DNA from: Gemmatimonadales bacterium
GTDB lineage: Bacteria > Gemmatimonadota > Gemmatimonadetes > Gemmatimonadales > GWC2-71-9
DNA length: 64,000 bases
Direction of reading: 5' to 3'
NCBI GenBank assembly: GCA_035251445.1
Contig: DATFEG010000040.1
Location: 15,261-79,260 of the forward strand
Each line of letters starts with the position of its first letter. The stretch's first letter is position 1. The notes under the pieces were generated by a model. The model was not told the origin of the DNA. It saw only the letters and a program-made list of their open reading frames with translations, and ran no database searches. The position numbers and the translations under genes are program-made. Below, in pieces: positions 1-64,000 of this stretch.

Positions 1-15
1 CCCCGCGCCGCGCGT

Positions 16-1104
16 GTGACGCCAGCCTCCGTATCGCCGTCGATCGCTGCTCCTGCCCCCGCCACGCGCCCCGGCGGCGCGAGCGCGGCGGTCGCACCGC
101 TTTCGCGCGACCAATTGCGGGAGATCTATTACTACCTCCGCCTCACGCGCACGCTGGAGGAGCGCCTGGTCGCGCTGTATCGCCAGACCAAGGTCATTGG
201 CGGGTTGTTTCGCTCACTCGGCCAGGAGGGCGAATCGGTCGCCTCGGCCTACGCCCTGGAGCGCGGCCACAACAAGGATATTCTCTCACCGCTGATCCGA
301 AACCTCGGATCGATGCTCGTGATGGGAGCGCAGCCCATCGAGATTCTGCGGCAGTACATGGCCAAGGCGGAGAGTCCCACGCGCGGCCGCGAGCTCAACG
401 TGCATTTCAACGACCTGGAAAAAGGCTACCTCGGCCAGATCTCCCATCTGGGCGACATGATTCCGGTGATGGCCGGCATCGCCTTGACGTTCAAGCTGCG
501 GCGGGAGCCGCGCGTCGGCCTGGTGTACATCGGAGACGGCGGCACGTCGACCGGAACCTTTCACGAAGGTTTGAACTTCGCCGCCGTGCAGCGGCTGCCC
601 CTCGTCGTCATCGGTGAGTACAACCACTGGGCGTACTCCACGCCACCCGAGAAGCAATTCGCGGTTACAGACCTCGCTGACAAGGCGAAGGGATACGGGG
701 TTCCCGCCGTGACGGTGGACGGCAACGACGTGTTCGCGGTCTACGAAGCAACGAGGTCCGCAGTCGAACGGGCGAGACGGGGCAAAGGTGTTCAGTTTGT
801 TGAAGTGAAAACCTACCGCCGCAAAGGCCATGCGGAGCACGACGACCAGCACTACGTGCCGAAGGACGTGTTGGAGCGCTGGTCGAGTGAGAACGATCCC
901 ATTGATCGCTACGTGCAGCGCCTGCGGTCCGGCAGTCTGGTTGGCGACGCGGACCTGAAGGAGATCGACGAGCAGGTGCGGGTGGAAGTGGACCAGGCGA
1001 CGGACGCGTGTGTGAACGACCCGCTCCCTCCGGCCGAGACGGCACTGCCGGGGGTGTATATCGATCCGCCGGCGGCGGACCGACTCTGGTTCAAGGCGCT
1101 CTGA
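16..1104 (+). CDS. 2-oxo acid dehydrogenase E1 component alpha subunit (TPP-dependent, BCKDH/PDH/acetoin type)
   Basis: 362-aa ORF with a TPP-binding region YIGDGGTSTG...EYNHWAYST. It is followed by E1 beta and E2. The start is not resolved. Confidence 0.85.
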   Translation: MTPASVSPSIAAPAPATRPGGASAAVAPLSRDQLREIYYYLRLTRTLEERLVALYRQTKVIGGLFRSLGQEGESVASAYALERGHNKDILSPLIRNLGSMLVMGAQPIEILRQYMAKAESPTRGRELNVHFNDLEKGYLGQISHLGDMIPVMAGIALTFKLRREPRVGLVYIGDGGTSTGTFHEGLNFAAVQRLPLVVIGEYNHWAYSTPPEKQFAVTDLADKAKGYGVPAVTVDGNDVFAVYEATRSAVERARRGKGVQFVEVKTYRRKGHAEHDDQHYVPKDVLERWSSENDPIDRYVQRLRSGSLVGDADLKEIDEQVRVEVDQATDACVNDPLPPAETALPGVYIDPPAADRLWFKAL

Positions 1105-2087
1105 TGGCGACCCGCGAGGTCACGTTTCTCGAAGCGTTGCGGCAGGGTCTCTGGGAAGAGATGGAGCGCGATGAGCGCGTTTTCATCCTGGGCGAGGATG
1201 TAGGCTTGTACGGCGGTGCGTTCAAGGTGACCGACGGATTCGCGAAGAAATTCGGCGAGTCGCGCGTCATCGATACGCCGATCTCCGAGGCCGCGATCGT
1301 CGGTGCGGCGGCGGGCGCTGCGCACATGGGGTTGCGACCCGTCGCCGAGATGCAGTTCATCGACTTCATTTCCTGCGCCTACGACATGCTGACCAACTAC
1401 GTCGCGACCGCGCGTTATCGCGCTGGACTGTCGACGCCACTGGTCGTGCGTGGCCCCTGTGGCGGCTACGTGCGTGGCGGCCCGTTCCACTCCCAAAACC
1501 CCGAAGCGGCGTTCCTGCACACGCCGGGGTTGAAGATCGTTTATCCCGCGACGGCGCGAGACGCCAAAGGACTCATCAAGGCGTCGATCCGCGATGAAGA
1601 TCCGGTGCTGTACCTCGAACACAAGTGGTTGTACCGCCGAATCAAGGAGCAACTGCCCGAGGGTGAGGAGATACTCACGCCGATCGGACAGGCACGCCTG
1701 GCGCGTGAAGGGAAGGACCTGTCGATCATCACCTACGGCGCGACACTCTGGAAGTCTCTCGAGGCGGCTGACCAGCTCGCGCAGGACGGCGTCTCGGTCG
1801 AAGTGCTCGATTTGCGGACCCTGTTGCCGATGGACGATGCGGCAATCGTGGACACCGTGAAGAAGACGAACAAGGTTCTCATCGTCCACGAGGATACGCG
1901 TACGGGCGGCATGGCGGGAGAGATCACGGCCCGCATCAACGAGCAAGCGTTCGAGTGGCTCGACGGTCCCATCATGCGGGTGACGGCTCACGACGTGCCG
2001 CTACCATATGCGCCGACGCTGGAAGACTTCGTCTTGCCCCAGACTGACGATATAGTGAAGGCGGCGAGGTGGTTGGCGAGATACTGA
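1104..2087 (+). CDS. 2-oxo acid dehydrogenase E1 component beta subunit
   Basis: In-frame ATG at 1104 shares one nt with the alpha stop (TGATG). N-terminus MATREVTFLEALRQ...GEDVGLYGGAFKVT is typical of E1 beta. Confidence 0.9.
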   Translation: MATREVTFLEALRQGLWEEMERDERVFILGEDVGLYGGAFKVTDGFAKKFGESRVIDTPISEAAIVGAAAGAAHMGLRPVAEMQFIDFISCAYDMLTNYVATARYRAGLSTPLVVRGPCGGYVRGGPFHSQNPEAAFLHTPGLKIVYPATARDAKGLIKASIRDEDPVLYLEHKWLYRRIKEQLPEGEEILTPIGQARLAREGKDLSIITYGATLWKSLEAADQLAQDGVSVEVLDLRTLLPMDDAAIVDTVKKTNKVLIVHEDTRTGGMAGEITARINEQAFEWLDGPIMRVTAHDVPLPYAPTLEDFVLPQTDDIVKAARWLARY

Positions 2088-2178
2088 GCTATCCGGTGTC
2101 CGCTATCCGGTATCCGCTATCCGGTACCAGGTATCCGTCACGACACACCGGGTACCGGATAGCGGATAGCGGATACCG
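2088..2178. repeat. Inverted arrays of tandem heptanucleotides (GCTATCC/GGTATCC ... GGATAGC) forming a long hairpin
   Basis: 7-bp periodicity read directly. 2111-2128 pairs perfectly (18 bp) with 2151-2168. The stem extends to 28 bp with 2 mismatches. Confidence 0.85.
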
Positions 2179-2190
2179 ATTGGAGCTGCT

Positions 2191-3537
2191 ATGGCCCGAG
2201 TAGACGTTCTCATGCCCCAGATGGGCGAGTCCATTGCCGAGGGCACCCTCAGCAAGTGGCTCAAGAAGGTCGGCGATCCGGTAAAGCGGGACGAGCCGCT
2301 GTTCGAGATCTCGACGGACAAGGTCGACGCGGAGATCCCCGCGCCCGCCGCTGGCACGCTTGCGGAGATCAAGGTCCAGGAGGGGCAGACGGTGCCGGTG
2401 CAGACGCTCGTCGCGGTGCTCGAAACGGATAAGGCGGCGGCCGGACGGCCAGACGGCCCGACGGCCGGCACCGCACCAGCCGCTGCGGCTCCAGCCCCGG
2501 CGGTCCCGAAAGCTGAGCCACCCAAGGCAGCCACACCTCCGCCGCCACCTCCGGCCGACCGGCCGTCCGGCCGTGCGGCCGTCCCCGCTGGCGACGGCGG
2601 CGTGATGACCGCCGAGCAACGCCTGCGCACCAAATCCACGCCGCTCGTCCGGAAGATCGCCGCGGAACACAGCGTCGACATCTCGCGGATCCCTGGCAGC
2701 GGCTACGCGGGTCGCGTAACCAAACAGGACATCCTCGGCTATATCGAGCGCGCGCCGGCAGCCGCCCCAAGCCCCAGGACCCAGGCTCCAGGCCCTGCGG
2801 GGGCCATCGAACATCCATCCGTTGAACCGTGGCCGGGGGACAGGGTCGAACCGTGGTCCAAAATCCGGAAGATCACCGCCGACCACATGGTGATGTCGAG
2901 GCGCGTATCGGCCCACGTCGCGAGTTTCTTCGAGGTCGACTTCACGCGGATCGCGCAGCTGCGCGCGAAGGCCAAACAGACCTACGCCGAGCGCGGCGTC
3001 AACCTGACGTTCCTCGCCTTCATCGTGAAGGCCTGCGCCGAGAATCTGCGCAAGCATCCGATCGTAAACGCCGCGGTCTCGGGCGACAGCACGATTTATC
3101 GCGGTGAGATCAACATCGGGATTGCCGTGGCGCTGGATTGGGGGTTGATCGTCCCGGTGATCAAGCATGCCGACGAGCTCGCGCTCATGGGCATCGCGCG
3201 CGCCATCAACGACCTGGGCGAGCGCGCGCGTACCAAGAAGCTCTCGCCCGACGACATCCAGCGCGGGACCTTCACCATCACGAACCCGGGCGGCTTTGGG
3301 CCCTTCGCGGGGATCCCCATCATCAATCAGCCACAGGTCGCGATTCTTGGGGTCGGAGCGATCGAAAAGCGCCCCAAGGTGCTTACCGCCACCGATGGCA
3401 CCGAGTCGATCGCCATTCGCACGATGGGCGTGTTGACCATGTCGTACGATCATCGCGTCGTCGACGGCGCCGATGCCGACCGGTTCCTCGCCGATGTCAA
3501 GAACCTGCTGCAGGAGTTTCCCGAGGGAGCGGTATGA
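2191..3537 (+). CDS. Dihydrolipoamide acyltransferase E2 component
   Basis: Lipoyl domain (EISTDKVDAEIPAP), Pro/Ala linker, E3-binding region, and a catalytic domain with SYDHRVVDGA. Confidence 0.92.
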   Translation: MARVDVLMPQMGESIAEGTLSKWLKKVGDPVKRDEPLFEISTDKVDAEIPAPAAGTLAEIKVQEGQTVPVQTLVAVLETDKAAAGRPDGPTAGTAPAAAAPAPAVPKAEPPKAATPPPPPPADRPSGRAAVPAGDGGVMTAEQRLRTKSTPLVRKIAAEHSVDISRIPGSGYAGRVTKQDILGYIERAPAAAPSPRTQAPGPAGAIEHPSVEPWPGDRVEPWSKIRKITADHMVMSRRVSAHVASFFEVDFTRIAQLRAKAKQTYAERGVNLTFLAFIVKACAENLRKHPIVNAAVSGDSTIYRGEINIGIAVALDWGLIVPVIKHADELALMGIARAINDLGERARTKKLSPDDIQRGTFTITNPGGFGPFAGIPIINQPQVAILGVGAIEKRPKVLTATDGTESIAIRTMGVLTMSYDHRVVDGADADRFLADVKNLLQEFPEGAV

Positions 3538-3851
3538 GAATGCCGAAAGTCTTGACCGCGGCGCGCGTGCGGGTGCCTGCCCAGCACGAGACGGAGTACG
3601 TGAACACGTTACGCGAGCTGAGCCAGTTTGCTGAAGCGCGCGGCCAGAAGATCTGGTTGTTTCGCAATGCCAAGGATCCGCGCTTGTTCATCGAGTTCTC
3701 CGAGAGTCCGACCGAGATGTCGCATCGCGCCCAGGCGTCGCGGCTGCCCGAAGAGATCAAACTGGAGAAGCGATTGCAGTCGCTCGCGACGTACGCGCCG
3801 GATGCGTGGGAGCTCTGGAGCGAGGTGAGTGTATGGCCCGTCGCCCCCTGA
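3534..3851 (+). CDS. Hypothetical small protein (105 aa)
   Basis: ATG 3534 overlaps the E2 stop (ATGA). High third-position GC. No family recognised. Confidence 0.5.
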   Translation: MRMPKVLTAARVRVPAQHETEYVNTLRELSQFAEARGQKIWLFRNAKDPRLFIEFSESPTEMSHRAQASRLPEEIKLEKRLQSLATYAPDAWELWSEVSVWPVAP

Positions 3852-4102
3852 CTGTCGACGGTGACTCGTGGGAGGTCTACCCCTCCGGGCGGGTGACCGT
3901 ATACGGCCGCGACCAGCTTGGCCTCATATTCGAGAGCGGCACCGGCACGCAACGGCGCCGCCGCGTGACGCATTTCTCGCCCGTCGGTGCGCGGATGCCC
4001 GAGCGCGCATTTCGAGAATTGTCCGATCGCGAGCTGCTCGAGCTCTTCCGCCAATCCCAGCCGGCCTGGACGGCCCCCGAGGTCTCGTACGCCCCACATT
4101 GA
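3833..4102 (+). CDS. Hypothetical small protein (89 aa)
   Basis: ATG 3833. Its frame has higher GC3 than the overlapping PHP frame over 4023-4100. No family recognised. Confidence 0.45.
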   Translation: MARRPLTVDGDSWEVYPSGRVTVYGRDQLGLIFESGTGTQRRRRVTHFSPVGARMPERAFRELSDRELLELFRQSQPAWTAPEVSYAPH

Positions 4103-4943
4103 TCTGCATTGCCATTCGACGGCATCGGATGGCGAGTGTACGCCAGCGGAGGTAGCGCGTCGCGCGCGGGCAGTCGGTTTGACGGCCGTCGCCCTGACTG
4201 ACCACGACACCACAGACGGCGTCGCGGACGCCACAAACGAGGCTGCCAAACACGGCATTCGCATCATCCCAGGATGCGAATTCAGCGTGCGCGCTCCCTG
4301 GGGCGAGCTGCATGTCCTGGCGCTGTTTCTGCCACCCGAGAGTGAGCGGCTACAGGACTTTCTGCACCAAACGCGAGCGGCCCGGCGCCGCCGGGGTGAG
4401 CAGATCGTCAACAAGCTCCAGGCCCTTGGCGTCGACATAGAGCTCGAAGACGTGCAGGCGCATCTTCTGGGAGGCGATGGTGGGGCCTTGGGCCGGCCGC
4501 ACGTGGCCCGCGCGCTCGTGGATTGCGGCGCCTGCGACGACATCCCGGACGCTTTCCGCCGCTACCTGGGGCGGGGGCGCGCGGCGTACGTCGAAAAACC
4601 GCTGCCCAAGCTCCTAGAGGTGACCGCTCTCGTCCACGAGGTGGGCGGGCTGACCTTCGCGGCGCATCTCGGCGATCACGGCACGGAGGCCCAACTCCGG
4701 ATCTTTCAGGACGAGGGTCTCGACGGCGTCGAGGTGCGGCATCCCAGCCACCCGCCCGCCGTCGAGCAGCGGCTCATCCGCATCGCGGAACGCCTGGGAC
4801 TGGGCATCAGCGGGGGATCGGACTGGCACGGCGAGAGCGAGTACGGTGAGTTGCATGCGCCACTCGGCGGCATGAAGGTTCCGGATACCTGGTTGCAGCC
4901 GCTCGAGCGCCGGCTCGAGCTCACCACGAGGAAACGAGCATGA
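3987..4943 (+). CDS. PHP-domain phosphoesterase (TrpH/YciV-like)
   Basis: IDLHCHSTASDG...ALTDHDT...GGSDWHG motifs. Homology begins at codon ATT 4098. The only canonical in-frame start is ATG 3987, so the start is uncertain. Confidence 0.8.
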   Translation: MRGCPSAHFENCPIASCSSSSANPSRPGRPPRSRTPHIDLHCHSTASDGECTPAEVARRARAVGLTAVALTDHDTTDGVADATNEAAKHGIRIIPGCEFSVRAPWGELHVLALFLPPESERLQDFLHQTRAARRRRGEQIVNKLQALGVDIELEDVQAHLLGGDGGALGRPHVARALVDCGACDDIPDAFRRYLGRGRAAYVEKPLPKLLEVTALVHEVGGLTFAAHLGDHGTEAQLRIFQDEGLDGVEVRHPSHPPAVEQRLIRIAERLGLGISGGSDWHGESEYGELHAPLGGMKVPDTWLQPLERRLELTTRKRA

Positions 4944-5386
4944 GTGAACTGTTACCGATTGGCAGTCCCGCGCCGTCGTTCTCGGCCGCTGCTTCCGACG
5001 GCCGCACCTACACACTCGCCGGTTTGCTCAAGGACGGACCAGTAGCGCTGGTCTTCTATCCCGGCAACAACACGCCCGGCTGAAACCGCCAGCTCTCCGC
5101 CGTGCGCGATGAGATCGACAAGTTCAGAGCCGCGAAGCTACAGCCGCTCGGCGTGAACCCGGCAGGCCCGGAGAGCCATCGGGGCTACGTCGAGAAATTC
5201 AAATTCAACTTTCCACTGCTCTCCGATCCCGACCGCGCGATCGCACGGGCCTACCACGCTCTCAAGGACGACGGGCCGGGCATTCAACGCACCGTCTACG
5301 CGATCGGCAAGGATGGAACCGTGTGCTTTGCGCAGCGCGGAGCTCCTCCTGTCGCCGCGATCGTCGCCGCCGTGAATGCCCGCTGA
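4940..5386 (+). CDS. Peroxiredoxin (AhpC/TSA, BCP/PrxQ-like) with in-frame TGA at codon 48 (candidate selenocysteine; alternatively a pseudogene)
   Basis: ATG 4940 overlaps the PHP stop (ATGA). The sequence ...VFYPGNNTPG-TGA(5081-5083)-NRQLS... places TGA at the conserved TPGC cysteine. The same frame continues open to 5386. Confidence 0.65.
5094..5114 (+). promoter_or_regulatory. Candidate SECIS-like bulged hairpin 10 nt downstream of TGA 5081
   Basis: UCUC-CGC / loop CGUGC / GCG-(AU bulge)-GAGA, paired by hand and not energy-evaluated. Confidence 0.3.
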
Positions 5387-6101
5387 TTTTCAGGGAAAAG
5401 TCGCACTCGTTACGGGAGTCGGCCGGGTCGGTCAGATCGGCCACGCGGTGGCGCGCGGGTTGGGGCGCGCAGGCGCAAAGCTGCTGCTCGCGGACGTCAA
5501 TGCGGTCGGTCTGGCTGACCGTGTCAAGGAGTTTGCATCGGAAGGCATTCCCGCCAAAGCGTCCGCTGGTGACCTCACGCAGCCCGAAGCGGCTCGCACC
5601 GCGACCGCCGTCGCGCGGTCCCAGTTCGGGGGCCTCGATGTCGTGGTTAATGTCGCCGGCGGATTTTTCAGCTACGGTCCGTTCACCGAGGTCAAGCCGG
5701 AAACGCTCGACCGCGAGCTCGCCATCAACTTCAAGACGGCGTTCTTCACGTGCCAGGCGGCCATTCCGGCGCTACTCGCACGCGGCGGTGGTGCGATCGT
5801 CAACTTTGCGTCCATCGCGGTTGTGCGTTCCCTGATGCACATGTCGGCTTACAGCGCGGCGAAGTCTGCGGTCGCGGGACTGACCCGCGAGCTGGCACGC
5901 GAGTATCGCGACGCGGGGATCCGGGTCAACGCCGTGGCACCAGCGACCGTTCGGACGGCTGATAACGTCGCGCAGATGAACGATCCGCAGGCGCCACTCG
6001 TCGAGCTCCAGGAAGTGGTCAATACTGTGCTCTTTCTCGCGAGCGAAGAATCGAGCGCGATCACCGGTCAGATCGTTCCCATTACCGGGAAAACGTACTA
6101 A
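5376..6101 (+). CDS. SDR family oxidoreductase
   Basis: GKVALVTGVGRVGQIG Rossmann motif and YSAAK catalytic motif. Confidence 0.85.
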   Translation: MPADFQGKVALVTGVGRVGQIGHAVARGLGRAGAKLLLADVNAVGLADRVKEFASEGIPAKASAGDLTQPEAARTATAVARSQFGGLDVVVNVAGGFFSYGPFTEVKPETLDRELAINFKTAFFTCQAAIPALLARGGGAIVNFASIAVVRSLMHMSAYSAAKSAVAGLTRELAREYRDAGIRVNAVAPATVRTADNVAQMNDPQAPLVELQEVVNTVLFLASEESSAITGQIVPITGKTY

Positions 6102-6832
6102 TGCGCCTGGAGGGGGCCGGGGCACTGGTCACGGGTGCGGGCCGGCGGGTTGGACAGGCGATCGCCGTCGGCCTCGCGCAATCAGGCTGCGATGTCGCTG
6201 TGCATTACTACGGCTCGAAGCAAGGCGCGGAGGAAACGGCGACGGCGATCCGCGCGGAGGGCCGCCGCGCGGAGCTGATCCGTGGCGATCTGCGTGATCC
6301 GATCGCCGCCCGCGGCCTCGCCGACCAGGCGGCGCGCTCGCTCAAACGGCTGGATGTCGTGGTGAATTCCGCGGCGATCATGGTGCGCCAAAACGTCGAG
6401 GACGTCACCCCGGAGAGCTGGGATGAAACGCTCGATCTCAATCTGCGTGCCACATTCTTCGTGTCGCAGGGCGCGATTCCTCATCTGCGCCGCGCCCGGG
6501 GCAAAATCGTCAACATCGCCGACCTGGCGGGGCTCGAGCCGTGGCCTGCCTACGCCACGCACTGTATCAGCAAAGCGGGCGTGGTGATGCTCACGAAAGC
6601 ACTGGCGCGCGCACTCGCTCCCGACATCGCGGTCAATGCCGTTGCGCCCGGCGCGGTGCTATTGCCCGGGGACTGGGACGCGGAGGCGGGCGCGCATATC
6701 CGCGAGACGACCCCCCTCAAACGCCTGGGCGCGCCCGCGGATGTCGTGGCCGCGGTCCGCTTCCTTCTGAGCGGCACCGATTACCTCACCGGAACCATCC
6801 TCGTCGTGGATGGAGGGAGACTCATCCGCTGA
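6101..6832 (+). CDS. SDR family oxidoreductase (pteridine-reductase-like)
   Basis: ALVTGAGRRVGQAIA and YCISKAG motifs. ATG shares one nt with the upstream stop. Confidence 0.85.
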   Translation: MRLEGAGALVTGAGRRVGQAIAVGLAQSGCDVAVHYYGSKQGAEETATAIRAEGRRAELIRGDLRDPIAARGLADQAARSLKRLDVVVNSAAIMVRQNVEDVTPESWDETLDLNLRATFFVSQGAIPHLRRARGKIVNIADLAGLEPWPAYATHCISKAGVVMLTKALARALAPDIAVNAVAPGAVLLPGDWDAEAGAHIRETTPLKRLGAPADVVAAVRFLLSGTDYLTGTILVVDGGRLIR

Positions 6833-6843
6833 GGGACGTCGTC

Positions 6844-7569
6844 GTGGTCGGTGGAGGCTGCTACGGCACGTTCTACGCGTCGCAACTCGCGAAGGCCAAG
6901 GCGCGTGGCAAGACCGCATATCGGACCGTCATTGTTGTGGACCGGAATCCCGATTGCCAGGCTCGACGCGAGCTCGGCGATGCTCCCGACCGGCAATGGG
7001 TTGTCTCGGATTGGACCCCGTTCTTCGACGATTGGCTCTCCGACGCACGACGTACGACGCACGACGCACGAGATGACCAGATCGTCCCCTCCCCCCACAT
7101 GCCGCACTTGATGTTCGAATGGGTCCTGCGGCGTGCCCGCGCGCGATGGCCCCAACGCTCCATCTCGGTCGCTCCGGTCCCCGGGCCGTTTCCGACGCCA
7201 TACGATCGGGCCAGCGATGGCGCGGATGTGACGCGCTACGTCTCATGGGCGGACTGGATCTGTCCTACGCATTGCATCGAACCGGCGCTCTGTCCCGCCA
7301 TCGGGGCACCCCGCACGTGGGAGATGGCCGACACGGTGCGCGACCTCGTCGAGCGCCTGCGTGCGGGTGGCAAGCCGGTGGATGGACCCGCGCTGTTCGT
7401 GTGCCGCCATCAGGTCTTCGGCGTCGGGATGTTCTCGGCCGAGAGTGTCCGCGCGGCTGATCGTCTGGTGGAGGAAGCGGGGCTGAGCGGCGCGCCCGCC
7501 GAGATCCTCGTCGGGACAATCTCGAGTTGCCACGGCGCCCTAAACTTGCTGACACTGGGCGTATCGTGA
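6844..7569 (+). CDS. Hypothetical Cys-rich protein with N-terminal Rossmann-like GGGxYG motif
   Basis: GTG 6844 (or CTG 6829) just after the SDR stop. High GC3 throughout. Begins VVVGGGCYGTFYASQL and has 5 conserved-looking Cys in the C-terminal half. Contains an in-frame heptamer array. Confidence 0.6.
   Translation: MVGGGCYGTFYASQLAKAKARGKTAYRTVIVVDRNPDCQARRELGDAPDRQWVVSDWTPFFDDWLSDARRTTHDARDDQIVPSPHMPHLMFEWVLRRARARWPQRSISVAPVPGPFPTPYDRASDGADVTRYVSWADWICPTHCIEPALCPAIGAPRTWEMADTVRDLVERLRAGGKPVDGPALFVCRHQVFGVGMFSAESVRAADRLVEEAGLSGAPAEILVGTISSCHGALNLLTLGVS
7041..7070. repeat. Tandem heptanucleotide array (CGACGCA/CGACGTA) x4.3 inside a CDS
   Basis: Read directly. It is translated as DARRTTHDAR. 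7043-7070 is identical to 7577-7604. Confidence 0.9.
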
Positions 7570-7574
7570 GGGCA

Positions 7575-7604
7575 CCACGCACGACGTACGACGCACGACG
7601 CACG
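7575..7604. repeat. Second copy of the CGACGCA heptanucleotide array, intergenic, abutting the next start codon
   Basis: 28 nt identical to 7043-7070. It lies between stop 7569 and GTG 7604. Confidence 0.9.
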
Positions 7605-7951
7605 TGAGTCCCGAGGACCGCCGCCGCTACCTCGAGCACGCGCGGGAGTTGTTCAATTCCGGCGAGTTCTGGTTGGCGCACGAGGCGTTGGAAACAATCT
7701 GGCGTTCTATTATTAAGCAGGACGAGGCACGGGTCTGGCAGGGCTACATTCAGGCCGCTGCGGCCTTGCTCCATCGGGCCCGCGGGAACCGCCACGGGAC
7801 GGTGGTCGTTGGCGCGGCAGCGCTGGAGAAGCTGGCCGGTCCGCAGGATCCCGGGATCGAGTTCGAAACGGTGGAATTTCGCGCGCAGCTCGCGCGCGCC
7901 CTGGCGGGGGAGGGCGAGGCCCCGCGATTGGAATTCAGAGCCCATGACTAA
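7604..7951 (+). CDS. DUF309 domain protein
   Basis: ARELFNSGEFWLAHEALETIWR is the characteristic DUF309 signature. Confidence 0.7.
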   Translation: MSPEDRRRYLEHARELFNSGEFWLAHEALETIWRSIIKQDEARVWQGYIQAAAALLHRARGNRHGTVVVGAAALEKLAGPQDPGIEFETVEFRAQLARALAGEGEAPRLEFRAHD

Positions 7952-8915
7952 GCGTGTCGATCTCACTTACGACGTCATAATCGTGGGCGCGGGCCCGGCA
8001 GGCCTGTGCGCCGCGTTGTACGCCGGCCGTGGCATGCTCAAGACCGTGACGATTGAGCGCGGCGCGCCGGGCGGCGAACTGCTGAATACAGATCTGATCG
8101 AGGATTACATCGGCTTCGACACCATCAAGGGGTGGGACCTCGCGCAGAAGATGACCGAACACGCCAAGAAGTTCGGCGCGGAAATCGTCACCGACACGGT
8201 CGAGCGCATCCATAAAGGTTCCGATGGCTGGTTCGACGTCGAGACAGCGCGGGGGGAGACGTACCGGAGCCAGGCAGTCATTCTCACCGCAGGCGGGACG
8301 CCCGTGAAGCTGGGCGTCCCCGGGGAAAAGGAATACGCCGGTAGAGGTGTCTCGTACTGCGCGGTATGCGACGGTGCCTTTTTCAAAGGCGAGCGGCTCG
8401 CCGTCGTCGGGGGCGGCGATGCGGCCGTCGAAGAAGCGGATTACCTGACCCGCTATGCAAGCAAGGTCACGCTCGTGCACCGCCGCGCGGAGTTCCGCGC
8501 GTCGAGAATCCTGCAAGAACGGGCCTTTTCCAATCCCAAGATCGAAATCATCCGCAACACCGTCGTTCCCGAGATCGTCGGCAATGAGCGGGGCGTCACG
8601 CACGCCGTGTTGGAGAATAAGACGACTGGCGAGCGCTCCAATCTCGATGTCGGGGGCGTGTTCATTTTCGCGGGGTTCAAGCCCAACACGCAGCTCGTCG
8701 ATGGCCACGTCGACCATGACGCGGGCGGGTACCTGATCACGGACACCAAGATGATGACGTCCATGGCGGGCTTATTCGCGGCGGGTGACGTGCGCAGCCA
8801 GCTGACGCGCCAAATTACCACCGCCGTAGGGGACGCCACCACGGCGGCGATCGCCGTCGAGAAGTACCTCAAGGCTCTGCGCGAGAGCGAGGTCCCAGCA
8901 CCGGTCCGGGCATGA
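7944..8915 (+). CDS. trxB: Thioredoxin-disulfide reductase
   Basis: VIIVGAGPAGL, redox-active CAVCDG, and a second GGGDAAVEEA dinucleotide motif. Confidence 0.92.
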   Translation: MTKRVDLTYDVIIVGAGPAGLCAALYAGRGMLKTVTIERGAPGGELLNTDLIEDYIGFDTIKGWDLAQKMTEHAKKFGAEIVTDTVERIHKGSDGWFDVETARGETYRSQAVILTAGGTPVKLGVPGEKEYAGRGVSYCAVCDGAFFKGERLAVVGGGDAAVEEADYLTRYASKVTLVHRRAEFRASRILQERAFSNPKIEIIRNTVVPEIVGNERGVTHAVLENKTTGERSNLDVGGVFIFAGFKPNTQLVDGHVDHDAGGYLITDTKMMTSMAGLFAAGDVRSQLTRQITTAVGDATTAAIAVEKYLKALRESEVPAPVRA

Positions 8916-9553
8916 AGATCGTTCAGATCCCTAATGGCGTCTTTGCGGAGAACTGCTACATCATCGTGGATGAGCAGGCGCGCGAGTGCGCCATCGTGGA
9001 TCCCGGAGAGGAAGCCGGCCTGATCCTGCACAAGGTCGAGGAAATTGGTGCCCACCCCGTCGCGATTTGGCTGACCCACGCGCATCTCGATCACGTCCTG
9101 GGCGTTGCACATATCGCCGCCGACACGGGCGCGCCCATTTGGCTCCACCCTGCCGACCGGCCGTTATATGACGCCGTGCCCGAGCAGGCCGCGTGGTTCG
9201 GACTGGTCCCGCCCGGCACCCTGCCGGCACCCGATAAAGAAATGGCGTCCGGTCAAAATCTTCGTGTTGGCGATCTGAGTTTCGCGGTCCGTCACACGCC
9301 AGGGCATTCGCCCGGCAGTGTCTGCTTGCTCGGCCCGGGTGTCGCTCTGACGGGGGACGTCCTATTCGCCGGATCAATTGGACGGACCGACCTGCCCGGT
9401 GGAGACTTCGAGACGCTGATCGCCAGCATCGAGCGCGAGTTGCTCCCGCTGTCCGACGATACCATCGTGTACAGTGGGCATGGGCCAGAAACCACCATCG
9501 GACGCGAACGAGCCTCGAATCCCTTCCTCACGGGCATCCCCCGGATCGCCTAA
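8912..9553 (+). CDS. MBL-fold metallo-hydrolase (glyoxalase II-like)
   Basis: THAHLDHV motif. ATGA overlap with the trxB stop. Confidence 0.85.
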   Translation: MKIVQIPNGVFAENCYIIVDEQARECAIVDPGEEAGLILHKVEEIGAHPVAIWLTHAHLDHVLGVAHIAADTGAPIWLHPADRPLYDAVPEQAAWFGLVPPGTLPAPDKEMASGQNLRVGDLSFAVRHTPGHSPGSVCLLGPGVALTGDVLFAGSIGRTDLPGGDFETLIASIERELLPLSDDTIVYSGHGPETTIGRERASNPFLTGIPRIA

Positions 9554-9665
9554 GACACCGCGCTGCTTGCGATGCGGTGCGGAGGTCCGGCCGAAACCGT
9601 GGGGCTGCAAGAATCCCTGTCCGAATTGCGGGTTCATCTACCCCCTCGGCGACTGCTCTGACTAA
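9474..9665 (+). CDS. Small zinc-ribbon protein (CxxC-N17-CxxC)
   Basis: ...PRCLRCGAEVRPKPWGCKNPCPNCGFIYPLGDCSD. GC3 is about 80 percent in this frame versus about 50 percent in the competing 9577 frame. Start is GTG 9474 or ATG 9480, inside the MBL gene 3' end. Confidence 0.45.
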   Translation: MGMGQKPPSDANEPRIPSSRASPGSPKTPRCLRCGAEVRPKPWGCKNPCPNCGFIYPLGDCSD

Positions 9666-10569
9666 TCACGTCCTCGCCATTCTTTTGCTCGCCGTCGACT
9701 GCGCCACGCGCGCCTGGCGAATTCAACTCGCGAGCTGGGCGTCGGGCGGCCGCCTGTCGTTTCGAGACGCGCTGCGCCTCAATCTCTACGGCGAGGCTGC
9801 GTCCACACTGACCCCGAATCGGCTGGGAGGGGAACCGGCCCGGTTCCTGGGCATGACGGGCTCGGGCATGCGGGTCGTGACAGCGTTGGTCGCGCTCGGT
9901 GTGGAAGTGGCGGCGGAATGGCCCGTGTTTGGGATCGTAGCGCTGGCATTGGCGGCGTACTACGTGCCGGACTGGAGTCACGCCGTGGACCAATTCCTGA
10001 CTCACAAACTCGCCGGCGACTTGCTGGTCATCGAGCTCGTCGCGATCGCCGTGCTCATCCTGATCTTCACCTTGCAGCGATTGGTGCGACCGGGAGCCAT
10101 ACGCCATCGTGTACGGCGGCAATGGCGGGTCGCGATCGCGCACGTGCGCCGGGCACCGTGGTGGGTGTTGTTCGTCGGAGCTCTACTGACGGCGGTGAGC
10201 CTCGCTGCACGCGCGCTGATTTTGCCGGCGCTCGTGTGGGGCCACGCGGACGCGCCCCCGTTTGCCGTGATGTTCTTTGGCGCACTCGCGCTCCTGCACG
10301 CCGCTCTCGTCGTGCCGCTACCATCCGGCGGAGGCGGGATCGAGGTCGCCTTTCTGTCGGGATTCGTCGGGGATTTCGGACCCGGGCACCAGGTCGCGAT
10401 GCTGCTACTCTGGCGGTTTTACACAACGATCCTGCTGACGATTCTGGGGATCTACCTATTGGTGCGAACCCACGGGGCAGCCGCGGCGAAAGAGCTCTTC
10501 ACCGTCGGCTGGTTCCGCCGCCGCGCTCCCCCCGCTCCCCCCGCTTCCCCTCCGTCGGCGCCGTCCTAG
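9577..10569 (+). CDS. Flippase-like / lysylphosphatidylglycerol-synthase TM-region family membrane protein
   Basis: RAWRIQL...LYGEAASTLTPNRLGGEPARF and multiple TM helices. The true start is probably downstream (for example TTG 9685), because 9577-9665 has low GC3. Confidence 0.55.
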   Translation: MRRSGRNRGAARIPVRIAGSSTPSATALTNHVLAILLLAVDCATRAWRIQLASWASGGRLSFRDALRLNLYGEAASTLTPNRLGGEPARFLGMTGSGMRVVTALVALGVEVAAEWPVFGIVALALAAYYVPDWSHAVDQFLTHKLAGDLLVIELVAIAVLILIFTLQRLVRPGAIRHRVRRQWRVAIAHVRRAPWWVLFVGALLTAVSLAARALILPALVWGHADAPPFAVMFFGALALLHAALVVPLPSGGGGIEVAFLSGFVGDFGPGHQVAMLLLWRFYTTILLTILGIYLLVRTHGAAAAKELFTVGWFRRRAPPAPPASPPSAPS

Positions 10570-10891
10570 GCGCGGGCGCCATCGCGACCAGGACGACGGA
10601 CCGCTCGTTTGCATGCGCGACACCGTGCGGAATGCCCGCCGGCGCGACGATCAGATCGGTGGGACCGGCCTCGATCTCACGCTCAGCCACGACGAAAGTG
10701 GCCTTTCCTTCGAGCACTACATAGAATTTGTCGGCGTCGGTGTGCGTGTGCACCGCTTGGCTCTGTCCTGGCTCGAAACAGTTGAGCCCGACGAGCAGGC
10801 GGTGAGAGCGGAAGCAGTCGATCTTCGTCATCGCGGCCGCGCGAAATGCCGCGCGCTCGAGCAGGTGCTGAACCATTTCTGGGGATTCCAT
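10499..10891 (-). CDS. Cupin domain protein
   Basis: GQSQAVHTHTDADKFYVVLEGKATF...APAGIPHGV cupin_2 pattern. Met at 10891 was chosen. Confidence 0.75.
   Translation of the reverse strand: MESPEMVQHLLERAAFRAAAMTKIDCFRSHRLLVGLNCFEPGQSQAVHTHTDADKFYVVLEGKATFVVAEREIEAGPTDLIVAPAGIPHGVAHANERSVVLVAMAPAPRTAPTEGKRGERGERGGGTSRR
10525..10551. repeat. 9-bp tandem repeat (GCTCCCCCC x2 + GCTTCCCCT)
   Basis: Read directly. It lies in the convergent overlap of two CDS tails. Confidence 0.8.
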
Positions 10892-12371
10892 GGGCGATTC
10901 CTGGCTCCAGACGGACGATACACGCAGGGAGCGACATGACACGAGTGGGACCGGGGCGGGTCCACTGAGTCAGACCCGGATCGAACGCGACCCCCTGGGC
11001 GATCTGCCGGTTCCGGCGGACGCGTTATGGGGCATTCAGACCGAGCGCGCCCGCCAGAACTTTCCCATATCTAATCTGCGACCCCTGCCTGCGTTCGTCG
11101 ACGCGTGCATTTGGATCAAGAAAGCGGCCGCGCTGACCCATCGTGAGACCGGGCGGCTCGACGCCAAGCTCGCCGACGCGATCAGCCGGGCGGCGGACGA
11201 AGTGCTTGCCGGTGGACATCGGGAGCAGTTCCTGGTCGATCCCTATCAGGCGGGCGCCGGTACGTCGCACAACATGAACTGCAACGAAGTGCTCGCGAAT
11301 CGCGCGAACGAGTTGCTCGGCGGGAAACGGGGCGAGTACAAGCCGGTGCATCCGAACGATCACGTCAACATGGCGCAGTCCACAAACGACGTGATCCCCA
11401 CGGCGATTCGTCTGGGCGCGCTCGCGTTGTTGCCGGCGCTCACGGAAGCCCTCGGTCGTTTGGGCCGTGCGTTCATTGCCAAGGGCAAGGAATTCGACGA
11501 CATCGTGAAAGCCGGGCGAACGCACCTTCAGGATGCGACTCCGGTGCGCCTGGGGCAGGAATTCACGGCATATGGTTACACCGTCCAGCGCAACAGCGAT
11601 CGCATCGCCCGAGTCGCCGACGACCTGCGGGACCTCGGCATCGGCGGCACCGCAGTGGGCACGGGACTCAATGCGGAGCCCGCGTATCCGGCGCTGATGA
11701 TCAAGCAGCTCCGGTCAATCACCAAGCTCGACGTCCGCGAGGGCCGGGATCGCTTCCAACTGATGCAGTCGATGGGGGACGCGACCGCATTCTCGGGTGC
11801 GCTGCGCACCTATGCCGTCGACCTGGGCAAGATCGTGAGCGACCTGCGCCTTATGGTCTCGGGGCCGCGCACCGGCCTTGCCGAGATCGTACTGCCCGCG
11901 GTACAGCCGGGTTCGAGCATCATGCCCGGCAAGGTAAATCCCTCGATTCCCGAAATGGTGAACCAGGTGTGCTTTCAGGTGCTCGGCAACGATGTCACCA
12001 TCACGACTGCAGCCGAAGCAGGGCAGCTCGAGCTGAACGTGATGATGCCCGTGATCGCGCACAATCTGTTCTTCACGATGATGATCTTGACCAACGCGTC
12101 CCACGTGCTCGCCGAACGGTGTGTCGAGGGAATCGAAGCCGATGAGGCGCAAACCGCGCACTGGCTCGCGCTCAGCCCGGCGTTGGTGACGGCACTCGCA
12201 CCGAAGATCGGGTATGCCGAAGCGGCCAAGCTTGCAAAGGAGGCAGTGGAGAAGAAGGTCACCGTGCGCGAGCTAGTGGAGCAAAAGGGTCTGCTGAAGG
12301 GGAAGGAGCTCGATGCGGTGCTCTCGCTCAGAGGGATGACGGAGATCGGCGTGCCCGGCCAGCGGAAGTAA
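10890..12371 (+). CDS. aspA: Aspartate ammonia-lyase (class II fumarase/aspartase family)
   Basis: GTSHNMNCNEVLANRA and GSSIMPGKVNPSIPE signatures. The N-terminal homology (SQTRIERDPLG) starts near CTG 10965, so the start is uncertain. Confidence 0.85.
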   Translation: MGDSWLQTDDTRRERHDTSGTGAGPLSQTRIERDPLGDLPVPADALWGIQTERARQNFPISNLRPLPAFVDACIWIKKAAALTHRETGRLDAKLADAISRAADEVLAGGHREQFLVDPYQAGAGTSHNMNCNEVLANRANELLGGKRGEYKPVHPNDHVNMAQSTNDVIPTAIRLGALALLPALTEALGRLGRAFIAKGKEFDDIVKAGRTHLQDATPVRLGQEFTAYGYTVQRNSDRIARVADDLRDLGIGGTAVGTGLNAEPAYPALMIKQLRSITKLDVREGRDRFQLMQSMGDATAFSGALRTYAVDLGKIVSDLRLMVSGPRTGLAEIVLPAVQPGSSIMPGKVNPSIPEMVNQVCFQVLGNDVTITTAAEAGQLELNVMMPVIAHNLFFTMMILTNASHVLAERCVEGIEADEAQTAHWLALSPALVTALAPKIGYAEAAKLAKEAVEKKVTVRELVEQKGLLKGKELDAVLSLRGMTEIGVPGQRK

Positions 12372-12417
12372 TTGCGAAGCCATTGAATCCCGATAACGGC
12401 TCTCGCATATTCTCCCC

Positions 12418-12870
12418 ATGCGCGTCACTACCTGGGCGGAGTACGGCTTAATCGTTTCGATTCATCTCGCCAGGCGCGCGGGGCAGGGGCCCGTCGCCGC
12501 CCGCGAGCTATCCGAGCAGGAACGGCTCCCTCACGACTACGTCGAGCAGATTCTGCTGCGCCTGCGGCGAGCCGGCCTAGTCGAGTCCGTACGCGGAGCC
12601 AGAGGTGGATACTTGCTCGCTCGACCTCCCCAGGCGGTCAGCGTGAAGGATGTCATCGAAGCATCGGAGCACGTGACGTTCGAGGTGAACTGCGATCGGC
12701 ACCGCGTCGACGAGGAGCGCTGCGACCCCGCTACTCCGTGCAGCATTCGACCGGTCTGGCGGCTGCTCGAACGCCGCATCAACGAGGTACTCGCCGGCAT
12801 CACGCTCGCCGATCTGCGGCACGCTGAGCCGGAAGTGTACCAGATCGCAGGGGTCGCTTCAGGGAATTGA
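12418..12870 (+). CDS. Rrf2 family transcriptional regulator
   Basis: MRVTTWAEYGL...LRRAGLVESVRGARGGYLLAR winged-helix pattern. Confidence 0.85.
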   Translation: MRVTTWAEYGLIVSIHLARRAGQGPVAARELSEQERLPHDYVEQILLRLRRAGLVESVRGARGGYLLARPPQAVSVKDVIEASEHVTFEVNCDRHRVDEERCDPATPCSIRPVWRLLERRINEVLAGITLADLRHAEPEVYQIAGVASGN

Positions 12871-14012
12871 CGATGCAGCTGTCCCACGAGGAGCTGCTGC
12901 GGTATTCGCGGCACCTCACCCTGCCCGATGTAGGTCTCGAAGGCCAAACCAAACTTCGCGCGGCGCGGGTGCTCCTCATCGGCGCCGGAGGGCTGGGCTC
13001 GCCCGCTGCATTCTACCTCGCTGCCGCCGGTGTGGGCACGCTCGGCATCGTTGATTTCGACGTCGTCGACCGGAGCAACCTCCAGCGTCAGATCCTGCAT
13101 GGCACCGCCAGCGTCGGAAGGGCCAAGACCGACTCTGCGCGCGAGCGGCTGCACGACATCAATCCACATGTCTCGGTCGAGATGTTCCCCGAGCGACTCA
13201 CGTCGGGTAACGGGCTCAAGGTCATGCGCGACTTCGATATCGTCGTCGACGGCTCAGACAACTTTCCGACGCGCTATCTCGTCAACGACGCATGTGTGCT
13301 GCTCGGCAAGCCGGATGTGTATGGATCGATCTTCCAGTTCGACGGGCAAGTTTCGGTTTTCGACGCCTCGCGCGGTCCCTGTTACCGGTGCCTGTTTGCC
13401 GAGCCCCCACCACCCGATCTCGTCCCGTCGTGCGCCGAGGGCGGGGTGCTCGGCGTCCTGCCGGGGATCATTGGATCACTCCAGGCGCTCGAAACGATCA
13501 AACTGATCGTGGGTGTGGGACATCCGTTGATCGGCCGGCTGTTGCTGTTCGACGGGAGGCGCGCGCAGTTTCGCGAGCTCGCACTCGAGAAGGATCGCGA
13601 CTGCCCTGTGTGCGGCCCGAATCCGACGGTGACTCGGCTGATCGACTACGAGGCCTTTTGTGGCGAACGGGAAACGGGAAACGGGAAACGGGAAACGGTC
13701 GAGATCAGTCCTCAAGAGTTGGCTCGGGAGCGTGGTCGGAATCCTAATCTCGTGCTCCTCGACGTTCGCGAACCACGTGAGGTCGAGATCGCACATATCG
13801 AGGGGGCGCGGCTGATCCCGCTGCGCGAGCTCCCCGGCCGATTGTCCGAGCTGCCGGGGCATGTCGAGATCGTCACGTTTTGCCATCACGGTCAGCGCTC
13901 GCTGCAGGCGCTGGCCATACTGAGGGGCGCAGGATTTGGGAATGTCAGAAGTCTTGCGGGCGGGATTGATGCGTGGTCACGCGAGATCGACCCTGGCGTC
14001 CCACGCTATTAG
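12867..14012 (+). CDS. MoeB/ThiF-family adenylyltransferase fused to rhodanese domain (MoeZ-like)
   Basis: RYSRHLTLPDVG...LIGAGGLGSP..., CYRC and CPVC pairs, and a C-terminal rhodanese domain with FCHHGQRS. Confidence 0.88.
   Translation: MTMQLSHEELLRYSRHLTLPDVGLEGQTKLRAARVLLIGAGGLGSPAAFYLAAAGVGTLGIVDFDVVDRSNLQRQILHGTASVGRAKTDSARERLHDINPHVSVEMFPERLTSGNGLKVMRDFDIVVDGSDNFPTRYLVNDACVLLGKPDVYGSIFQFDGQVSVFDASRGPCYRCLFAEPPPPDLVPSCAEGGVLGVLPGIIGSLQALETIKLIVGVGHPLIGRLLLFDGRRAQFRELALEKDRDCPVCGPNPTVTRLIDYEAFCGERETGNGKRETVEISPQELARERGRNPNLVLLDVREPREVEIAHIEGARLIPLRELPGRLSELPGHVEIVTFCHHGQRSLQALAILRGAGFGNVRSLAGGIDAWSREIDPGVPRY
13665..13698. repeat. Tandem heptanucleotide array (GAAACGG) x4.9 inside the moeZ-like linker
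   Basis: GAACGG GAAACGG x4, read directly. It is translated as ERETGNGKRET. Confidence 0.9.
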
Positions 14013-14020
14013 CACCTCAC

Positions 14021-14120
14021 TTCGACGCCTCTTGCCACGTCTCTCTTTTGACGTCTCTTGCGACGCCTTTTTTTCGACGCCGTTGCTTTGACGACGTTTT
14101 TCGACGCCCTTTTTTTGACG
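14021..14120. repeat. Degenerate 12-15 bp tandem repeat, about 7 units (YGACGYC + T/C-rich tail)
   Basis: Units at 14021, 14035, 14049, 14061, 14075, 14090 and 14102, read directly. The array lies between the moeZ-like stop and the tRNA-Leu 3' end. Confidence 0.75.
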
Positions 14121-14135
14121 TAGTTAACTAAAAGG

Positions 14136-14220
<85 letters not shown>

Positions 14221-14288
14221 GAATTTGAGGAACGGGCAATCTAGAACGTTGTATAAGCCCAAGTCAATGCGTATCTTGCCTCGATACT

Positions 14289-14744
14289 GTGGAAAAGACC
14301 TCGATTGCCAGAAACCCGCGCGCCCGGCACGACTACCATCTCTTGGAAACGTGGGAGGCGGGACTCGTGCTGACTGGGACCGAAGTGAAGTCGCTGCGCG
14401 ACCGCAAGGCGAGCTTGAACGAAGCCTACGCGCACGTGCGCAACGGGGAAGTCTGGCTCGAAGGGATGACGATCTCACACTACGGACCCGGCAGCTACAA
14501 CAATCCGCCCCCGGCGCGCTCCCGCAAGTTACTGCTGCACAAGCGGGAGATTCGCAAATTATTGGGCGCCACCACGCAAAAAGGCCTCACGGTTGTCCCG
14601 TTGGAAATCTATTTCAAGGATGGTCTCGCCAAGGTCGCGATCGCTCTCGCTAAAGCAAAGAAGGCGCATGACAAGCGCGAGGATCTGAAGCGCCGCGTCG
14701 CAGAGCGCGAGATGGCACGCGTTGTGAAGGGAAGGCGGGCATGA
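14289..14744 (+). CDS. smpB: SsrA-binding protein
   Basis: ARNPRARHDYHLLE...GTEVKSLR...KLLLHKREI. Confidence 0.92.
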   Translation: MEKTSIARNPRARHDYHLLETWEAGLVLTGTEVKSLRDRKASLNEAYAHVRNGEVWLEGMTISHYGPGSYNNPPPARSRKLLLHKREIRKLLGATTQKGLTVVPLEIYFKDGLAKVAIALAKAKKAHDKREDLKRRVAEREMARVVKGRRA

Positions 14745-15949
14745 ACGCTTTCCTTCTTATAGCGGCCCTCCTGCCGCAGCACGTTCTGATCGCGACGCCG
14801 CGCGGTCAAGCGAGAATTCCCGTTACGGAGGAGCGACGAATCTCCGCGGTCGCGGCGATACTGCTGTCCCAACCACTCGGGCTTGCGACGTCGCTCGATG
14901 GCTCCACGATTCGGGCGACGTTGGCGGGAGTTGAATTCGAATTCGAGCTCGACTCACCATTCTTTCGCTACGCCGGTACAGCGTACGCGATGGTCGGCGC
15001 TCCGTACGTCGCGCGCGATACCGTATTCCTGCCGCTGCATTGGCTTTCCGACCATGTACCGCGCCTCCTCGCCGCACGCTACCGCTGGGATCCCGGGCTC
15101 GCACGTCTGGACGAGCGAGCTGTCTCGACTGCCGCGCCCGCGGTGACTGCCGCCGCGCCGTCCGCATCGGTTTCGGCGATCGCTTCGAGTGGTGCTCCAC
15201 ACCCCATCACGGGGCTGCGCCTGCCGCATACGATCGTCGTCGATCCAGGTCACGGCGGCGTCGATCCGGGCAATCCGGGGATGCATTTCCCGCGTGGCCT
15301 CGTTGAGAAAGACATCACGCTTGGCATCGGCCGGTTGCTGAGAGCCGAGCTGGTCCGGCGGGGTCTGACGGTGGTCCTGACGCGCTCGACCGATACGTTG
15401 ATCGATCTCGCCAACCGCCCGCTCTTCTGCCGGGCGGACTGCGACCTCTTCGTCAGCATCCACGTGAACGCAATGCCTCGGGGCAAGAAGCAGGGTACGG
15501 TCAATGGCGCGGAGACCTACTTCCTGTCTGACGCGAAGACCGAAGATCAGCAGCGCGTCGCGCAGATGGAAAACGATGCGCTTCGTTTCGAGACCGTCGC
15601 GACGGTCGAGGGGCCGCTCGCCTACATTCTCCGCGACCTCCAGCTCAATGAGTACTTGCGGGAATCGGCGCGACTCGCGGAGCTGGTCCAAGGGAAGGTG
15701 GCCGGCATTCATCCCGGCGAGGATCGCGGTGTACAGCAGGGTCCGTTCATGGTGCTGGCGGCCGCGCGCCGCCCGTCCATTCTCGTCGAGACCGGTTTCG
15801 CGACGAATCGTGACGACGGCGCGTTTCTCGCGTCGGCGACCGGCCAGCACAAGATCGCCTCAGCGATCGCGGATGGGATCGTGGCGTACCTCCTGGAATT
15901 CGAGCGGAAGCTGGCGGTAGGGAGCGGCGGGTCGGGGGACTCGCGGTGA
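14741..15949 (+). CDS. N-acetylmuramoyl-L-alanine amidase
   Basis: Amidase_3 pattern IVVDPGHGGVDPG...FVSIHVNA...ETYFLS. Confidence 0.85.
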   Translation: MNAFLLIAALLPQHVLIATPRGQARIPVTEERRISAVAAILLSQPLGLATSLDGSTIRATLAGVEFEFELDSPFFRYAGTAYAMVGAPYVARDTVFLPLHWLSDHVPRLLAARYRWDPGLARLDERAVSTAAPAVTAAAPSASVSAIASSGAPHPITGLRLPHTIVVDPGHGGVDPGNPGMHFPRGLVEKDITLGIGRLLRAELVRRGLTVVLTRSTDTLIDLANRPLFCRADCDLFVSIHVNAMPRGKKQGTVNGAETYFLSDAKTEDQQRVAQMENDALRFETVATVEGPLAYILRDLQLNEYLRESARLAELVQGKVAGIHPGEDRGVQQGPFMVLAAARRPSILVETGFATNRDDGAFLASATGQHKIASAIADGIVAYLLEFERKLAVGSGGSGDSR

Positions 15950-17442
15950 GGTGGTTAGATAGTCTCGCGCTGCTCGTGGTGCTGGGCGGCTGCGCCTACT
16001 ACAACGCGATGTGGTCCGCAGAGCAATACGCAAAGGGCGCGCGGAAGCTCGAGGGGCAGGGCATGGCGTCGGAGGCCCGGTCGCAATGGGCGCAGGCGGC
16101 CGCCAAGGCGGAAGGAGTCGTCGCCAAACACCCGCGCAGTCGCTGGGCCGACGACGCACTCGTGCTGCAAGCCGAGGGTCTGGCGCGTTCGGGCTCGTGT
16201 GAAGAGGCCGAACAGGTGATCGTCCGGGCGCGGGGGCTCGCGAAGGACGACGCGCTGCGCGAACGGGTCGAGCTCGCCGACGCGCAATGCGCGCTTGCCG
16301 CCGGCCGGACGGTTCAAGCGGAAGCCGCGCTGCGAGGGGTGCTGTCATCGCGGGATCACTCGCGTCGGTCTCGCGCCGAGTACTTCGCGGGAGTGGCGGC
16401 GGGCCTGCGGCTGGACCATGCGGCAGCAGTTGAACACTTGCGGCGCTCGCGTGAACTGGCAGCGCGGCCCGCCCGCGCGTACGCCCTCCTGGAGCTCGGA
16501 CGAGCTGCCGACGCCGCGGCGGTCATCGAAGAGATTGGTGAAGAGCCGACTCTCGCGGCGGAGCGGGCAGACTTGCTGAGCCGGCTGTCGATCGTGGGAG
16601 GTCTGGAACTCGCCTCCGCGACCCTGGACCGCCTGCTCACGCGTCGTGTTCCGTTCGCCGAGCAGGCGCGCCTGTTGATTGCGGACGGCGACCGTTGGGC
16701 GGTGTATGGCCAGTATGAGGAGGCCGAAGCGCGATACGGACGTGCCACCGCCATCGGCGGCCTCGCGTCCAACGAAGCCACGACTGCCTACGTACGAGTG
16801 CAGCGTCTCAGGATCATGCAGGCGACGCAGCGACGCGATCTCGAACCGGTGATCGGGGAACTCAGAAACCTGTCACGGGGTGAGCGCGCGAGTACCGAGG
16901 CGAAGCAGCTACTCGACCAGGTGACCCCAGTGGTCGCTGAGCCGCCTTCGACCATGGGGGCGCGCCTCCACATCGCCGAGCGCGTGCGGGATTCGCTCGG
17001 CGCCCAGGCGTTGGCGGGCCAGCTCTTCCTCGACGTGGCGGCCGCCGATACCGGCTCACTCTACGCCCCCAAAGCGCTGGTCGCCGCCCTGGCATTGTTG
17101 CCTGGGCGCAGCGATTCGATCATCGCCGTCCTCGACACCCGCTATCCTCAATCGCCGTACACACGCGCTTTTCATGGCGAAGCGAGCGTCGCGTACGCCG
17201 TGGCGGAGGATTCCCTGGCGCGCGAACTGGGAGTCGAAGTGACGAGCATCGCCAGAGAGGCACCGTCGGGGCTGCGATTCGCGCCGCCGATTCCCCGCGT
17301 CCGAGGCCCGCTGCTCGAGGAGCTCTTGACCGAGCCCGTGCGTTCTCAGCCGGCCCGCACTCCTTCGCCTCCTGGTCCCCGCGCGCGACCGGTGCCCGCG
17401 AACACTCCGCGCGAGCGACCGGCCGCGACCGAACGCCCGTGA
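15946..17442 (+). CDS. Hypothetical TPR-like lipoprotein
   Basis: Lipobox LVVLGGC. Ala/Arg-rich helical repeats. GTGA overlaps on both sides. Confidence 0.6.
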   Translation: MRWLDSLALLVVLGGCAYYNAMWSAEQYAKGARKLEGQGMASEARSQWAQAAAKAEGVVAKHPRSRWADDALVLQAEGLARSGSCEEAEQVIVRARGLAKDDALRERVELADAQCALAAGRTVQAEAALRGVLSSRDHSRRSRAEYFAGVAAGLRLDHAAAVEHLRRSRELAARPARAYALLELGRAADAAAVIEEIGEEPTLAAERADLLSRLSIVGGLELASATLDRLLTRRVPFAEQARLLIADGDRWAVYGQYEEAEARYGRATAIGGLASNEATTAYVRVQRLRIMQATQRRDLEPVIGELRNLSRGERASTEAKQLLDQVTPVVAEPPSTMGARLHIAERVRDSLGAQALAGQLFLDVAAADTGSLYAPKALVAALALLPGRSDSIIAVLDTRYPQSPYTRAFHGEASVAYAVAEDSLARELGVEVTSIAREAPSGLRFAPPIPRVRGPLLEELLTEPVRSQPARTPSPPGPRARPVPANTPRERPAATERP

Positions 17443-18278
17443 GCGCGGTCGAGCTGTTCGGCACGACCTTCCAAAACCCAATTCTTCTCGCTGCTGGTAC
17501 CGCCGGCTTTGGACGGGAGCTGGATGACGTTATCGATCTCGACGCGCTCGGTGGCATCGTCACGAAGGCGGTAACTCCCGAGCCACGACAGGGACATCCC
17601 GCACTCCGCGTCGCCGAGTTCCGGGGCGGAATGCTGAATGCGGTCGGGCTCGCCAACCCCGGGGTGGAGGCCGTTGCCGAGCACGAGCTACCGTGGCTCG
17701 TGGGGCGGCTGCGACGCGCCCGCATCATCGTGAACGTGGCGGGTGCGACAGTCGACGATTATGTCCGCGTGATCAAGCGGCTCACCAACCTTGAGGGGAT
17801 CACCGCCTTCGAGATCAACGCGTCGTGCCCTAACACCAGTGCGGGTGGACTCGAGTTCGGGTCGGACCCGCGAGGTCTCGCCGAGCTGGTACGCGCGTGT
17901 CGTCGTGTCTCGACGCGGCCCCTCACGATCAAGCTGTCGCCAGTGCTGCCCGACATTCCGGCGATGGCGCGCGTGGCGCGCGACGAGGGCGCCGAGGCCG
18001 TGACGCTGGTCAACACGATGCCCGGATTACTTGATCGGCGCTTGGGCAACGGGAGCGGGGGATTGAGCGGCCCGGCGCTGCTGCCGATCGGCGTGCTCGC
18101 GACGCGCCGGGTCCGCGAGCGCGTCGGGATGCCTGTCATCGGCGTGGGCGGAGTGCGGAGCACAGCCGATGTGCGCGAGTACCTCGCGGCCGGAGCGTCG
18201 CTCGTGGCAATCGGAACCGCTGCCCTGGCGGATCCGCGAGTGCCCGTGCGCATTGCGCGCGAGCTCGCACATGCCTGA
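17439..18278 (+). CDS. pyrD: Dihydroorotate dehydrogenase (class 1 catalytic subunit)
   Basis: FQNPILLAAGTAGFG...NAVGLANPG...GGVRSTADV. Confidence 0.88.
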   Translation: MSAVELFGTTFQNPILLAAGTAGFGRELDDVIDLDALGGIVTKAVTPEPRQGHPALRVAEFRGGMLNAVGLANPGVEAVAEHELPWLVGRLRRARIIVNVAGATVDDYVRVIKRLTNLEGITAFEINASCPNTSAGGLEFGSDPRGLAELVRACRRVSTRPLTIKLSPVLPDIPAMARVARDEGAEAVTLVNTMPGLLDRRLGNGSGGLSGPALLPIGVLATRRVRERVGMPVIGVGGVRSTADVREYLAAGASLVAIGTAALADPRVPVRIARELAHA

Positions 18279-18951
18279 GCTGATCGTCGCCTTCGACATG
18301 GCGAGCGCGCCGGACGCGCTCCAACTCGCCGCGCGACTGCCAAACCTCCGGTGGGCCAAGCTGGGACCGATCCTCTACGTGCGCGAAGGGCCCGCGCTGA
18401 TCAAAGAGTTTGCGCAACGCGGCGTTCGCGTCTTTCTCGATCTCAAGTGGCACGACATCCCCAACACAGTCGCCGGCGCCGTTACGGCTGCGCGCGACCT
18501 GGGTGTCTCGATGGCCTCAGTGCACTGTCTTGGCGGCCGGGCGATGCTTGCCGCTGCCGCGCAAGCCGCGGGGACCGACATTGCCCTGGTCGGCGTCACG
18601 GTGCTCACGTCGCACGATGCCGCCGAGCTCGAAAGCGTGTTGGGGCGCGGTGTTCCCGACGTGGGTTTCGAGGCCGAGCGGCTGGCGCGAGTCGCCTTGC
18701 AGGCCGGTCTGCGGGGCATTGTCGCTTCAGGCCAGGAAGTCGGATTCCTGCGCGAGGTCCTGGGTCCCGCGCCCTGGATAGTCGTGCCCGGGATACGGTC
18801 GCCCGGGGATTCGGCAGGCGACCAGGTACGCACGATCGAGCCTGCCGAGGCGATTCGCCGTGGCGCGACGCATCTCGTGGTGGGACGTCCCATTACCGCC
18901 GCACGCGATCCGACGGCGGCCTATCAGCGGCTGGTGGAAGCCCTGGATTGA
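18271..18951 (+). CDS. pyrF: Orotidine 5'-phosphate decarboxylase
   Basis: LIVAFDM...FLDLKWHDIPNTV...LVVGRPI. Confidence 0.88.
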   Translation: MPELIVAFDMASAPDALQLAARLPNLRWAKLGPILYVREGPALIKEFAQRGVRVFLDLKWHDIPNTVAGAVTAARDLGVSMASVHCLGGRAMLAAAAQAAGTDIALVGVTVLTSHDAAELESVLGRGVPDVGFEAERLARVALQAGLRGIVASGQEVGFLREVLGPAPWIVVPGIRSPGDSAGDQVRTIEPAEAIRRGATHLVVGRPITAARDPTAAYQRLVEALD

Positions 18952-18968
18952 GGGTATTAAACCAGCGT

Positions 18969-19385
18969 ATGAAATCGTGGCCAGGATTGCTCTTGCTCTC
19001 AGTCGTTCTGTCGGGCCGACTGCCTGCGCAGGCGACGTTGTCGGCCGCCGCCGACCGGGCCAAGCAGGCCTGGTCGGCCCACGACCCGGAAGCGCTTGTT
19101 GGTAAGAGCTCCAACATCGTGTTACAGATCCCGGGCGCTGATCCCTCGTCACCCCTTGGCCGGGCGCAAGCGATCGAGCTGCTACGCCGTTACCTGCGGC
19201 CTGCGGAGGAACGGGGCCTGGATATCGCCACGATTCGTGAGGTCGAAGCGGGCAAGGGATTCGTTGAGCTGACCCGTCGCTATGTTGTCGCCGGAACCAG
19301 TGAAGTGCGTCGCGAGACGTTGTTCTTGGGGTACCGTTTCCAGTTCGAGGAGTGGCGTCTGGTGGAGCTACGCAACGCACCGTAA
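18969..19385 (+). CDS. Hypothetical secreted protein (138 aa)
   Basis: ATG 18969 with signal peptide MKSWPGLLLLSVVLSGRLPAQA. No family recognised. Confidence 0.55.
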   Translation: MKSWPGLLLLSVVLSGRLPAQATLSAAADRAKQAWSAHDPEALVGKSSNIVLQIPGADPSSPLGRAQAIELLRRYLRPAEERGLDIATIREVEAGKGFVELTRRYVVAGTSEVRRETLFLGYRFQFEEWRLVELRNAP

Positions 19386-19394
19386 TTGCGCCCC

Positions 19395-19423
19395 TTGCGT
19401 GAAGTTACAGCCCCGTCTATTGT
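19395..19423 (+). promoter_or_regulatory. Candidate sigma70-type promoter of the rpmJ-rplQ operon
   Basis: TTGCGT-N17-TATTGT, about 45 nt upstream of the rpmJ start. Confidence 0.35.
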
Positions 19424-19466
19424 TCAAGACTCAACCAGAAAACGTTCACAATCTCGGAGCAGCCTG

Positions 19467-19583
19467 TTGAAGGTACGTTCGAGCGTGCGCCCCATCTGCG
19501 AGCACTGCAAGGTTGTGACGCGCCGGGGCGTGATTCGCGTGATCTGTAAACGCAACCCCAAGCACAAACAGCGGCAGGGTTAA
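19467..19583 (+). CDS. rpmJ: 50S ribosomal protein L36
   Basis: (M)[40 protein letters not shown] start with GGAG 8 nt upstream. Confidence 0.9.
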
Positions 19584-19586
19584 CGC

Positions 19587-19970
19587 ATGGCCCGTATCGC
19601 CGGCGTGGATTTGCCACGCGACAAGAAAATCCAGTACGCGCTCCCGTACATCTACGGCATCGGTCCCAGCAACTCCATTCGCATTCTCGCGGAGACGGGA
19701 ATTAGCCCCGACGCGCGTGTGCGCGATTTGCGGGACGCGGAGGTCGCCCGGTTGCGGCAGGTGATCGAGCGCGATTACAAGGTTGAAGGCGCGCTGCGCA
19801 CCGAGGTTGCGATGAACATCAAACGCTTGATGGACATCGGGACCTATCGGGGCACGCGCCATCGCAAGAATCTGCCGGTGCGCGGCCAGCGCACCCACAC
19901 CAATGCGCGCACAAAGAAGGGACCGCGGCGCGCGATCGCGGGCAAGAAGAAGCCCGTCCTGAAAAAGTAG
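19587..19970 (+). CDS. rpsM: 30S ribosomal protein S13
   Basis: [14 protein letters not shown]... Confidence 0.95.
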
Positions 19971-19976
19971 AGGCAC

Positions 19977-20411
19977 ATGGCCGAAGAAAAACAACAGGAA
20001 AAACAGCCGGAAAAGCCAAAGCCCGCGGCGGCGCGTCCGGCTGCCAAGCGCACCAAGAAGGTCGTCGAGGCCGAGGGAGTCGCGCACATCACGGCGACGT
20101 TCAACAACACCCTCATCACGATCAGCGATCTCCAGGGCAATGCGATTACCTGGGGCTCGTCCGGCAAGGCGGGCTTTAAGGGGTCGAAGAAGTCCACGCC
20201 GTTTGCCGCGACCGTGGCCGCGGAGCAGGCGGCGCGCGAAGCGCTGAACCTGGGCGTCAAGCGCGTGCACGTGAAGGTGCAGGGGCCGGGCTCGGGCCGG
20301 GAATCGGCGATTCAGGCACTCGCGAGCGCGGGATTGCAGATCCGCTCGATCCGCGACGTGACACCGATTCCGCACAACGGCTGTCGTCCTCCCAAGAAGC
20401 GGCGGGTCTAG
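19977..20411 (+). CDS. rpsK: 30S ribosomal protein S11
   Basis: [18 protein letters not shown]...; Lys/Glu/Pro-rich N-terminal extension. Confidence 0.95.
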
Positions 20412-20414
20412 ACC

Positions 20415-21050
20415 ATGGCACGGTACACGGGACCCGTCTGCAAGCTGTGTCGCCGCGAGGGCACGAAGCTGTTCCTCAAGGGGACGCGGTGCCTCACGGA
20501 AAAGTGCGCCGTTGAGCGCCGGGCGTATGCGCCCGGACAACATGGTCAATCGACCGGGCGGCGCCGCAAGGCATCGGAGTACGCCAAGCAGCTGCGTGAG
20601 AAGCAAAAGGTGAAACGGATTTACGGACTCTCCGAGCGCCAATTCCGCAATGTCTTCGAGCGCGCGTTGAAGGAGCCGGGCGTTACGGGTGAAGCGCTGC
20701 TCGTCGCGTTGGAGAGCCGGCTGGATAACCTGGTATACCGGATGGGCTTCGCGACCTCACGCAAGCAGGCGCGGCAGCTCGTTCGGCACCGGCACATCCA
20801 GATAAACGGCCGCGTGGTGGACATCCCCTCGTTCGTCGTACGGCCGGGCGATGAAGTGAAGGTTATGGACGCGAGCAAGGAGCTCGTGCAGATCAAGGTT
20901 GCGCTCGAGCAGTTCGGACGGGGGCAGCCCGTTTCGTGGATTCAGGTGGATACCGACAAAGTGCTGGGCAGAATGACGGAGCGGCCGACCCGCGACGCCA
21001 TTCCGATCGCGGCACAAGAACAGTTAATCGTCGAGCTCTATTCCAAGTGA
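20415..21050 (+). CDS. rpsD: 30S ribosomal protein S4
   Basis: MARYTGPVCKLCRREG... Confidence 0.95.
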   Translation: MARYTGPVCKLCRREGTKLFLKGTRCLTEKCAVERRAYAPGQHGQSTGRRRKASEYAKQLREKQKVKRIYGLSERQFRNVFERALKEPGVTGEALLVALESRLDNLVYRMGFATSRKQARQLVRHRHIQINGRVVDIPSFVVRPGDEVKVMDASKELVQIKVALEQFGRGQPVSWIQVDTDKVLGRMTERPTRDAIPIAAQEQLIVELYSK

Positions 21051-22108
21051 TCAACACTCTCGATTTGACGGGGTTGGTCCGGCCCCACTTGGTCGAGATG
21101 ACCAAGCGCGAGGACAACCCGAATGCCGCCGAGTTCCGCCTCCAGCCGCTGGAGCGGGGATACGGGTATACGCTGGGCAATTCGCTGCGCCGGCTGCTGC
21201 TGTCGTCGCTGCGAGGCGCCGCGGTCTGGGCGTTCCGTATCGACGGAGTCGTGCACGAGCACCAGACCATCCCGGGCGTGGTCGAAGATGTCCATCAGAT
21301 CATCCAGCGGCTCAAGCAGCTCACGCTCGTGCTCGCGCCTGAGGTCGATGAGGCGGTCCTGCGCTTCAAGGTGGAGAAGGCCGGTCCGGTCTACGCGCGC
21401 GACCTCGAGCCGCACGGCTCGGTGTCGATCGTCAATCCCGACCAGCTGCTCTTCACGGTTCAGGACGACCGGGACATTTCGGGCGAGCTGTACGTGAACA
21501 AGGGCCGCGGGTACGTCGAAGCCGAGCAGCATCCGGTCGATCGCACCCTGGCGGTGGACGTCGTAAGGGTCGATTCGATCTACAATCCGGTGCGTCGCGC
21601 CAATTTCACCGTGGCTGAGACGCGCGTCGGCCAGCGAACCGACTACGATCGGCTCACGCTGAGCGTCGAGACCAACGGCACGATTTCCCCGGAAGATGCG
21701 GTGGCCTATGCCGCGGCGCTGGCGCAGGAGCACTTCCGGTTCTTCGTCGATTTCGGCAAGGTGCCGATCGTGCAAGGCGAGCCGGTGGGCGGTGACGGTT
21801 CCGAAGGCAGCCGGCTCCGTGACGTACTCGGCCGGGCCATCGACGACGCCGGGTTGTCGGTGCGGTCGGTGAATTCGCTCAAGAATTCGAACATCCGCAC
21901 GCTCGGCGACCTGGTGCGCTACAAGGAAGACGATCTGCTCAAGGTCAAGAACGTCGGGGAGAAGGCGCTGGGAGAAATCGCCGAGCTGCTGCGCCGCGAG
22001 AACCTGAACTTCGGGATGCAGCTTGAAGAAACGCCGGGCGGCGAGATTCACATTATCGATGCCGGCACCGCCCCGCAGGCCCAGCTGACCGGGACTGAGG
22101 AAGAGTAA
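21047..22108 (+). CDS. rpoA: DNA-directed RNA polymerase subunit alpha
   Basis: GTG 21047 overlaps the rpsD stop. GYGYTLGNSLRRLLLSS, and a C-terminal domain with SVRSVNSLK. Confidence 0.93.
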   Translation: MINTLDLTGLVRPHLVEMTKREDNPNAAEFRLQPLERGYGYTLGNSLRRLLLSSLRGAAVWAFRIDGVVHEHQTIPGVVEDVHQIIQRLKQLTLVLAPEVDEAVLRFKVEKAGPVYARDLEPHGSVSIVNPDQLLFTVQDDRDISGELYVNKGRGYVEAEQHPVDRTLAVDVVRVDSIYNPVRRANFTVAETRVGQRTDYDRLTLSVETNGTISPEDAVAYAAALAQEHFRFFVDFGKVPIVQGEPVGGDGSEGSRLRDVLGRAIDDAGLSVRSVNSLKNSNIRTLGDLVRYKEDDLLKVKNVGEKALGEIAELLRRENLNFGMQLEETPGGEIHIIDAGTAPQAQLTGTEEE

Positions 22109-22464
22109 TGCGCCATCGCGCCAAGGGTCGCCAGCTTTCGCGCACGGCGAGCCATAAGAAGGCGACGATGAACAATCTCGCCACCAATCTGTTCAAGCAC
22201 GGTGGGATTCAGACCACCGAGGCGAAGGCGAAGGAGCTGCGGCCGTTTGCCGAGCGACTCATTACGCTCGCCCGTCGCGGAGATTTGCACGCGCGGCGGC
22301 TGGTCGAGCGGCGCTTGAAAGACAAGGACGTCACGCACAAGCTGTTCGAGGAGATCGGCAAGCGTTTTGCCGCGCGCGCCGGAGGCTACACCCGCATCGT
22401 CAAGTTGGGGCATCGCGTCGGCGATGGTGCCGACGTGGCCCGGATCGAGCTGCTCGCTGAGTAA
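22108..22464 (+). CDS. rplQ: 50S ribosomal protein L17
   Basis: MRHRAKGRQLSRTASHKKA... Confidence 0.95.
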   Translation: MRHRAKGRQLSRTASHKKATMNNLATNLFKHGGIQTTEAKAKELRPFAERLITLARRGDLHARRLVERRLKDKDVTHKLFEEIGKRFAARAGGYTRIVKLGHRVGDGADVARIELLAE

Positions 22465-22479
22465 CCGGAGCAGCATCCG

Positions 22480-22516
22480 AAAAAGAAAGGGACCCGGAAC
22501 GGGTCCCTTTTTTCTT
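22480..22516. terminator. Bidirectional intrinsic terminator between rplQ (+) and rpmB (-)
   Basis: A-tract, GGGACCC-GGAAC-GGGTCCC hairpin (22489-22507), then a T6 tract. Confidence 0.8.
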
Positions 22517-22529
22517 CACATGCGTTGGC

Positions 22530-24701
<2,172 letters not shown>

Positions 24702-24718
<17 letters not shown>

Positions 24719-27700
24719 CCTCAAACGAATCCTGCTTCTGGGCTCCGGGCCGATCGTGATCGGTCAGGCGGCGGAGTTCGACTATTCGGGCACGCAGGCG
24801 GTCAAAGCGCTGAAAGAGGAAGGCTACACCGTCATTCTCGTGAACTCGAATCCCGCGACCATCATGACCGATCCCGAGCTCGCGGACCGGACCTACATCG
24901 AGCCCGTCACGCCGGAGTGGGTGCGCAAAGTCATCGAACGGGAACGGCCGGACGCCCTGCTGCCGACGATGGGGGGCCAGACGGCCCTCAACGTGGCGAT
25001 GGCGCTCGCCAACGACGGGACGCTCAAGCAGTATGGGGTCGAGTTGATCGGCGCCAACGCCCGGGCTATTCGCATGGCCGAGGATCGCGCCGAGTTCAGC
25101 GCCGCAATGCGACGTATCGGCCTGGCGACACCCGCGGGCCGGACGGTTACCTCAATCGAGACCGCGCTGTCGACGGTCGGCGAGGTCGGCTATCCGGCGA
25201 TCATTCGTCCGTCGTATACCCTGGGCGGCACGGGTGGGGGCGTCGCCTACAATCGCGCCGAGTTCGAGGAGGCCGTCGAGCGCGCGCTGGAGCTCTCGCC
25301 GGTGCACTCCACGCTCATCGAGCGCAGCGTGCTCGGCTGGAAGGAATTCGAGCTCGAGGTCATGCGGGACGGCCGCGACAACGTCGTGATCGTCTGCTCG
25401 ATCGAGAACCTCGATCCGATGGGCGTGCACACCGGCGATTCGATCACCGTCGCCCCGGCGATGACGCTGACGGACCGCGAGTACCAGCGCATGCGCGATG
25501 CGGCGATCGCGATCATCCGCGAGATCGGCGTCGAGGCCGGTGGCTGCAACATTCAGTTCGCCGTCAATCCGGCCGACGGCGAGATGCTGGTGATCGAGAT
25601 GAATCCCCGGGTATCGCGCTCGTCCGCGTTGGCGTCGAAGGCCACCGGATTCCCCATCGCGCGCATCGGCACGAAGCTCGCTGTGGGCTACACGCTGGAC
25701 GAGCTGCCCAACGACATCACCCGGACCACGCCGGCGTCCTTCGAGCCGGTGCTGGACTACGTGGTCGTCAAAGTGCCGCGCTTCGCGTTCGAGAAGTTCC
25801 CGACGGCCGACTACCGTCTTACGACCCAGATGAAGTCTGTCGGCGAGACGATGGCGATCGGCCGCACGTTCAAGGAAGCGTTCCAGAAAGGACTGCGCGG
25901 GCTCGAGATCGGGCGTCCCGGATGGACGGTGGGCGCGACGCTCGCGGACGACAGGCTGACGAGCGCCTCGCCCGAGGACCTGCGTGTCGCTCTGCGAACC
26001 CCGACGCCGGAGCGGATTTTCCAGATCAAGCGTGCGTTTGCCGCCGGCGTTCCCGTCGAGGATATCGCGCAAGCGTCCGGGATCGATCCATGGTTCCTCT
26101 ATCAGCTCGAAGAGCTGATCGAAGCGGAGCGCTGGTTCAAAGGATTGCGCATAGTCGGCGGACCGGATCTCAAGCGTATGAAGCGCTTCGGGTTCTCGGA
26201 CCAGCAGCTCGCGGCCTTGCGCGCCACCACCGAGACCGCGATCCGCGAGCAGCGCTGGAAGCTCGGCATCCACCCGGCGTACAAGACCGTCGACACCTGC
26301 GCCGGGGAGTTCCCGTCCGCGACGCCGTACCTCTACTCGTCGTATGACGAGGAGAACGAATCGGAGCCGCTTGGCGAGCAGGGGATCGTGATTCTCGGCA
26401 GCGGCCCCAACCGCATCGGGCAGGGCGTCGAGTTCGATTACTGCTGCGTTCGCGCCGGCCTCGCGTTCCGCGAGCTCGGCTACAAGACGATCATGATCAA
26501 CTCGAATCCGGAAACGGTGTCCACGGACTTCGATATCTCCGACAAGCTCTACTTCGAGCCGTTGACGTTCGAGGACGTGGTGGAGATCACGCGACTGGAG
26601 CAGCCGAAGGGGGTGGTGGTACAGTTCGGTGGGCAGACACCGCTGCAGCTGACCAAGCCGCTCGAGGCCGCGGGGGTTTCCATCCTCGGCACTTCGCCCG
26701 ATGCGATCGACATCGCCGAGGACCGTGAGCGCTTCGAGGCGCTCGCCGACCGCCTCGGCGTCACCCAGCCGCCCAACGGCATCGCGCGCTCGGTCGAGGA
26801 AGCGGTCGCGGTCGCCCAGCGCATCGGCTATCCGGTGCTGGTTCGGCCATCCTATGTCCTGGGCGGACGGGCCATGGAGATTGTTTATGACGACGGCTCG
26901 CTCCGCGAGTACTTCGTCAAAGCGGCGCGCGTGGCCCCGGAGCACCCGGTCTTGATCGATCACTTCCTCGAGGACGCGTTCGAGGCCGACGTGGACGCGA
27001 TCGCCGACGGGACACGGTGCGTCATTGGCGGTGTCATGCAGCACATAGAGGATGCAGGAGTGCACTCGGGTGACTCCGCGTGCGTATTGCCACCCTATCT
27101 CATCGGCGATCGCCAGGTCGAGGAAATGCGGCGCCACACCCAGGCCTTCGCGAAGGCGCTCGGGGTCGTCGGTCTGCTCAATGTCCAATACGCCATCAAA
27201 AACGGCGTGGTCTACGTCCTCGAGGTCAATCCACGCGCCTCCCGTACGGTGCCATTCGTCAGCAAAGCGACGGGCGTGCCCCTCGCCAAGCTTGCCGCGG
27301 CGGTCATTGCCGGGGGGCCTGGGAGGACACTGGACGATTTGGGCGTTCCCGATGAGCTTCCCGTCCCCGGGGTGGCCGTGAAAGAGGCAGTCTTCCCCTT
27401 CACGAAACTGCCCGGTGTGGATACAGTGTTGGGGCCGGAAATGCGGTCGACGGGTGAAGCCATGGGGTTAGCCGACAGTTTCGGCATGGCGTTCGCCAAG
27501 GCCCAGATCGCGGCAGAGGGGAGCCTGCCGCTCGAGGGCACGATCTTCGTGACGGTGAATGACGCCGACAAGCCCACCGTGCTGCCGATCGCGCGTCGGT
27601 TCCACGAGCTGGGGTTCCGGATCCTGGCGACGGAAGGAACGCAGCGCTATCTCCGGGGCCGGGGCGTGCCGGCGGAGCGGGTGATGAAGGTACACGAGGG

Positions 27701-27986
27701 GCGTCCCAACGCGATCGATTTGATCGTGTCGGGCGATGTCCATTTGTTGATCAACACCCCCCTCGGGAAGTTCACGCAGGTGGATGATTACGCGATCCGG
27801 CGCGCCGCGCTGGTGCATCGCGTGCCGTATACCACGACCATGTCCGCGGCGAGCGCCGCGTGTGATGCGATCATTGCGCTCCGCAGTCGAACCGGGAGCG
27901 TCAGGAGCCTACAGGAATGGCACGAAAAAGCGAACGCCGAAAAGCCGTCTCTGACCGTAGGACGAGCGGCGGCCATAAGGGCGTAG
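24702..27986 (+). CDS. carB: Carbamoyl-phosphate synthase large subunit
   Basis: [33 protein letters not shown], duplicated ATP-grasp halves, and a MGS-like C-terminus. Confidence 0.95.
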
Positions 27987-28903
27987 CGAAGAAGACCGCA
28001 GCCACGCCGACGGCACCCGTGACGCCGAAGGTCAAGTTTCGCGGCAAACTGCTCGAGAACGAGCCGTTGGCGCGGTACACGACGTGGCGGATCGGCGGAC
28101 CGGCGCGTTATCTGGCGCTGCCCGCCGACACCGAGGACGTGACACGCGCGCTGGAGCTCGCGCAGGATCGCGGGCTGCCGTGGGTCGTGCTCGGGCTCGG
28201 CTCGAACGTGTTGGTCAAGGACGGCGGATTCCCCGGCGTCGTGATCCGCATGGGCAAGGGGCTGGACAAGTTCGAGATGAAGGGCGCGACGGCGATCGTC
28301 GGCGCGGGGATGCCAACGCCCATCCTGGCGCGGCGCACTGCCGAAGCCGGATTCGTCGGCGTGGAGCGGTTCGTGGGAATTCCCGGCACCGTGGGCGGCG
28401 GGATCTACATGAACGCGGGCTGCCACGGCGCCGAGTTCGCGGAGATTGTCACAGAGGTGACCGTGATGGATCCCCGGGGCAAGGTCAAGCAGCTCTCGCG
28501 CAAGCAGATCTCGTTCAAGTATCGCTCGAGCAACATCGAAGGCGTGGTCCTGGAAGCGAAGCTCGGGTTGGGCGAGGAATCGCCGTCGAAGTTGAAGGAG
28601 CTGCAGGCAAAGCTGTTCCGCTGGCGTAAAGCGGGGACGCCGTTCGACCAGCCTTGCTGCGGCTCGACGTTCACGAATCCGAGCGGAAGCACTAAAACCG
28701 CCGGGATGCTCATCGACGAGTGCGGGCTGAAGGGCTTCACGATCGGCGGCGCACAGGTCTCTACGCTGCACGCGAACTACATCATCAATAAAGGCACCGC
28801 GACCGCCAGCGACGTTCTCAAGGTGATCGATCACGTTCGCAAGACCGTCGCCAAGAAGACCGGCACCACGCTGGAGCTCGAGTGCAAGATCATCGGCGTG
28901 TAA
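27917..28903 (+). CDS. murB: UDP-N-acetylenolpyruvoylglucosamine reductase
   Basis: [15 protein letters not shown]...GLGSNVLV...AGCHG. Start is ATG 27917 or GTG 28019. Confidence 0.88.
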
Positions 28904-29550
28904 GGGGGGGGAGCGGGGGAACGGGGGGGACCGGCGAGAAGGGCTACTTCGCCCATGAGTCCAGTTACGTCGATGAGGGTGCCAAGATCGGCAACGGAAC
29001 CAAGATCTGGCACTTTTCCCACGTGATGCCCGGCGCAGTCGTCGGGGAGCGGTGCAACCTCGGCCAGAATGTCGTCGTGATGCCCGGGACACGGATCGGC
29101 AACAACGTCAAGATCCAGAATAATGTCTCGATCTACGAAGGCGTCGAGCTGGAAGACGACGTGTTTTGCGGGCCGTCGTGCGTCTTCACGAATGTGATGA
29201 ACCCTCGGAGCCACGTGTCGCGCAAACACGAGTACCGCCGCACGCTCGTGAAGCGCGGCAGCACGATCGGCGCCAACGCCACCATCGTCTGTGGGATTAC
29301 CCTGGGGGAGTATTCTTTCATCGGCGCCGGCGCGGTCGTTACCTCGAACGTCCCTCCCTATGGACTCATGATCGGCGTGCCCGGGCGGCTCGTGGGATGG
29401 ATGTGCGAGTGCGGTGAGCGGCTGCATCCCAACGCCGGGCGAGCCGCCTGCGCGGTGTGTGGGGCAACGTATGAGGAAGCGGCGGCCGGAGGTGGCGGAC
29501 GGATGTTGCGGCAAACCGCGCCTTCACGCTCCAAGGCCGGGACCCCATGA
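28882..29550 (+). CDS. Left-handed beta-helix N-acetyltransferase (WbpD/WlbB-like)
   Basis: Hexapeptide repeats KIWHFSHV...[28 protein letters not shown]...VGVPGR. The only available start is GTG 28882, inside the murB 3' end. Confidence 0.8.
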
Positions 29551-30662
29551 ACGTGCCGATGCTGGATCTCGTCGCGCAGTACAAGACGATCAAGGACGAA
29601 GTCCTGCGCGGGATGATGCAAGTGATTGAGACGCAGCAGTTCATCATGGGGCAGGCCGTGCCGCGCCTGGAAGTGGAAGTTGCCAAGGTGTCGCACGCCA
29701 AACACGGCATTGGCTGCGCGAGTGGGACGGACGCGCTTCTCCTGCCGCTCAAGGCGCTGAACCTGAAGCCTGGCGACGAAGTCATCACGACGCCATTCAC
29801 CTTCTTCGCCACGGCGGGCACGATCCACAATGCCGGCGGAAAACCGGTCTTCGTCGACATCCTGCCCGACACGTTCAACATCGATCCCGCCGCCGTCAAA
29901 CGTGCCATCACCCCGCGGACCCGTGCCATCGTGCCGGTGCATCTCTACGGTCAAATGGCCGACCTGATGGAATTGTTGGCGATCGCGACGGAGCGCGGAA
30001 TCAAGGTCATCGAGGACGCCGCGCAGGCGATCGGGGCGCGGCGCAAGATGGATGGCGAGTGGCGCCTGGCCGGCGAGCTCGGGTGGGTGACCGGCTACTC
30101 GTTCTTCCCGAGCAAGAATCTCGGCGCCTGGGGCGACGGCGGCATGATGGTGACGTCGGACGACGCGGCGGCCGACCGGCTGCGCAAGCTGCGGCTTCAC
30201 GGCGGCGCCAAACAGTATCACCACGACGAAGTCGGCACCAACTCCCGGCTCGACACGTTACAGGCTGCCGTGCTGCTTGCCAAGTTGCCGCACCTGGACA
30301 CGTGGTCCGCGAAACGGCGGGAGCATGCCGCCTACTATACGAAGGCGTTCGCCGATGTTCCGGAAGTGAAGCCGCCCATCACCGATCCTGCGAACGAACA
30401 CATCTTCCACCAGTACACGGTTCGCGCTCAGCGGCGCGACGACCTTCAGGCGCATCTAAAAAAAGAAGGAATCGGGCACGCGGTGTACTACCCGATCCCG
30501 CTTCACCGTCAGCCATGTTTTGCGCATCTCGGCTACAAAGACGGCAGCCTCCCCATCGCTGAGCGTGCCGCTCACGAGGTACTGTCGCTACCGATCTATC
30601 CGGAGCTTACGCAGGCGCAGCTCGACCAGGTGGTCGATGTCGTGCGCGGATTCTATCGGTGA
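29547..30662 (+). CDS. DegT/DnrJ/EryC1/StrS aminotransferase (WbpE-like)
   Basis: Family pattern ...[10 protein letters not shown]...[14 protein letters not shown]... Confidence 0.85.
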
Positions 30663-31663
30663 AGCGCCTCAAAGTCGGCGTCGTGGGGGCCGGCGCGTGG
30701 GGCAGGAACCACGTCCGGACGGTAGCGGGGTTGGCGGAGGCGGAGCTCGCGGCCGTCTGCGATGCCGACCCGAAGGTCCGGGAACGGGTGGCCCGGCAGT
30801 ATCCGGCCGCGCTCGTCACCGGCGATGTCGAGGCCTTGCTCGGAGTCGTCGATGCGGTCATCGTCGCGTCGCCCGCGGCGACGCATGCGGCGATCGCCCG
30901 GCAGGTGGTCGAGGCCGGGAAGCCCGTGCTGGTCGAGAAGCCGTTTGCGCTGAACGTAGAAGACGCCCTGACGGTCGCGCGGCTCAGCACCGAGCGGAAA
31001 GTGCCGGTGCTGGCTGGCCACCTGCTGGTCTACCATCCCGCCGTGGAGCGGCTGCGGCAGTTGGTCCAGACGGGAGAATTGGGGCAGGTGTTCTATTTGT
31101 ATGGGCTGCGGGTCAACCTTGGGCAGGTGCGCAAGGACGAGAACGCTCTCTGGAGTTTCGGCCCGCACGATGTGTCGGTGGCACTTTACTTGCTTGGGGA
31201 GCACCCCATACGTGTGGCTGCGCACGGCAAGAGCTACCTGCAGCCCGCCATCGAGGACGTCGTGTTTCTTACGATGGAGTTCGGGAGCGGGGTGCTTGCG
31301 CACGTCCAGTTATCTTGGCTCGATCCCCATAAAGAGCGGAAGCTTACCGTGGTCGGTGCGAAGAAGATGGTAGTATTCGACGACATGGAGCCCCGCGAGA
31401 AGTTGCGTATTTACGACAAAGGTGTGGACCGTCCACCCGAATACGGCTCCTTTGGGGAGAGCTTGGCGATTCGGGAGGGCGACATCTTCATTCCCCGCAT
31501 CCCCTCGGTCGAGCCGCTTGCGGCCGAGCTCGCGCATTTCGTGCGTGCCGCGCAGGGTCGCGAAGCGCCACGGGCCAGCGCCGAGGACGGGGTGCACGTG
31601 GTGCGTGTGTTGGAAGCCGCTTCGCGCTCGCTGGCACGCGGTGGCGCTCCGGAGGTTCCATGA
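30659..31663 (+). CDS. Gfo/Idh/MocA oxidoreductase (WbpB-like)
   Basis: KVGVVGAGAWGRNH...LVEKPFALN. Confidence 0.8.
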   Translation: MKRLKVGVVGAGAWGRNHVRTVAGLAEAELAAVCDADPKVRERVARQYPAALVTGDVEALLGVVDAVIVASPAATHAAIARQVVEAGKPVLVEKPFALNVEDALTVARLSTERKVPVLAGHLLVYHPAVERLRQLVQTGELGQVFYLYGLRVNLGQVRKDENALWSFGPHDVSVALYLLGEHPIRVAAHGKSYLQPAIEDVVFLTMEFGSGVLAHVQLSWLDPHKERKLTVVGAKKMVVFDDMEPREKLRIYDKGVDRPPEYGSFGESLAIREGDIFIPRIPSVEPLAAELAHFVRAAQGREAPRASAEDGVHVVRVLEAASRSLARGGAPEVP

Positions 31664-32985
31664 CGGCTACGGTGTCGGTGCCTACAACGGTTGATACGCT
31701 GCTCGCGAAAGCCAAAGACCGCACGGCGGTGTTCGGCGTGGTCGGTCTGGGATACGTGGGGTTACCGCTCGCGATGGAGGTCGTGCGAGCCGGCTATCGC
31801 GTGCTGGGGTTCGACGTGAATCCACGCGTCGTCGATTTGCTGAACGGCGGCAGTTCTCACATTCAGGACGTCGCCGCAGGCACAGTAAACGACGCCGTGC
31901 AGGCGAAGCAGTTCGCCGCGACGACGGATCTGAGCCGGTTGAGCGAGCCCGACGTCATCTCGATCAGCGTGCCCACGCCGCTGTCCAAGACGAAAGATCC
32001 AGATGTGAGTTACGTGCTCGCGGCCACGGAATCGGTCAAGCGGGCGCTGCGCAAGGGCCAGCTCGTCGTGCTCGAGTCGACGACCTATCCGGGGACCACG
32101 CGCGAGCTGATGCTGCCCTCCCTCGTGTCGACGGGCCTCAAGGTCGGCGAGGATTTCTTCCTGGCCTTCTCGCCTGAGCGCGTGGATCCGGGCAACGAGC
32201 GCTTCAACACCCGCAACACGCCCAAGGTGGTGGGCGGAATCACTCCGGCCTGCCTGAAGGTCGCGCTCGCGCTCTATCAGCCCGCGATCGATACGCTGGT
32301 TCCCGTGTCCTCTCCGGAAGCGGCCGAGCTGGTGAAGATTCTCGAGAATACGTTCCGCAGCGTGAACATCGGGCTCGTCAACGAAATGGCGATCGTGTGC
32401 GATAAGCTGGGTGTGGATGTGTGGGAAGTGATCGAGGCGGCGTCGACCAAGCCGTTCGGCTTCATGAAGTTCACGCCCGGACCGGGCGTCGGTGGCCACT
32501 GCATCCCGCTCGATCCGCACTATCTCGCGTGGAAGATGCGCACGTTGAACTACAAGACGCGCTTTATCGAGCTCGCCGGCGAGTTGAACGCGGAGATGCC
32601 CGAGTTCTGGGTGCGGAAGGTGGTCGACGCGCTGAACGACCAGGGCAAGGCGGTGCGCGGCAGCCGGGTGCTGCTGCTGGGCGTGGCCTACAAGAAAAAC
32701 ATCGATGACATCCGGGAGAGCCCCGCGCTCGACGTGATTCGCTTGCTGCACCAGCGCGGCGCGCAGATCTCGTATTACGATCCCCATGTGCCGACGTTGA
32801 AGGAAGACGGGATCGCGCTGACCTCGCAGCCGCTCACCGCCGAAACGCTGCGCGCCGCCGACTGTGTCATGATCATCACGGATCACGACGCGGTGGACTA
32901 CCAGCTCGTGAAGCGGCACGCGCGCGCGACGGTGGATACGCGGCACGTGCTTGCCCGGGGTGCCAAGGGAGGACCTCGCGAGTGA
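31660..32985 (+). CDS. UDP-N-acetyl-D-hexosamine 6-dehydrogenase (WbpA/WecC-like nucleotide-sugar dehydrogenase)
   Basis: VVGLGYVGLPLA...GGHCIPLDP... Confidence 0.82.
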   Translation: MTATVSVPTTVDTLLAKAKDRTAVFGVVGLGYVGLPLAMEVVRAGYRVLGFDVNPRVVDLLNGGSSHIQDVAAGTVNDAVQAKQFAATTDLSRLSEPDVISISVPTPLSKTKDPDVSYVLAATESVKRALRKGQLVVLESTTYPGTTRELMLPSLVSTGLKVGEDFFLAFSPERVDPGNERFNTRNTPKVVGGITPACLKVALALYQPAIDTLVPVSSPEAAELVKILENTFRSVNIGLVNEMAIVCDKLGVDVWEVIEAASTKPFGFMKFTPGPGVGGHCIPLDPHYLAWKMRTLNYKTRFIELAGELNAEMPEFWVRKVVDALNDQGKAVRGSRVLLLGVAYKKNIDDIRESPALDVIRLLHQRGAQISYYDPHVPTLKEDGIALTSQPLTAETLRAADCVMIITDHDAVDYQLVKRHARATVDTRHVLARGAKGGPRE

Positions 32986-34298
32986 AGGTCGCCATCGTCG
33001 GCACGGGGTACGTTGGCCTCGTCGTGGGAGCGTGTCTTGCGGAAACCGGCAACGATGTGATTTGCGCCGACGTGGACGCTTCCAAGATCAACGCTCTCAA
33101 GCAGAACAAGATTCCGATCTACGAGCCCGGGCTCGAGCCGATGGTGGTGCGCAACCAGCGCGAAGGCCGGCTGTCGTTCACCACAGATGTCGCGCAAGCC
33201 GTCGAAGTCTCGGAGGTCATCTTCATCGCCGTCGGAACGCCGCCCGACGAGGACGGCTCGGCCGACCTGCAGCATGTCCTCGCCGTGGCGCGCACGGTCG
33301 GCCAGCACATGAATACGTCGAAGCTCGTCGTCACCAAGAGCACGGTGCCTGTGGGTACGGCCGAGAAGGTGCGGGCCGAGATCGCGCGACACACGACGAC
33401 GCCGTTCCACGTGTGCTCCAATCCCGAGTTCCTGAAAGAAGGCGCGGCAGTCGACGATTTCATGAAGCCCGACCGGGTCGTGGTGGGCGTCGACTCCGAT
33501 CACGCGGCCAAGGTCATCGAAGAGTTGTACGCGCCGTTCGTCCGTACGGGCAATCCCCTGATCGTCATGGACATCCCGTCGGCCGAAATGACGAAGTACG
33601 CGGCCAATGCGATGCTCGCCACCCGGATTTCGTTCATGAATCAGATCGCGCGGCTGTGCGAGGCGGTGGGGGCCAACGTCACGCACGTGCGCCGGGGTAT
33701 CGGCAGCGACCGGCGCATCGGCCAGGCGTTTCTCTTTCCGGGACCGGGATACGGCGGCTCTTGCTTCCCCAAGGACGTCAAAGCCTTGATCCGCACTGCG
33801 TCCGAGAACGACGTGGCGCTCGACGTCCTGCAGGCGGTCGAAGCCGCCAACGATGCGCAGAAGCACGTGCTGTTCGACAAGCTGAAACGCCATCTTGGTG
33901 ACCTGCAGCAAAAGACGGTGGCCGTCTGGGGCCTCGCCTTCAAGGCCGAGACGGATGATGTGCGGGAAAGTCCCGCGTTAGTGCTCGTGGAGGCGCTGCT
34001 GTGTGAAGGCGTCAAGGTGCACGTGCACGACCCCGCCGCCATGAAAACCGCTGCCCGTCATCTCGGCTCGCGGGTGCAGTACGCGGCGCACGCGTACGAC
34101 GCCCTCAGCGGCGCCGACGCGCTCGCGATCGTCACGGAATGGCTCGAATACCGTACCCCCGACTTCGCGCGGATGAAACAGCTTCTGACCCAGCCGCTGA
34201 TCGTCGATGGGCGCAATCTGTACGACCCCGTCAAGCTGGGCCGGCTCGGATTCACCTACGACTCCATCGGCCGTCCGCTCGGATGCGCGTCCTCGTAA
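32982..34298 (+). CDS. ugd: UDP-glucose 6-dehydrogenase
   Basis: [14 protein letters not shown]...[10 protein letters not shown]. Confidence 0.88.
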
Positions 34299-35236
34299 CG
34301 GGCGCCGCCGGATTCCTCGGATCGCATCTCGCTGACAAGTTCCTGGCACTGGGGTACGAAGTGCTGGGCATGGACAACCACGTCACCGGGAATCCGGCGA
34401 ATCTCACGCATCTTCACGGGCACCCCCGCTTCCGCTTCGCCAATCAGGACGTCACGCGCTACATCGAGGTCGAAGGCCCGCTGGATGGCGTCCTGCACTT
34501 CGCGAGTCCGGCGAGCCCGATTGACTACCTCGAATTGCCGATCCAGACCCTCAAGGTGGGCTCGCTCGGCACCCACAAAGCACTCGGCCTGGCGCTGGCC
34601 AAGCGGGCGCGCTTCCTCCTCGCTTCGACCTCGGAGGTTTATGGCGACCCGCTCGTCCACCCGCAGCCGGAATCGTACTGGGGTAACGTGAATCCCGTGG
34701 GGCCGCGGGGGGTGTACGATGAAGCGAAGCGTTTCGCCGAAGCGCTCACCATGGCCTATCACCGCTATCACGGTCTCGACACCCGCATCGTGCGGATTTT
34801 CAATACATACGGGCCGCGGATGCGCCCCAATGACGGCCGGGTGGTGTCCAACTTCATCGTGCAGGCGCTGCGCGGCGAGCCGCTCACCGTGTACGGCGAT
34901 GGCTCACAGACGCGCTCCTTCTGCTACGTGGACGACCTGATCGAAGGGATCGTGCGGTTGTTCGAGCGCGGGACCAACGAACCGACGAACATCGGGAATC
35001 CGTATGAATTCACCGTGGGGCAACTGGCTGAGCGCGTGCTGGCGCTGACCGGGAGCAAGAGCACCGTGGTCCAACGTCCCCTGCCGATCGACGACCCCCG
35101 GGTCCGCCAACCTGATATTACCTACGCTCGCGCGACGCTCGGATGGGAACCGAAGGTTCCTCTGGACGACGGGCTGACCCGGACAATCGCATACTTCCGC
35201 AAAGTCGTGGCACCGGAGACAGCGGCGGTCCGATGA
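34283..35236 (+). CDS. UDP-glucuronate decarboxylase (UDP-xylose synthase)
   Basis: [16 protein letters not shown]...STSEVYGDP...YDEAKR...[10 protein letters not shown]. Confidence 0.85.
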
Positions 35237-36219
35237 GCACAAAAGTGCTCCTCACCGGCGCTGCCGGGTTCATCGGCTCGCATTTCGCCGAGGCGCTTCT
35301 CGCGCGGGGTTACAGTGTCACGGGCGTCGACAATTTCGACCCATTCTACGCGCGCGAGGTGAAGGAGCGGAACATCGAGGGGATCAGCAAGCACAGGAGC
35401 TTTGAGTTTGTCGAGGCGGATGTCGCGCGCGATCCGTTGCCGCTCGACGGGATGGAGGCGATCATCCATCTCGCCGCGAAGCCGGGTGTGCGGCCGTCGC
35501 TCGAGGACCCCGGTGCCTACATGGAAGCGAACGTCACCGCGACGGCGCGACTGCTCGATGCGGCGCGACGCAGGGGAATTGCACGGATCGTTTTCGGGTC
35601 GTCGTCGTCCGTATACGGGAATGCGACACCCGCTCCATTCGACGAGGACGAGCCCGCCGTCTCGCCGATCTCGCCGTACGCGGCCAGCAAACGGGCCGGC
35701 GAGCTGCTCGCGCATACCTTTGCCCATCTGTACCCGCTGCGCATCATGTGCCTGCGGTTCTTCACGGTGTATGGCCCGCGCCAGCGCCCCGACCTGGCGA
35801 TCCACAAGTTCACCGATCTGCTCGCGCGGGGGCGGCCGATTCGGATGCATGGAGATGGGTCGAGCGAGCGGGACTATACCTATATTACCGACATTCTCGA
35901 CGGCATCATGGCGGGGCTGGACTGGACGGCGCAGGCACGTCCTGGGACGGTTGAGATCGTCAACCTCGGCGGCGGAGCGCGGGTGCGTCTCGACCGGCTC
36001 ATCGCCCTTATCGCCGCAGCGCTTGGCCGGGAACCGACCATCGAGCGGCATCCCGATCAGCCGGGTGACGTGCGGCTGACCGACGCGGACTTGGAGCACG
36101 CGGGGCGCGTCCTGGGCTTCCGGCCCAAAGTCGGGATCGAGGAAGGCATCCGGAGGTTCGTCGACTGGTATCAGGAGGTTCATGGACGTCAGTCCCGAGC
36201 ACCTAGTCGAGCAGGCTAA
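35233..36219 (+). CDS. NAD-dependent epimerase (UDP-glucuronate 4-epimerase-like)
   Basis: [14 protein letters not shown]...DNFDPFY...YAASK. Confidence 0.75.
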
Positions 36220-36967
36220 CGAGCGCTTTCAGTTGCAGGACTATTACGGCGCGATTCACCTCCTCGAGGAGGTCATCGCGACGGGCCGCGCCTTTGCCGA
36301 CGCCCATCACCTGCTCGGTCTTTCCTACTCGCTCGTCGGTCAGCCCGAAAAGGCGCTGGAACAGCTCGATCGCGCGCTGGCGCTGAATCCGAACTACATC
36401 GAAGCGTTGATTCACCGCGCATTGGTGCTCAACGAGCTGGGACGAGAGGAGGAGGCCGACGCGTCGCTGCGGCGCGCCCGACAGGTGACCTCGGAGCGAC
36501 GCGGTGGCTTTCACGGGCACGTGGCCGCGAAACTCGCCAACCAGCATGCGTCGCTCGGCCAGGCATACCTCGAGGCGGGCGGGCTGACGGAGGCGATCGC
36601 GCAATACGAGGCCGCGCTCGAGCTGGGACCGGACTTTCACGACCTCCGCTATAAGCTCGGCCGCTTGTTGCTCGAGGCTGGTCGCGCGCTCGATGCGCAC
36701 GAGGAGTTCGAGAGAATCGTGCGCGAGCATCCCTCTTTTCTCGATGCTGCCGCGATGCTGGGGCTCGCATGTTATCTCTCGGGGGACGGACTGGGCGCCC
36801 GAGCGGTCTGGCAGGACCTGCGCGCCCGACGCCCCGAAGATCCCCGGGTGGAGGCCTACCTCGCGCTGCTGTCCCGCTCCGACGTCACCCCAGTCGCAGT
36901 CGACGGGGGTGGGGGGGGTGCGGGGGCGAGCGAGGAGCCGGCGCTCAGAAAGAAGAAAAAGAAGTGA
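36182..36967 (+). CDS. TPR repeat protein
   Basis: Several 34-aa TPR units (AHHLLGLSYSLVGQPEKALEQLDRALALNPNY...). Gly-rich then Lys-rich tail. Confidence 0.7.
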   Translation: MDVSPEHLVEQANERFQLQDYYGAIHLLEEVIATGRAFADAHHLLGLSYSLVGQPEKALEQLDRALALNPNYIEALIHRALVLNELGREEEADASLRRARQVTSERRGGFHGHVAAKLANQHASLGQAYLEAGGLTEAIAQYEAALELGPDFHDLRYKLGRLLLEAGRALDAHEEFERIVREHPSFLDAAAMLGLACYLSGDGLGARAVWQDLRARRPEDPRVEAYLALLSRSDVTPVAVDGGGGGAGASEEPALRKKKKK

Positions 36968-37860
36968 GACGCATTGGAACGGCGGCCCTCCTGCTCCTGA
37001 GCGCGTGCACGCGCTCGGCGGCCAATCACGAGGAGCTCGGGGACCGCGCATACGCCGCCGGGTTGTACGTCGACGCCCTCGCCGAGTATCAGCTCGGCCG
37101 TCGAGCCGACGCGGGCAGCCCCACTTTGCTGGCGAAGGTCGGCGCGGCCGCCACGCACGCCGAGGATTACGAGCTCGCGGCCGAAGCCTATCGCACCCTC
37201 GCAAAGCGCGACCGCTCCCGCGCGGATGAAGCAGCCGACGGGCTGGATCGCGTCGCCCGGGCCGCCCTGACGGCGAATGACCGCACCGCGCTGGCGAGCG
37301 CGTTGACGGGCTTGCGCGAGGTGGCGCCGCGCCGGCCGCTCGGGCGCTACGTCGTTTTGGCGGCACTGGACGCGGTCGATCGAGGGGACACGGCCGAAGC
37401 GACGGCGTTGCTGCCGGTCGCGGCGGCGGCGGCCGTCGACGCAGCCCGGTCCGACTCGCTACTCTTCGTGTACGGACGGACGCTCGTTCGGGTGAGGGAT
37501 TGCAGCACCGCCGTGCGGGTATTCGAGGCAGTGATCCGCCGGCAGCGAGCGGCAGTTGTCGTGGAGTCCGCGCGCGAGGGCCTCGGGCTGTGCACGCTTG
37601 TCGAAGGGCAGATCGCGCTCGAGCAGGGCCGGCCGGGCGACGCGGAGGCTTGGTTTCGCCGCGCGACCGCTCCGGGCGCCTCCCCCGATGTGGTACGCGC
37701 CGCGTTCCTCGGCTTGGGCGATGTGCGGCTCGCGCAGGGTGACATTGCGGGGGCTATGGAGAGTTATCAGCAGGCGCTCGTGGGCGGCACGCCGGGGGAC
37801 ACGATTTCACAGCGGGCCCAGGAAAAGCTCAACGCGTTGGGAAAGGCTGAGCCGGAATGA
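36964..37860 (+). CDS. Hypothetical TPR-like lipoprotein
   Basis: GTG 36964 overlaps the upstream stop. Lipobox LLLLSAC. Confidence 0.6.
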   Translation: MRRIGTAALLLLSACTRSAANHEELGDRAYAAGLYVDALAEYQLGRRADAGSPTLLAKVGAAATHAEDYELAAEAYRTLAKRDRSRADEAADGLDRVARAALTANDRTALASALTGLREVAPRRPLGRYVVLAALDAVDRGDTAEATALLPVAAAAAVDAARSDSLLFVYGRTLVRVRDCSTAVRVFEAVIRRQRAAVVVESAREGLGLCTLVEGQIALEQGRPGDAEAWFRRATAPGASPDVVRAAFLGLGDVRLAQGDIAGAMESYQQALVGGTPGDTISQRAQEKLNALGKAEPE

Positions 37861-38630
37861 CGATGGAGCGAACGATCGGGGTTGTGATACTGTGCGCCGC
37901 GCTCGGCGCGAGCGCCGGCTGCGGCCGGCGCGCGCGATCGGCCGCCCCGACGCTCGATCCGTCCGTCAACCTCGAACGCGCGATGCAGGACTTCCGCCGC
38001 GGCAACTTTCGGAAAGCACAGACGACGTTGCAGCGCCTCACCTTCGAATTCGGACCCAGTCAGCCCGAGCTTGCGCAGGCGCGTTACTACCTCGCCGAGT
38101 GCTCGTTCCAGCTCGGTGAATTCATCCAGGCGGCCGCGGACTTTCGCCGGGTGGCGGACGACTTTTCGACCAGTGAGTACGCACCGATCGCCCTGCTGCG
38201 GGCCGGCGACGCGAACTTGCGGCTTTGGCGCCGGCCGGAGCTGGATCCCAGCTACGGCGAGACCGCGCTCGCGCTCTATCAGGAGCTCGCCGGACGCTAT
38301 CCCGAGAGTGATGCCGCGGGGCGGGCACGTCCACATGTACGCCGGCTCGAGAATCAATTCGCCGAGAAGGCGTATAAGACGGGCCTCTTCTACATGCGGC
38401 GCAAAGCGTTCGATTCCGCGATCATCTACTTCAAAGACGTGATTGCGAACTACCCGAGCGCCAGCCGCGCGCCGGACGCGTTGCTGAAGTTGGTGGACAG
38501 TTATCAGGCCATCGGGTACACGCAGGAGCAGCAGGAGACCTGCGCGCACCTGCGCCGCTATTACCCGAGCGCGATGGGGCTGGACCGCAGTTGTCCCGCG
38601 ACCGCGGGTTCCAGCGCGACTCCCTCCTGA
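37857..38630 (+). CDS. bamD: Outer membrane protein assembly factor BamD
   Basis: Lipobox GASAGC. YYLAECSFQLGEF...AEKAYKTGLFYMRRKAFDSAIIYFKDVIANYP. Confidence 0.85.
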   Translation: MTMERTIGVVILCAALGASAGCGRRARSAAPTLDPSVNLERAMQDFRRGNFRKAQTTLQRLTFEFGPSQPELAQARYYLAECSFQLGEFIQAAADFRRVADDFSTSEYAPIALLRAGDANLRLWRRPELDPSYGETALALYQELAGRYPESDAAGRARPHVRRLENQFAEKAYKTGLFYMRRKAFDSAIIYFKDVIANYPSASRAPDALLKLVDSYQAIGYTQEQQETCAHLRRYYPSAMGLDRSCPATAGSSATPS

Positions 38631-38635
38631 GCGGC

Positions 38636-39202
38636 GTGAACGCGCTGTTCGGGGGCTCGTTCGACCCCGTCCATGTAGCGCACCTGATCGTGGCAGAAAC
38701 GGCGGCCGACGAGCTGGGCGACGGTACCGCGATTCGGTTCCTGCCGGCCCGCGAGCAGCCGTTCAAGCGCGCGGCCCATCAGGCGACCGCCGAGCAGCGT
38801 GCCGAGATGCTCGAGCTGGCGGTGCGCACTAACCCCCGGCTGCGTGTCGAGCGGATCGAGCTCGAGTTGCCGACGCCATCCTATACGGTCCGGACCCTAC
38901 GCGCTCTGGCGGCGCGGGAGCCGGGGAACCGGTTCACGTTATTGTTGGGTGCGGACGCGGCCAATGACCTGGCGGCGTGGTGGGAAATGGAAGCCCTGCC
39001 TGAGCTCGCCGATATCGTCGTCTTCGCCCGGGCCGGTGCTGCAATCCCGCGGCATCCGCTCATTGGCAGGGTGATTAACGTTCCCGCCATCGACCTCTCC
39101 GCCACACAGGTTCGCGAGCGCGTCAAGCAGGGGCGTTCCATTCGATATTTAGTACCTGAACCGGTCCGCGAATACATCGCGGGCCGGGGGCTTTATCGCT
39201 AG
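38636..39202 (+). CDS. nadD: Nicotinate-nucleotide adenylyltransferase
   Basis: LFGGSFDPVHVAHL. GTG 38636 lies just after the bamD stop. The alternative ATG 38591 overlaps bamD. Confidence 0.85.
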   Translation: MNALFGGSFDPVHVAHLIVAETAADELGDGTAIRFLPAREQPFKRAAHQATAEQRAEMLELAVRTNPRLRVERIELELPTPSYTVRTLRALAAREPGNRFTLLLGADAANDLAAWWEMEALPELADIVVFARAGAAIPRHPLIGRVINVPAIDLSATQVRERVKQGRSIRYLVPEPVREYIAGRGLYR

Positions 39203-39208
39203 AGGATT

Positions 39209-42508
<3,300 letters not shown>

Positions 42509-42510
42509 AT

Positions 42511-42602
42511 ACGGAACGTGGAGTGTGGAATGCGGAATTGACGGGCAAGCTTCGAAACCCGCCCTGAAATTGCGCATTCCGAACTCCGCATTTCGCATTC
42601 TT
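42511..42602. repeat. Inverted arrays of tandem heptanucleotides (GTGGAGT GTGGAAT GCGGAAT ... CATTCCG AACTCCG CATTTCG) forming a hairpin downstream of secA
   Basis: 7-bp periodicity read directly. 42518-42539 pairs with 42569-42590 (22 positions: 18 Watson-Crick, 2 G-U, 2 mismatches). Confidence 0.8.
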
Positions 42603-42641
42603 TCGGTACCGGTATTCGCAGTTCTCCCCGTATGTTAGCTC

Positions 42642-43331
42642 ATGCCCCTCCGCCTTTCCGAGCACGTCGAACGTGACCGGCCTCGCGAGCGTCTCTGGGC
42701 CGTTGGCTCCGGCGCGTTGACGGCGCAGGAGCTGTTGGCCATTCTCCTAGGGACAGGCACACGAGGACGGGATGCACTCGCCGTGGCGGGGGAGGTACTC
42801 GCCAGGGGCGATGGGTCGTTGCGGCGCCTCGCGACGAGGCCGGGGGCGGAGCTTGCCCGCATTCCAGGGGTGGGCCGGGCCAAGGCGGCCCGACTGACGG
42901 CGGCGATAGAGCTGGGCCGGAGGGTGGGCGCCGAGATGGAGCCCCCGCCGGCGCGCATCCGAGGACCTGGCGACGTACAGCGCTATTATGGACCGGCGCT
43001 GCGAGATCTTGCCGTCGAGGAGTTTCATGTCCTCGCCTTGGGCAGCCAGAGCCAGATCCTGGCTGACCTGATGATCACGCGGGGCATCTTGAACAGCTCG
43101 CTCGTGCACCCGCGGGAAGTGTTTCGAGCGGCGATTGCGGAGGCGGCGGCCGGGATCATCGTGGTGCATAACCATCCGAGCGGCGATCCGACGCCGTCTG
43201 CGGACGACCGCGCGGTGACACGGCAGCTGGTCGAGGCGGGCCGCGTGCTGGATGTTCCGGTGTACGATCACGTGATTGTCGGCGGCGGTGGAGAGCGGTA
43301 CGTGAGCTTTGCGGAGGCGGGACTGTTGTGA
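42642..43331 (+). CDS. radC: RadC-family JAMM protein
   Basis: ELLAILLGTGTRG... and HNHPSGDPTPS. Confidence 0.88.
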   Translation: MPLRLSEHVERDRPRERLWAVGSGALTAQELLAILLGTGTRGRDALAVAGEVLARGDGSLRRLATRPGAELARIPGVGRAKAARLTAAIELGRRVGAEMEPPPARIRGPGDVQRYYGPALRDLAVEEFHVLALGSQSQILADLMITRGILNSSLVHPREVFRAAIAEAAAGIIVVHNHPSGDPTPSADDRAVTRQLVEAGRVLDVPVYDHVIVGGGGERYVSFAEAGLL

Positions 43332-45505
43332 CGAGTGCGGCGATTCTGGCTCCTGAATTAGCCGAAGCCGTCGCGGCCCAGCGAGACCGGCTGGACCTCG
43401 ACGTCCTCTCACGCGCCTATCGCGTGAGCGCGGAGGCACATCAAGGCCAGAAGCGGATGTCGGGCGACGACTTCGTCTCTCACAGCGTCGCCGTCGCCAC
43501 GATTCTCGCCGAGCAGCAGATGGACACGACGACGATCGCGGCCGCGTTGTTGCATGACGTCGTCGAGGATTCCGACGTGACGCTCGAAAAGCTGCGGCGC
43601 GACTTCGGGAGCGAGGTGGCCGACCTCGTCGACGGGCTGACCAAGATCAAGGCGCTGACCTTCCGCTCGACCGCCGAGGAGCAAGCCGAGAACTACCGCA
43701 AGCTGCTGATGTCAGTGGCGCGCGACGCACGCGTCATCATCATCAAGCTCGCCGACCGCCTGCACAACATGCGCACGCTCGATCCGCTGCCGCCGGAGAA
43801 ACGCATGCGGATTGCGCTGGAGACGCGGGAGCTGTACGCGCCACTGGCGCACCGCTTCGGGATGGCGGGCGTCAAGGCGGAGCTCGAGGATCTGGCGTTC
43901 AAGTACCTCGAGCCCGAGGAATACAAGTCGCTGGCGCGACAGGTTAAATCGCGGAAAGGCGAGCGCGACCGCACGATCGAGCGGATGCGCGCGCCGTTGT
44001 CCGACGAGCTGCGCCGCGCCGGCATCGCGGGCTGGGATATCGTGGGCCGGCCCAAGAACCTCTGGTCGATCTTCAAGAAGATGAAGAAGCGCGGCAAGCC
44101 GTTCGAGGAAATCTACGACCTCCTGGCAGTCCGCGTTCTGGTCAACAGCATCACCGACTGCTACCACGTGCTCGGCATCATCCACCACACGTGGACCCCG
44201 CTGCAGGAACGGATCAAGGATTACATCGCGAGTCCCAAGTCGAATGGATACCAGTCGTTGCACACGACCGTGTTCGGGCCAGGCGGGCAGCTGTACGAGA
44301 TTCAGATCCGTACGCGTGACATGCACCGCACAGCCGAGTACGGTATCGCGGCGCACTGGCTGTACAAGGAAAATGGCAAGAGTCCCGACGAGCTGGATCA
44401 TCACCTCTCGTGGTTCCGACAGCTGATCGAGCTCCAGCAGGAAGCGCACAGCCCGGAGGAGTTCCTCGAGTTCCTGAAGATCGACCTGTATCAGGACGAG
44501 ATCTTCGTGTTCACGCCCAAGGGGGACGTCAAGCGTCTGCCCAAAGGCGCGACGCCGCTCGATTTCGCGTTCATGGTCCATACCGAGGTCGGACAGCACT
44601 GCAATGGCGCGCGCGTCAATGGCCGGATCGCTCCGCTGCACCGGCCGCTGCGCAACGGCGACACCGTGGAAGTGCTCACCAGTCCGCAGGCGAAGCCCTC
44701 GCGCGACTGGCTGGCCCACGTGCAGACGGGGCGCGCGCGACAGAAGATCCGGCAATGGATCAAGCAGGAAGAGCACGAGCGCAGCGTCACGCTGGGGCGC
44801 GAGATCCTGGCGCGCGAGGTGCGCCGCCGCCGTCTCGATCCGCCAACCCCTGAGCAGCTGGCGCAGGCCGGGCAGACCCTGTCATTGGGCGTCGCAGAGC
44901 AGGTGGAGGCTTCCATCGGCCGGGGCGACGTGCAGCTCGGCCAGGTACTGAAGGCCATCTACCCCCATCTGCCGGCCGACGAAGCGCAGGCACCAAAGCC
45001 GACGGCCTTCGGGCGCGTCATCGAGCGGCTGCGGCTGGGGCGCGGGATCAAGATTCACGGCGTCGAAGGGCTTATGGTGCGCTACGCCCAGTGCTGCCAG
45101 CCCGTGCCCGGCGATCCCGTGATCGGGTACGTGACGCAGGGTCGCGGCATCTCGATTCACCGCAACGACTGCCCGAATTTGCTGACGCTGTCCGGGGACG
45201 ACGAGCGGCGCGTCGAAATCGACTGGCGTGAGGTAGAGGGCGAGACCTTCGTCGTTTGTCTGGCGGTGAGCGGCGAGGATCGCCGCGGGCTGTATGCCGA
45301 CATCTGCGAAGCGATCAGTGGGACGGGCACGAACATTCGCAGCGCCGAGCTGGCCTCAAGGGACGGGGTCGTCTTCGGCTCGGTGCTGGTCGAAGTGGAG
45401 AATCAGACCCATCTGCACAAGGTTCTGAAGGCTGTGCGGAAGGTGAAGGGGGTAACCGAAATCACCCGCCGTGATTCCGGGTCCCCCGAAGTCGTTACCG
45501 GTTAG
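43328..45505 (+). CDS. rel: Bifunctional (p)ppGpp synthetase/hydrolase (RelA/SpoT homologue)
   Basis: HD domain HSVAVATIL...LLHDVVED, synthetase domain, and TGS and ACT regions. Confidence 0.93.
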
Positions 45506-45516
45506 CTTTCCTTTCT

Positions 45517-47523
45517 ATGCCATTCAAGCTCGGATCCGCCCCGCCTCCAGCGGGTGATCAGCCGCGCGCTATCCGCGAGCTGAGCTCGGGCCTGCGGCGC
45601 GGTGACCGCTATCAGACACTGCTCGGCGTAACGGGCTCGGGAAAGACGATGACGATGGCGCACGTCATCGCCGATTTGGGGCGGCCGACCCTGGTGTTGT
45701 CGCACAACAAGACCCTGGCCGCGCAGTTGTACGGCGAGCTGAAGGCGTTCTTCCCCCAGAGCGCGGTCGAGTTTTTCATCTCGTACTATGACTACTACCA
45801 GCCCGAAGCCTACGTGCCAGCTACCGACACGTATATCGCCAAGGACTCGTCGATCAACGACGACATCGAGCGGCTCAGGCTGCGGGCGACGTCGAGCTTG
45901 ATGGAGCGCGATGACGTCGTCATTGTCGCGAGCGTCTCGGCCATCTATGGCCTGGGTGACCCGGAGCTCTATCGCGAGCTTTTGGTAACGGCCCAAAAGG
46001 GCGAATCCCGGGGCCGGGATGTGCTGCTCGCCGATCTCATCGCCATCCAGTACCAGCGCAACGACGTTGGATTTGAGCGTGGGACGTTCCGGGTGCGAGG
46101 AGATACGGTCGAGATCTTTCCGGCCTACGACGAGCAGGCTGTGCGGCTCGAGTTCTGGGGCGATGAGATTGAGCGGATCGCGAAGATCGATCCCCTCACC
46201 GGAAACGTGATCGTCGAGCTGGAGCGCTGTGCCGTCTATCCGGCGACGCACTTCGTCACGCAGCGGCCGACCATCGAGCGCGCGGTCAAGTCGATTCGCG
46301 ATGAGCTACGGCTGCGGCTGGCGGAGCTGCGCCAGCAGAACAAGCTGCTCGAGGCCCAGCGGCTCGAATCCCGGACGCAGTTCGATATCGACATGCTGCT
46401 TGAAGTGGGCCGCTGCGCCGGGATCGAGAACTACTCGCGGCACTTCAGCGGCAGGCAACCGGGAGAGCGGCCAGCCTGCCTGCTCGACTACTTCCCGAAC
46501 GACTACCTGTGCATCATCGATGAGTCACACCAAACGCTGCCACAGCTCGGCGCGATGTATGAGGGCGATCGCTCGCGTAAACAGACCCTCGTGGACTATG
46601 GCTTCCGCCTCCCGTCGGCCCTGGATAACCGCCCCTTACGCTACGACGAGTTCATGGGATTGGTCCCTCGCATCGTGTTCGTGTCAGCCACACCGGGCCA
46701 GGACGAGCTGCGTCTGTCCAGCGGTGTGATCGTCGAACAGATCATCCGGCCCACGGGGCTTGTGGATCCCCAGGTCGAAATCCGACCGGTCGCCGGCCAG
46801 GTGGACGACCTCTTGAGCGAGATTCGCCTTCGCGAAAAGAAGAACGAGCGCGTCTTGGTGACGACTCTCACCAAGCGCATGGCCGAAGATCTCACCGATT
46901 ACCTGCAGCAGCATGGCGTCCGCGTGCGGTACCTGCACTCCGAGATCGACGCGATCGAGCGGGTCGAGATCATCCGGGGCTTGCGGCTCGGGGAATTCGA
47001 TGTCCTCGTCGGGATCAACCTCCTGCGCGAGGGGCTCGACCTCCCCGAAGTGTCGCTCGTCGCCGTGTTGGATGCTGATCAGGAGGGCTTCCTGCGCTCG
47101 GATCGCTCGCTCATCCAGACCGTCGGGCGGGCGGCGCGACACCTGAATGGGAGGGCCATTCTATACGCTGATCGCGTGACCGGTTCGATGGAACGGGCGC
47201 TGAACGAAATGACGCGGCGGCGGGAGGCGCAGCTCGCGTTTAACGCGGAGCACGGCATCACCCCGCGGTCCATCGTGAAATCAGTGGTCGATATCCGCTT
47301 CGTGACCCGCGTAGCCGATGCCCGCGTCGGCAAGCCGGCGGCAGGCCCAGTGCGACGTCCTACCGACGCCCGTGAACGGGATGCGCTGATCCGGCTGCTC
47401 GAGCAGCAAATGCAGGCGGCCGCCGAAGAGTTGGATTTCGAGCTGGCCGCGGTGCTGCGCGATCAGCTCCTCGAGCTCAAAGCCGATGCGCCTCTCCGCG
47501 AGCGAGCTCAACCGGTTCGGTGA
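45517..47523 (+). CDS. uvrB: Excinuclease ABC subunit B
   Basis: [33 protein letters not shown], and a C-terminal UVR motif. Confidence 0.96.
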
Positions 47524-47899
47524 GGAGCTCGGCGCCCAGCTCACCGCGCCGGCGGTGATCGGGTTGTCGGGGGAGCTAGGCACGGGGAAGACAACCCTCG
47601 TCCAGGCTATTTGCCGCGGTTTGGGAGCGCGATCGCGCGCCACGAGCCCCAGCTACGCACTTGTGCATCAGTATGACGCGAGCAGGACTCCTGTCTATCA
47701 TGTCGATTGCTATCGGCTGCGATCTCCCGATGAGGCGCGCGATCTGGGTTTTGATGACATGATGCGCGGGCGGGCGATCATCTTGATTGAGTGGCCGGAG
47801 CGCGCGGGAGCGTGGGCGCCGCCGCTCGACCGTCATTTCAAGCTGTCGTATGACAGCGATGACGCTGTGCGCCTGCTCGAGGAATTGCATAGTCGATGA
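47486..47899 (+). CDS. tsaE: tRNA t6A biosynthesis ATPase TsaE
   Basis: [15 protein letters not shown]...HVDCYRL. Confidence 0.85.
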
Positions 47900-48612
47900 G
47901 CGAGCCCCAGCGCTGGCTCGCCATCGATACGGCGACCGACGTCGCCAGTGTCGCGATTCGCTCGGCCAACGTCACGGTCGAGCGCTCCTGTCGCGGTGCC
48001 CGACAGCACGCTGCGCAGATCGTCCCGCTTATTCACGAGGTGCTGGGGCTCGCTAAGCTGCCGTTCAACGACCTCCTAGGAGTCATTGTAGGCGACGGGC
48101 CCGGCAGCTTTACCGGCGTCCGCATCGGCTGGGCGGCGGCAAAGGGGCTCATTCACGACCGCCAGCTCCCTCTCATCGCGATCCCGTCGCTCCTTGGTGC
48201 GGCGTACGGAGCCGGCGTTGAGACCGTCGCCGCCTGCTACGACGCGTTACGGGGCCAGGTGTTTGGCGCGATCTATCGGTTTGGGGACGACCGAGTGCAG
48301 ACGCTGGTCGCGCCAAGCGTGTTTACGCTGCCCGAGCTCGTGGCCGCCGCCCCGCGGCCACCGATTTTGGCCGTCGGCGATGGCGCTGACCGTTATCGCG
48401 ATGAAGTCGTGGCGTGGACGGGGCGTGCGCCGGTGGGTCTCAATGGGTTGCCCGGGTTGGCCGGGTCATTGCTATCGCTTTTCTCGTATGATTTCGCGCG
48501 CCGCGGGATTGATGACCCGAGCGTCGCGGAACCCGTGTACGGACGCCCCGCCGAAGCACAGGTGAAATGGGAGAGCCGCTACGGCCGACCGCTTCCGAAT
48601 TCGTCCCGCTGA
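47896..48612 (+). CDS. tsaB: tRNA t6A biosynthesis protein TsaB
   Basis: LAIDTATDVASVAI...GPGSFTGVRIG. Confidence 0.85.
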   Translation: MSEPQRWLAIDTATDVASVAIRSANVTVERSCRGARQHAAQIVPLIHEVLGLAKLPFNDLLGVIVGDGPGSFTGVRIGWAAAKGLIHDRQLPLIAIPSLLGAAYGAGVETVAACYDALRGQVFGAIYRFGDDRVQTLVAPSVFTLPELVAAAPRPPILAVGDGADRYRDEVVAWTGRAPVGLNGLPGLAGSLLSLFSYDFARRGIDDPSVAEPVYGRPAEAQVKWESRYGRPLPNSSR

Positions 48613-48631
48613 ACTCACCGACGTCTCTGCC

Positions 48632-49027
48632 GTGCACGCAATCGAGCAACGCGTGTTCGCGGATCCATGGTCGACGCAGGATTTTCGTGACTGTGTCTCA
48701 TTCGCGCAGTTCCTCGTGGCGGACGACGGTGGCACCGTCGCCGGCTATGTCGTGGCCCTCGACGCGGCGGACGAAGGCGAGATCCTCAACCTGGCAGTCG
48801 CGGAAGCAGGGCGCCGTCGCGGATTGGGACGCGCGCTGGTGCGGGAAATCCTGGAGGCGTTGTCCCGACGAGGGGTTCGGTCCGTCTATCTCGAAGTTAG
48901 GGAATCCAACGCACCCGCCCGCGCGCTTTATGAGGCGTTCGGGTTCCGGGAGGTCGGTCGGCGGGAGCGGTACTACCGGCGGCCCGTCGAGGATGCGATC
49001 GTCCTCAGACGTGATGCAAAACTTTGA
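48632..49027 (+). CDS. rimI: Ribosomal-protein-alanine N-acetyltransferase (GNAT)
   Basis: IEQRVFADPWS...RRRGLGRAL...YEAFGF. Homology extends upstream of GTG 48632 (IRPAELTDVSA) with no canonical start there. Confidence 0.8.
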   Translation: MHAIEQRVFADPWSTQDFRDCVSFAQFLVADDGGTVAGYVVALDAADEGEILNLAVAEAGRRRGLGRALVREILEALSRRGVRSVYLEVRESNAPARALYEAFGFREVGRRERYYRRPVEDAIVLRRDAKL

Positions 49028-49047
49028 TACAAGTGGCGTATCTTTGG

Positions 49048-49076
49048 TTGACAGAATGACTTGCGATTTATATAGT
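49048..49076 (+). promoter_or_regulatory. Near-consensus sigma70 promoter upstream of ssb
   Basis: TTGACA (49048-49053) - 17 nt - TATAGT (49071-49076) in a local AT-rich island. GGAGG at 49114, GTG at 49124. Confidence 0.55.
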
Positions 49077-49123
49077 GTGTGGCACCCTTGGGCCCAACCC
49101 GCTTAAATCGTTCGGAGGTCGTT

Positions 49124-49612
49124 GTGAGCCGCAGTCTTAACAAGGTCCAGCTGATCGGGAATTTGGGGGCCGATCCCGAGGTGCGCAGCACGAATAACGG
49201 CTCCCGGGTAGCAACCCTCTCTGTAGCGACCAGTCGGCAGTGGACGGGCAGTGGCGGAGAGAAGCAGGAAAAGACGGACTGGCATCGAGTTATCTGCTGG
49301 AACAACAAGGTCGGCCAGCAACTGGCCGACGTGTGCGAGAAGTACCTGAAGAAGGGTGACAAGGTCTACGTCGAAGGCCGCGTCGAATACCGGACGTGGG
49401 AAGACAACAACAAGCAGACGCGCTACGTCACCGAGATCATTGCGCGCGAGCTGATCATGCTTGGCTCGCGAGGCGGAGCCGCTCCGGTCGGAGCGGGGGC
49501 AGGGCGAGGCGCCGGGGCAGTCGCGGAATCCGGCGGAAAGGGGGGCACCCCCGAATCGCTCGACGCATTCCCGGAGGCGCTGGATGAGGAGGACGACGAT
49601 CTGCCGTTCTAG
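49124..49612 (+). CDS. ssb: Single-stranded DNA-binding protein
   Basis: LNKVQLIGNLGADPEVR...TDWHRV..., Gly-rich tail ending DDDLPF. Confidence 0.93.
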   Translation: MSRSLNKVQLIGNLGADPEVRSTNNGSRVATLSVATSRQWTGSGGEKQEKTDWHRVICWNNKVGQQLADVCEKYLKKGDKVYVEGRVEYRTWEDNNKQTRYVTEIIARELIMLGSRGGAAPVGAGAGRGAGAVAESGGKGGTPESLDAFPEALDEEDDDLPF

Positions 49613-50828
49613 CCGCTCCGCTCTACTGGCCCTGGCGGCGTTGCCGCTGATGTGGCGAGTCGTGCCGGCGCAGGATACGACTCAAGCGGTGCAGCAGGAC
49701 ACCACGCAGGCGGCCGCCGCCTTTCAGGGCCAAATTCCCAATACCCACACAGTGATCCGCGGTGAGACCCTCTGGTCCATCGCCCAGATGTACTTTACCG
49801 ACCCGTTGCTCTGGCCGGAGATTTACCGGCTCAATACCGTCGTTATCGAAGACCCGCACTGGATCTATCCGGGTGAGGTTTTGAGCCTTGCCGAACTGAT
49901 GACCGTCGCGCAGGATACGTCGATCGCGGCGGCTGATACCGTCCGCGCCGACACCATGATCGCGGTGATTCCGACCGACACCGCGATGATCGATACGATC
50001 CCTGCCGACACGACATTCGTCTTCGAGGCGCCTCCACCGTCGATCGTGGAGTCGAACGAGACGATATTCGATCGACGCCGGACCAGCCGGCAACAGGTGC
50101 AGGATGTGCTGCGTGCATACGCGGAGCAGCCGTATCGGCCGCTGCGGGCCGGCGAGTTCTATGCCGCCGGATTCCTGAGCGAGCTCGAGGATCTTCCGTG
50201 GGCTCAAGTGGTCGGCTCCACGGCGACGTCGGCGATTACGCGTCTGTCGGCGGGAAGCAGCGCCACGATGTACGACGAGATCGCGATTCGACCGCCCGGC
50301 AATGCGTCGTATCACGTGGGTGATTCCATCTTGGTCGCGCGCATCGACCGGGTGGTGCAGACCGGGCGTTGGGGAGAAGTCGTCGTGCCCGTCGGGATTG
50401 CGCGGGTGACCGCCGTCGAAGACGCTCAACTCCTCGCCCGGGTGGTGGGGCAATTCGGGCGGGTCCGCAATGGCCTCCTCGCCATGCCGCTCGAGCCGTT
50501 CCGGGACCCCGGACAGGTGCGTCCGACGGCGGTGGAGCAGGGTATGGTAGGCAAGCTGATCGAGCCGCGCGATGTGCACCCGATCGCCGGAGCCCAGCAG
50601 TACTTCTTCATCGACAAAGGGCGCAGCGACGGTGTCACTTTGGGCGACGTGTTCGAGGCGTACAAGCCGGCGGGCGGGTATCTTGGTGCAGCATCGGAAG
50701 AGGTTCGTGCAGTGCTGATGGTCGTGCACACACGCGAGCATTCGTCCACGGGCCTCCTGATCCAAATCACGCATCCTGGACTCGAGAACGGTCTCCCGGT
50801 ACGACTGATCAAGAAGATGCCCTCCTAA
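49584..50828 (+). CDS. LysM domain-containing secreted protein
   Basis: ATG 49584 with signal peptide ...ALLALAALPLMWRVVPAQD. LysM motif HTVIRGETLWSIAQMYF...LNTV. Confidence 0.7.
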   Translation: MRRTTICRSSRSALLALAALPLMWRVVPAQDTTQAVQQDTTQAAAAFQGQIPNTHTVIRGETLWSIAQMYFTDPLLWPEIYRLNTVVIEDPHWIYPGEVLSLAELMTVAQDTSIAAADTVRADTMIAVIPTDTAMIDTIPADTTFVFEAPPPSIVESNETIFDRRRTSRQQVQDVLRAYAEQPYRPLRAGEFYAAGFLSELEDLPWAQVVGSTATSAITRLSAGSSATMYDEIAIRPPGNASYHVGDSILVARIDRVVQTGRWGEVVVPVGIARVTAVEDAQLLARVVGQFGRVRNGLLAMPLEPFRDPGQVRPTAVEQGMVGKLIEPRDVHPIAGAQQYFFIDKGRSDGVTLGDVFEAYKPAGGYLGAASEEVRAVLMVVHTREHSSTGLLIQITHPGLENGLPVRLIKKMPS

Positions 50829-50832
50829 CTGC

Positions 50833-50860
50833 CCATTTCCCGCCGGATGGCGGGGAATGG
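50833..50860 (+). promoter_or_regulatory. 12-bp hairpin enclosing the start codon of the ccsA-like gene
   Basis: CCATTTCCCGCC-GGAT-GGCGGGGAATGG (one G-U pair). ATG 50857 lies in the 3' arm. No T-tract follows. Confidence 0.5.
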
Positions 50861-51675
50861 CTTGGCTCGCGTCTCCCGTGATTGTCACTCTGCATCTCGT
50901 GGCGTTAGCGCTCTACGGATTGACGACCGTACTGACGCTGGCGCCGTTCGTGGGGCTGCGTGCCGCGCCGCGCGCCCTCGCGATCGCACTTCCGTGCGCG
51001 GGCGCGTCCGCGCAGGTCGTGGCGGTCTCGCAACTCACGCTTGTGGGCCTGGGCCCCGCTCTCTCGATGCTGGCGTTGTGTCTGGTGCTGCTGCAGCTTG
51101 CCAGCGAGCGGCTGCTGCGTGGCTCAGCGGTGTCATTTTTTGCCGCCCCCGTCGCGACCGGCCTCCTCGGCCTAGCCATCTTGAGCGGTCTCACACCCGA
51201 TGCCTCGCCGGCACCCGGCCGCAACACGTGGTTCGTATTGCACGTCGTACTGAGCGTGCTGGGCGTTGCGTTGATGGCGCTGGCCTTCATCGCCGCAGCG
51301 CTCTACCTGCTGCAATTTCGTGAGCTCAAAGCGCGTCGCTTCGGTCAGATCTTCCAGCTGTTTCCGCCGCTCGAACGGCTTGATCAACTCAACCGATTCG
51401 CGCTCGTCGCGGGCTTCCCGGCGCTGACGCTCGGCGTGCTTCTCGCGCTCGGCTACGGGGCGCGGTTTTCGGGAGACGGCCTGCACCTCGCTAAGGCCCA
51501 ACTCGTCTGGGGCATCTTCACGTGGGGCGTGCTCGCGTGGGCGGTGTGGGTCCGCGTCGTTCGTCACTGGGCCGGCCGTCGTGCTGCGTTCGCCAGCATT
51601 GCCGGCTTCGCGGCGGTCATTCTGGTCTACGTCGCCTTGAAGCTCGCGCAGCCAGGTGTGGAGCGGTTTCTGTGA
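50857..51675 (+). CDS. Cytochrome c assembly family membrane protein (CcsA/HemX-like)
   Basis: Polytopic membrane protein with WFVLHVVLSVLG...LLQFRELK. Adjacent to hemA, as is usual for this family. Confidence 0.7.
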   Translation: MAWLASPVIVTLHLVALALYGLTTVLTLAPFVGLRAAPRALAIALPCAGASAQVVAVSQLTLVGLGPALSMLALCLVLLQLASERLLRGSAVSFFAAPVATGLLGLAILSGLTPDASPAPGRNTWFVLHVVLSVLGVALMALAFIAAALYLLQFRELKARRFGQIFQLFPPLERLDQLNRFALVAGFPALTLGVLLALGYGARFSGDGLHLAKAQLVWGIFTWGVLAWAVWVRVVRHWAGRRAAFASIAGFAAVILVYVALKLAQPGVERFL

Positions 51676-52952
51676 CTACGCCCGTCGGCATGGGAATCAA
51701 GGTCATCGGCGTGAACCATCGCACCGCGCCGCTCGAGGTACGGGAGCGGTTCGCGCATGGAGCACACGAGGTGCCTGGTGCGCTGGCGCGGGTCATCGCC
51801 GCCGGTGCGAGCGGCGGCGTCCTGCTTTCGACCTGCAACCGCACGGAGTTCTACCTCGTCGCGGACGACGAGCCGGCGCTCGAGACCGTATGGTCGCTGC
51901 TGGGCGAACGGCTTTCGATGCCGCCCAGCGGCAGTGCGCGTGAATATGGCTATCTCGCGCGCGATCGTGATGCGGTACGCCACCTCTATCGCGTTTCGGC
52001 CGGCCTCGACTCGATGATCCTCGGCGAATCGCAGATCCAGGGGCAGGTGCGCGAAGCGTGGGAAGCGTCGCGCGCGCAGGCAGGACCGGTCTTGCACCGC
52101 CTGTTCCAGAGCGCGCTGCACGTCGGTTCGCGCGTCCGGACCGAAACCGCGCTCGGCATGGGGACGGCGTCTGCGGCGTCGGCGGGCGTTGCCGTCGCCG
52201 GCAAGATCTTCGGCGATCTGGCCGGTCACAGCGCTCTCATTCTTGGGGCGGGAGACATGGCCGAGCTCGCTGCCACCTGTTTGAGCAAAGAGGGGGTGCA
52301 CATCACACTCGTGGCGAATCGCACTCAGGAGCGCGCCCGCGCGATTGCCGAGCGGCTCGGTGGTCGCGCCGTGTCGTTGGAGGAAGCGTGGCCGCATTTT
52401 GCGACCACGGACATCGCCCTCTGCTCGACGGCCGCGCCACATACGGTCGTGACGTGGGAGCGCGTCGGTCCCCTCATCGCGGAGCGTCGGGGTCGGCCGC
52501 TCTGCATCCTGGATCTCGCCGTGCCGCGTGACGTCGATCCGGCCGTCGGTCAAATCGAGAACGTGTTCCTCTATGACGTCGATGATCTCCAGACCGTCGC
52601 TGCGCAAGCCACCGCGCGGCGTCGGGATGAGATCCCGGCTGCGGAACGGATCGTCGACGAGGAAACCGACCTGTTCTGGGCTTGGTACGGGGGGCTGGGC
52701 GTGGTTCCGACAATCAAGGAATTCCGCGCACGCTTGGACGCCCTACGCGTTGCCGAGGTCGAGCACGCGCTCAAACAACTGAACCATTTGTCACCCGAGG
52801 ACCGCGCGCGTGTCGAGCAGCTCAGCCAGTCGCTGCTGAACAAGTTCCTGCATCAGCCCACCGTCGCTCTCAAGCAGGCCGCCGAGCAGGGCCATGGCTA
52901 CGGCCTGCTGGAGGCGCTCCGCCGGCTGTTCGGAATGGAGCCACCCGCATGA
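51672..52952 (+). CDS. hemA: Glutamyl-tRNA reductase
   Basis: VIGVNHRTAPLEVRE...LSTCNRTEFY. GTG 51672 overlaps the upstream stop (alternative ATG 51690). Confidence 0.9.
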   Translation: MTTPVGMGIKVIGVNHRTAPLEVRERFAHGAHEVPGALARVIAAGASGGVLLSTCNRTEFYLVADDEPALETVWSLLGERLSMPPSGSAREYGYLARDRDAVRHLYRVSAGLDSMILGESQIQGQVREAWEASRAQAGPVLHRLFQSALHVGSRVRTETALGMGTASAASAGVAVAGKIFGDLAGHSALILGAGDMAELAATCLSKEGVHITLVANRTQERARAIAERLGGRAVSLEEAWPHFATTDIALCSTAAPHTVVTWERVGPLIAERRGRPLCILDLAVPRDVDPAVGQIENVFLYDVDDLQTVAAQATARRRDEIPAAERIVDEETDLFWAWYGGLGVVPTIKEFRARLDALRVAEVEHALKQLNHLSPEDRARVEQLSQSLLNKFLHQPTVALKQAAEQGHGYGLLEALRRLFGMEPPA

Positions 52953-53968
52953 GCCAACGAGTCCTCGTGACCGGCGGGGCGGGCTACATCGGCAGTATCC
53001 TGGTCGACCAGCTGCTCGAGCGAGACTACGCGGTCTTCGTGCTCGACGATCTGAGCAGGGGTCACGTCGAGTCCGTGGCTCGGGGGGCGAGGTTTGTCCA
53101 AGGCAACGTCGGCAACCGGGAGCTGGTAGAGGCGCTGCTCGAGCGCGAACGGATCGAGTCCGTCGTGCACTTGGCGGCATTCGCGCTCGTGGCGGAGTCG
53201 GTCGCTGAGCCTCAGAAGTACGTGACCAACAATGTCGAGGCGGGTCGTGTACTGTTGGACGCCGTGGCACACGTCGGGGTGAGACGATTCGTTTTTTCCT
53301 CATCCTGCGCTGTCTACGGGCATCCGGAGAAGGTTCCGATCACGGAGGACACACCTCAGCGGCCGGTGAACCCATATGGGGAGACCAAGCGCGATTTGGA
53401 GAAGCTTCTCGGCGATATGGGACCGCGACACGGCTTTGGCGTTGTGAGCTTGCGCTACTTCAATGCCTCGGGCGCGACTCACCGATTGGGCGAGGATCAC
53501 GACCCGGAGACCCACCTGATTCCGAATGTGCTGGCAGTCGCGCTGGGGAAGCAGACGGCAGTCAACGTGTATGGTACCGACTACCCCACGCCGGATGGGA
53601 CCGCGGTGCGAGATTACGTGCACGTCGTAGACATCGCCGACGCCCACGTTCGCGCGCTCGAGATTCCGCTCGACGGAGCGGACGGCGGGCGGGGACCCGT
53701 GCCGGTCGCGCTGAACCTGGGTACGGGAGGCGGTCATTCGGTGCAAGAGGTCGTCGACGCGGCGCAGCGAGTGACGGGCAAGAAATTGAAAACGTTGCGA
53801 CAGCCGCGCCGTCCCGGCGATCCGCCCGAGCTCGTGGCGGCGGTGGACCGCGCAAAGGCTGTGCTCGGTTGGCGGGCGTCGCGGTCGAGTCTCGAGGAGA
53901 TTCTGGAGGACGCCTGGCGCTGGCATCGCGCGCATCCGCAAGGTTATCGAGGGGGAGGGGGAGCGTAA
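52949..53968 (+). CDS. galE: UDP-glucose 4-epimerase
   Basis: VLVTGGAGYIGS...YGETK...LRYFNASGA. Confidence 0.88.
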   Translation: MSQRVLVTGGAGYIGSILVDQLLERDYAVFVLDDLSRGHVESVARGARFVQGNVGNRELVEALLERERIESVVHLAAFALVAESVAEPQKYVTNNVEAGRVLLDAVAHVGVRRFVFSSSCAVYGHPEKVPITEDTPQRPVNPYGETKRDLEKLLGDMGPRHGFGVVSLRYFNASGATHRLGEDHDPETHLIPNVLAVALGKQTAVNVYGTDYPTPDGTAVRDYVHVVDIADAHVRALEIPLDGADGGRGPVPVALNLGTGGGHSVQEVVDAAQRVTGKKLKTLRQPRRPGDPPELVAAVDRAKAVLGWRASRSSLEEILEDAWRWHRAHPQGYRGGGGA

Positions 53969-54697
53969 GTGCTACAAGCTCGAGGAGCGATTCCGACCAC
54001 ACCGTGGGAGCTGGTACTCACCTCCAGTCCCGAAACGCAATTCGTGCTCGCAGTGCTTGCCGTCTTCTCGCTCGTGTCGTGGTACCTGATCATCCTCAAG
54101 TGGTGGCAATTCCGCCGCATGCGGCACCTCGCCGACCGTTTTCTCGTCGAGGTCGAGAAGGCGCCGCGGCTGGAGGACGCCTATCACGCCGCGATGCGGC
54201 TGCCGCCGTCCCCCTACAATCGGCTGCTGCGTGAGGCCGTGCATTTCTTCTCCGAGCTCAAACCAGGTTCACTGAAGGGCACACCCACGCCTATAGCGGC
54301 GACGCCAGCCGCGACCTCGACCCTGACGACGACGCAGCTCGAGGCGCTACGCATGGTGCTTGCAAAAGAAGTTGCCGCGGAGCGTGATACTGCGGCGCGC
54401 TTCCTCCCGTGGCTCGCCACGTTTGGTTCCGTCAGCCCGCTCCTCGGGTTGCTCGGCACGGTGCTCGGGGTGATGGATGCATTCATCGGCATTGCTGTCG
54501 GCGGTTCCGGCAATATTGCGGCCGTCGCCCCCGGGGTCGCGGAAGCGCTCGTGACTACCGTCGGTGGACTGGCGGTCGCGGTCCCTGCGGTTATGGCTTA
54601 CAACCTGTACGTCAACCGCCTCGGTCTGTTCGCCGGTGAGCTCGAGGGATTCGCTCAAGAGATCGTGGGCACCTTAGCCCGGGAAGGGAGGATCTGA
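53969..54697 (+). CDS. tolQ: MotA/TolQ/ExbB proton-channel protein
   Basis: FGSVSPLLGLLGTVLGVMDAF... Heads a tolR-tolB-pal cluster. Confidence 0.85.
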   Translation: MLQARGAIPTTPWELVLTSSPETQFVLAVLAVFSLVSWYLIILKWWQFRRMRHLADRFLVEVEKAPRLEDAYHAAMRLPPSPYNRLLREAVHFFSELKPGSLKGTPTPIAATPAATSTLTTTQLEALRMVLAKEVAAERDTAARFLPWLATFGSVSPLLGLLGTVLGVMDAFIGIAVGGSGNIAAVAPGVAEALVTTVGGLAVAVPAVMAYNLYVNRLGLFAGELEGFAQEIVGTLAREGRI

Positions 54698-55134
54698 TGG
54701 CCGGACTCCTCGGCGGCGCGGGCGGCCTGCGAGGCCATGGCGAGTTGCCGCTCAACGCCGACATCAATGTCACGTCGCTCGTGGACGTCGCGTTCGTACT
54801 ACTAATCATCTTCATGATCACGGCACCCATCATGCAGGGTGGCGTGGACGTACGGCTCCCCCGCGCGCAGGTACGAGCCATCGAGCCCAAGGAGGGATTG
54901 GTCGTCACCGTCGATTCGGACGGCAGGATTTACCTCGACCAGGCTGGGCTCTCCTATGATGACTTCAGCGCCACGTTCCCGGCCTTCGTGCGAACGAAAC
55001 GGCCTACCGGGGTGTATCTGCGGGCCGACGGCCGCGTGGCGTATGCTCGTGTCGTGCAGGTGCTTGCGGTGATACGCGCGGCCGGCGTCCAGGATGTCGG
55101 ACTTGTCGCGGAACCGGAGACGATCAATCGATGA
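54697..55134 (+). CDS. tolR: ExbD/TolR family protein
   Basis: DINVTSLVDVAFVLLIIFMITAP. Confidence 0.85.
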   Translation: MAGLLGGAGGLRGHGELPLNADINVTSLVDVAFVLLIIFMITAPIMQGGVDVRLPRAQVRAIEPKEGLVVTVDSDGRIYLDQAGLSYDDFSATFPAFVRTKRPTGVYLRADGRVAYARVVQVLAVIRAAGVQDVGLVAEPETINR

Positions 55135-55811
55135 AACGACGTCGCGCCCCAGCCCCCGTAGGAATGGCCTTGACCGGCACGCTCGTCGTGCACGGGTTGG
55201 CGGGGGCATTCATATTCGCGACGCCGGGCAGCCAGAAACGGCTGCCGCCCACGTATACGGTGCGCTTGATCGCCGCTCCAGCGGCTGACCTCGAGTCGCG
55301 AAAAGCGCCGGAAGCATTTGAGCGGCCCGCAGAGGAGAAGCCGGCACCGGTTCCCAAGATCAAGACGCCGCGGAGCACGGTGTCCCGGGCAACCCCGCCG
55401 GCCACGCGCGACCAGACGAAACGTGAGGCCGCTCCACGCACGACGCCCCAAAACCAGCCTCTCCCCGGAGAGCGGCCGTCCACGGGAAACGACATTGCGA
55501 CGGTCAGCACCGAGGGCATCGCATTCCCGTTCCCCGAGTACTTGCAGAACATCGTGACGCAGGTGTTGCGGCGCTGGCAACGACCCGCGCAGACAACGCC
55601 GCTCGAGGCGGAGCTCTCATTCTTCGTGCATCGCAGCGGGGCCGTGACCGATCTCCAATTCATCAAGCGCTCGGGCAACTTCGCATTCGATCTCGAGGCG
55701 CAGGGAGCGATCGAAGAGGCCGGCCGATTCAAGGCCTTCGGCATGCTGCCGGACGGATGGACGTCGGACGTGCTGTTCGTGCGGTTTTATTTCTCGGGGC
55801 GGAGACAATGA
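55131..55811 (+). CDS. TonB C-terminal domain protein (TolA-position)
   Basis: N-terminal TM, Pro/Lys/Ala-rich spacer, and a TonB_C-like C-terminus. Confidence 0.7.
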   Translation: MKRRRAPAPVGMALTGTLVVHGLAGAFIFATPGSQKRLPPTYTVRLIAAPAADLESRKAPEAFERPAEEKPAPVPKIKTPRSTVSRATPPATRDQTKREAAPRTTPQNQPLPGERPSTGNDIATVSTEGIAFPFPEYLQNIVTQVLRRWQRPAQTTPLEAELSFFVHRSGAVTDLQFIKRSGNFAFDLEAQGAIEEAGRFKAFGMLPDGWTSDVLFVRFYFSGRRQ

Positions 55812-57190
55812 CGCCGCTACTGCTTGCCGCGCTGCTGGCGGTACAGGATACGTCGGCCATCGACCGCGGCGTGCGCATCGGCATCGTCTATCGGCCCGGT
55901 GTGCGTCCCGGCATGGTGATGCTGCCGAGAAGGGGCCTCGATACCGTGCGGGCCATCGTCGCGCGCGATCTCGACTACAGCGACCGGTTCGAAATCATCA
56001 CGCTGCCGGGTGGGGACTCGATCCGGCTTGCCGCCAGCGCGCCAGCGAGCAGCGCAGCGACCCCTCGCAAAGGAGCGGGGCGTACGACGCAGAGCGCCGC
56101 GGGCTCACGCGCGCGAGGGGGCGGCGCCCAAGCGATTGGGTCGCTGAACTATCCGCTGTATCAGGCACTCGGAGCGGATTTCGCGCTCGACATCACCACG
56201 GCCGGCGACACGACCGTCGCCACGCTGCACGACGTCGGCGCCGCCGGAGTGCGTCGCGCGATCCGCGCGGTGTTGCCCCCCGCGACCGACCGCGACTTCC
56301 GGCAAGCTGCGCATCGACTCGCGGATCAGATCGTGCTGGCAGCAGTCGGAGCGCCAGGTATCGGCGCGACGCGGGTGCTGTTCGTCAGAGACGGCAAGGT
56401 GTGGCAAATCGATCAGGACGGCGCCGACCAGAAGCTGGTCTCGTCCACCAACCGGCAGGCGATGTCTCCCGCATGGGCCGCTGACGCGAGGCACTTTGCC
56501 TACATGGAATTCCAGTCGGGAAAGGGGTGGCTCTACCTGCAGGACATGGTGACGGGCAGGCGGAACCCGGTATCCACGACGGGGACCGCGCTCGACTTCA
56601 CGCCGGCGTTTGCGCCCGATGGCGCCACCATGGCGTTCAGTCGAGCGACGGAAGAGGGCACGGACCTTTATACCATTAACATCAAGAACAACTGTTGCTT
56701 ACGCCGCTTGACCGTAGGGCGCTTTTCAGACAACTTGTCCCCGACGTTCAGCCCTGACGGGCAGCGTATTGCCTTCGTGTCAACGCGCCCGGGCCTGCCG
56801 CAGATTTACGTCATGGCGGCAGACGGAACGGACCAGCAATTGTTTGCGCCGTTTGACTATGGCGTGACTGGTTCGTCCAACGCTCCGGAGTGGTCACCCG
56901 ATGGGCAATCGGTGGCGTTTCATCGGGACGTGGCGGGCACGCTGCAGGTGTTCGTGCTGGATGTGCGCACTCGCACAGTCCGGCAGCTCACCTCGGTGGG
57001 GCGCAACGAGGATCCGAGTTGGGCCCCCGACAGCCGTCATCTCGCCTTTGTGTCCGACCGGTCGGGCTACCGCCAGTTGTGGATTATCGATCTCGACACC
57101 GGCCGAATCCGGCCGCTCCTGCAGGTAAGCGGCGCGCGTTTGCCGGCGTGGTCTCCACGGCTTACGGAGGCTCCTTCAACAACCCCCTGA
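55808..57190 (+). CDS. tolB: Tol-Pal system beta-propeller protein TolB
   Basis: Repeated SP.FSPDG...AF motifs. ATGA overlap with the upstream stop. Confidence 0.85.
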   Translation: MTPLLLAALLAVQDTSAIDRGVRIGIVYRPGVRPGMVMLPRRGLDTVRAIVARDLDYSDRFEIITLPGGDSIRLAASAPASSAATPRKGAGRTTQSAAGSRARGGGAQAIGSLNYPLYQALGADFALDITTAGDTTVATLHDVGAAGVRRAIRAVLPPATDRDFRQAAHRLADQIVLAAVGAPGIGATRVLFVRDGKVWQIDQDGADQKLVSSTNRQAMSPAWAADARHFAYMEFQSGKGWLYLQDMVTGRRNPVSTTGTALDFTPAFAPDGATMAFSRATEEGTDLYTINIKNNCCLRRLTVGRFSDNLSPTFSPDGQRIAFVSTRPGLPQIYVMAADGTDQQLFAPFDYGVTGSSNAPEWSPDGQSVAFHRDVAGTLQVFVLDVRTRTVRQLTSVGRNEDPSWAPDSRHLAFVSDRSGYRQLWIIDLDTGRIRPLLQVSGARLPAWSPRLTEAPSTTP

Positions 57191-57203
57191 GCGGAGAAAT
57201 AGG

Positions 57204-57818
57204 ATGAAATCGGTATCGTTGCTCCTCGTGATCGGCCTGAGCATCGCGACCGTCGCGGGCGCGTGCGGCGGTGGCAGTCCCCCTCCGGAGAATCCGTCGC
57301 CAGTCGACACCGCGGCCGAGAACCAGCGGATGCGCGATTCCATCGCCGCCGCACAGGCCGATGCGGAGCGCGCGGCGGCAGCCGAACGAGAACGCCTCGA
57401 GCAACAGCGCATCGCAGATTCGCTCGCGGCGCTTGCGCGCGCGGGCGATGAAGTGCGTGCCATGCTGGGCACGATGATCCACTTCGACTATGACCGGTCG
57501 AACATCCGCCCGGACGACATGGGCGCGCTCGACCAGAAAGTCGCGATCATGCAGGCCAATCCCGATCTGCGCATCCGAATCGGCGGGCACTGCGACGAGC
57601 GAGGGTCGGATGAGTACAACCTGGCGCTCGGCAACCGTCGCGCGCAGGCTGCCAAGCAGTACCTTGTGAGCCACGGCGTCGACGCGAACCGCATCGAAAC
57701 GCAATCGTGGGGCGAGGAGCGGCCGCTCGTCGACGGGCATGACGAATCGGCCTGGTCGCAGAACCGCCGCAGCGAGTTCGAAGCCATCGGTGGTGGCGAG
57801 AATCTGCGGCGGCCGTAG
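57204..57818 (+). CDS. pal: Peptidoglycan-associated lipoprotein (OmpA family)
   Basis: Lipobox VAGAC. FDYDRSNIRP...GHCDERGSDEYNLALGNRRA...NRRSEF. Confidence 0.88.
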   Translation: MKSVSLLLVIGLSIATVAGACGGGSPPPENPSPVDTAAENQRMRDSIAAAQADAERAAAAERERLEQQRIADSLAALARAGDEVRAMLGTMIHFDYDRSNIRPDDMGALDQKVAIMQANPDLRIRIGGHCDERGSDEYNLALGNRRAQAAKQYLVSHGVDANRIETQSWGEERPLVDGHDESAWSQNRRSEFEAIGGGENLRRP

Positions 57819-58566
57819 CGCGCTCGCGCTGAGCGTGGTCCTGGCCGGATGCGCCCTCAAAGGGGACGTCCGGAAAGTGGAGCTCCAGGTTCAGTCGCTG
57901 CAGGCCGAGCTCGCCAAGAGTGATGCGGCACGGGCGGCGGAGCAGGACACGGTCCTGGCCGCCGTCCAGGTGCTGCAAAGGGCTCTGACAACGCAGCAGG
58001 CTTACCTCGTTCAGATGCGCGGCGATTTGCGCACCGAGCTGATCTCGATCGAACAGCAGCTCGTCGCGATACAAGAGTTGACCGGCCAAAGCCAGCAGCG
58101 TTTGACCGAGCTGCGGTCCCGGCTGGAAACCCGGTCGTCGCAGCCCGACCCCAACGCGGTCCCCGTCGGACCGTCGGGGAACCCGTCTGGACCGGGACCA
58201 GATCAGATGTACGATGCCTCGCTGCAACAGTACCGACGCGGCAGCAATGCTACCGCGCGAACGGGATTCCGGGAGTTTCTGCGCGTCTACCCGTCGCACG
58301 AGCGGGCTCCCGATGCCCTGTACTACGTCGGGGAAAGTTTTGAGCAGGCGGCTCCCGATTCCGCCGCTGCGGTGTACGATCAACTCGTGAAGGGCTACCC
58401 CAACTCCTCGCGCGCCCCCTCGGCGCTGTACAAGCTGGGCCGCCTCGCCGAACAGCGCGGCGACCGGAACGCTGCGCGCAACTATTACCAGCGCGTGATC
58501 GCGGGCTATCCGCGGTCGCCAGAGGCTGATCTCGCGCGGCAAAACCAGCAACGCCTCCGGCAGTAG
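57739..58566 (+). CDS. cpoB: Tol-Pal system protein CpoB/YbgF (coiled coil + TPR)
   Basis: Lipobox-like VVLAGC, coiled-coil region, then YPSHERAPDALYYVGES...YPNSSRAPSALYKLG. The start is uncertain because the ORF overlaps the pal 3' end. Confidence 0.8.
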   Translation: MTNRPGRRTAAASSKPSVVARICGGRSALALSVVLAGCALKGDVRKVELQVQSLQAELAKSDAARAAEQDTVLAAVQVLQRALTTQQAYLVQMRGDLRTELISIEQQLVAIQELTGQSQQRLTELRSRLETRSSQPDPNAVPVGPSGNPSGPGPDQMYDASLQQYRRGSNATARTGFREFLRVYPSHERAPDALYYVGESFEQAAPDSAAAVYDQLVKGYPNSSRAPSALYKLGRLAEQRGDRNAARNYYQRVIAGYPRSPEADLARQNQQRLRQ

Positions 58567-58596
58567 CCGGGCCCCGCCGGCCCCCGAGTTCCCACA

Positions 58597-61500
58597 ATGA
58601 CTGCGCGCGGTGAGATGCCGTTTCTCGAACATCTCGAGGAGCTGCGTTGGCGCATCCTCTGGAGTCTTGGCGCCATCGTGGTGGGCACGATCATCGGATG
58701 GCTGGTGCTCGAGCGCGTGGACATCATCGAGCTGTTGAAGCGGCCCATCGCCCCCTATCTGCCGGGGGGGCGTCTCGTCTTTACGAGCCCCGCCGAGCCG
58801 TTCATGCTCTCGCTCAAGGTGGCGTTCGCGCTGGGGTGCCTGCTCGCGTCTCCCATCGTGATCTATCAGGTCTGGGCCTTTCTGGCGCCGGCTCTGTACC
58901 AACGAGAGAAGCGCTTGATCGTGCCCGCGCTGGCGGTTGGGGTGGTCCTGTTCCTGGCCGGGGCATACGCCTGCTACGAGTGGCTCCTGCCGGCGGCGCT
59001 CAGAGTGCTGCTGGGCTTTCAGGCCGCCGACCTGACGCCAATGATCACGATCGACCGCTACTTCGGGATGGCGGTGCCGTTCGTGATCGGCTGTGGCTTG
59101 ATTGCCGAGCTGCCCCTGGTCGTCACGATTCTGGCGTCGCTTGGTGTCGTCACGCCGCAGTTTCTCGCCCGCCAGCGTCGGTTTGCGGTCGTGATCGCCG
59201 CCTTCCTCGCCGCCATTCTCACGCCGCCCGACGCCGTCTCGATGCTGCTGATGCTCGGGCCGTTGGTATTGCTGTACGAGTTCAGTATCTGGTGCGCCTG
59301 GGTGGCGAGCCGGCGGCGCGCGCGACGGATGGCGGCCGCGATCGTCGTGCTGTTCCTGCTGATGGGAGGACCGCTTGCGGCGCAGAATCCTCCGCGGCCT
59401 CCGCCGCCTCCGCCACGACAGGGTACGCCGCAAGCGCGGCCACCTGCGCCCCAGGACACGGCGCGCCGCGGCAACATGGATACCGCTACGGCACGCCAGC
59501 TTGGACTGCCGACCGGGCCCACCCGCAGCTTTCCCGCTGCCGATCCCGTCATCGATTCATTGCTCAAGCTTCGGGGCTACAGCGTGACGCGGTACGTCGC
59601 CGACACGCTGATCGTTCAGGGGGACAGCCAAACCATTTTCCTGCGCAAAGAGGCGTACATCGATCGGGATGGCACACAGCTCGAAGCTGACACAGTGCGC
59701 TATCGAGAAGGCAGCTGCCAATTGAACGCCGGAGGTGACCCGCGACTGTTCGATCAAGGCACAGTCTTGGCCGGCGAAGGGATGCGCTACGATACGTGTT
59801 TACGCCGGGGCACGGTGCAAGACGCGCTCACCGAGTTCCAGCAGGGCGGCGCAAAGTGGCTCATGCGCGGCAATCTCGCGATAGACTCGGGAGCCTCTCG
59901 GGTGTACGCGGGACCAGCCAGGATCACCTCGGACCTCCAGCCGGTACCGGATTACCACTTTGCGGCGGGCGAAGCGAAGTGGATCAACAAGCGTACGATG
60001 GTCGCCCGGCCGGCGGTGCTCTACGTCCGTGACGTTCCCGTTATGTGGTTGCCGTTCATCTTCCAGGATATTCGAGGTGGGCGGCGAAGCGGTATCCTGT
60101 TCCCGCGCTTTGGCCTCAACGATCTGGTTCGTCCCACACGCTCGTACTCGCGGCACATCACAGACCTGGGCTACTACTTCGCGATCAACGACTATATGGA
60201 CCTGCTCGTCTCGGGCGACTGGTACGACGATCGCAACGTGTCATTTCACGCGCAGGCAGGCTATCGCTGGATCGATCGGTTCATGCAGGGGAGTCTGACG
60301 TATACGCGCACCACTGAGATCGGGGAGGGAGGCGGGTCGCGGAATACGCGCATTGGCTGGCATCACTCGCAGAGCTTCGATGCACGCACGAATCTCAACG
60401 CGAACATCGACTACTCGAGCAACGGGAGGGTGATTCAGCGCAATTCGCTGAATCCGTTTGAGGTGACCTCCAGCGTTACGTCGGGCGCGAGTTTCAACAA
60501 GCGCTTTTCGTGGGCGACCCTGACCATCGGTGGCACCAGAAGTCAGGAACTGTCAGAAAATTCCACGAGACAGCAATTCCCAACGATCACCCTGACGCCG
60601 AGCGCGATCGCGATTACGCCGGCCATCAACTGGGCTCCGTCGTTTACCTACGCGAACGCACAGACGTTTCATACGACGGCTGGATTTTTGCCGATTCCTT
60701 CACAGCCGGGAGACTCCCTTCCCCTCACGAACGTACCGCTGTTTGCCAGCACGCGGACGACCACGATGAGTTTCGCTACTCCGATTCGAATCGGTCGATG
60801 GAATTGGACGAACAGCATCAACTACAGCGACGATGTGAGGCATGGCCGCACGGAGGTGAGGTTTACCGACTCCGCGGGGACCGTTCACCACCTCTTGTTC
60901 GCTGAAACGTTCACGACGAGTATCGAGTGGCAGACCGGCATTGGTTTGCCGACGCTGTTTACCGGCACATGGAAGCTTCAGCCGGGTGTGTCGATCGTGA
61001 ACACGACGAGTCAGGGCCCGTTCATGATCCGCAATCAGTTTACCGGCGGCGACTGGGTGCAGCAGGGAAAGCGGCTGCAGTTCTCGGCCAGCTCGTCCCC
61101 CACGTTCTTTGGATTCTTTCCGGGGTTCGGACCGTTTTCCCGAATCCGTCACTCCATTTCACCGCTCCTAAGTTGGCAGTATGCCCCAGGGGTCACCGTA
61201 GATCCAGCTTATGCGCGGGCGATTGATCCGACCGGCTTGCGTCTGGACACGCGCAGCGATCCGCAGCAGACCATCAACCTGGGACTGTCGCAAAACTTCG
61301 AAGCGAAATTAAAGCCGCCACCGGGGGACACATCGTCCTCTGCACCGCCGCGCAAGATCCGCCTGCTCAGCATCAATACAAGCGCGATCAGCTACAACAT
61401 TGAACAGGCCAAGCAGCCTCACCGCACGGGTTGGCAGACTTCTTCGCTGTCCAACACGTTCCTATCCGATCTCCTTCCCGGCTTTCAATTGGGAATCACT

Positions 61501-62106
61501 CACGATCTGTTCAAAGGCCAGGTAGGGACCGATTCGGCCGAGTTTGATCCATTCCTCTCGAGTCTCACGGCATCGTTCCAAGTCACGCCCGCGACACTAC
61601 ACGGTATAGCGCGACTGTTCGGTCTTCGTCGTGGCGAGCCGCCCCCCACCCCGACCGCGGATACGACCGGACAGCAAGACCTTCCAGGTTCGCAGTCGCC
61701 GCAGTTTCGCCAGTTTCAGGGGGCTACGCACACTGAAGTACTGCCCGGGTCCCCTATGGGCGGTGTGGGTCGCGGGTTCTCGCTTGGGGTCAGTTTCTCG
61801 AGCACTCGGAGCCGCTTGGACACGCTTCCCGCGTTGCGGAACGCGCCCGGACGTCAGGTGACAAACCTGACGCTGTCCTTCACGCCGACGCGCAACTGGA
61901 CGGTGAACTGGGGCACGTCATTCGATTTTGGCACGCGTCAATTCGCCCAGCATATGGTCCAGCTGAACCGTGACCTGCGGCGGTGGCGCGCGAGTTTTTC
62001 GTTCAACAAGACCGGATCGGGAAGCTTCGCGTTCACCTTCAACATCGCGCTCAACGACCAGCCGGACATCCGCTTCGACTACGACCAAACCACGTTCGTG
62101 CGCTAG
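58597..62106 (+). CDS. tatC: Twin-arginine translocase subunit TatC (aa 1-243) continuing without a stop into an LptD/OstA-like outer-membrane protein (aa 245-1169)
   Basis: TatC: MPFLEHLEELRWRI...LTPPDAVSM. This is followed by RRRARR-MAAAIVVLFLLMGGPLAAQ-NPPRPPPPPP and LptD-like VMWLPFIFQDIRGGRRSGILFPRFG. The internal ATG is at 59329. Confidence 0.7.
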   Translation: MTARGEMPFLEHLEELRWRILWSLGAIVVGTIIGWLVLERVDIIELLKRPIAPYLPGGRLVFTSPAEPFMLSLKVAFALGCLLASPIVIYQVWAFLAPALYQREKRLIVPALAVGVVLFLAGAYACYEWLLPAALRVLLGFQAADLTPMITIDRYFGMAVPFVIGCGLIAELPLVVTILASLGVVTPQFLARQRRFAVVIAAFLAAILTPPDAVSMLLMLGPLVLLYEFSIWCAWVASRRRARRMAAAIVVLFLLMGGPLAAQNPPRPPPPPPRQGTPQARPPAPQDTARRGNMDTATARQLGLPTGPTRSFPAADPVIDSLLKLRGYSVTRYVADTLIVQGDSQTIFLRKEAYIDRDGTQLEADTVRYREGSCQLNAGGDPRLFDQGTVLAGEGMRYDTCLRRGTVQDALTEFQQGGAKWLMRGNLAIDSGASRVYAGPARITSDLQPVPDYHFAAGEAKWINKRTMVARPAVLYVRDVPVMWLPFIFQDIRGGRRSGILFPRFGLNDLVRPTRSYSRHITDLGYYFAINDYMDLLVSGDWYDDRNVSFHAQAGYRWIDRFMQGSLTYTRTTEIGEGGGSRNTRIGWHHSQSFDARTNLNANIDYSSNGRVIQRNSLNPFEVTSSVTSGASFNKRFSWATLTIGGTRSQELSENSTRQQFPTITLTPSAIAITPAINWAPSFTYANAQTFHTTAGFLPIPSQPGDSLPLTNVPLFASTRTTTMSFATPIRIGRWNWTNSINYSDDVRHGRTEVRFTDSAGTVHHLLFAETFTTSIEWQTGIGLPTLFTGTWKLQPGVSIVNTTSQGPFMIRNQFTGGDWVQQGKRLQFSASSSPTFFGFFPGFGPFSRIRHSISPLLSWQYAPGVTVDPAYARAIDPTGLRLDTRSDPQQTINLGLSQNFEAKLKPPPGDTSSSAPPRKIRLLSINTSAISYNIEQAKQPHRTGWQTSSLSNTFLSDLLPGFQLGITHDLFKGQVGTDSAEFDPFLSSLTASFQVTPATLHGIARLFGLRRGEPPPTPTADTTGQQDLPGSQSPQFRQFQGATHTEVLPGSPMGGVGRGFSLGVSFSSTRSRLDTLPALRNAPGRQVTNLTLSFTPTRNWTVNWGTSFDFGTRQFAQHMVQLNRDLRRWRASFSFNKTGSGSFAFTFNIALNDQPDIRFDYDQTTFVR

Positions 62107-62232
62107 ACGCCTGTCCTCTCGCGGTGACAACGGTCCGCGCGCACCTCTCGTAACTGCCGGTAAAACAGCCACTTCGCTTCGGGCATGAGCCGTGCTTACT
62201 GCACGGTCGATTCCCCGTTCCGAGGCTCCTTT

Positions 62233-63408
62233 ATGCGCGTTCTGCTCTGTTTGGTCGTGGTCTGGGCGGTCTTCGGCTGCAACTACGAGACCTCCGCCCC
62301 CAATGGTGGTGGCAACATCTCGGCGCCGACCAACCTGGGCTACGAGCTCGAGCCCAGCGGCGATCCGAATCGCCCCCTCGGCATCTTGCTCGTGTGGGAC
62401 GATGTCCCTGATGCCGGTCTCGCAAGCTATCGCGTGTATTCCCGCCCCTCCAACGGAGGTTCCTACGGCCTCCGTGGGGAAACGTCGTCGAACACCTTCC
62501 ACGACAACGGCGTCCCGCACCTCCAGTACCTCGTGACCGCCGTGGATGTGGACGGGTACGAGAGCGGAAATAGCAACGTGATCACAGTGGATGAGCGACT
62601 GCAACTGATCGCCCCGGTGTGGCTCAGCTCGCTTTCGTTGAACGGTGCGATCCACCTCGGGTGGGAAGACGGCTCGTATCTCTCCGATCCCACACGGTTC
62701 AAGTGGTATCGCATCTATAGCACCGGCTACGATCTCGACGCGGGGGTGTGCGGAACCGACTGGCTACTCGAAGGCACGACAGTAGCGCCGGAATTTCTCG
62801 CGAGCGCGATGTCGAACGGCGTGCCTCGCTGCTTCGGCGTTTCGGGCGTGAGCCGCGAAGGCTACGAGAGCCTGTGGTCGCCGCTGCGCCAGGACACACC
62901 ACGTCCGGACGCGCGTAACACGCTCGTGTTTGCCTACGATGAGAACGCGCCGCAATCGGGCTTCCGCTTCTGGGATGACGCCAACGCCGACGGGCGGGCC
63001 CAGAGTGGAGAGCTCGGGCTGGTCCTGGATGGTAACCGCACCGACATCGATTTCTGGATCTATCGCGATCCTTCGGACTCGAGCCTGTGGCTGGTGCCGG
63101 AGTTCAGCGGCACGCAAATGCGGCTGTACAGCAACACACCGCTCGCGGACCTGACTTCCATCGACTTCGCGCCGGCGTCGGGATATGCGCGGGACATGGT
63201 CCAAGCGGCGCCCGGATTCGGCTACGTCTTTGAAATCGTCGAAGGCACGTCGTTACGGTACGGAGCGCTGCGCGTGACGCATGTCGGGCGGGACTACATG
63301 ATTTTTGACTGGAGCTTCCAGACTGATCAAGGCAACCCGGAGCTGCAGATTCGCGCCGGGCAGTCGACCGCACTGGCGACTGGCACCGGGGTTTCAGGCT
63401 CCCCATAG
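62233..63408 (+). CDS. Hypothetical lipoprotein with fibronectin type III-like repeats
   Basis: ATG 62233. Lipobox WAVFGC. Two segments match an FN3-like pattern (APTNLGYE...YRVYS..., WYRIYS...). Confidence 0.6.
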   Translation: MRVLLCLVVVWAVFGCNYETSAPNGGGNISAPTNLGYELEPSGDPNRPLGILLVWDDVPDAGLASYRVYSRPSNGGSYGLRGETSSNTFHDNGVPHLQYLVTAVDVDGYESGNSNVITVDERLQLIAPVWLSSLSLNGAIHLGWEDGSYLSDPTRFKWYRIYSTGYDLDAGVCGTDWLLEGTTVAPEFLASAMSNGVPRCFGVSGVSREGYESLWSPLRQDTPRPDARNTLVFAYDENAPQSGFRFWDDANADGRAQSGELGLVLDGNRTDIDFWIYRDPSDSSLWLVPEFSGTQMRLYSNTPLADLTSIDFAPASGYARDMVQAAPGFGYVFEIVEGTSLRYGALRVTHVGRDYMIFDWSFQTDQGNPELQIRAGQSTALATGTGVSGSP

Positions 63409-63428
63409 AGGGATCTTTGGTCAGTTTG

Positions 63429-63467
63429 GCGCCGGAGTGGTCAAACCACTCCGGCGCTTTAGCTTTT
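63429..63467 (+). terminator. Intrinsic terminator
   Basis: Perfect 12-bp stem GCGCCGGAGTGG/CCACTCCGGCGC, loop TCAAA, followed by TTTAGCTTTT. Confidence 0.8.
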
Positions 63468-63473
63468 GAGCCA

Positions 63474-64000
63474 ATGTCCAAGCTTCCCGCCGCGGTGACT
63501 CTCGATGGCCATTCGCTCTCCATCGCCGACGTTGTTGCGGTAGCGCGGCAGAACGCGCCCGTCACAATCGATGGCAAAGCCCTCGACGCCGTGACCAAGT
63601 CCCGTCGTGCAGTCGAGGCGGCAGTCGAGCGGGGGCAAACGGTATACGGCGTCAACACCGGTTTCGGCAAACTTGCTCACGTCCGCATTCCCCCAGCGCA
63701 GGCCCGGCAGCTGCAGCTCAACCTCATCCGCAGCCACGCCTCGGGTGTCGGGGAGCCGCTCGCGCCGGACGTGGTGCGCGCCATGATGCTGCTCCGCGCC
63801 AACGTTCTCGTGCGGGGGACGAGCGGAGTCCGACCCGTGCTCCCCGAGCTGCTCGTCGACATGCTCAATAGTCAAATCCATCCGACGGTCCCTTCACAGG
63901 GAAGCGTTGGCGCGTCGGGTGATCTCGCGCCGCTGTCGCACCTGGCTCTGGCGATGATCGGAGAAGGGGACGTGAAGGTGTCCCGCCCAATCACGCTGGA
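63474..64000 (+). CDS. hutH: Histidine ammonia-lyase (5' partial, runs off the window)
   Basis: ATG 63474. VYGVNTGFGKLA and the MIO-forming GSVGASGDLAPLSHLA motif. Confidence 0.88.
   Translation, partial: MSKLPAAVTLDGHSLSIADVVAVARQNAPVTIDGKALDAVTKSRRAVEAAVERGQTVYGVNTGFGKLAHVRIPPAQARQLQLNLIRSHASGVGEPLAPDVVRAMMLLRANVLVRGTSGVRPVLPELLVDMLNSQIHPTVPSQGSVGASGDLAPLSHLALAMIGEGDVKVSRPITL

Follow-up and report, generated by a model that had tools for sequence, protein, structure and literature searches.

A reading frame that is interrupted by a single TGA raises the question of whether that triplet ends translation or is decoded, and if so as which amino acid. We asked this of a peroxiredoxin gene in a 64-kb stretch of Gemmatimonadales DNA (hereafter the window, in whose coordinates all positions are given). 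Translation of 4940-5400 yielded MSELLPIGSP...FYPGNNTPG*NRQLSAVRDE...VNAR*, confirming the single frame from ATG 4940 to 5386, with a TGA at 5081-5083, that had been reported by an earlier reading of the letters alone (the sequence-only reading). The gene ends with a TGA at 5384-5386. As that reading also described, its start codon forms an ATGA overlap with the stop codon of the ORF before it, here TGA 4941-4943 of a PHP-domain ORF. The elements of the gene and its start are as follows.

4940-5386, forward strand: peroxiredoxin coding sequence of 148 codons (148 residues), BCP/AhpE-like and of predicted 1-Sec type, with the internal TGA read through
5081-5083, forward strand: in-frame TGA at codon 48, the predicted selenocysteine (Sec) codon, in the motif P41-x3-T45-x2-U48
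4928-4943, forward strand: translation start region, with the ATGA overlap preceded by a Shine-Dalgarno-like hexamer, GAGGAA, at 4928-4933
3987-4943, forward strand: PHP-domain phosphoesterase gene directly upstream (Pfam PF02811 and partial NCBIfam matches)

Across 81 genome loci the start codon was ATG in 79 and GTG in two, and the ATGA overlap probably couples initiation on the peroxiredoxin gene to translation of the PHP gene. Third-position GC content was equally high on either side of the TGA (0.72 before, 0.77 after), as had been claimed. The mechanical ORF list holds 5102-5386 alone for this locus, and the expectation that standard gene callers would truncate the gene was borne out: public calls for the clade (JGI, ENA, NCBI) are C-terminal fragments of 91-94 residues (e.g., P0044 and P0054). 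Orthologues with cysteine at codon 48 are called by the databases at full length (148-152 aa). From the evidence below, we consider it very likely that 4940-5386 encodes a selenocysteine-containing peroxiredoxin through predicted recoding of this TGA.

We assembled 163 orthologues, consisting of 81 genome loci (the window included) and 82 soil-metagenome loci. Codon 48 was TGA in 154 of the 163, drawn from Gemmatimonadales genomes and soil metagenomes, and TGC or TGT in the other nine. The triplet was present in every genome locus (81/81, from different Gemmatimonadales species) and in 73/82 metagenome loci; a stop at this codon was always TGA, with TAA or TAG in none of the orthologues. The nearest relatives carried TGA, and TGC or TGT appeared in more distant orthologues. 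Protein identity among the TGA orthologues was as low as 56%. The ratio pN/pS was 0.30 for codons 2-47, before the TGA, and 0.29 for codons 59-140, after it, with pS near 0.55 in both halves; no extra stop was found in the fixed reading frame among the 163 colinear orthologues. Purifying selection is thus equally strong on the two halves of the gene (pN/pS about 0.3), as predicted for a gene translated on both sides of the TGA. Decayed, frame-broken sequence past the TGA, the mark of a pseudogene, was looked for among the orthologues and no decay was seen.

The protein family was assigned from the read-through product. Pfam AhpC-TSA (PF00578) matched it with an E-value of 5.8e-30 and 104 bits (cutoff 26), over residues 7-128 of 148 and profile positions 1-121 of 124. 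Alignment to solved BCP structures (e.g., 5enu, 'YPKDNTPGCTTE') placed codon 48 on the peroxidatic cysteine of the TPG-C motif, and the codon fell in the same column of 72-78 database Cys homologues; the earlier proposal that the TGA replaces the peroxidatic Cys codon of a BCP-type peroxiredoxin is therefore upheld by homologue alignment. P41, T45 and R117 were unchanged in 154/154 Sec forms, R117 being aligned with the catalytic Arg of 5enu (in 'GIERS').

Cysteine was absent altogether from 148/154 Sec forms, which therefore have no resolving cysteine. Residue 53, the resolving position of the CxxxxC arrangement, was Ser in 154/154, so the Cys five residues past the peroxidatic residue that marks atypical 2-Cys BCP/PrxQ enzymes is lacking. 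Scores against the NCBIfam equivalogs fell below cutoff for both BCP (NF006960, 62 bits vs 140) and PrxQ (NF053650, 52 bits vs 260). The peroxiredoxin is BCP-like in fold, yet an equivalog of neither BCP nor PrxQ. An AlphaFold model was made for the Cys orthologue P0001, which is 75% identical to the window protein (pLDDT 93.7). Residue 48 lay close to the start of helix 46-57, and the model matched solved structures with TM 0.86 to Bcp1 (3drn) and 0.87 to AhpE. The model of this Cys orthologue thus shows the thioredoxin fold, and its peroxidatic residue lies in the first turn of helix alpha2.

If the TGA is decoded as Sec, a SECIS element should follow it. Features common to bacterial SECIS elements are a short distance past the UGA and a small loop containing G (Zhang et al., PMC1088965). 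Two nested features lie at this position.

5084-5113, forward strand: putative SECIS block, codons 49-58, AAC CGC CAG CUC UCC GCC GUG CGC GAU GAG
5093-5113, forward strand: hairpin with stem CUC/GAG, a 2x2 internal loop, stem CGC/GCG and apical loop CGUGC

The minimum-energy fold of 5093-5113, CUC-UC-CGC[CGUGC]GCG-AU-GAG, has 3 + 3 bp and -6.5 kcal/mol; it starts 9-10 nt past the UGA, and its small apical loop holds both G and U. The sequence-only reading had drawn the hairpin one nucleotide further on (5094-5114, -5.6 kcal/mol). Its claim of a hairpin where SECIS elements sit held in that the structure is present, within a conserved block; the best register is 5093-5113, and the energy is ordinary. 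Stability beyond that of shuffled sequence was not found for 5075-5160 or for shorter pieces (z +0.3 to -1.5). As the energy is unremarkable, the significance of the hairpin rests on conservation at synonymous sites.

This conservation was pronounced. In the 154 TGA forms we compared 40 codon columns with an invariant four- or sixfold-degenerate amino acid. Codons 52-56 (CUC UCC GCC GUG CGC) had zero codon entropy; the other 35 comparable columns ranged from 0.42 to 2.44 bits. Likewise, pS was 0.084 in the block vs 0.55 elsewhere in the gene, and Gln51 was CAA in 77/81 genome loci, whereas CAG prevails elsewhere in the gene. The nine Cys forms had AAT, AGG/CGA/CGG, CTG, AGT/TCG and CGG in the block, and CAG for Gln51 in 9/9. 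The near-freezing of synonymous sites over the 30 nt past the TGA is limited to the TGA forms. At the amino-acid level the motif NRQLSAVRD is mostly retained in the Cys forms too, and conservation of the block is partly at the protein level because these residues form helix alpha2.

The variation that does occur in the block fits the hairpin model: the variable positions +6, +9 and +27 are all unpaired, and in one variant (L150) the unpaired U at +27 is deleted, keeping the helix and making it tighter (-10 kcal/mol). Covariation within the peroxiredoxin stem was not found, since the stem never varies. Against Rfam, nothing in 5040-5180 matched any family at E <= 10, a result that says just that no family reached threshold there; at the gathering threshold, tRNA-Leu (14137-14220) was the sole match in the whole window. 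Position, loop and codon conservation point to 5093-5113 as a putative SECIS element that SelB would bind.

A side observation concerns assembly. Co-occurring populations share about 50 nt of frozen sequence, which causes metagenome assemblies to break or to be joined wrongly at the peroxiredoxin gene.

The machinery for Sec decoding was searched for in the window and 80 related genome loci (1.27 Mb together), and no selA, selB, selC or selD was found there. The queries for tblastn were the E. coli SelA, SelB and SelD proteins (NC_000913.3), none of which gave a match in these 1.27 Mb; ARAGORN found no tRNA-Sec in the window. The sole 'tRNA-SeC' that ARAGORN called in the window and loci L001-L080, at 13192-13268 of L077, was a false positive: it is 77 nt long, its stems contain mismatches, a long variable arm is missing, Rfam does not support it, and it lies within a region of long open reading frames. 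ORFs sized like SelA, SelB or SelD were housekeeping genes by Pfam (UDP-glucose dehydrogenases, RelA/SpoT, UvrB, RpoA, CarB, SecA and HemA).

Other readings of the TGA were weighed against the same data. That it is a sequencing or assembly error for TGC or TGT, or that this lineage reads UGA as Trp or Gly throughout its genome, has a vanishingly small probability in our estimation. The window is probably metagenome-assembled, and both single-base errors and alternative codes occur in uncultured bacteria; nevertheless, 154 assemblies, made independently in many projects, all have this TGA. Reads at 5081-5083 had been proposed as a check, and the contigs of four independent public soil or rhizosphere runs showed no variant there (one, from a 2018 rhizosphere run, being 100% identical to the window across 4900-5419); as assembler output and not raw reads, such contigs do not reveal rare variants and are a weaker test than a read pile-up. 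Against reassignment, 39 of the window's 65 predicted genes (64 of which have a stop codon) terminate in UGA, this peroxiredoxin gene among them, so UGA is not reassigned in this lineage. Moreover, an enzyme with Trp or Gly as its catalytic residue would be inactive, which is at odds with the purifying selection on the gene. It is also highly improbable that the TGA is a true stop, leaving either a pseudogene or a 47-residue N-terminal peptide plus a 94-residue fragment initiated at GTG 5102. The public calls are of just this fragment length, GTG 5102 is invariant and TGA is the commonest stop codon of the window. A pseudogene does not fit equal selection on both halves, nor the fact that 154 genes, diverged to 56% identity, have neither a further stop nor a broken frame. 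The 94-aa fragment would be missing the active-site loop and the strands that belong to the thioredoxin fold. The invariance of GTG 5102 is part of the 30-nt frozen block, no ribosome-binding motif precedes that codon, and each Cys orthologue of this locus is one protein of 148-152 aa.

The alternative closest to our own accepts the SECIS and differs in the amino acid inserted: the UGA would be recoded to cysteine by a selC*-type tRNA (tRNA-ReC, with discriminator U73 and charged by CysRS) and a SelB-like factor, giving an ordinary 1-Cys peroxiredoxin by an unusual route. A route of this kind, in which selC*/tRNA-ReC reads UGA as Cys in a SECIS-dependent manner, is on record (PMC5389517), a study of [NiFeSe] hydrogenases names Cys recoding as a built-in limit of selenoprotein calls made from sequence only (PMC13582414), and the present data do not tell Sec from Cys at the protein level. 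We nonetheless judge this route very unlikely. The tRNA-ReC is rare and was found together with canonical selC in the cited survey (PMC13582414). A single TGA-to-TGY change gives Cys, so that UGA and SECIS would have been kept in more than 150 lineages without obvious benefit; and the SECIS has decayed in lineages that switched to TGC or TGT, which fits a real chemical difference between Sec and Cys. Selenocysteine thus remains the favored reading of codon 48, and actual selenium insertion there is what we infer from these comparisons.

A second gene points in the same direction. In 17 relatives, the region some 5 kb downstream of the peroxiredoxin contains an AhpD-like (CMD) gene with a TGA in a C-x-x-U motif. 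After this TGA comes a hairpin of 7 bp in which pairing is 100% and three pairs are compensatory, a covariation reached by 0/500 shuffles. On every contig that holds both genes the states agree (17/17 TGA loci and 4/4 Cys loci), which gives indirect support for a genome-level Sec trait in these relatives.

The surroundings of the gene were compared between Sec and Cys loci, including that of a thioredoxin reductase.

7944-8915, forward strand: thioredoxin-disulfide reductase TrxB (NCBIfam TIGR01292, 362.8 bits vs cutoff 343.45)

The co-oriented thioredoxin reductase noted 2.6 kb downstream thus passes its equivalog model, and its position is conserved in Sec and Cys loci. The neighborhood of the Cys forms is as in Sec loci: E1a-E1b-E2, the PHP gene (at most loci), the peroxiredoxin, SDR, TrxB and MBL, an arrangement shared by the loci L083, L084 and L165-L167. 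The PHP gene lies directly upstream in most relatives examined, Sec or Cys; none was called at the Cys locus L168/L169. L083 has TGT at codon 48 followed by a near-intact SECIS sequence, a fossil SECIS. Cys53 reappears in two Cys forms. In a neighbor-joining tree of the 140-residue protein, Sec and Cys forms were interleaved on short and unsupported branches, a hint of repeated switching between the two; taken with the fossil SECIS, the tree suggests Sec-to-Cys conversions.

We propose the following mechanism. A ribosome would start at ATG 4940, probably upon termination on the PHP gene. With UGA 5081-5083 in the A site, the hairpin at 5093-5113, 9-10 nt downstream, would act as a SECIS and recruit the elongation factor SelB with Sec-tRNA(Sec), so that selenocysteine would be inserted without termination and translation would continue to the true stop at 5384-5386. 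The product would be a 148-residue thioredoxin-fold peroxidase with an active site of P41, T45, U48 and R117, U48 being at the N-terminal end of helix alpha2. Its selenolate would reduce a hydroperoxide, presumably H2O2 or organic hydroperoxides, and become a selenenic acid. Because there is no resolving cysteine, an external thiol would have to reduce the enzyme directly; thioredoxin is the probable donor, with the nearby TrxB keeping it reduced.

If this reading is right, annotation is systematically wrong for an antioxidant enzyme that is widespread in an abundant soil phylum, and the enzyme would look catalytically dead. Many soil Gemmatimonadales would need selenium and Sec-decoding machinery for at least one or two thiol peroxidases, tying the availability of soil selenium to their tolerance of oxidative stress. 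The locus also offers a natural comparison of Sec and Cys at one orthologous position: more than 150 forms have Sec, several have Cys independently, and one retains a fossil SECIS. Such a set lends itself to the questions of what a peroxiredoxin gains from Sec and how a SECIS decays. More tentatively, and with appreciable doubt, these genes may belong to an undescribed selenium-dependent peroxide-defense module of soil Gemmatimonadales: a cysteine-free 1-Sec peroxiredoxin joined in many species by an AhpD-like CxxU selenoprotein, with both genes in a conserved block beside TrxB. In such a module the unusually small, frozen SECIS of the peroxiredoxin would reflect a lineage-specific SelB rule, and several reversions to Cys would have accompanied loss of the Sec trait, against the published trend of Cys-to-Sec change only.

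The SECIS of E. coli fdhF is a useful point of reference. Elements of this type lie in the coding region about 10 nt past the UGA and have a loop with G and U, with unpaired nucleotides flanking the upper stem. The putative SECIS of the peroxiredoxin gene shares the position (~10 nt), the G/U loop and the unpaired flanks of the upper stem. With 3 + 3 bp and -6.5 kcal/mol it is a smaller and less stable structure than that of fdhF, and no sequence similarity between the two is detectable.

Among solved structures, the closest are Cys peroxiredoxins: S. solfataricus Bcp1 (3drn), a Burkholderia protein (5enu), X. campestris PrxQ (5iiz) and M. tuberculosis AhpE (1xxu). The best matches, to BCP/PrxQ and AhpE, had E-values of 3e-15 to 1e-9 by sequence and TM of 0.78-0.87 by fold, the latter with the model of the Cys orthologue. 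These enzymes resemble the window protein in length (~150 aa) and in the position of the active-site loop, but use Cys where it is predicted to use Sec. Many PrxQ/BCP enzymes have the resolving Cys of CxxxxC, whereas the window family has Ser53; AhpE, like the window protein, has no resolving cysteine.

Selenocysteine peroxiredoxins were described in the sequence-only reading as an established bacterial class, and published selenoproteome surveys do include a family Prx with the motif TxxU or PxxxTxxU, under COG1225/PF00578 (Zhang and Gladyshev; PMC1088965, PMC1794560, PMC5029168, PMC13188914). The known family and the window gene are alike in PF00578 membership, the PxxxTxxU motif, Sec in place of the peroxidatic Cys, and a SECIS in the coding region after the UGA with a small G-containing loop; Cys homologues are widespread for the family and likewise occur among the relatives of the window gene. 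The Sargasso Sea paper places Prx under COG1225 (Bcp), in agreement with the BCP-like fold found here. PrxU of Eubacterium acidaminophilum is an experimentally characterized Sec peroxiredoxin (Sohling et al. 2001, as cited in PMC13188914). It has Sec at the peroxidatic position, as predicted for the window protein, and going by that citation such enzymes are made and active. The PrxU model NF040737 has 233 positions vs the 148 residues of the window protein, which scores 30 bits against it (cutoff 270); on these scores the window protein is not a PrxU orthologue and belongs to a different subfamily.

Two differences from the published picture are ecological and evolutionary. Selenoprotein-rich organisms with Sec peroxiredoxins are mostly anaerobes in the literature, whereas the window clade comes from soil and rhizosphere metagenomes; and the 2006 survey reported Cys-to-Sec events alone for Prx, whereas Sec-to-Cys change is suggested here. 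Gemmatimonadetes (Gemmatimonadota) went unmentioned in the selenoproteome literature searched, supplements included, and BSepDB (64,000 genomes) may list such genes. We conclude that the window gene is a new, unannotated member of the established family of Sec peroxiredoxins, and not a new kind.

Translation of the plus strand from 4940 to 5386 gives MSELLPIGSPAPSFSAAASDGRTYTLAGLLKDGPVALVFYPGNNTPG-TGA-NRQLSAVRDEIDKF...AAVNAR-TGA, with an internal in-frame TGA at 5081-5083 (codon 48). The start ATG at 4940 overlaps the stop TGA (4941-4943) of an upstream ORF (3987-4943) and follows a GAGGAA hexamer at a distance of 6 nt. With Cys placed at codon 48 of the query, Pfam AhpC-TSA covered the whole domain (E 5.8e-30), and the best solved-structure matches were BCP, PrxQ and AhpE peroxiredoxins. 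In the structure alignments, codon 48 coincides with the TPG-C cysteine and R117 with the catalytic Arg; P41, T45 and R117 are invariant among the Sec forms (TGA at codon 48), and 148 of the 154 Sec forms have no cysteine at all. An AlphaFold model (pLDDT 93.7) of a Cys orthologue with 75% identity places residue 48 near the start of a helix (46-57) and matches Bcp1 and AhpE with TM 0.86-0.87. Translation and alignments thus confirm that the TGA stands at the peroxidatic-Cys codon, as an earlier sequence-only reading had claimed. All of that reading's factual statements on the sequence hold, including that an ORF track recovers 5102-5386 only (seen in our mechanical ORF list) and that GC3 is similarly high on both sides of the TGA (0.72 before, 0.77 after).

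The closest relatives in protein searches (77-95% identity) were all 91-94-residue fragments starting after the TGA; full-length Cys proteins reached at most 75% identity. At the DNA level, TGA occupied this column in 80/80 loci, drawn from 80 different species-representative genomes, and TAA or TAG in none. A metagenome scan with Cys-form seeds returned 73 TGA and seven TGC forms, the latter making nine Cys forms together with two TGT loci (L083, L084). The 154 TGA genes encode 143 distinct proteins with identity as low as 56%, and none of the 163 genes has a second stop within codons 1-140 of the fixed frame. For codons 2-47, Nei-Gojobori estimates from 1,500 random pairs were pS 0.555 and pN 0.165; for codons 59-140 they were pS 0.549 and pN 0.157. 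These near-equal values show that purifying selection acts alike on the two sides of the TGA, which rules out both a pseudogene and a gene beginning at 5102. Contigs from four independent public runs held no variant at 5081-5083, and one public-run contig was 100% identical to the window over 4900-5419.

The ten codons after the TGA (codons 49-58: AAC CGC CAA CUC UCC GCC GUG CGC GAU GAG) are nearly frozen in the TGA forms. Gln51 is CAA in 77/81 genome loci, with CAG in the window; elsewhere in the gene CAG is preferred. In the TGA forms, a 4- or 6-fold degenerate amino acid is invariant in 40 codon columns; only five of these, the consecutive codons 52-56, had zero codon entropy, and the rest ranged from 0.42 to 2.44 bits. 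Likewise, pS was 0.084 over codons 49-58 and 0.55 elsewhere. The nine Cys orthologues encode a near-identical peptide with varying codons (AAT, AGG/CGA/CGG, CUG, AGU/UCG, CGG; Gln51 is CAG in 9/9). Since they vary at the synonymous sites of the block, the constraint tracks the TGA and not the protein.

Within the block, 5093-5113 folds as a hairpin (CUC, UC/AU internal loop, CGC, loop CGUGC, GCG, GAG; -6.5 kcal/mol), bearing out the bulged hairpin proposed earlier, whose register (5094-5114) gave -5.6 kcal/mol. Block positions vary only at +6, +9 and +27, counted in nucleotides from the TGA, and all three are unpaired in the hairpin model. In one natural variant (locus L150) the unpaired U at +27 is missing and the helix is tighter (-10 kcal/mol). 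The window's hairpin begins 9-10 nt after the UGA and has a small G-containing loop, features common among bacterial SECIS elements (PMC1088965). The hairpin was no more stable than shuffled sequence, no Rfam model matched it, and its stem never varies, so that covariation is uninformative.

In four soil/rhizosphere runs, contig depth climbs over the frozen block (window 5045-5115) from ~10x to values up to 191x. Many short contigs end at one of these two coordinates and have unrelated flanks; this 50-70-nt stretch is common to many co-occurring populations, and assemblies break there. The peroxiredoxin of L057 (DATIXG010000006.1) has 67% identity to that of L006 before the TGA and 100% after the block, a pattern that probably reflects a chimeric assembly, or else recombination, with the junction at the invariant block. 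In L049 (QHUE01000080.1), the translation no longer resembles the family beyond about residue 127 (…GRDGTGCCSPTSTRSG…), which suggests a frameshift or assembly error near the gene end in that MAG.

Reassignment of UGA is ruled out, as UGA ends 39 of the 65 predicted window genes, the peroxiredoxin included (a stop codon is present in 64 of the 65). SECIS-dependent decoding of UGA as Cys by selC*/tRNA-ReC is a route cited in the literature (PMC5389517, PMC13582414); we regard it as very improbable for this gene. No tRNA-Sec, SelA, SelB or SelD was found in the window or in the 80 related genome loci. An ARAGORN call of 'tRNA-SeC(tca)' (L077, 13192-13268, 77 nt) is a false positive, with poor stems, no long variable arm, no Rfam match and long open reading frames in the region; it could mislead automated Sec-trait calls.

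Under selenocysteine insertion, SelB with Sec-tRNA(Sec) would bind the hairpin when UGA occupies the A site, and the resulting selenolate would reduce peroxide, becoming selenenic acid. Because a resolving Cys is lacking (Ser53 replaces the CxxxxC partner), the protein would be a 1-Sec peroxiredoxin whose direct reductant is thioredoxin or some other thiol, with the neighbouring TrxB keeping thioredoxin reduced.

The G+C content of the window is 65%, and its 65 predicted genes are all on the plus strand. The predicted thioredoxin reductase downstream of the peroxiredoxin is indeed present.

Gene neighbourhood of the peroxiredoxin, in order
+ strand: 2-oxoacid dehydrogenase E1-alpha, E1-beta and E2
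+ strand: short ORFs without a family match
+ strand: PHP phosphoesterase, directly before the peroxiredoxin
4940-5386, + strand: peroxiredoxin
+ strand: two short-chain dehydrogenases
+ strand: unknown gene and DUF309 gene
+ strand: thioredoxin reductase (TIGR01292, above cutoff)
+ strand: MBL-fold hydrolase and lysyl-PG-synthase-like membrane protein
+ strand: fumarase-family lyase (Lyase_1, FumaraseC_C)
12867-14012, + strand: MoeB/ThiF-rhodanese fusion
tRNA-Leu; + strand: SmpB

The closest public DNA comes from Gemmatimonadales metagenome-assembled genomes (L001, JBIOXD010000006.1, 91-93% nucleotide identity), and the public runs containing the sequence are soil and rhizosphere metagenomes. 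Elsewhere in the window, 58615-62106 (+) is a single 1163-codon ORF matching TatC (residues 5-216) and LptD_2 (residues 463-665), which may be an unusual fusion or may instead be two genes run together by a crude start choice.

All loci were also scanned for in-frame TGAs flanked on each side by coding signal. MoeB and rhodanese-related proteins figure in the Sargasso Sea list of selenoprotein families; nothing was flagged at the window's MoeB/ThiF-rhodanese gene. The scan found a second TGA gene family ~5 kb downstream of the peroxiredoxin, AhpD-like with a CMD domain (PF02627, assigned on its Cys versions), which is missing from the window (between 10569 and 10890). In 17 loci its TGA forms part of a CxxU motif, ...N-R-C-R-Y-[TGA]-L-N-S-H.

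AhpD-like genes and their state relative to the peroxiredoxin, on every contig holding both
TGA: L036, L037, L045, L052, L056, L058, L059 (TGA at 15072), L061, L062, L064, L067, L069, L071, L072, L078, L079, L080
Cys versions: L083 13790-14257; L165 14127-14663
Peroxiredoxin TGA with AhpD-like TGA: 17 loci
Peroxiredoxin TGC or TGT with AhpD-like TGC: 4 loci (two lineages)
Mixed states: 0 loci

Thirteen nucleotides after the AhpD-like TGA lies a 7-bp SECIS hairpin (CUGUCUU-GGC-AAGACAG) with 100% of cells paired and compensatory double changes at three pairs, some at the cost of an Arg-to-Gly substitution; 0/500 shuffles reached the observed covariation. The extended fold has -20.2 kcal/mol (z = -3.7). 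AhpD-like proteins with a CxxU motif form an already known selenoprotein family, and the relatives' gene is a candidate second selenoprotein. The perfect agreement in state between the two genes is what a genome-level Sec-decoding trait would predict.

Cys forms P0007, P0037, P0077 and P0028 occupy the same gene neighbourhood as the Sec forms, and are therefore orthologues, not paralogues. In L083 (P0007; ~8140-8175), TGT is followed by AACCGCCAGCUCUCCGCCGUGCGCGAUGAA, one base different from the window's own block (GAG to GAA). The sequence after TGT in L083/L084 reads as a fossil SECIS, which points to a recent Sec-to-Cys change. Sec and Cys forms are interleaved in a neighbour-joining tree of low resolution. 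Because the 30-nt element is identical in all Sec forms, a single origin with repeated reversion from Sec to Cys gives a simpler history; for peroxiredoxins, a 2006 survey recorded Cys-to-Sec events alone (PMC1794560). Some Cys-form orthologues, at L086, L088 (Cys53) and L096 (Cys54), have acquired another Cys at five or six residues past the peroxidatic one, which gives the CxxxxC resolving arrangement of PrxQ. In the Sec forms the same codon (UCC, Ser53) is locked within the SECIS stem.

Peroxiredoxins with a TxxU (PxxxTxxU) motif are an established bacterial selenoprotein family, and the window gene has all of its sequence-level hallmarks. The characterised PrxU is not its orthologue (30 bits, cutoff 270), and its protein scores under the cutoffs of both the BCP and PrxQ equivalogs. 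Searchable selenoproteome papers and supplements make no mention of Gemmatimonadota; BSepDB (64,000 genomes, 88 lineages) may already contain these genes. The gene is mis-annotated in public gene calls, and its family holds some added evolutionary interest. The window peroxiredoxin is a cleanly supported further member of a known family, and not a new mechanism.
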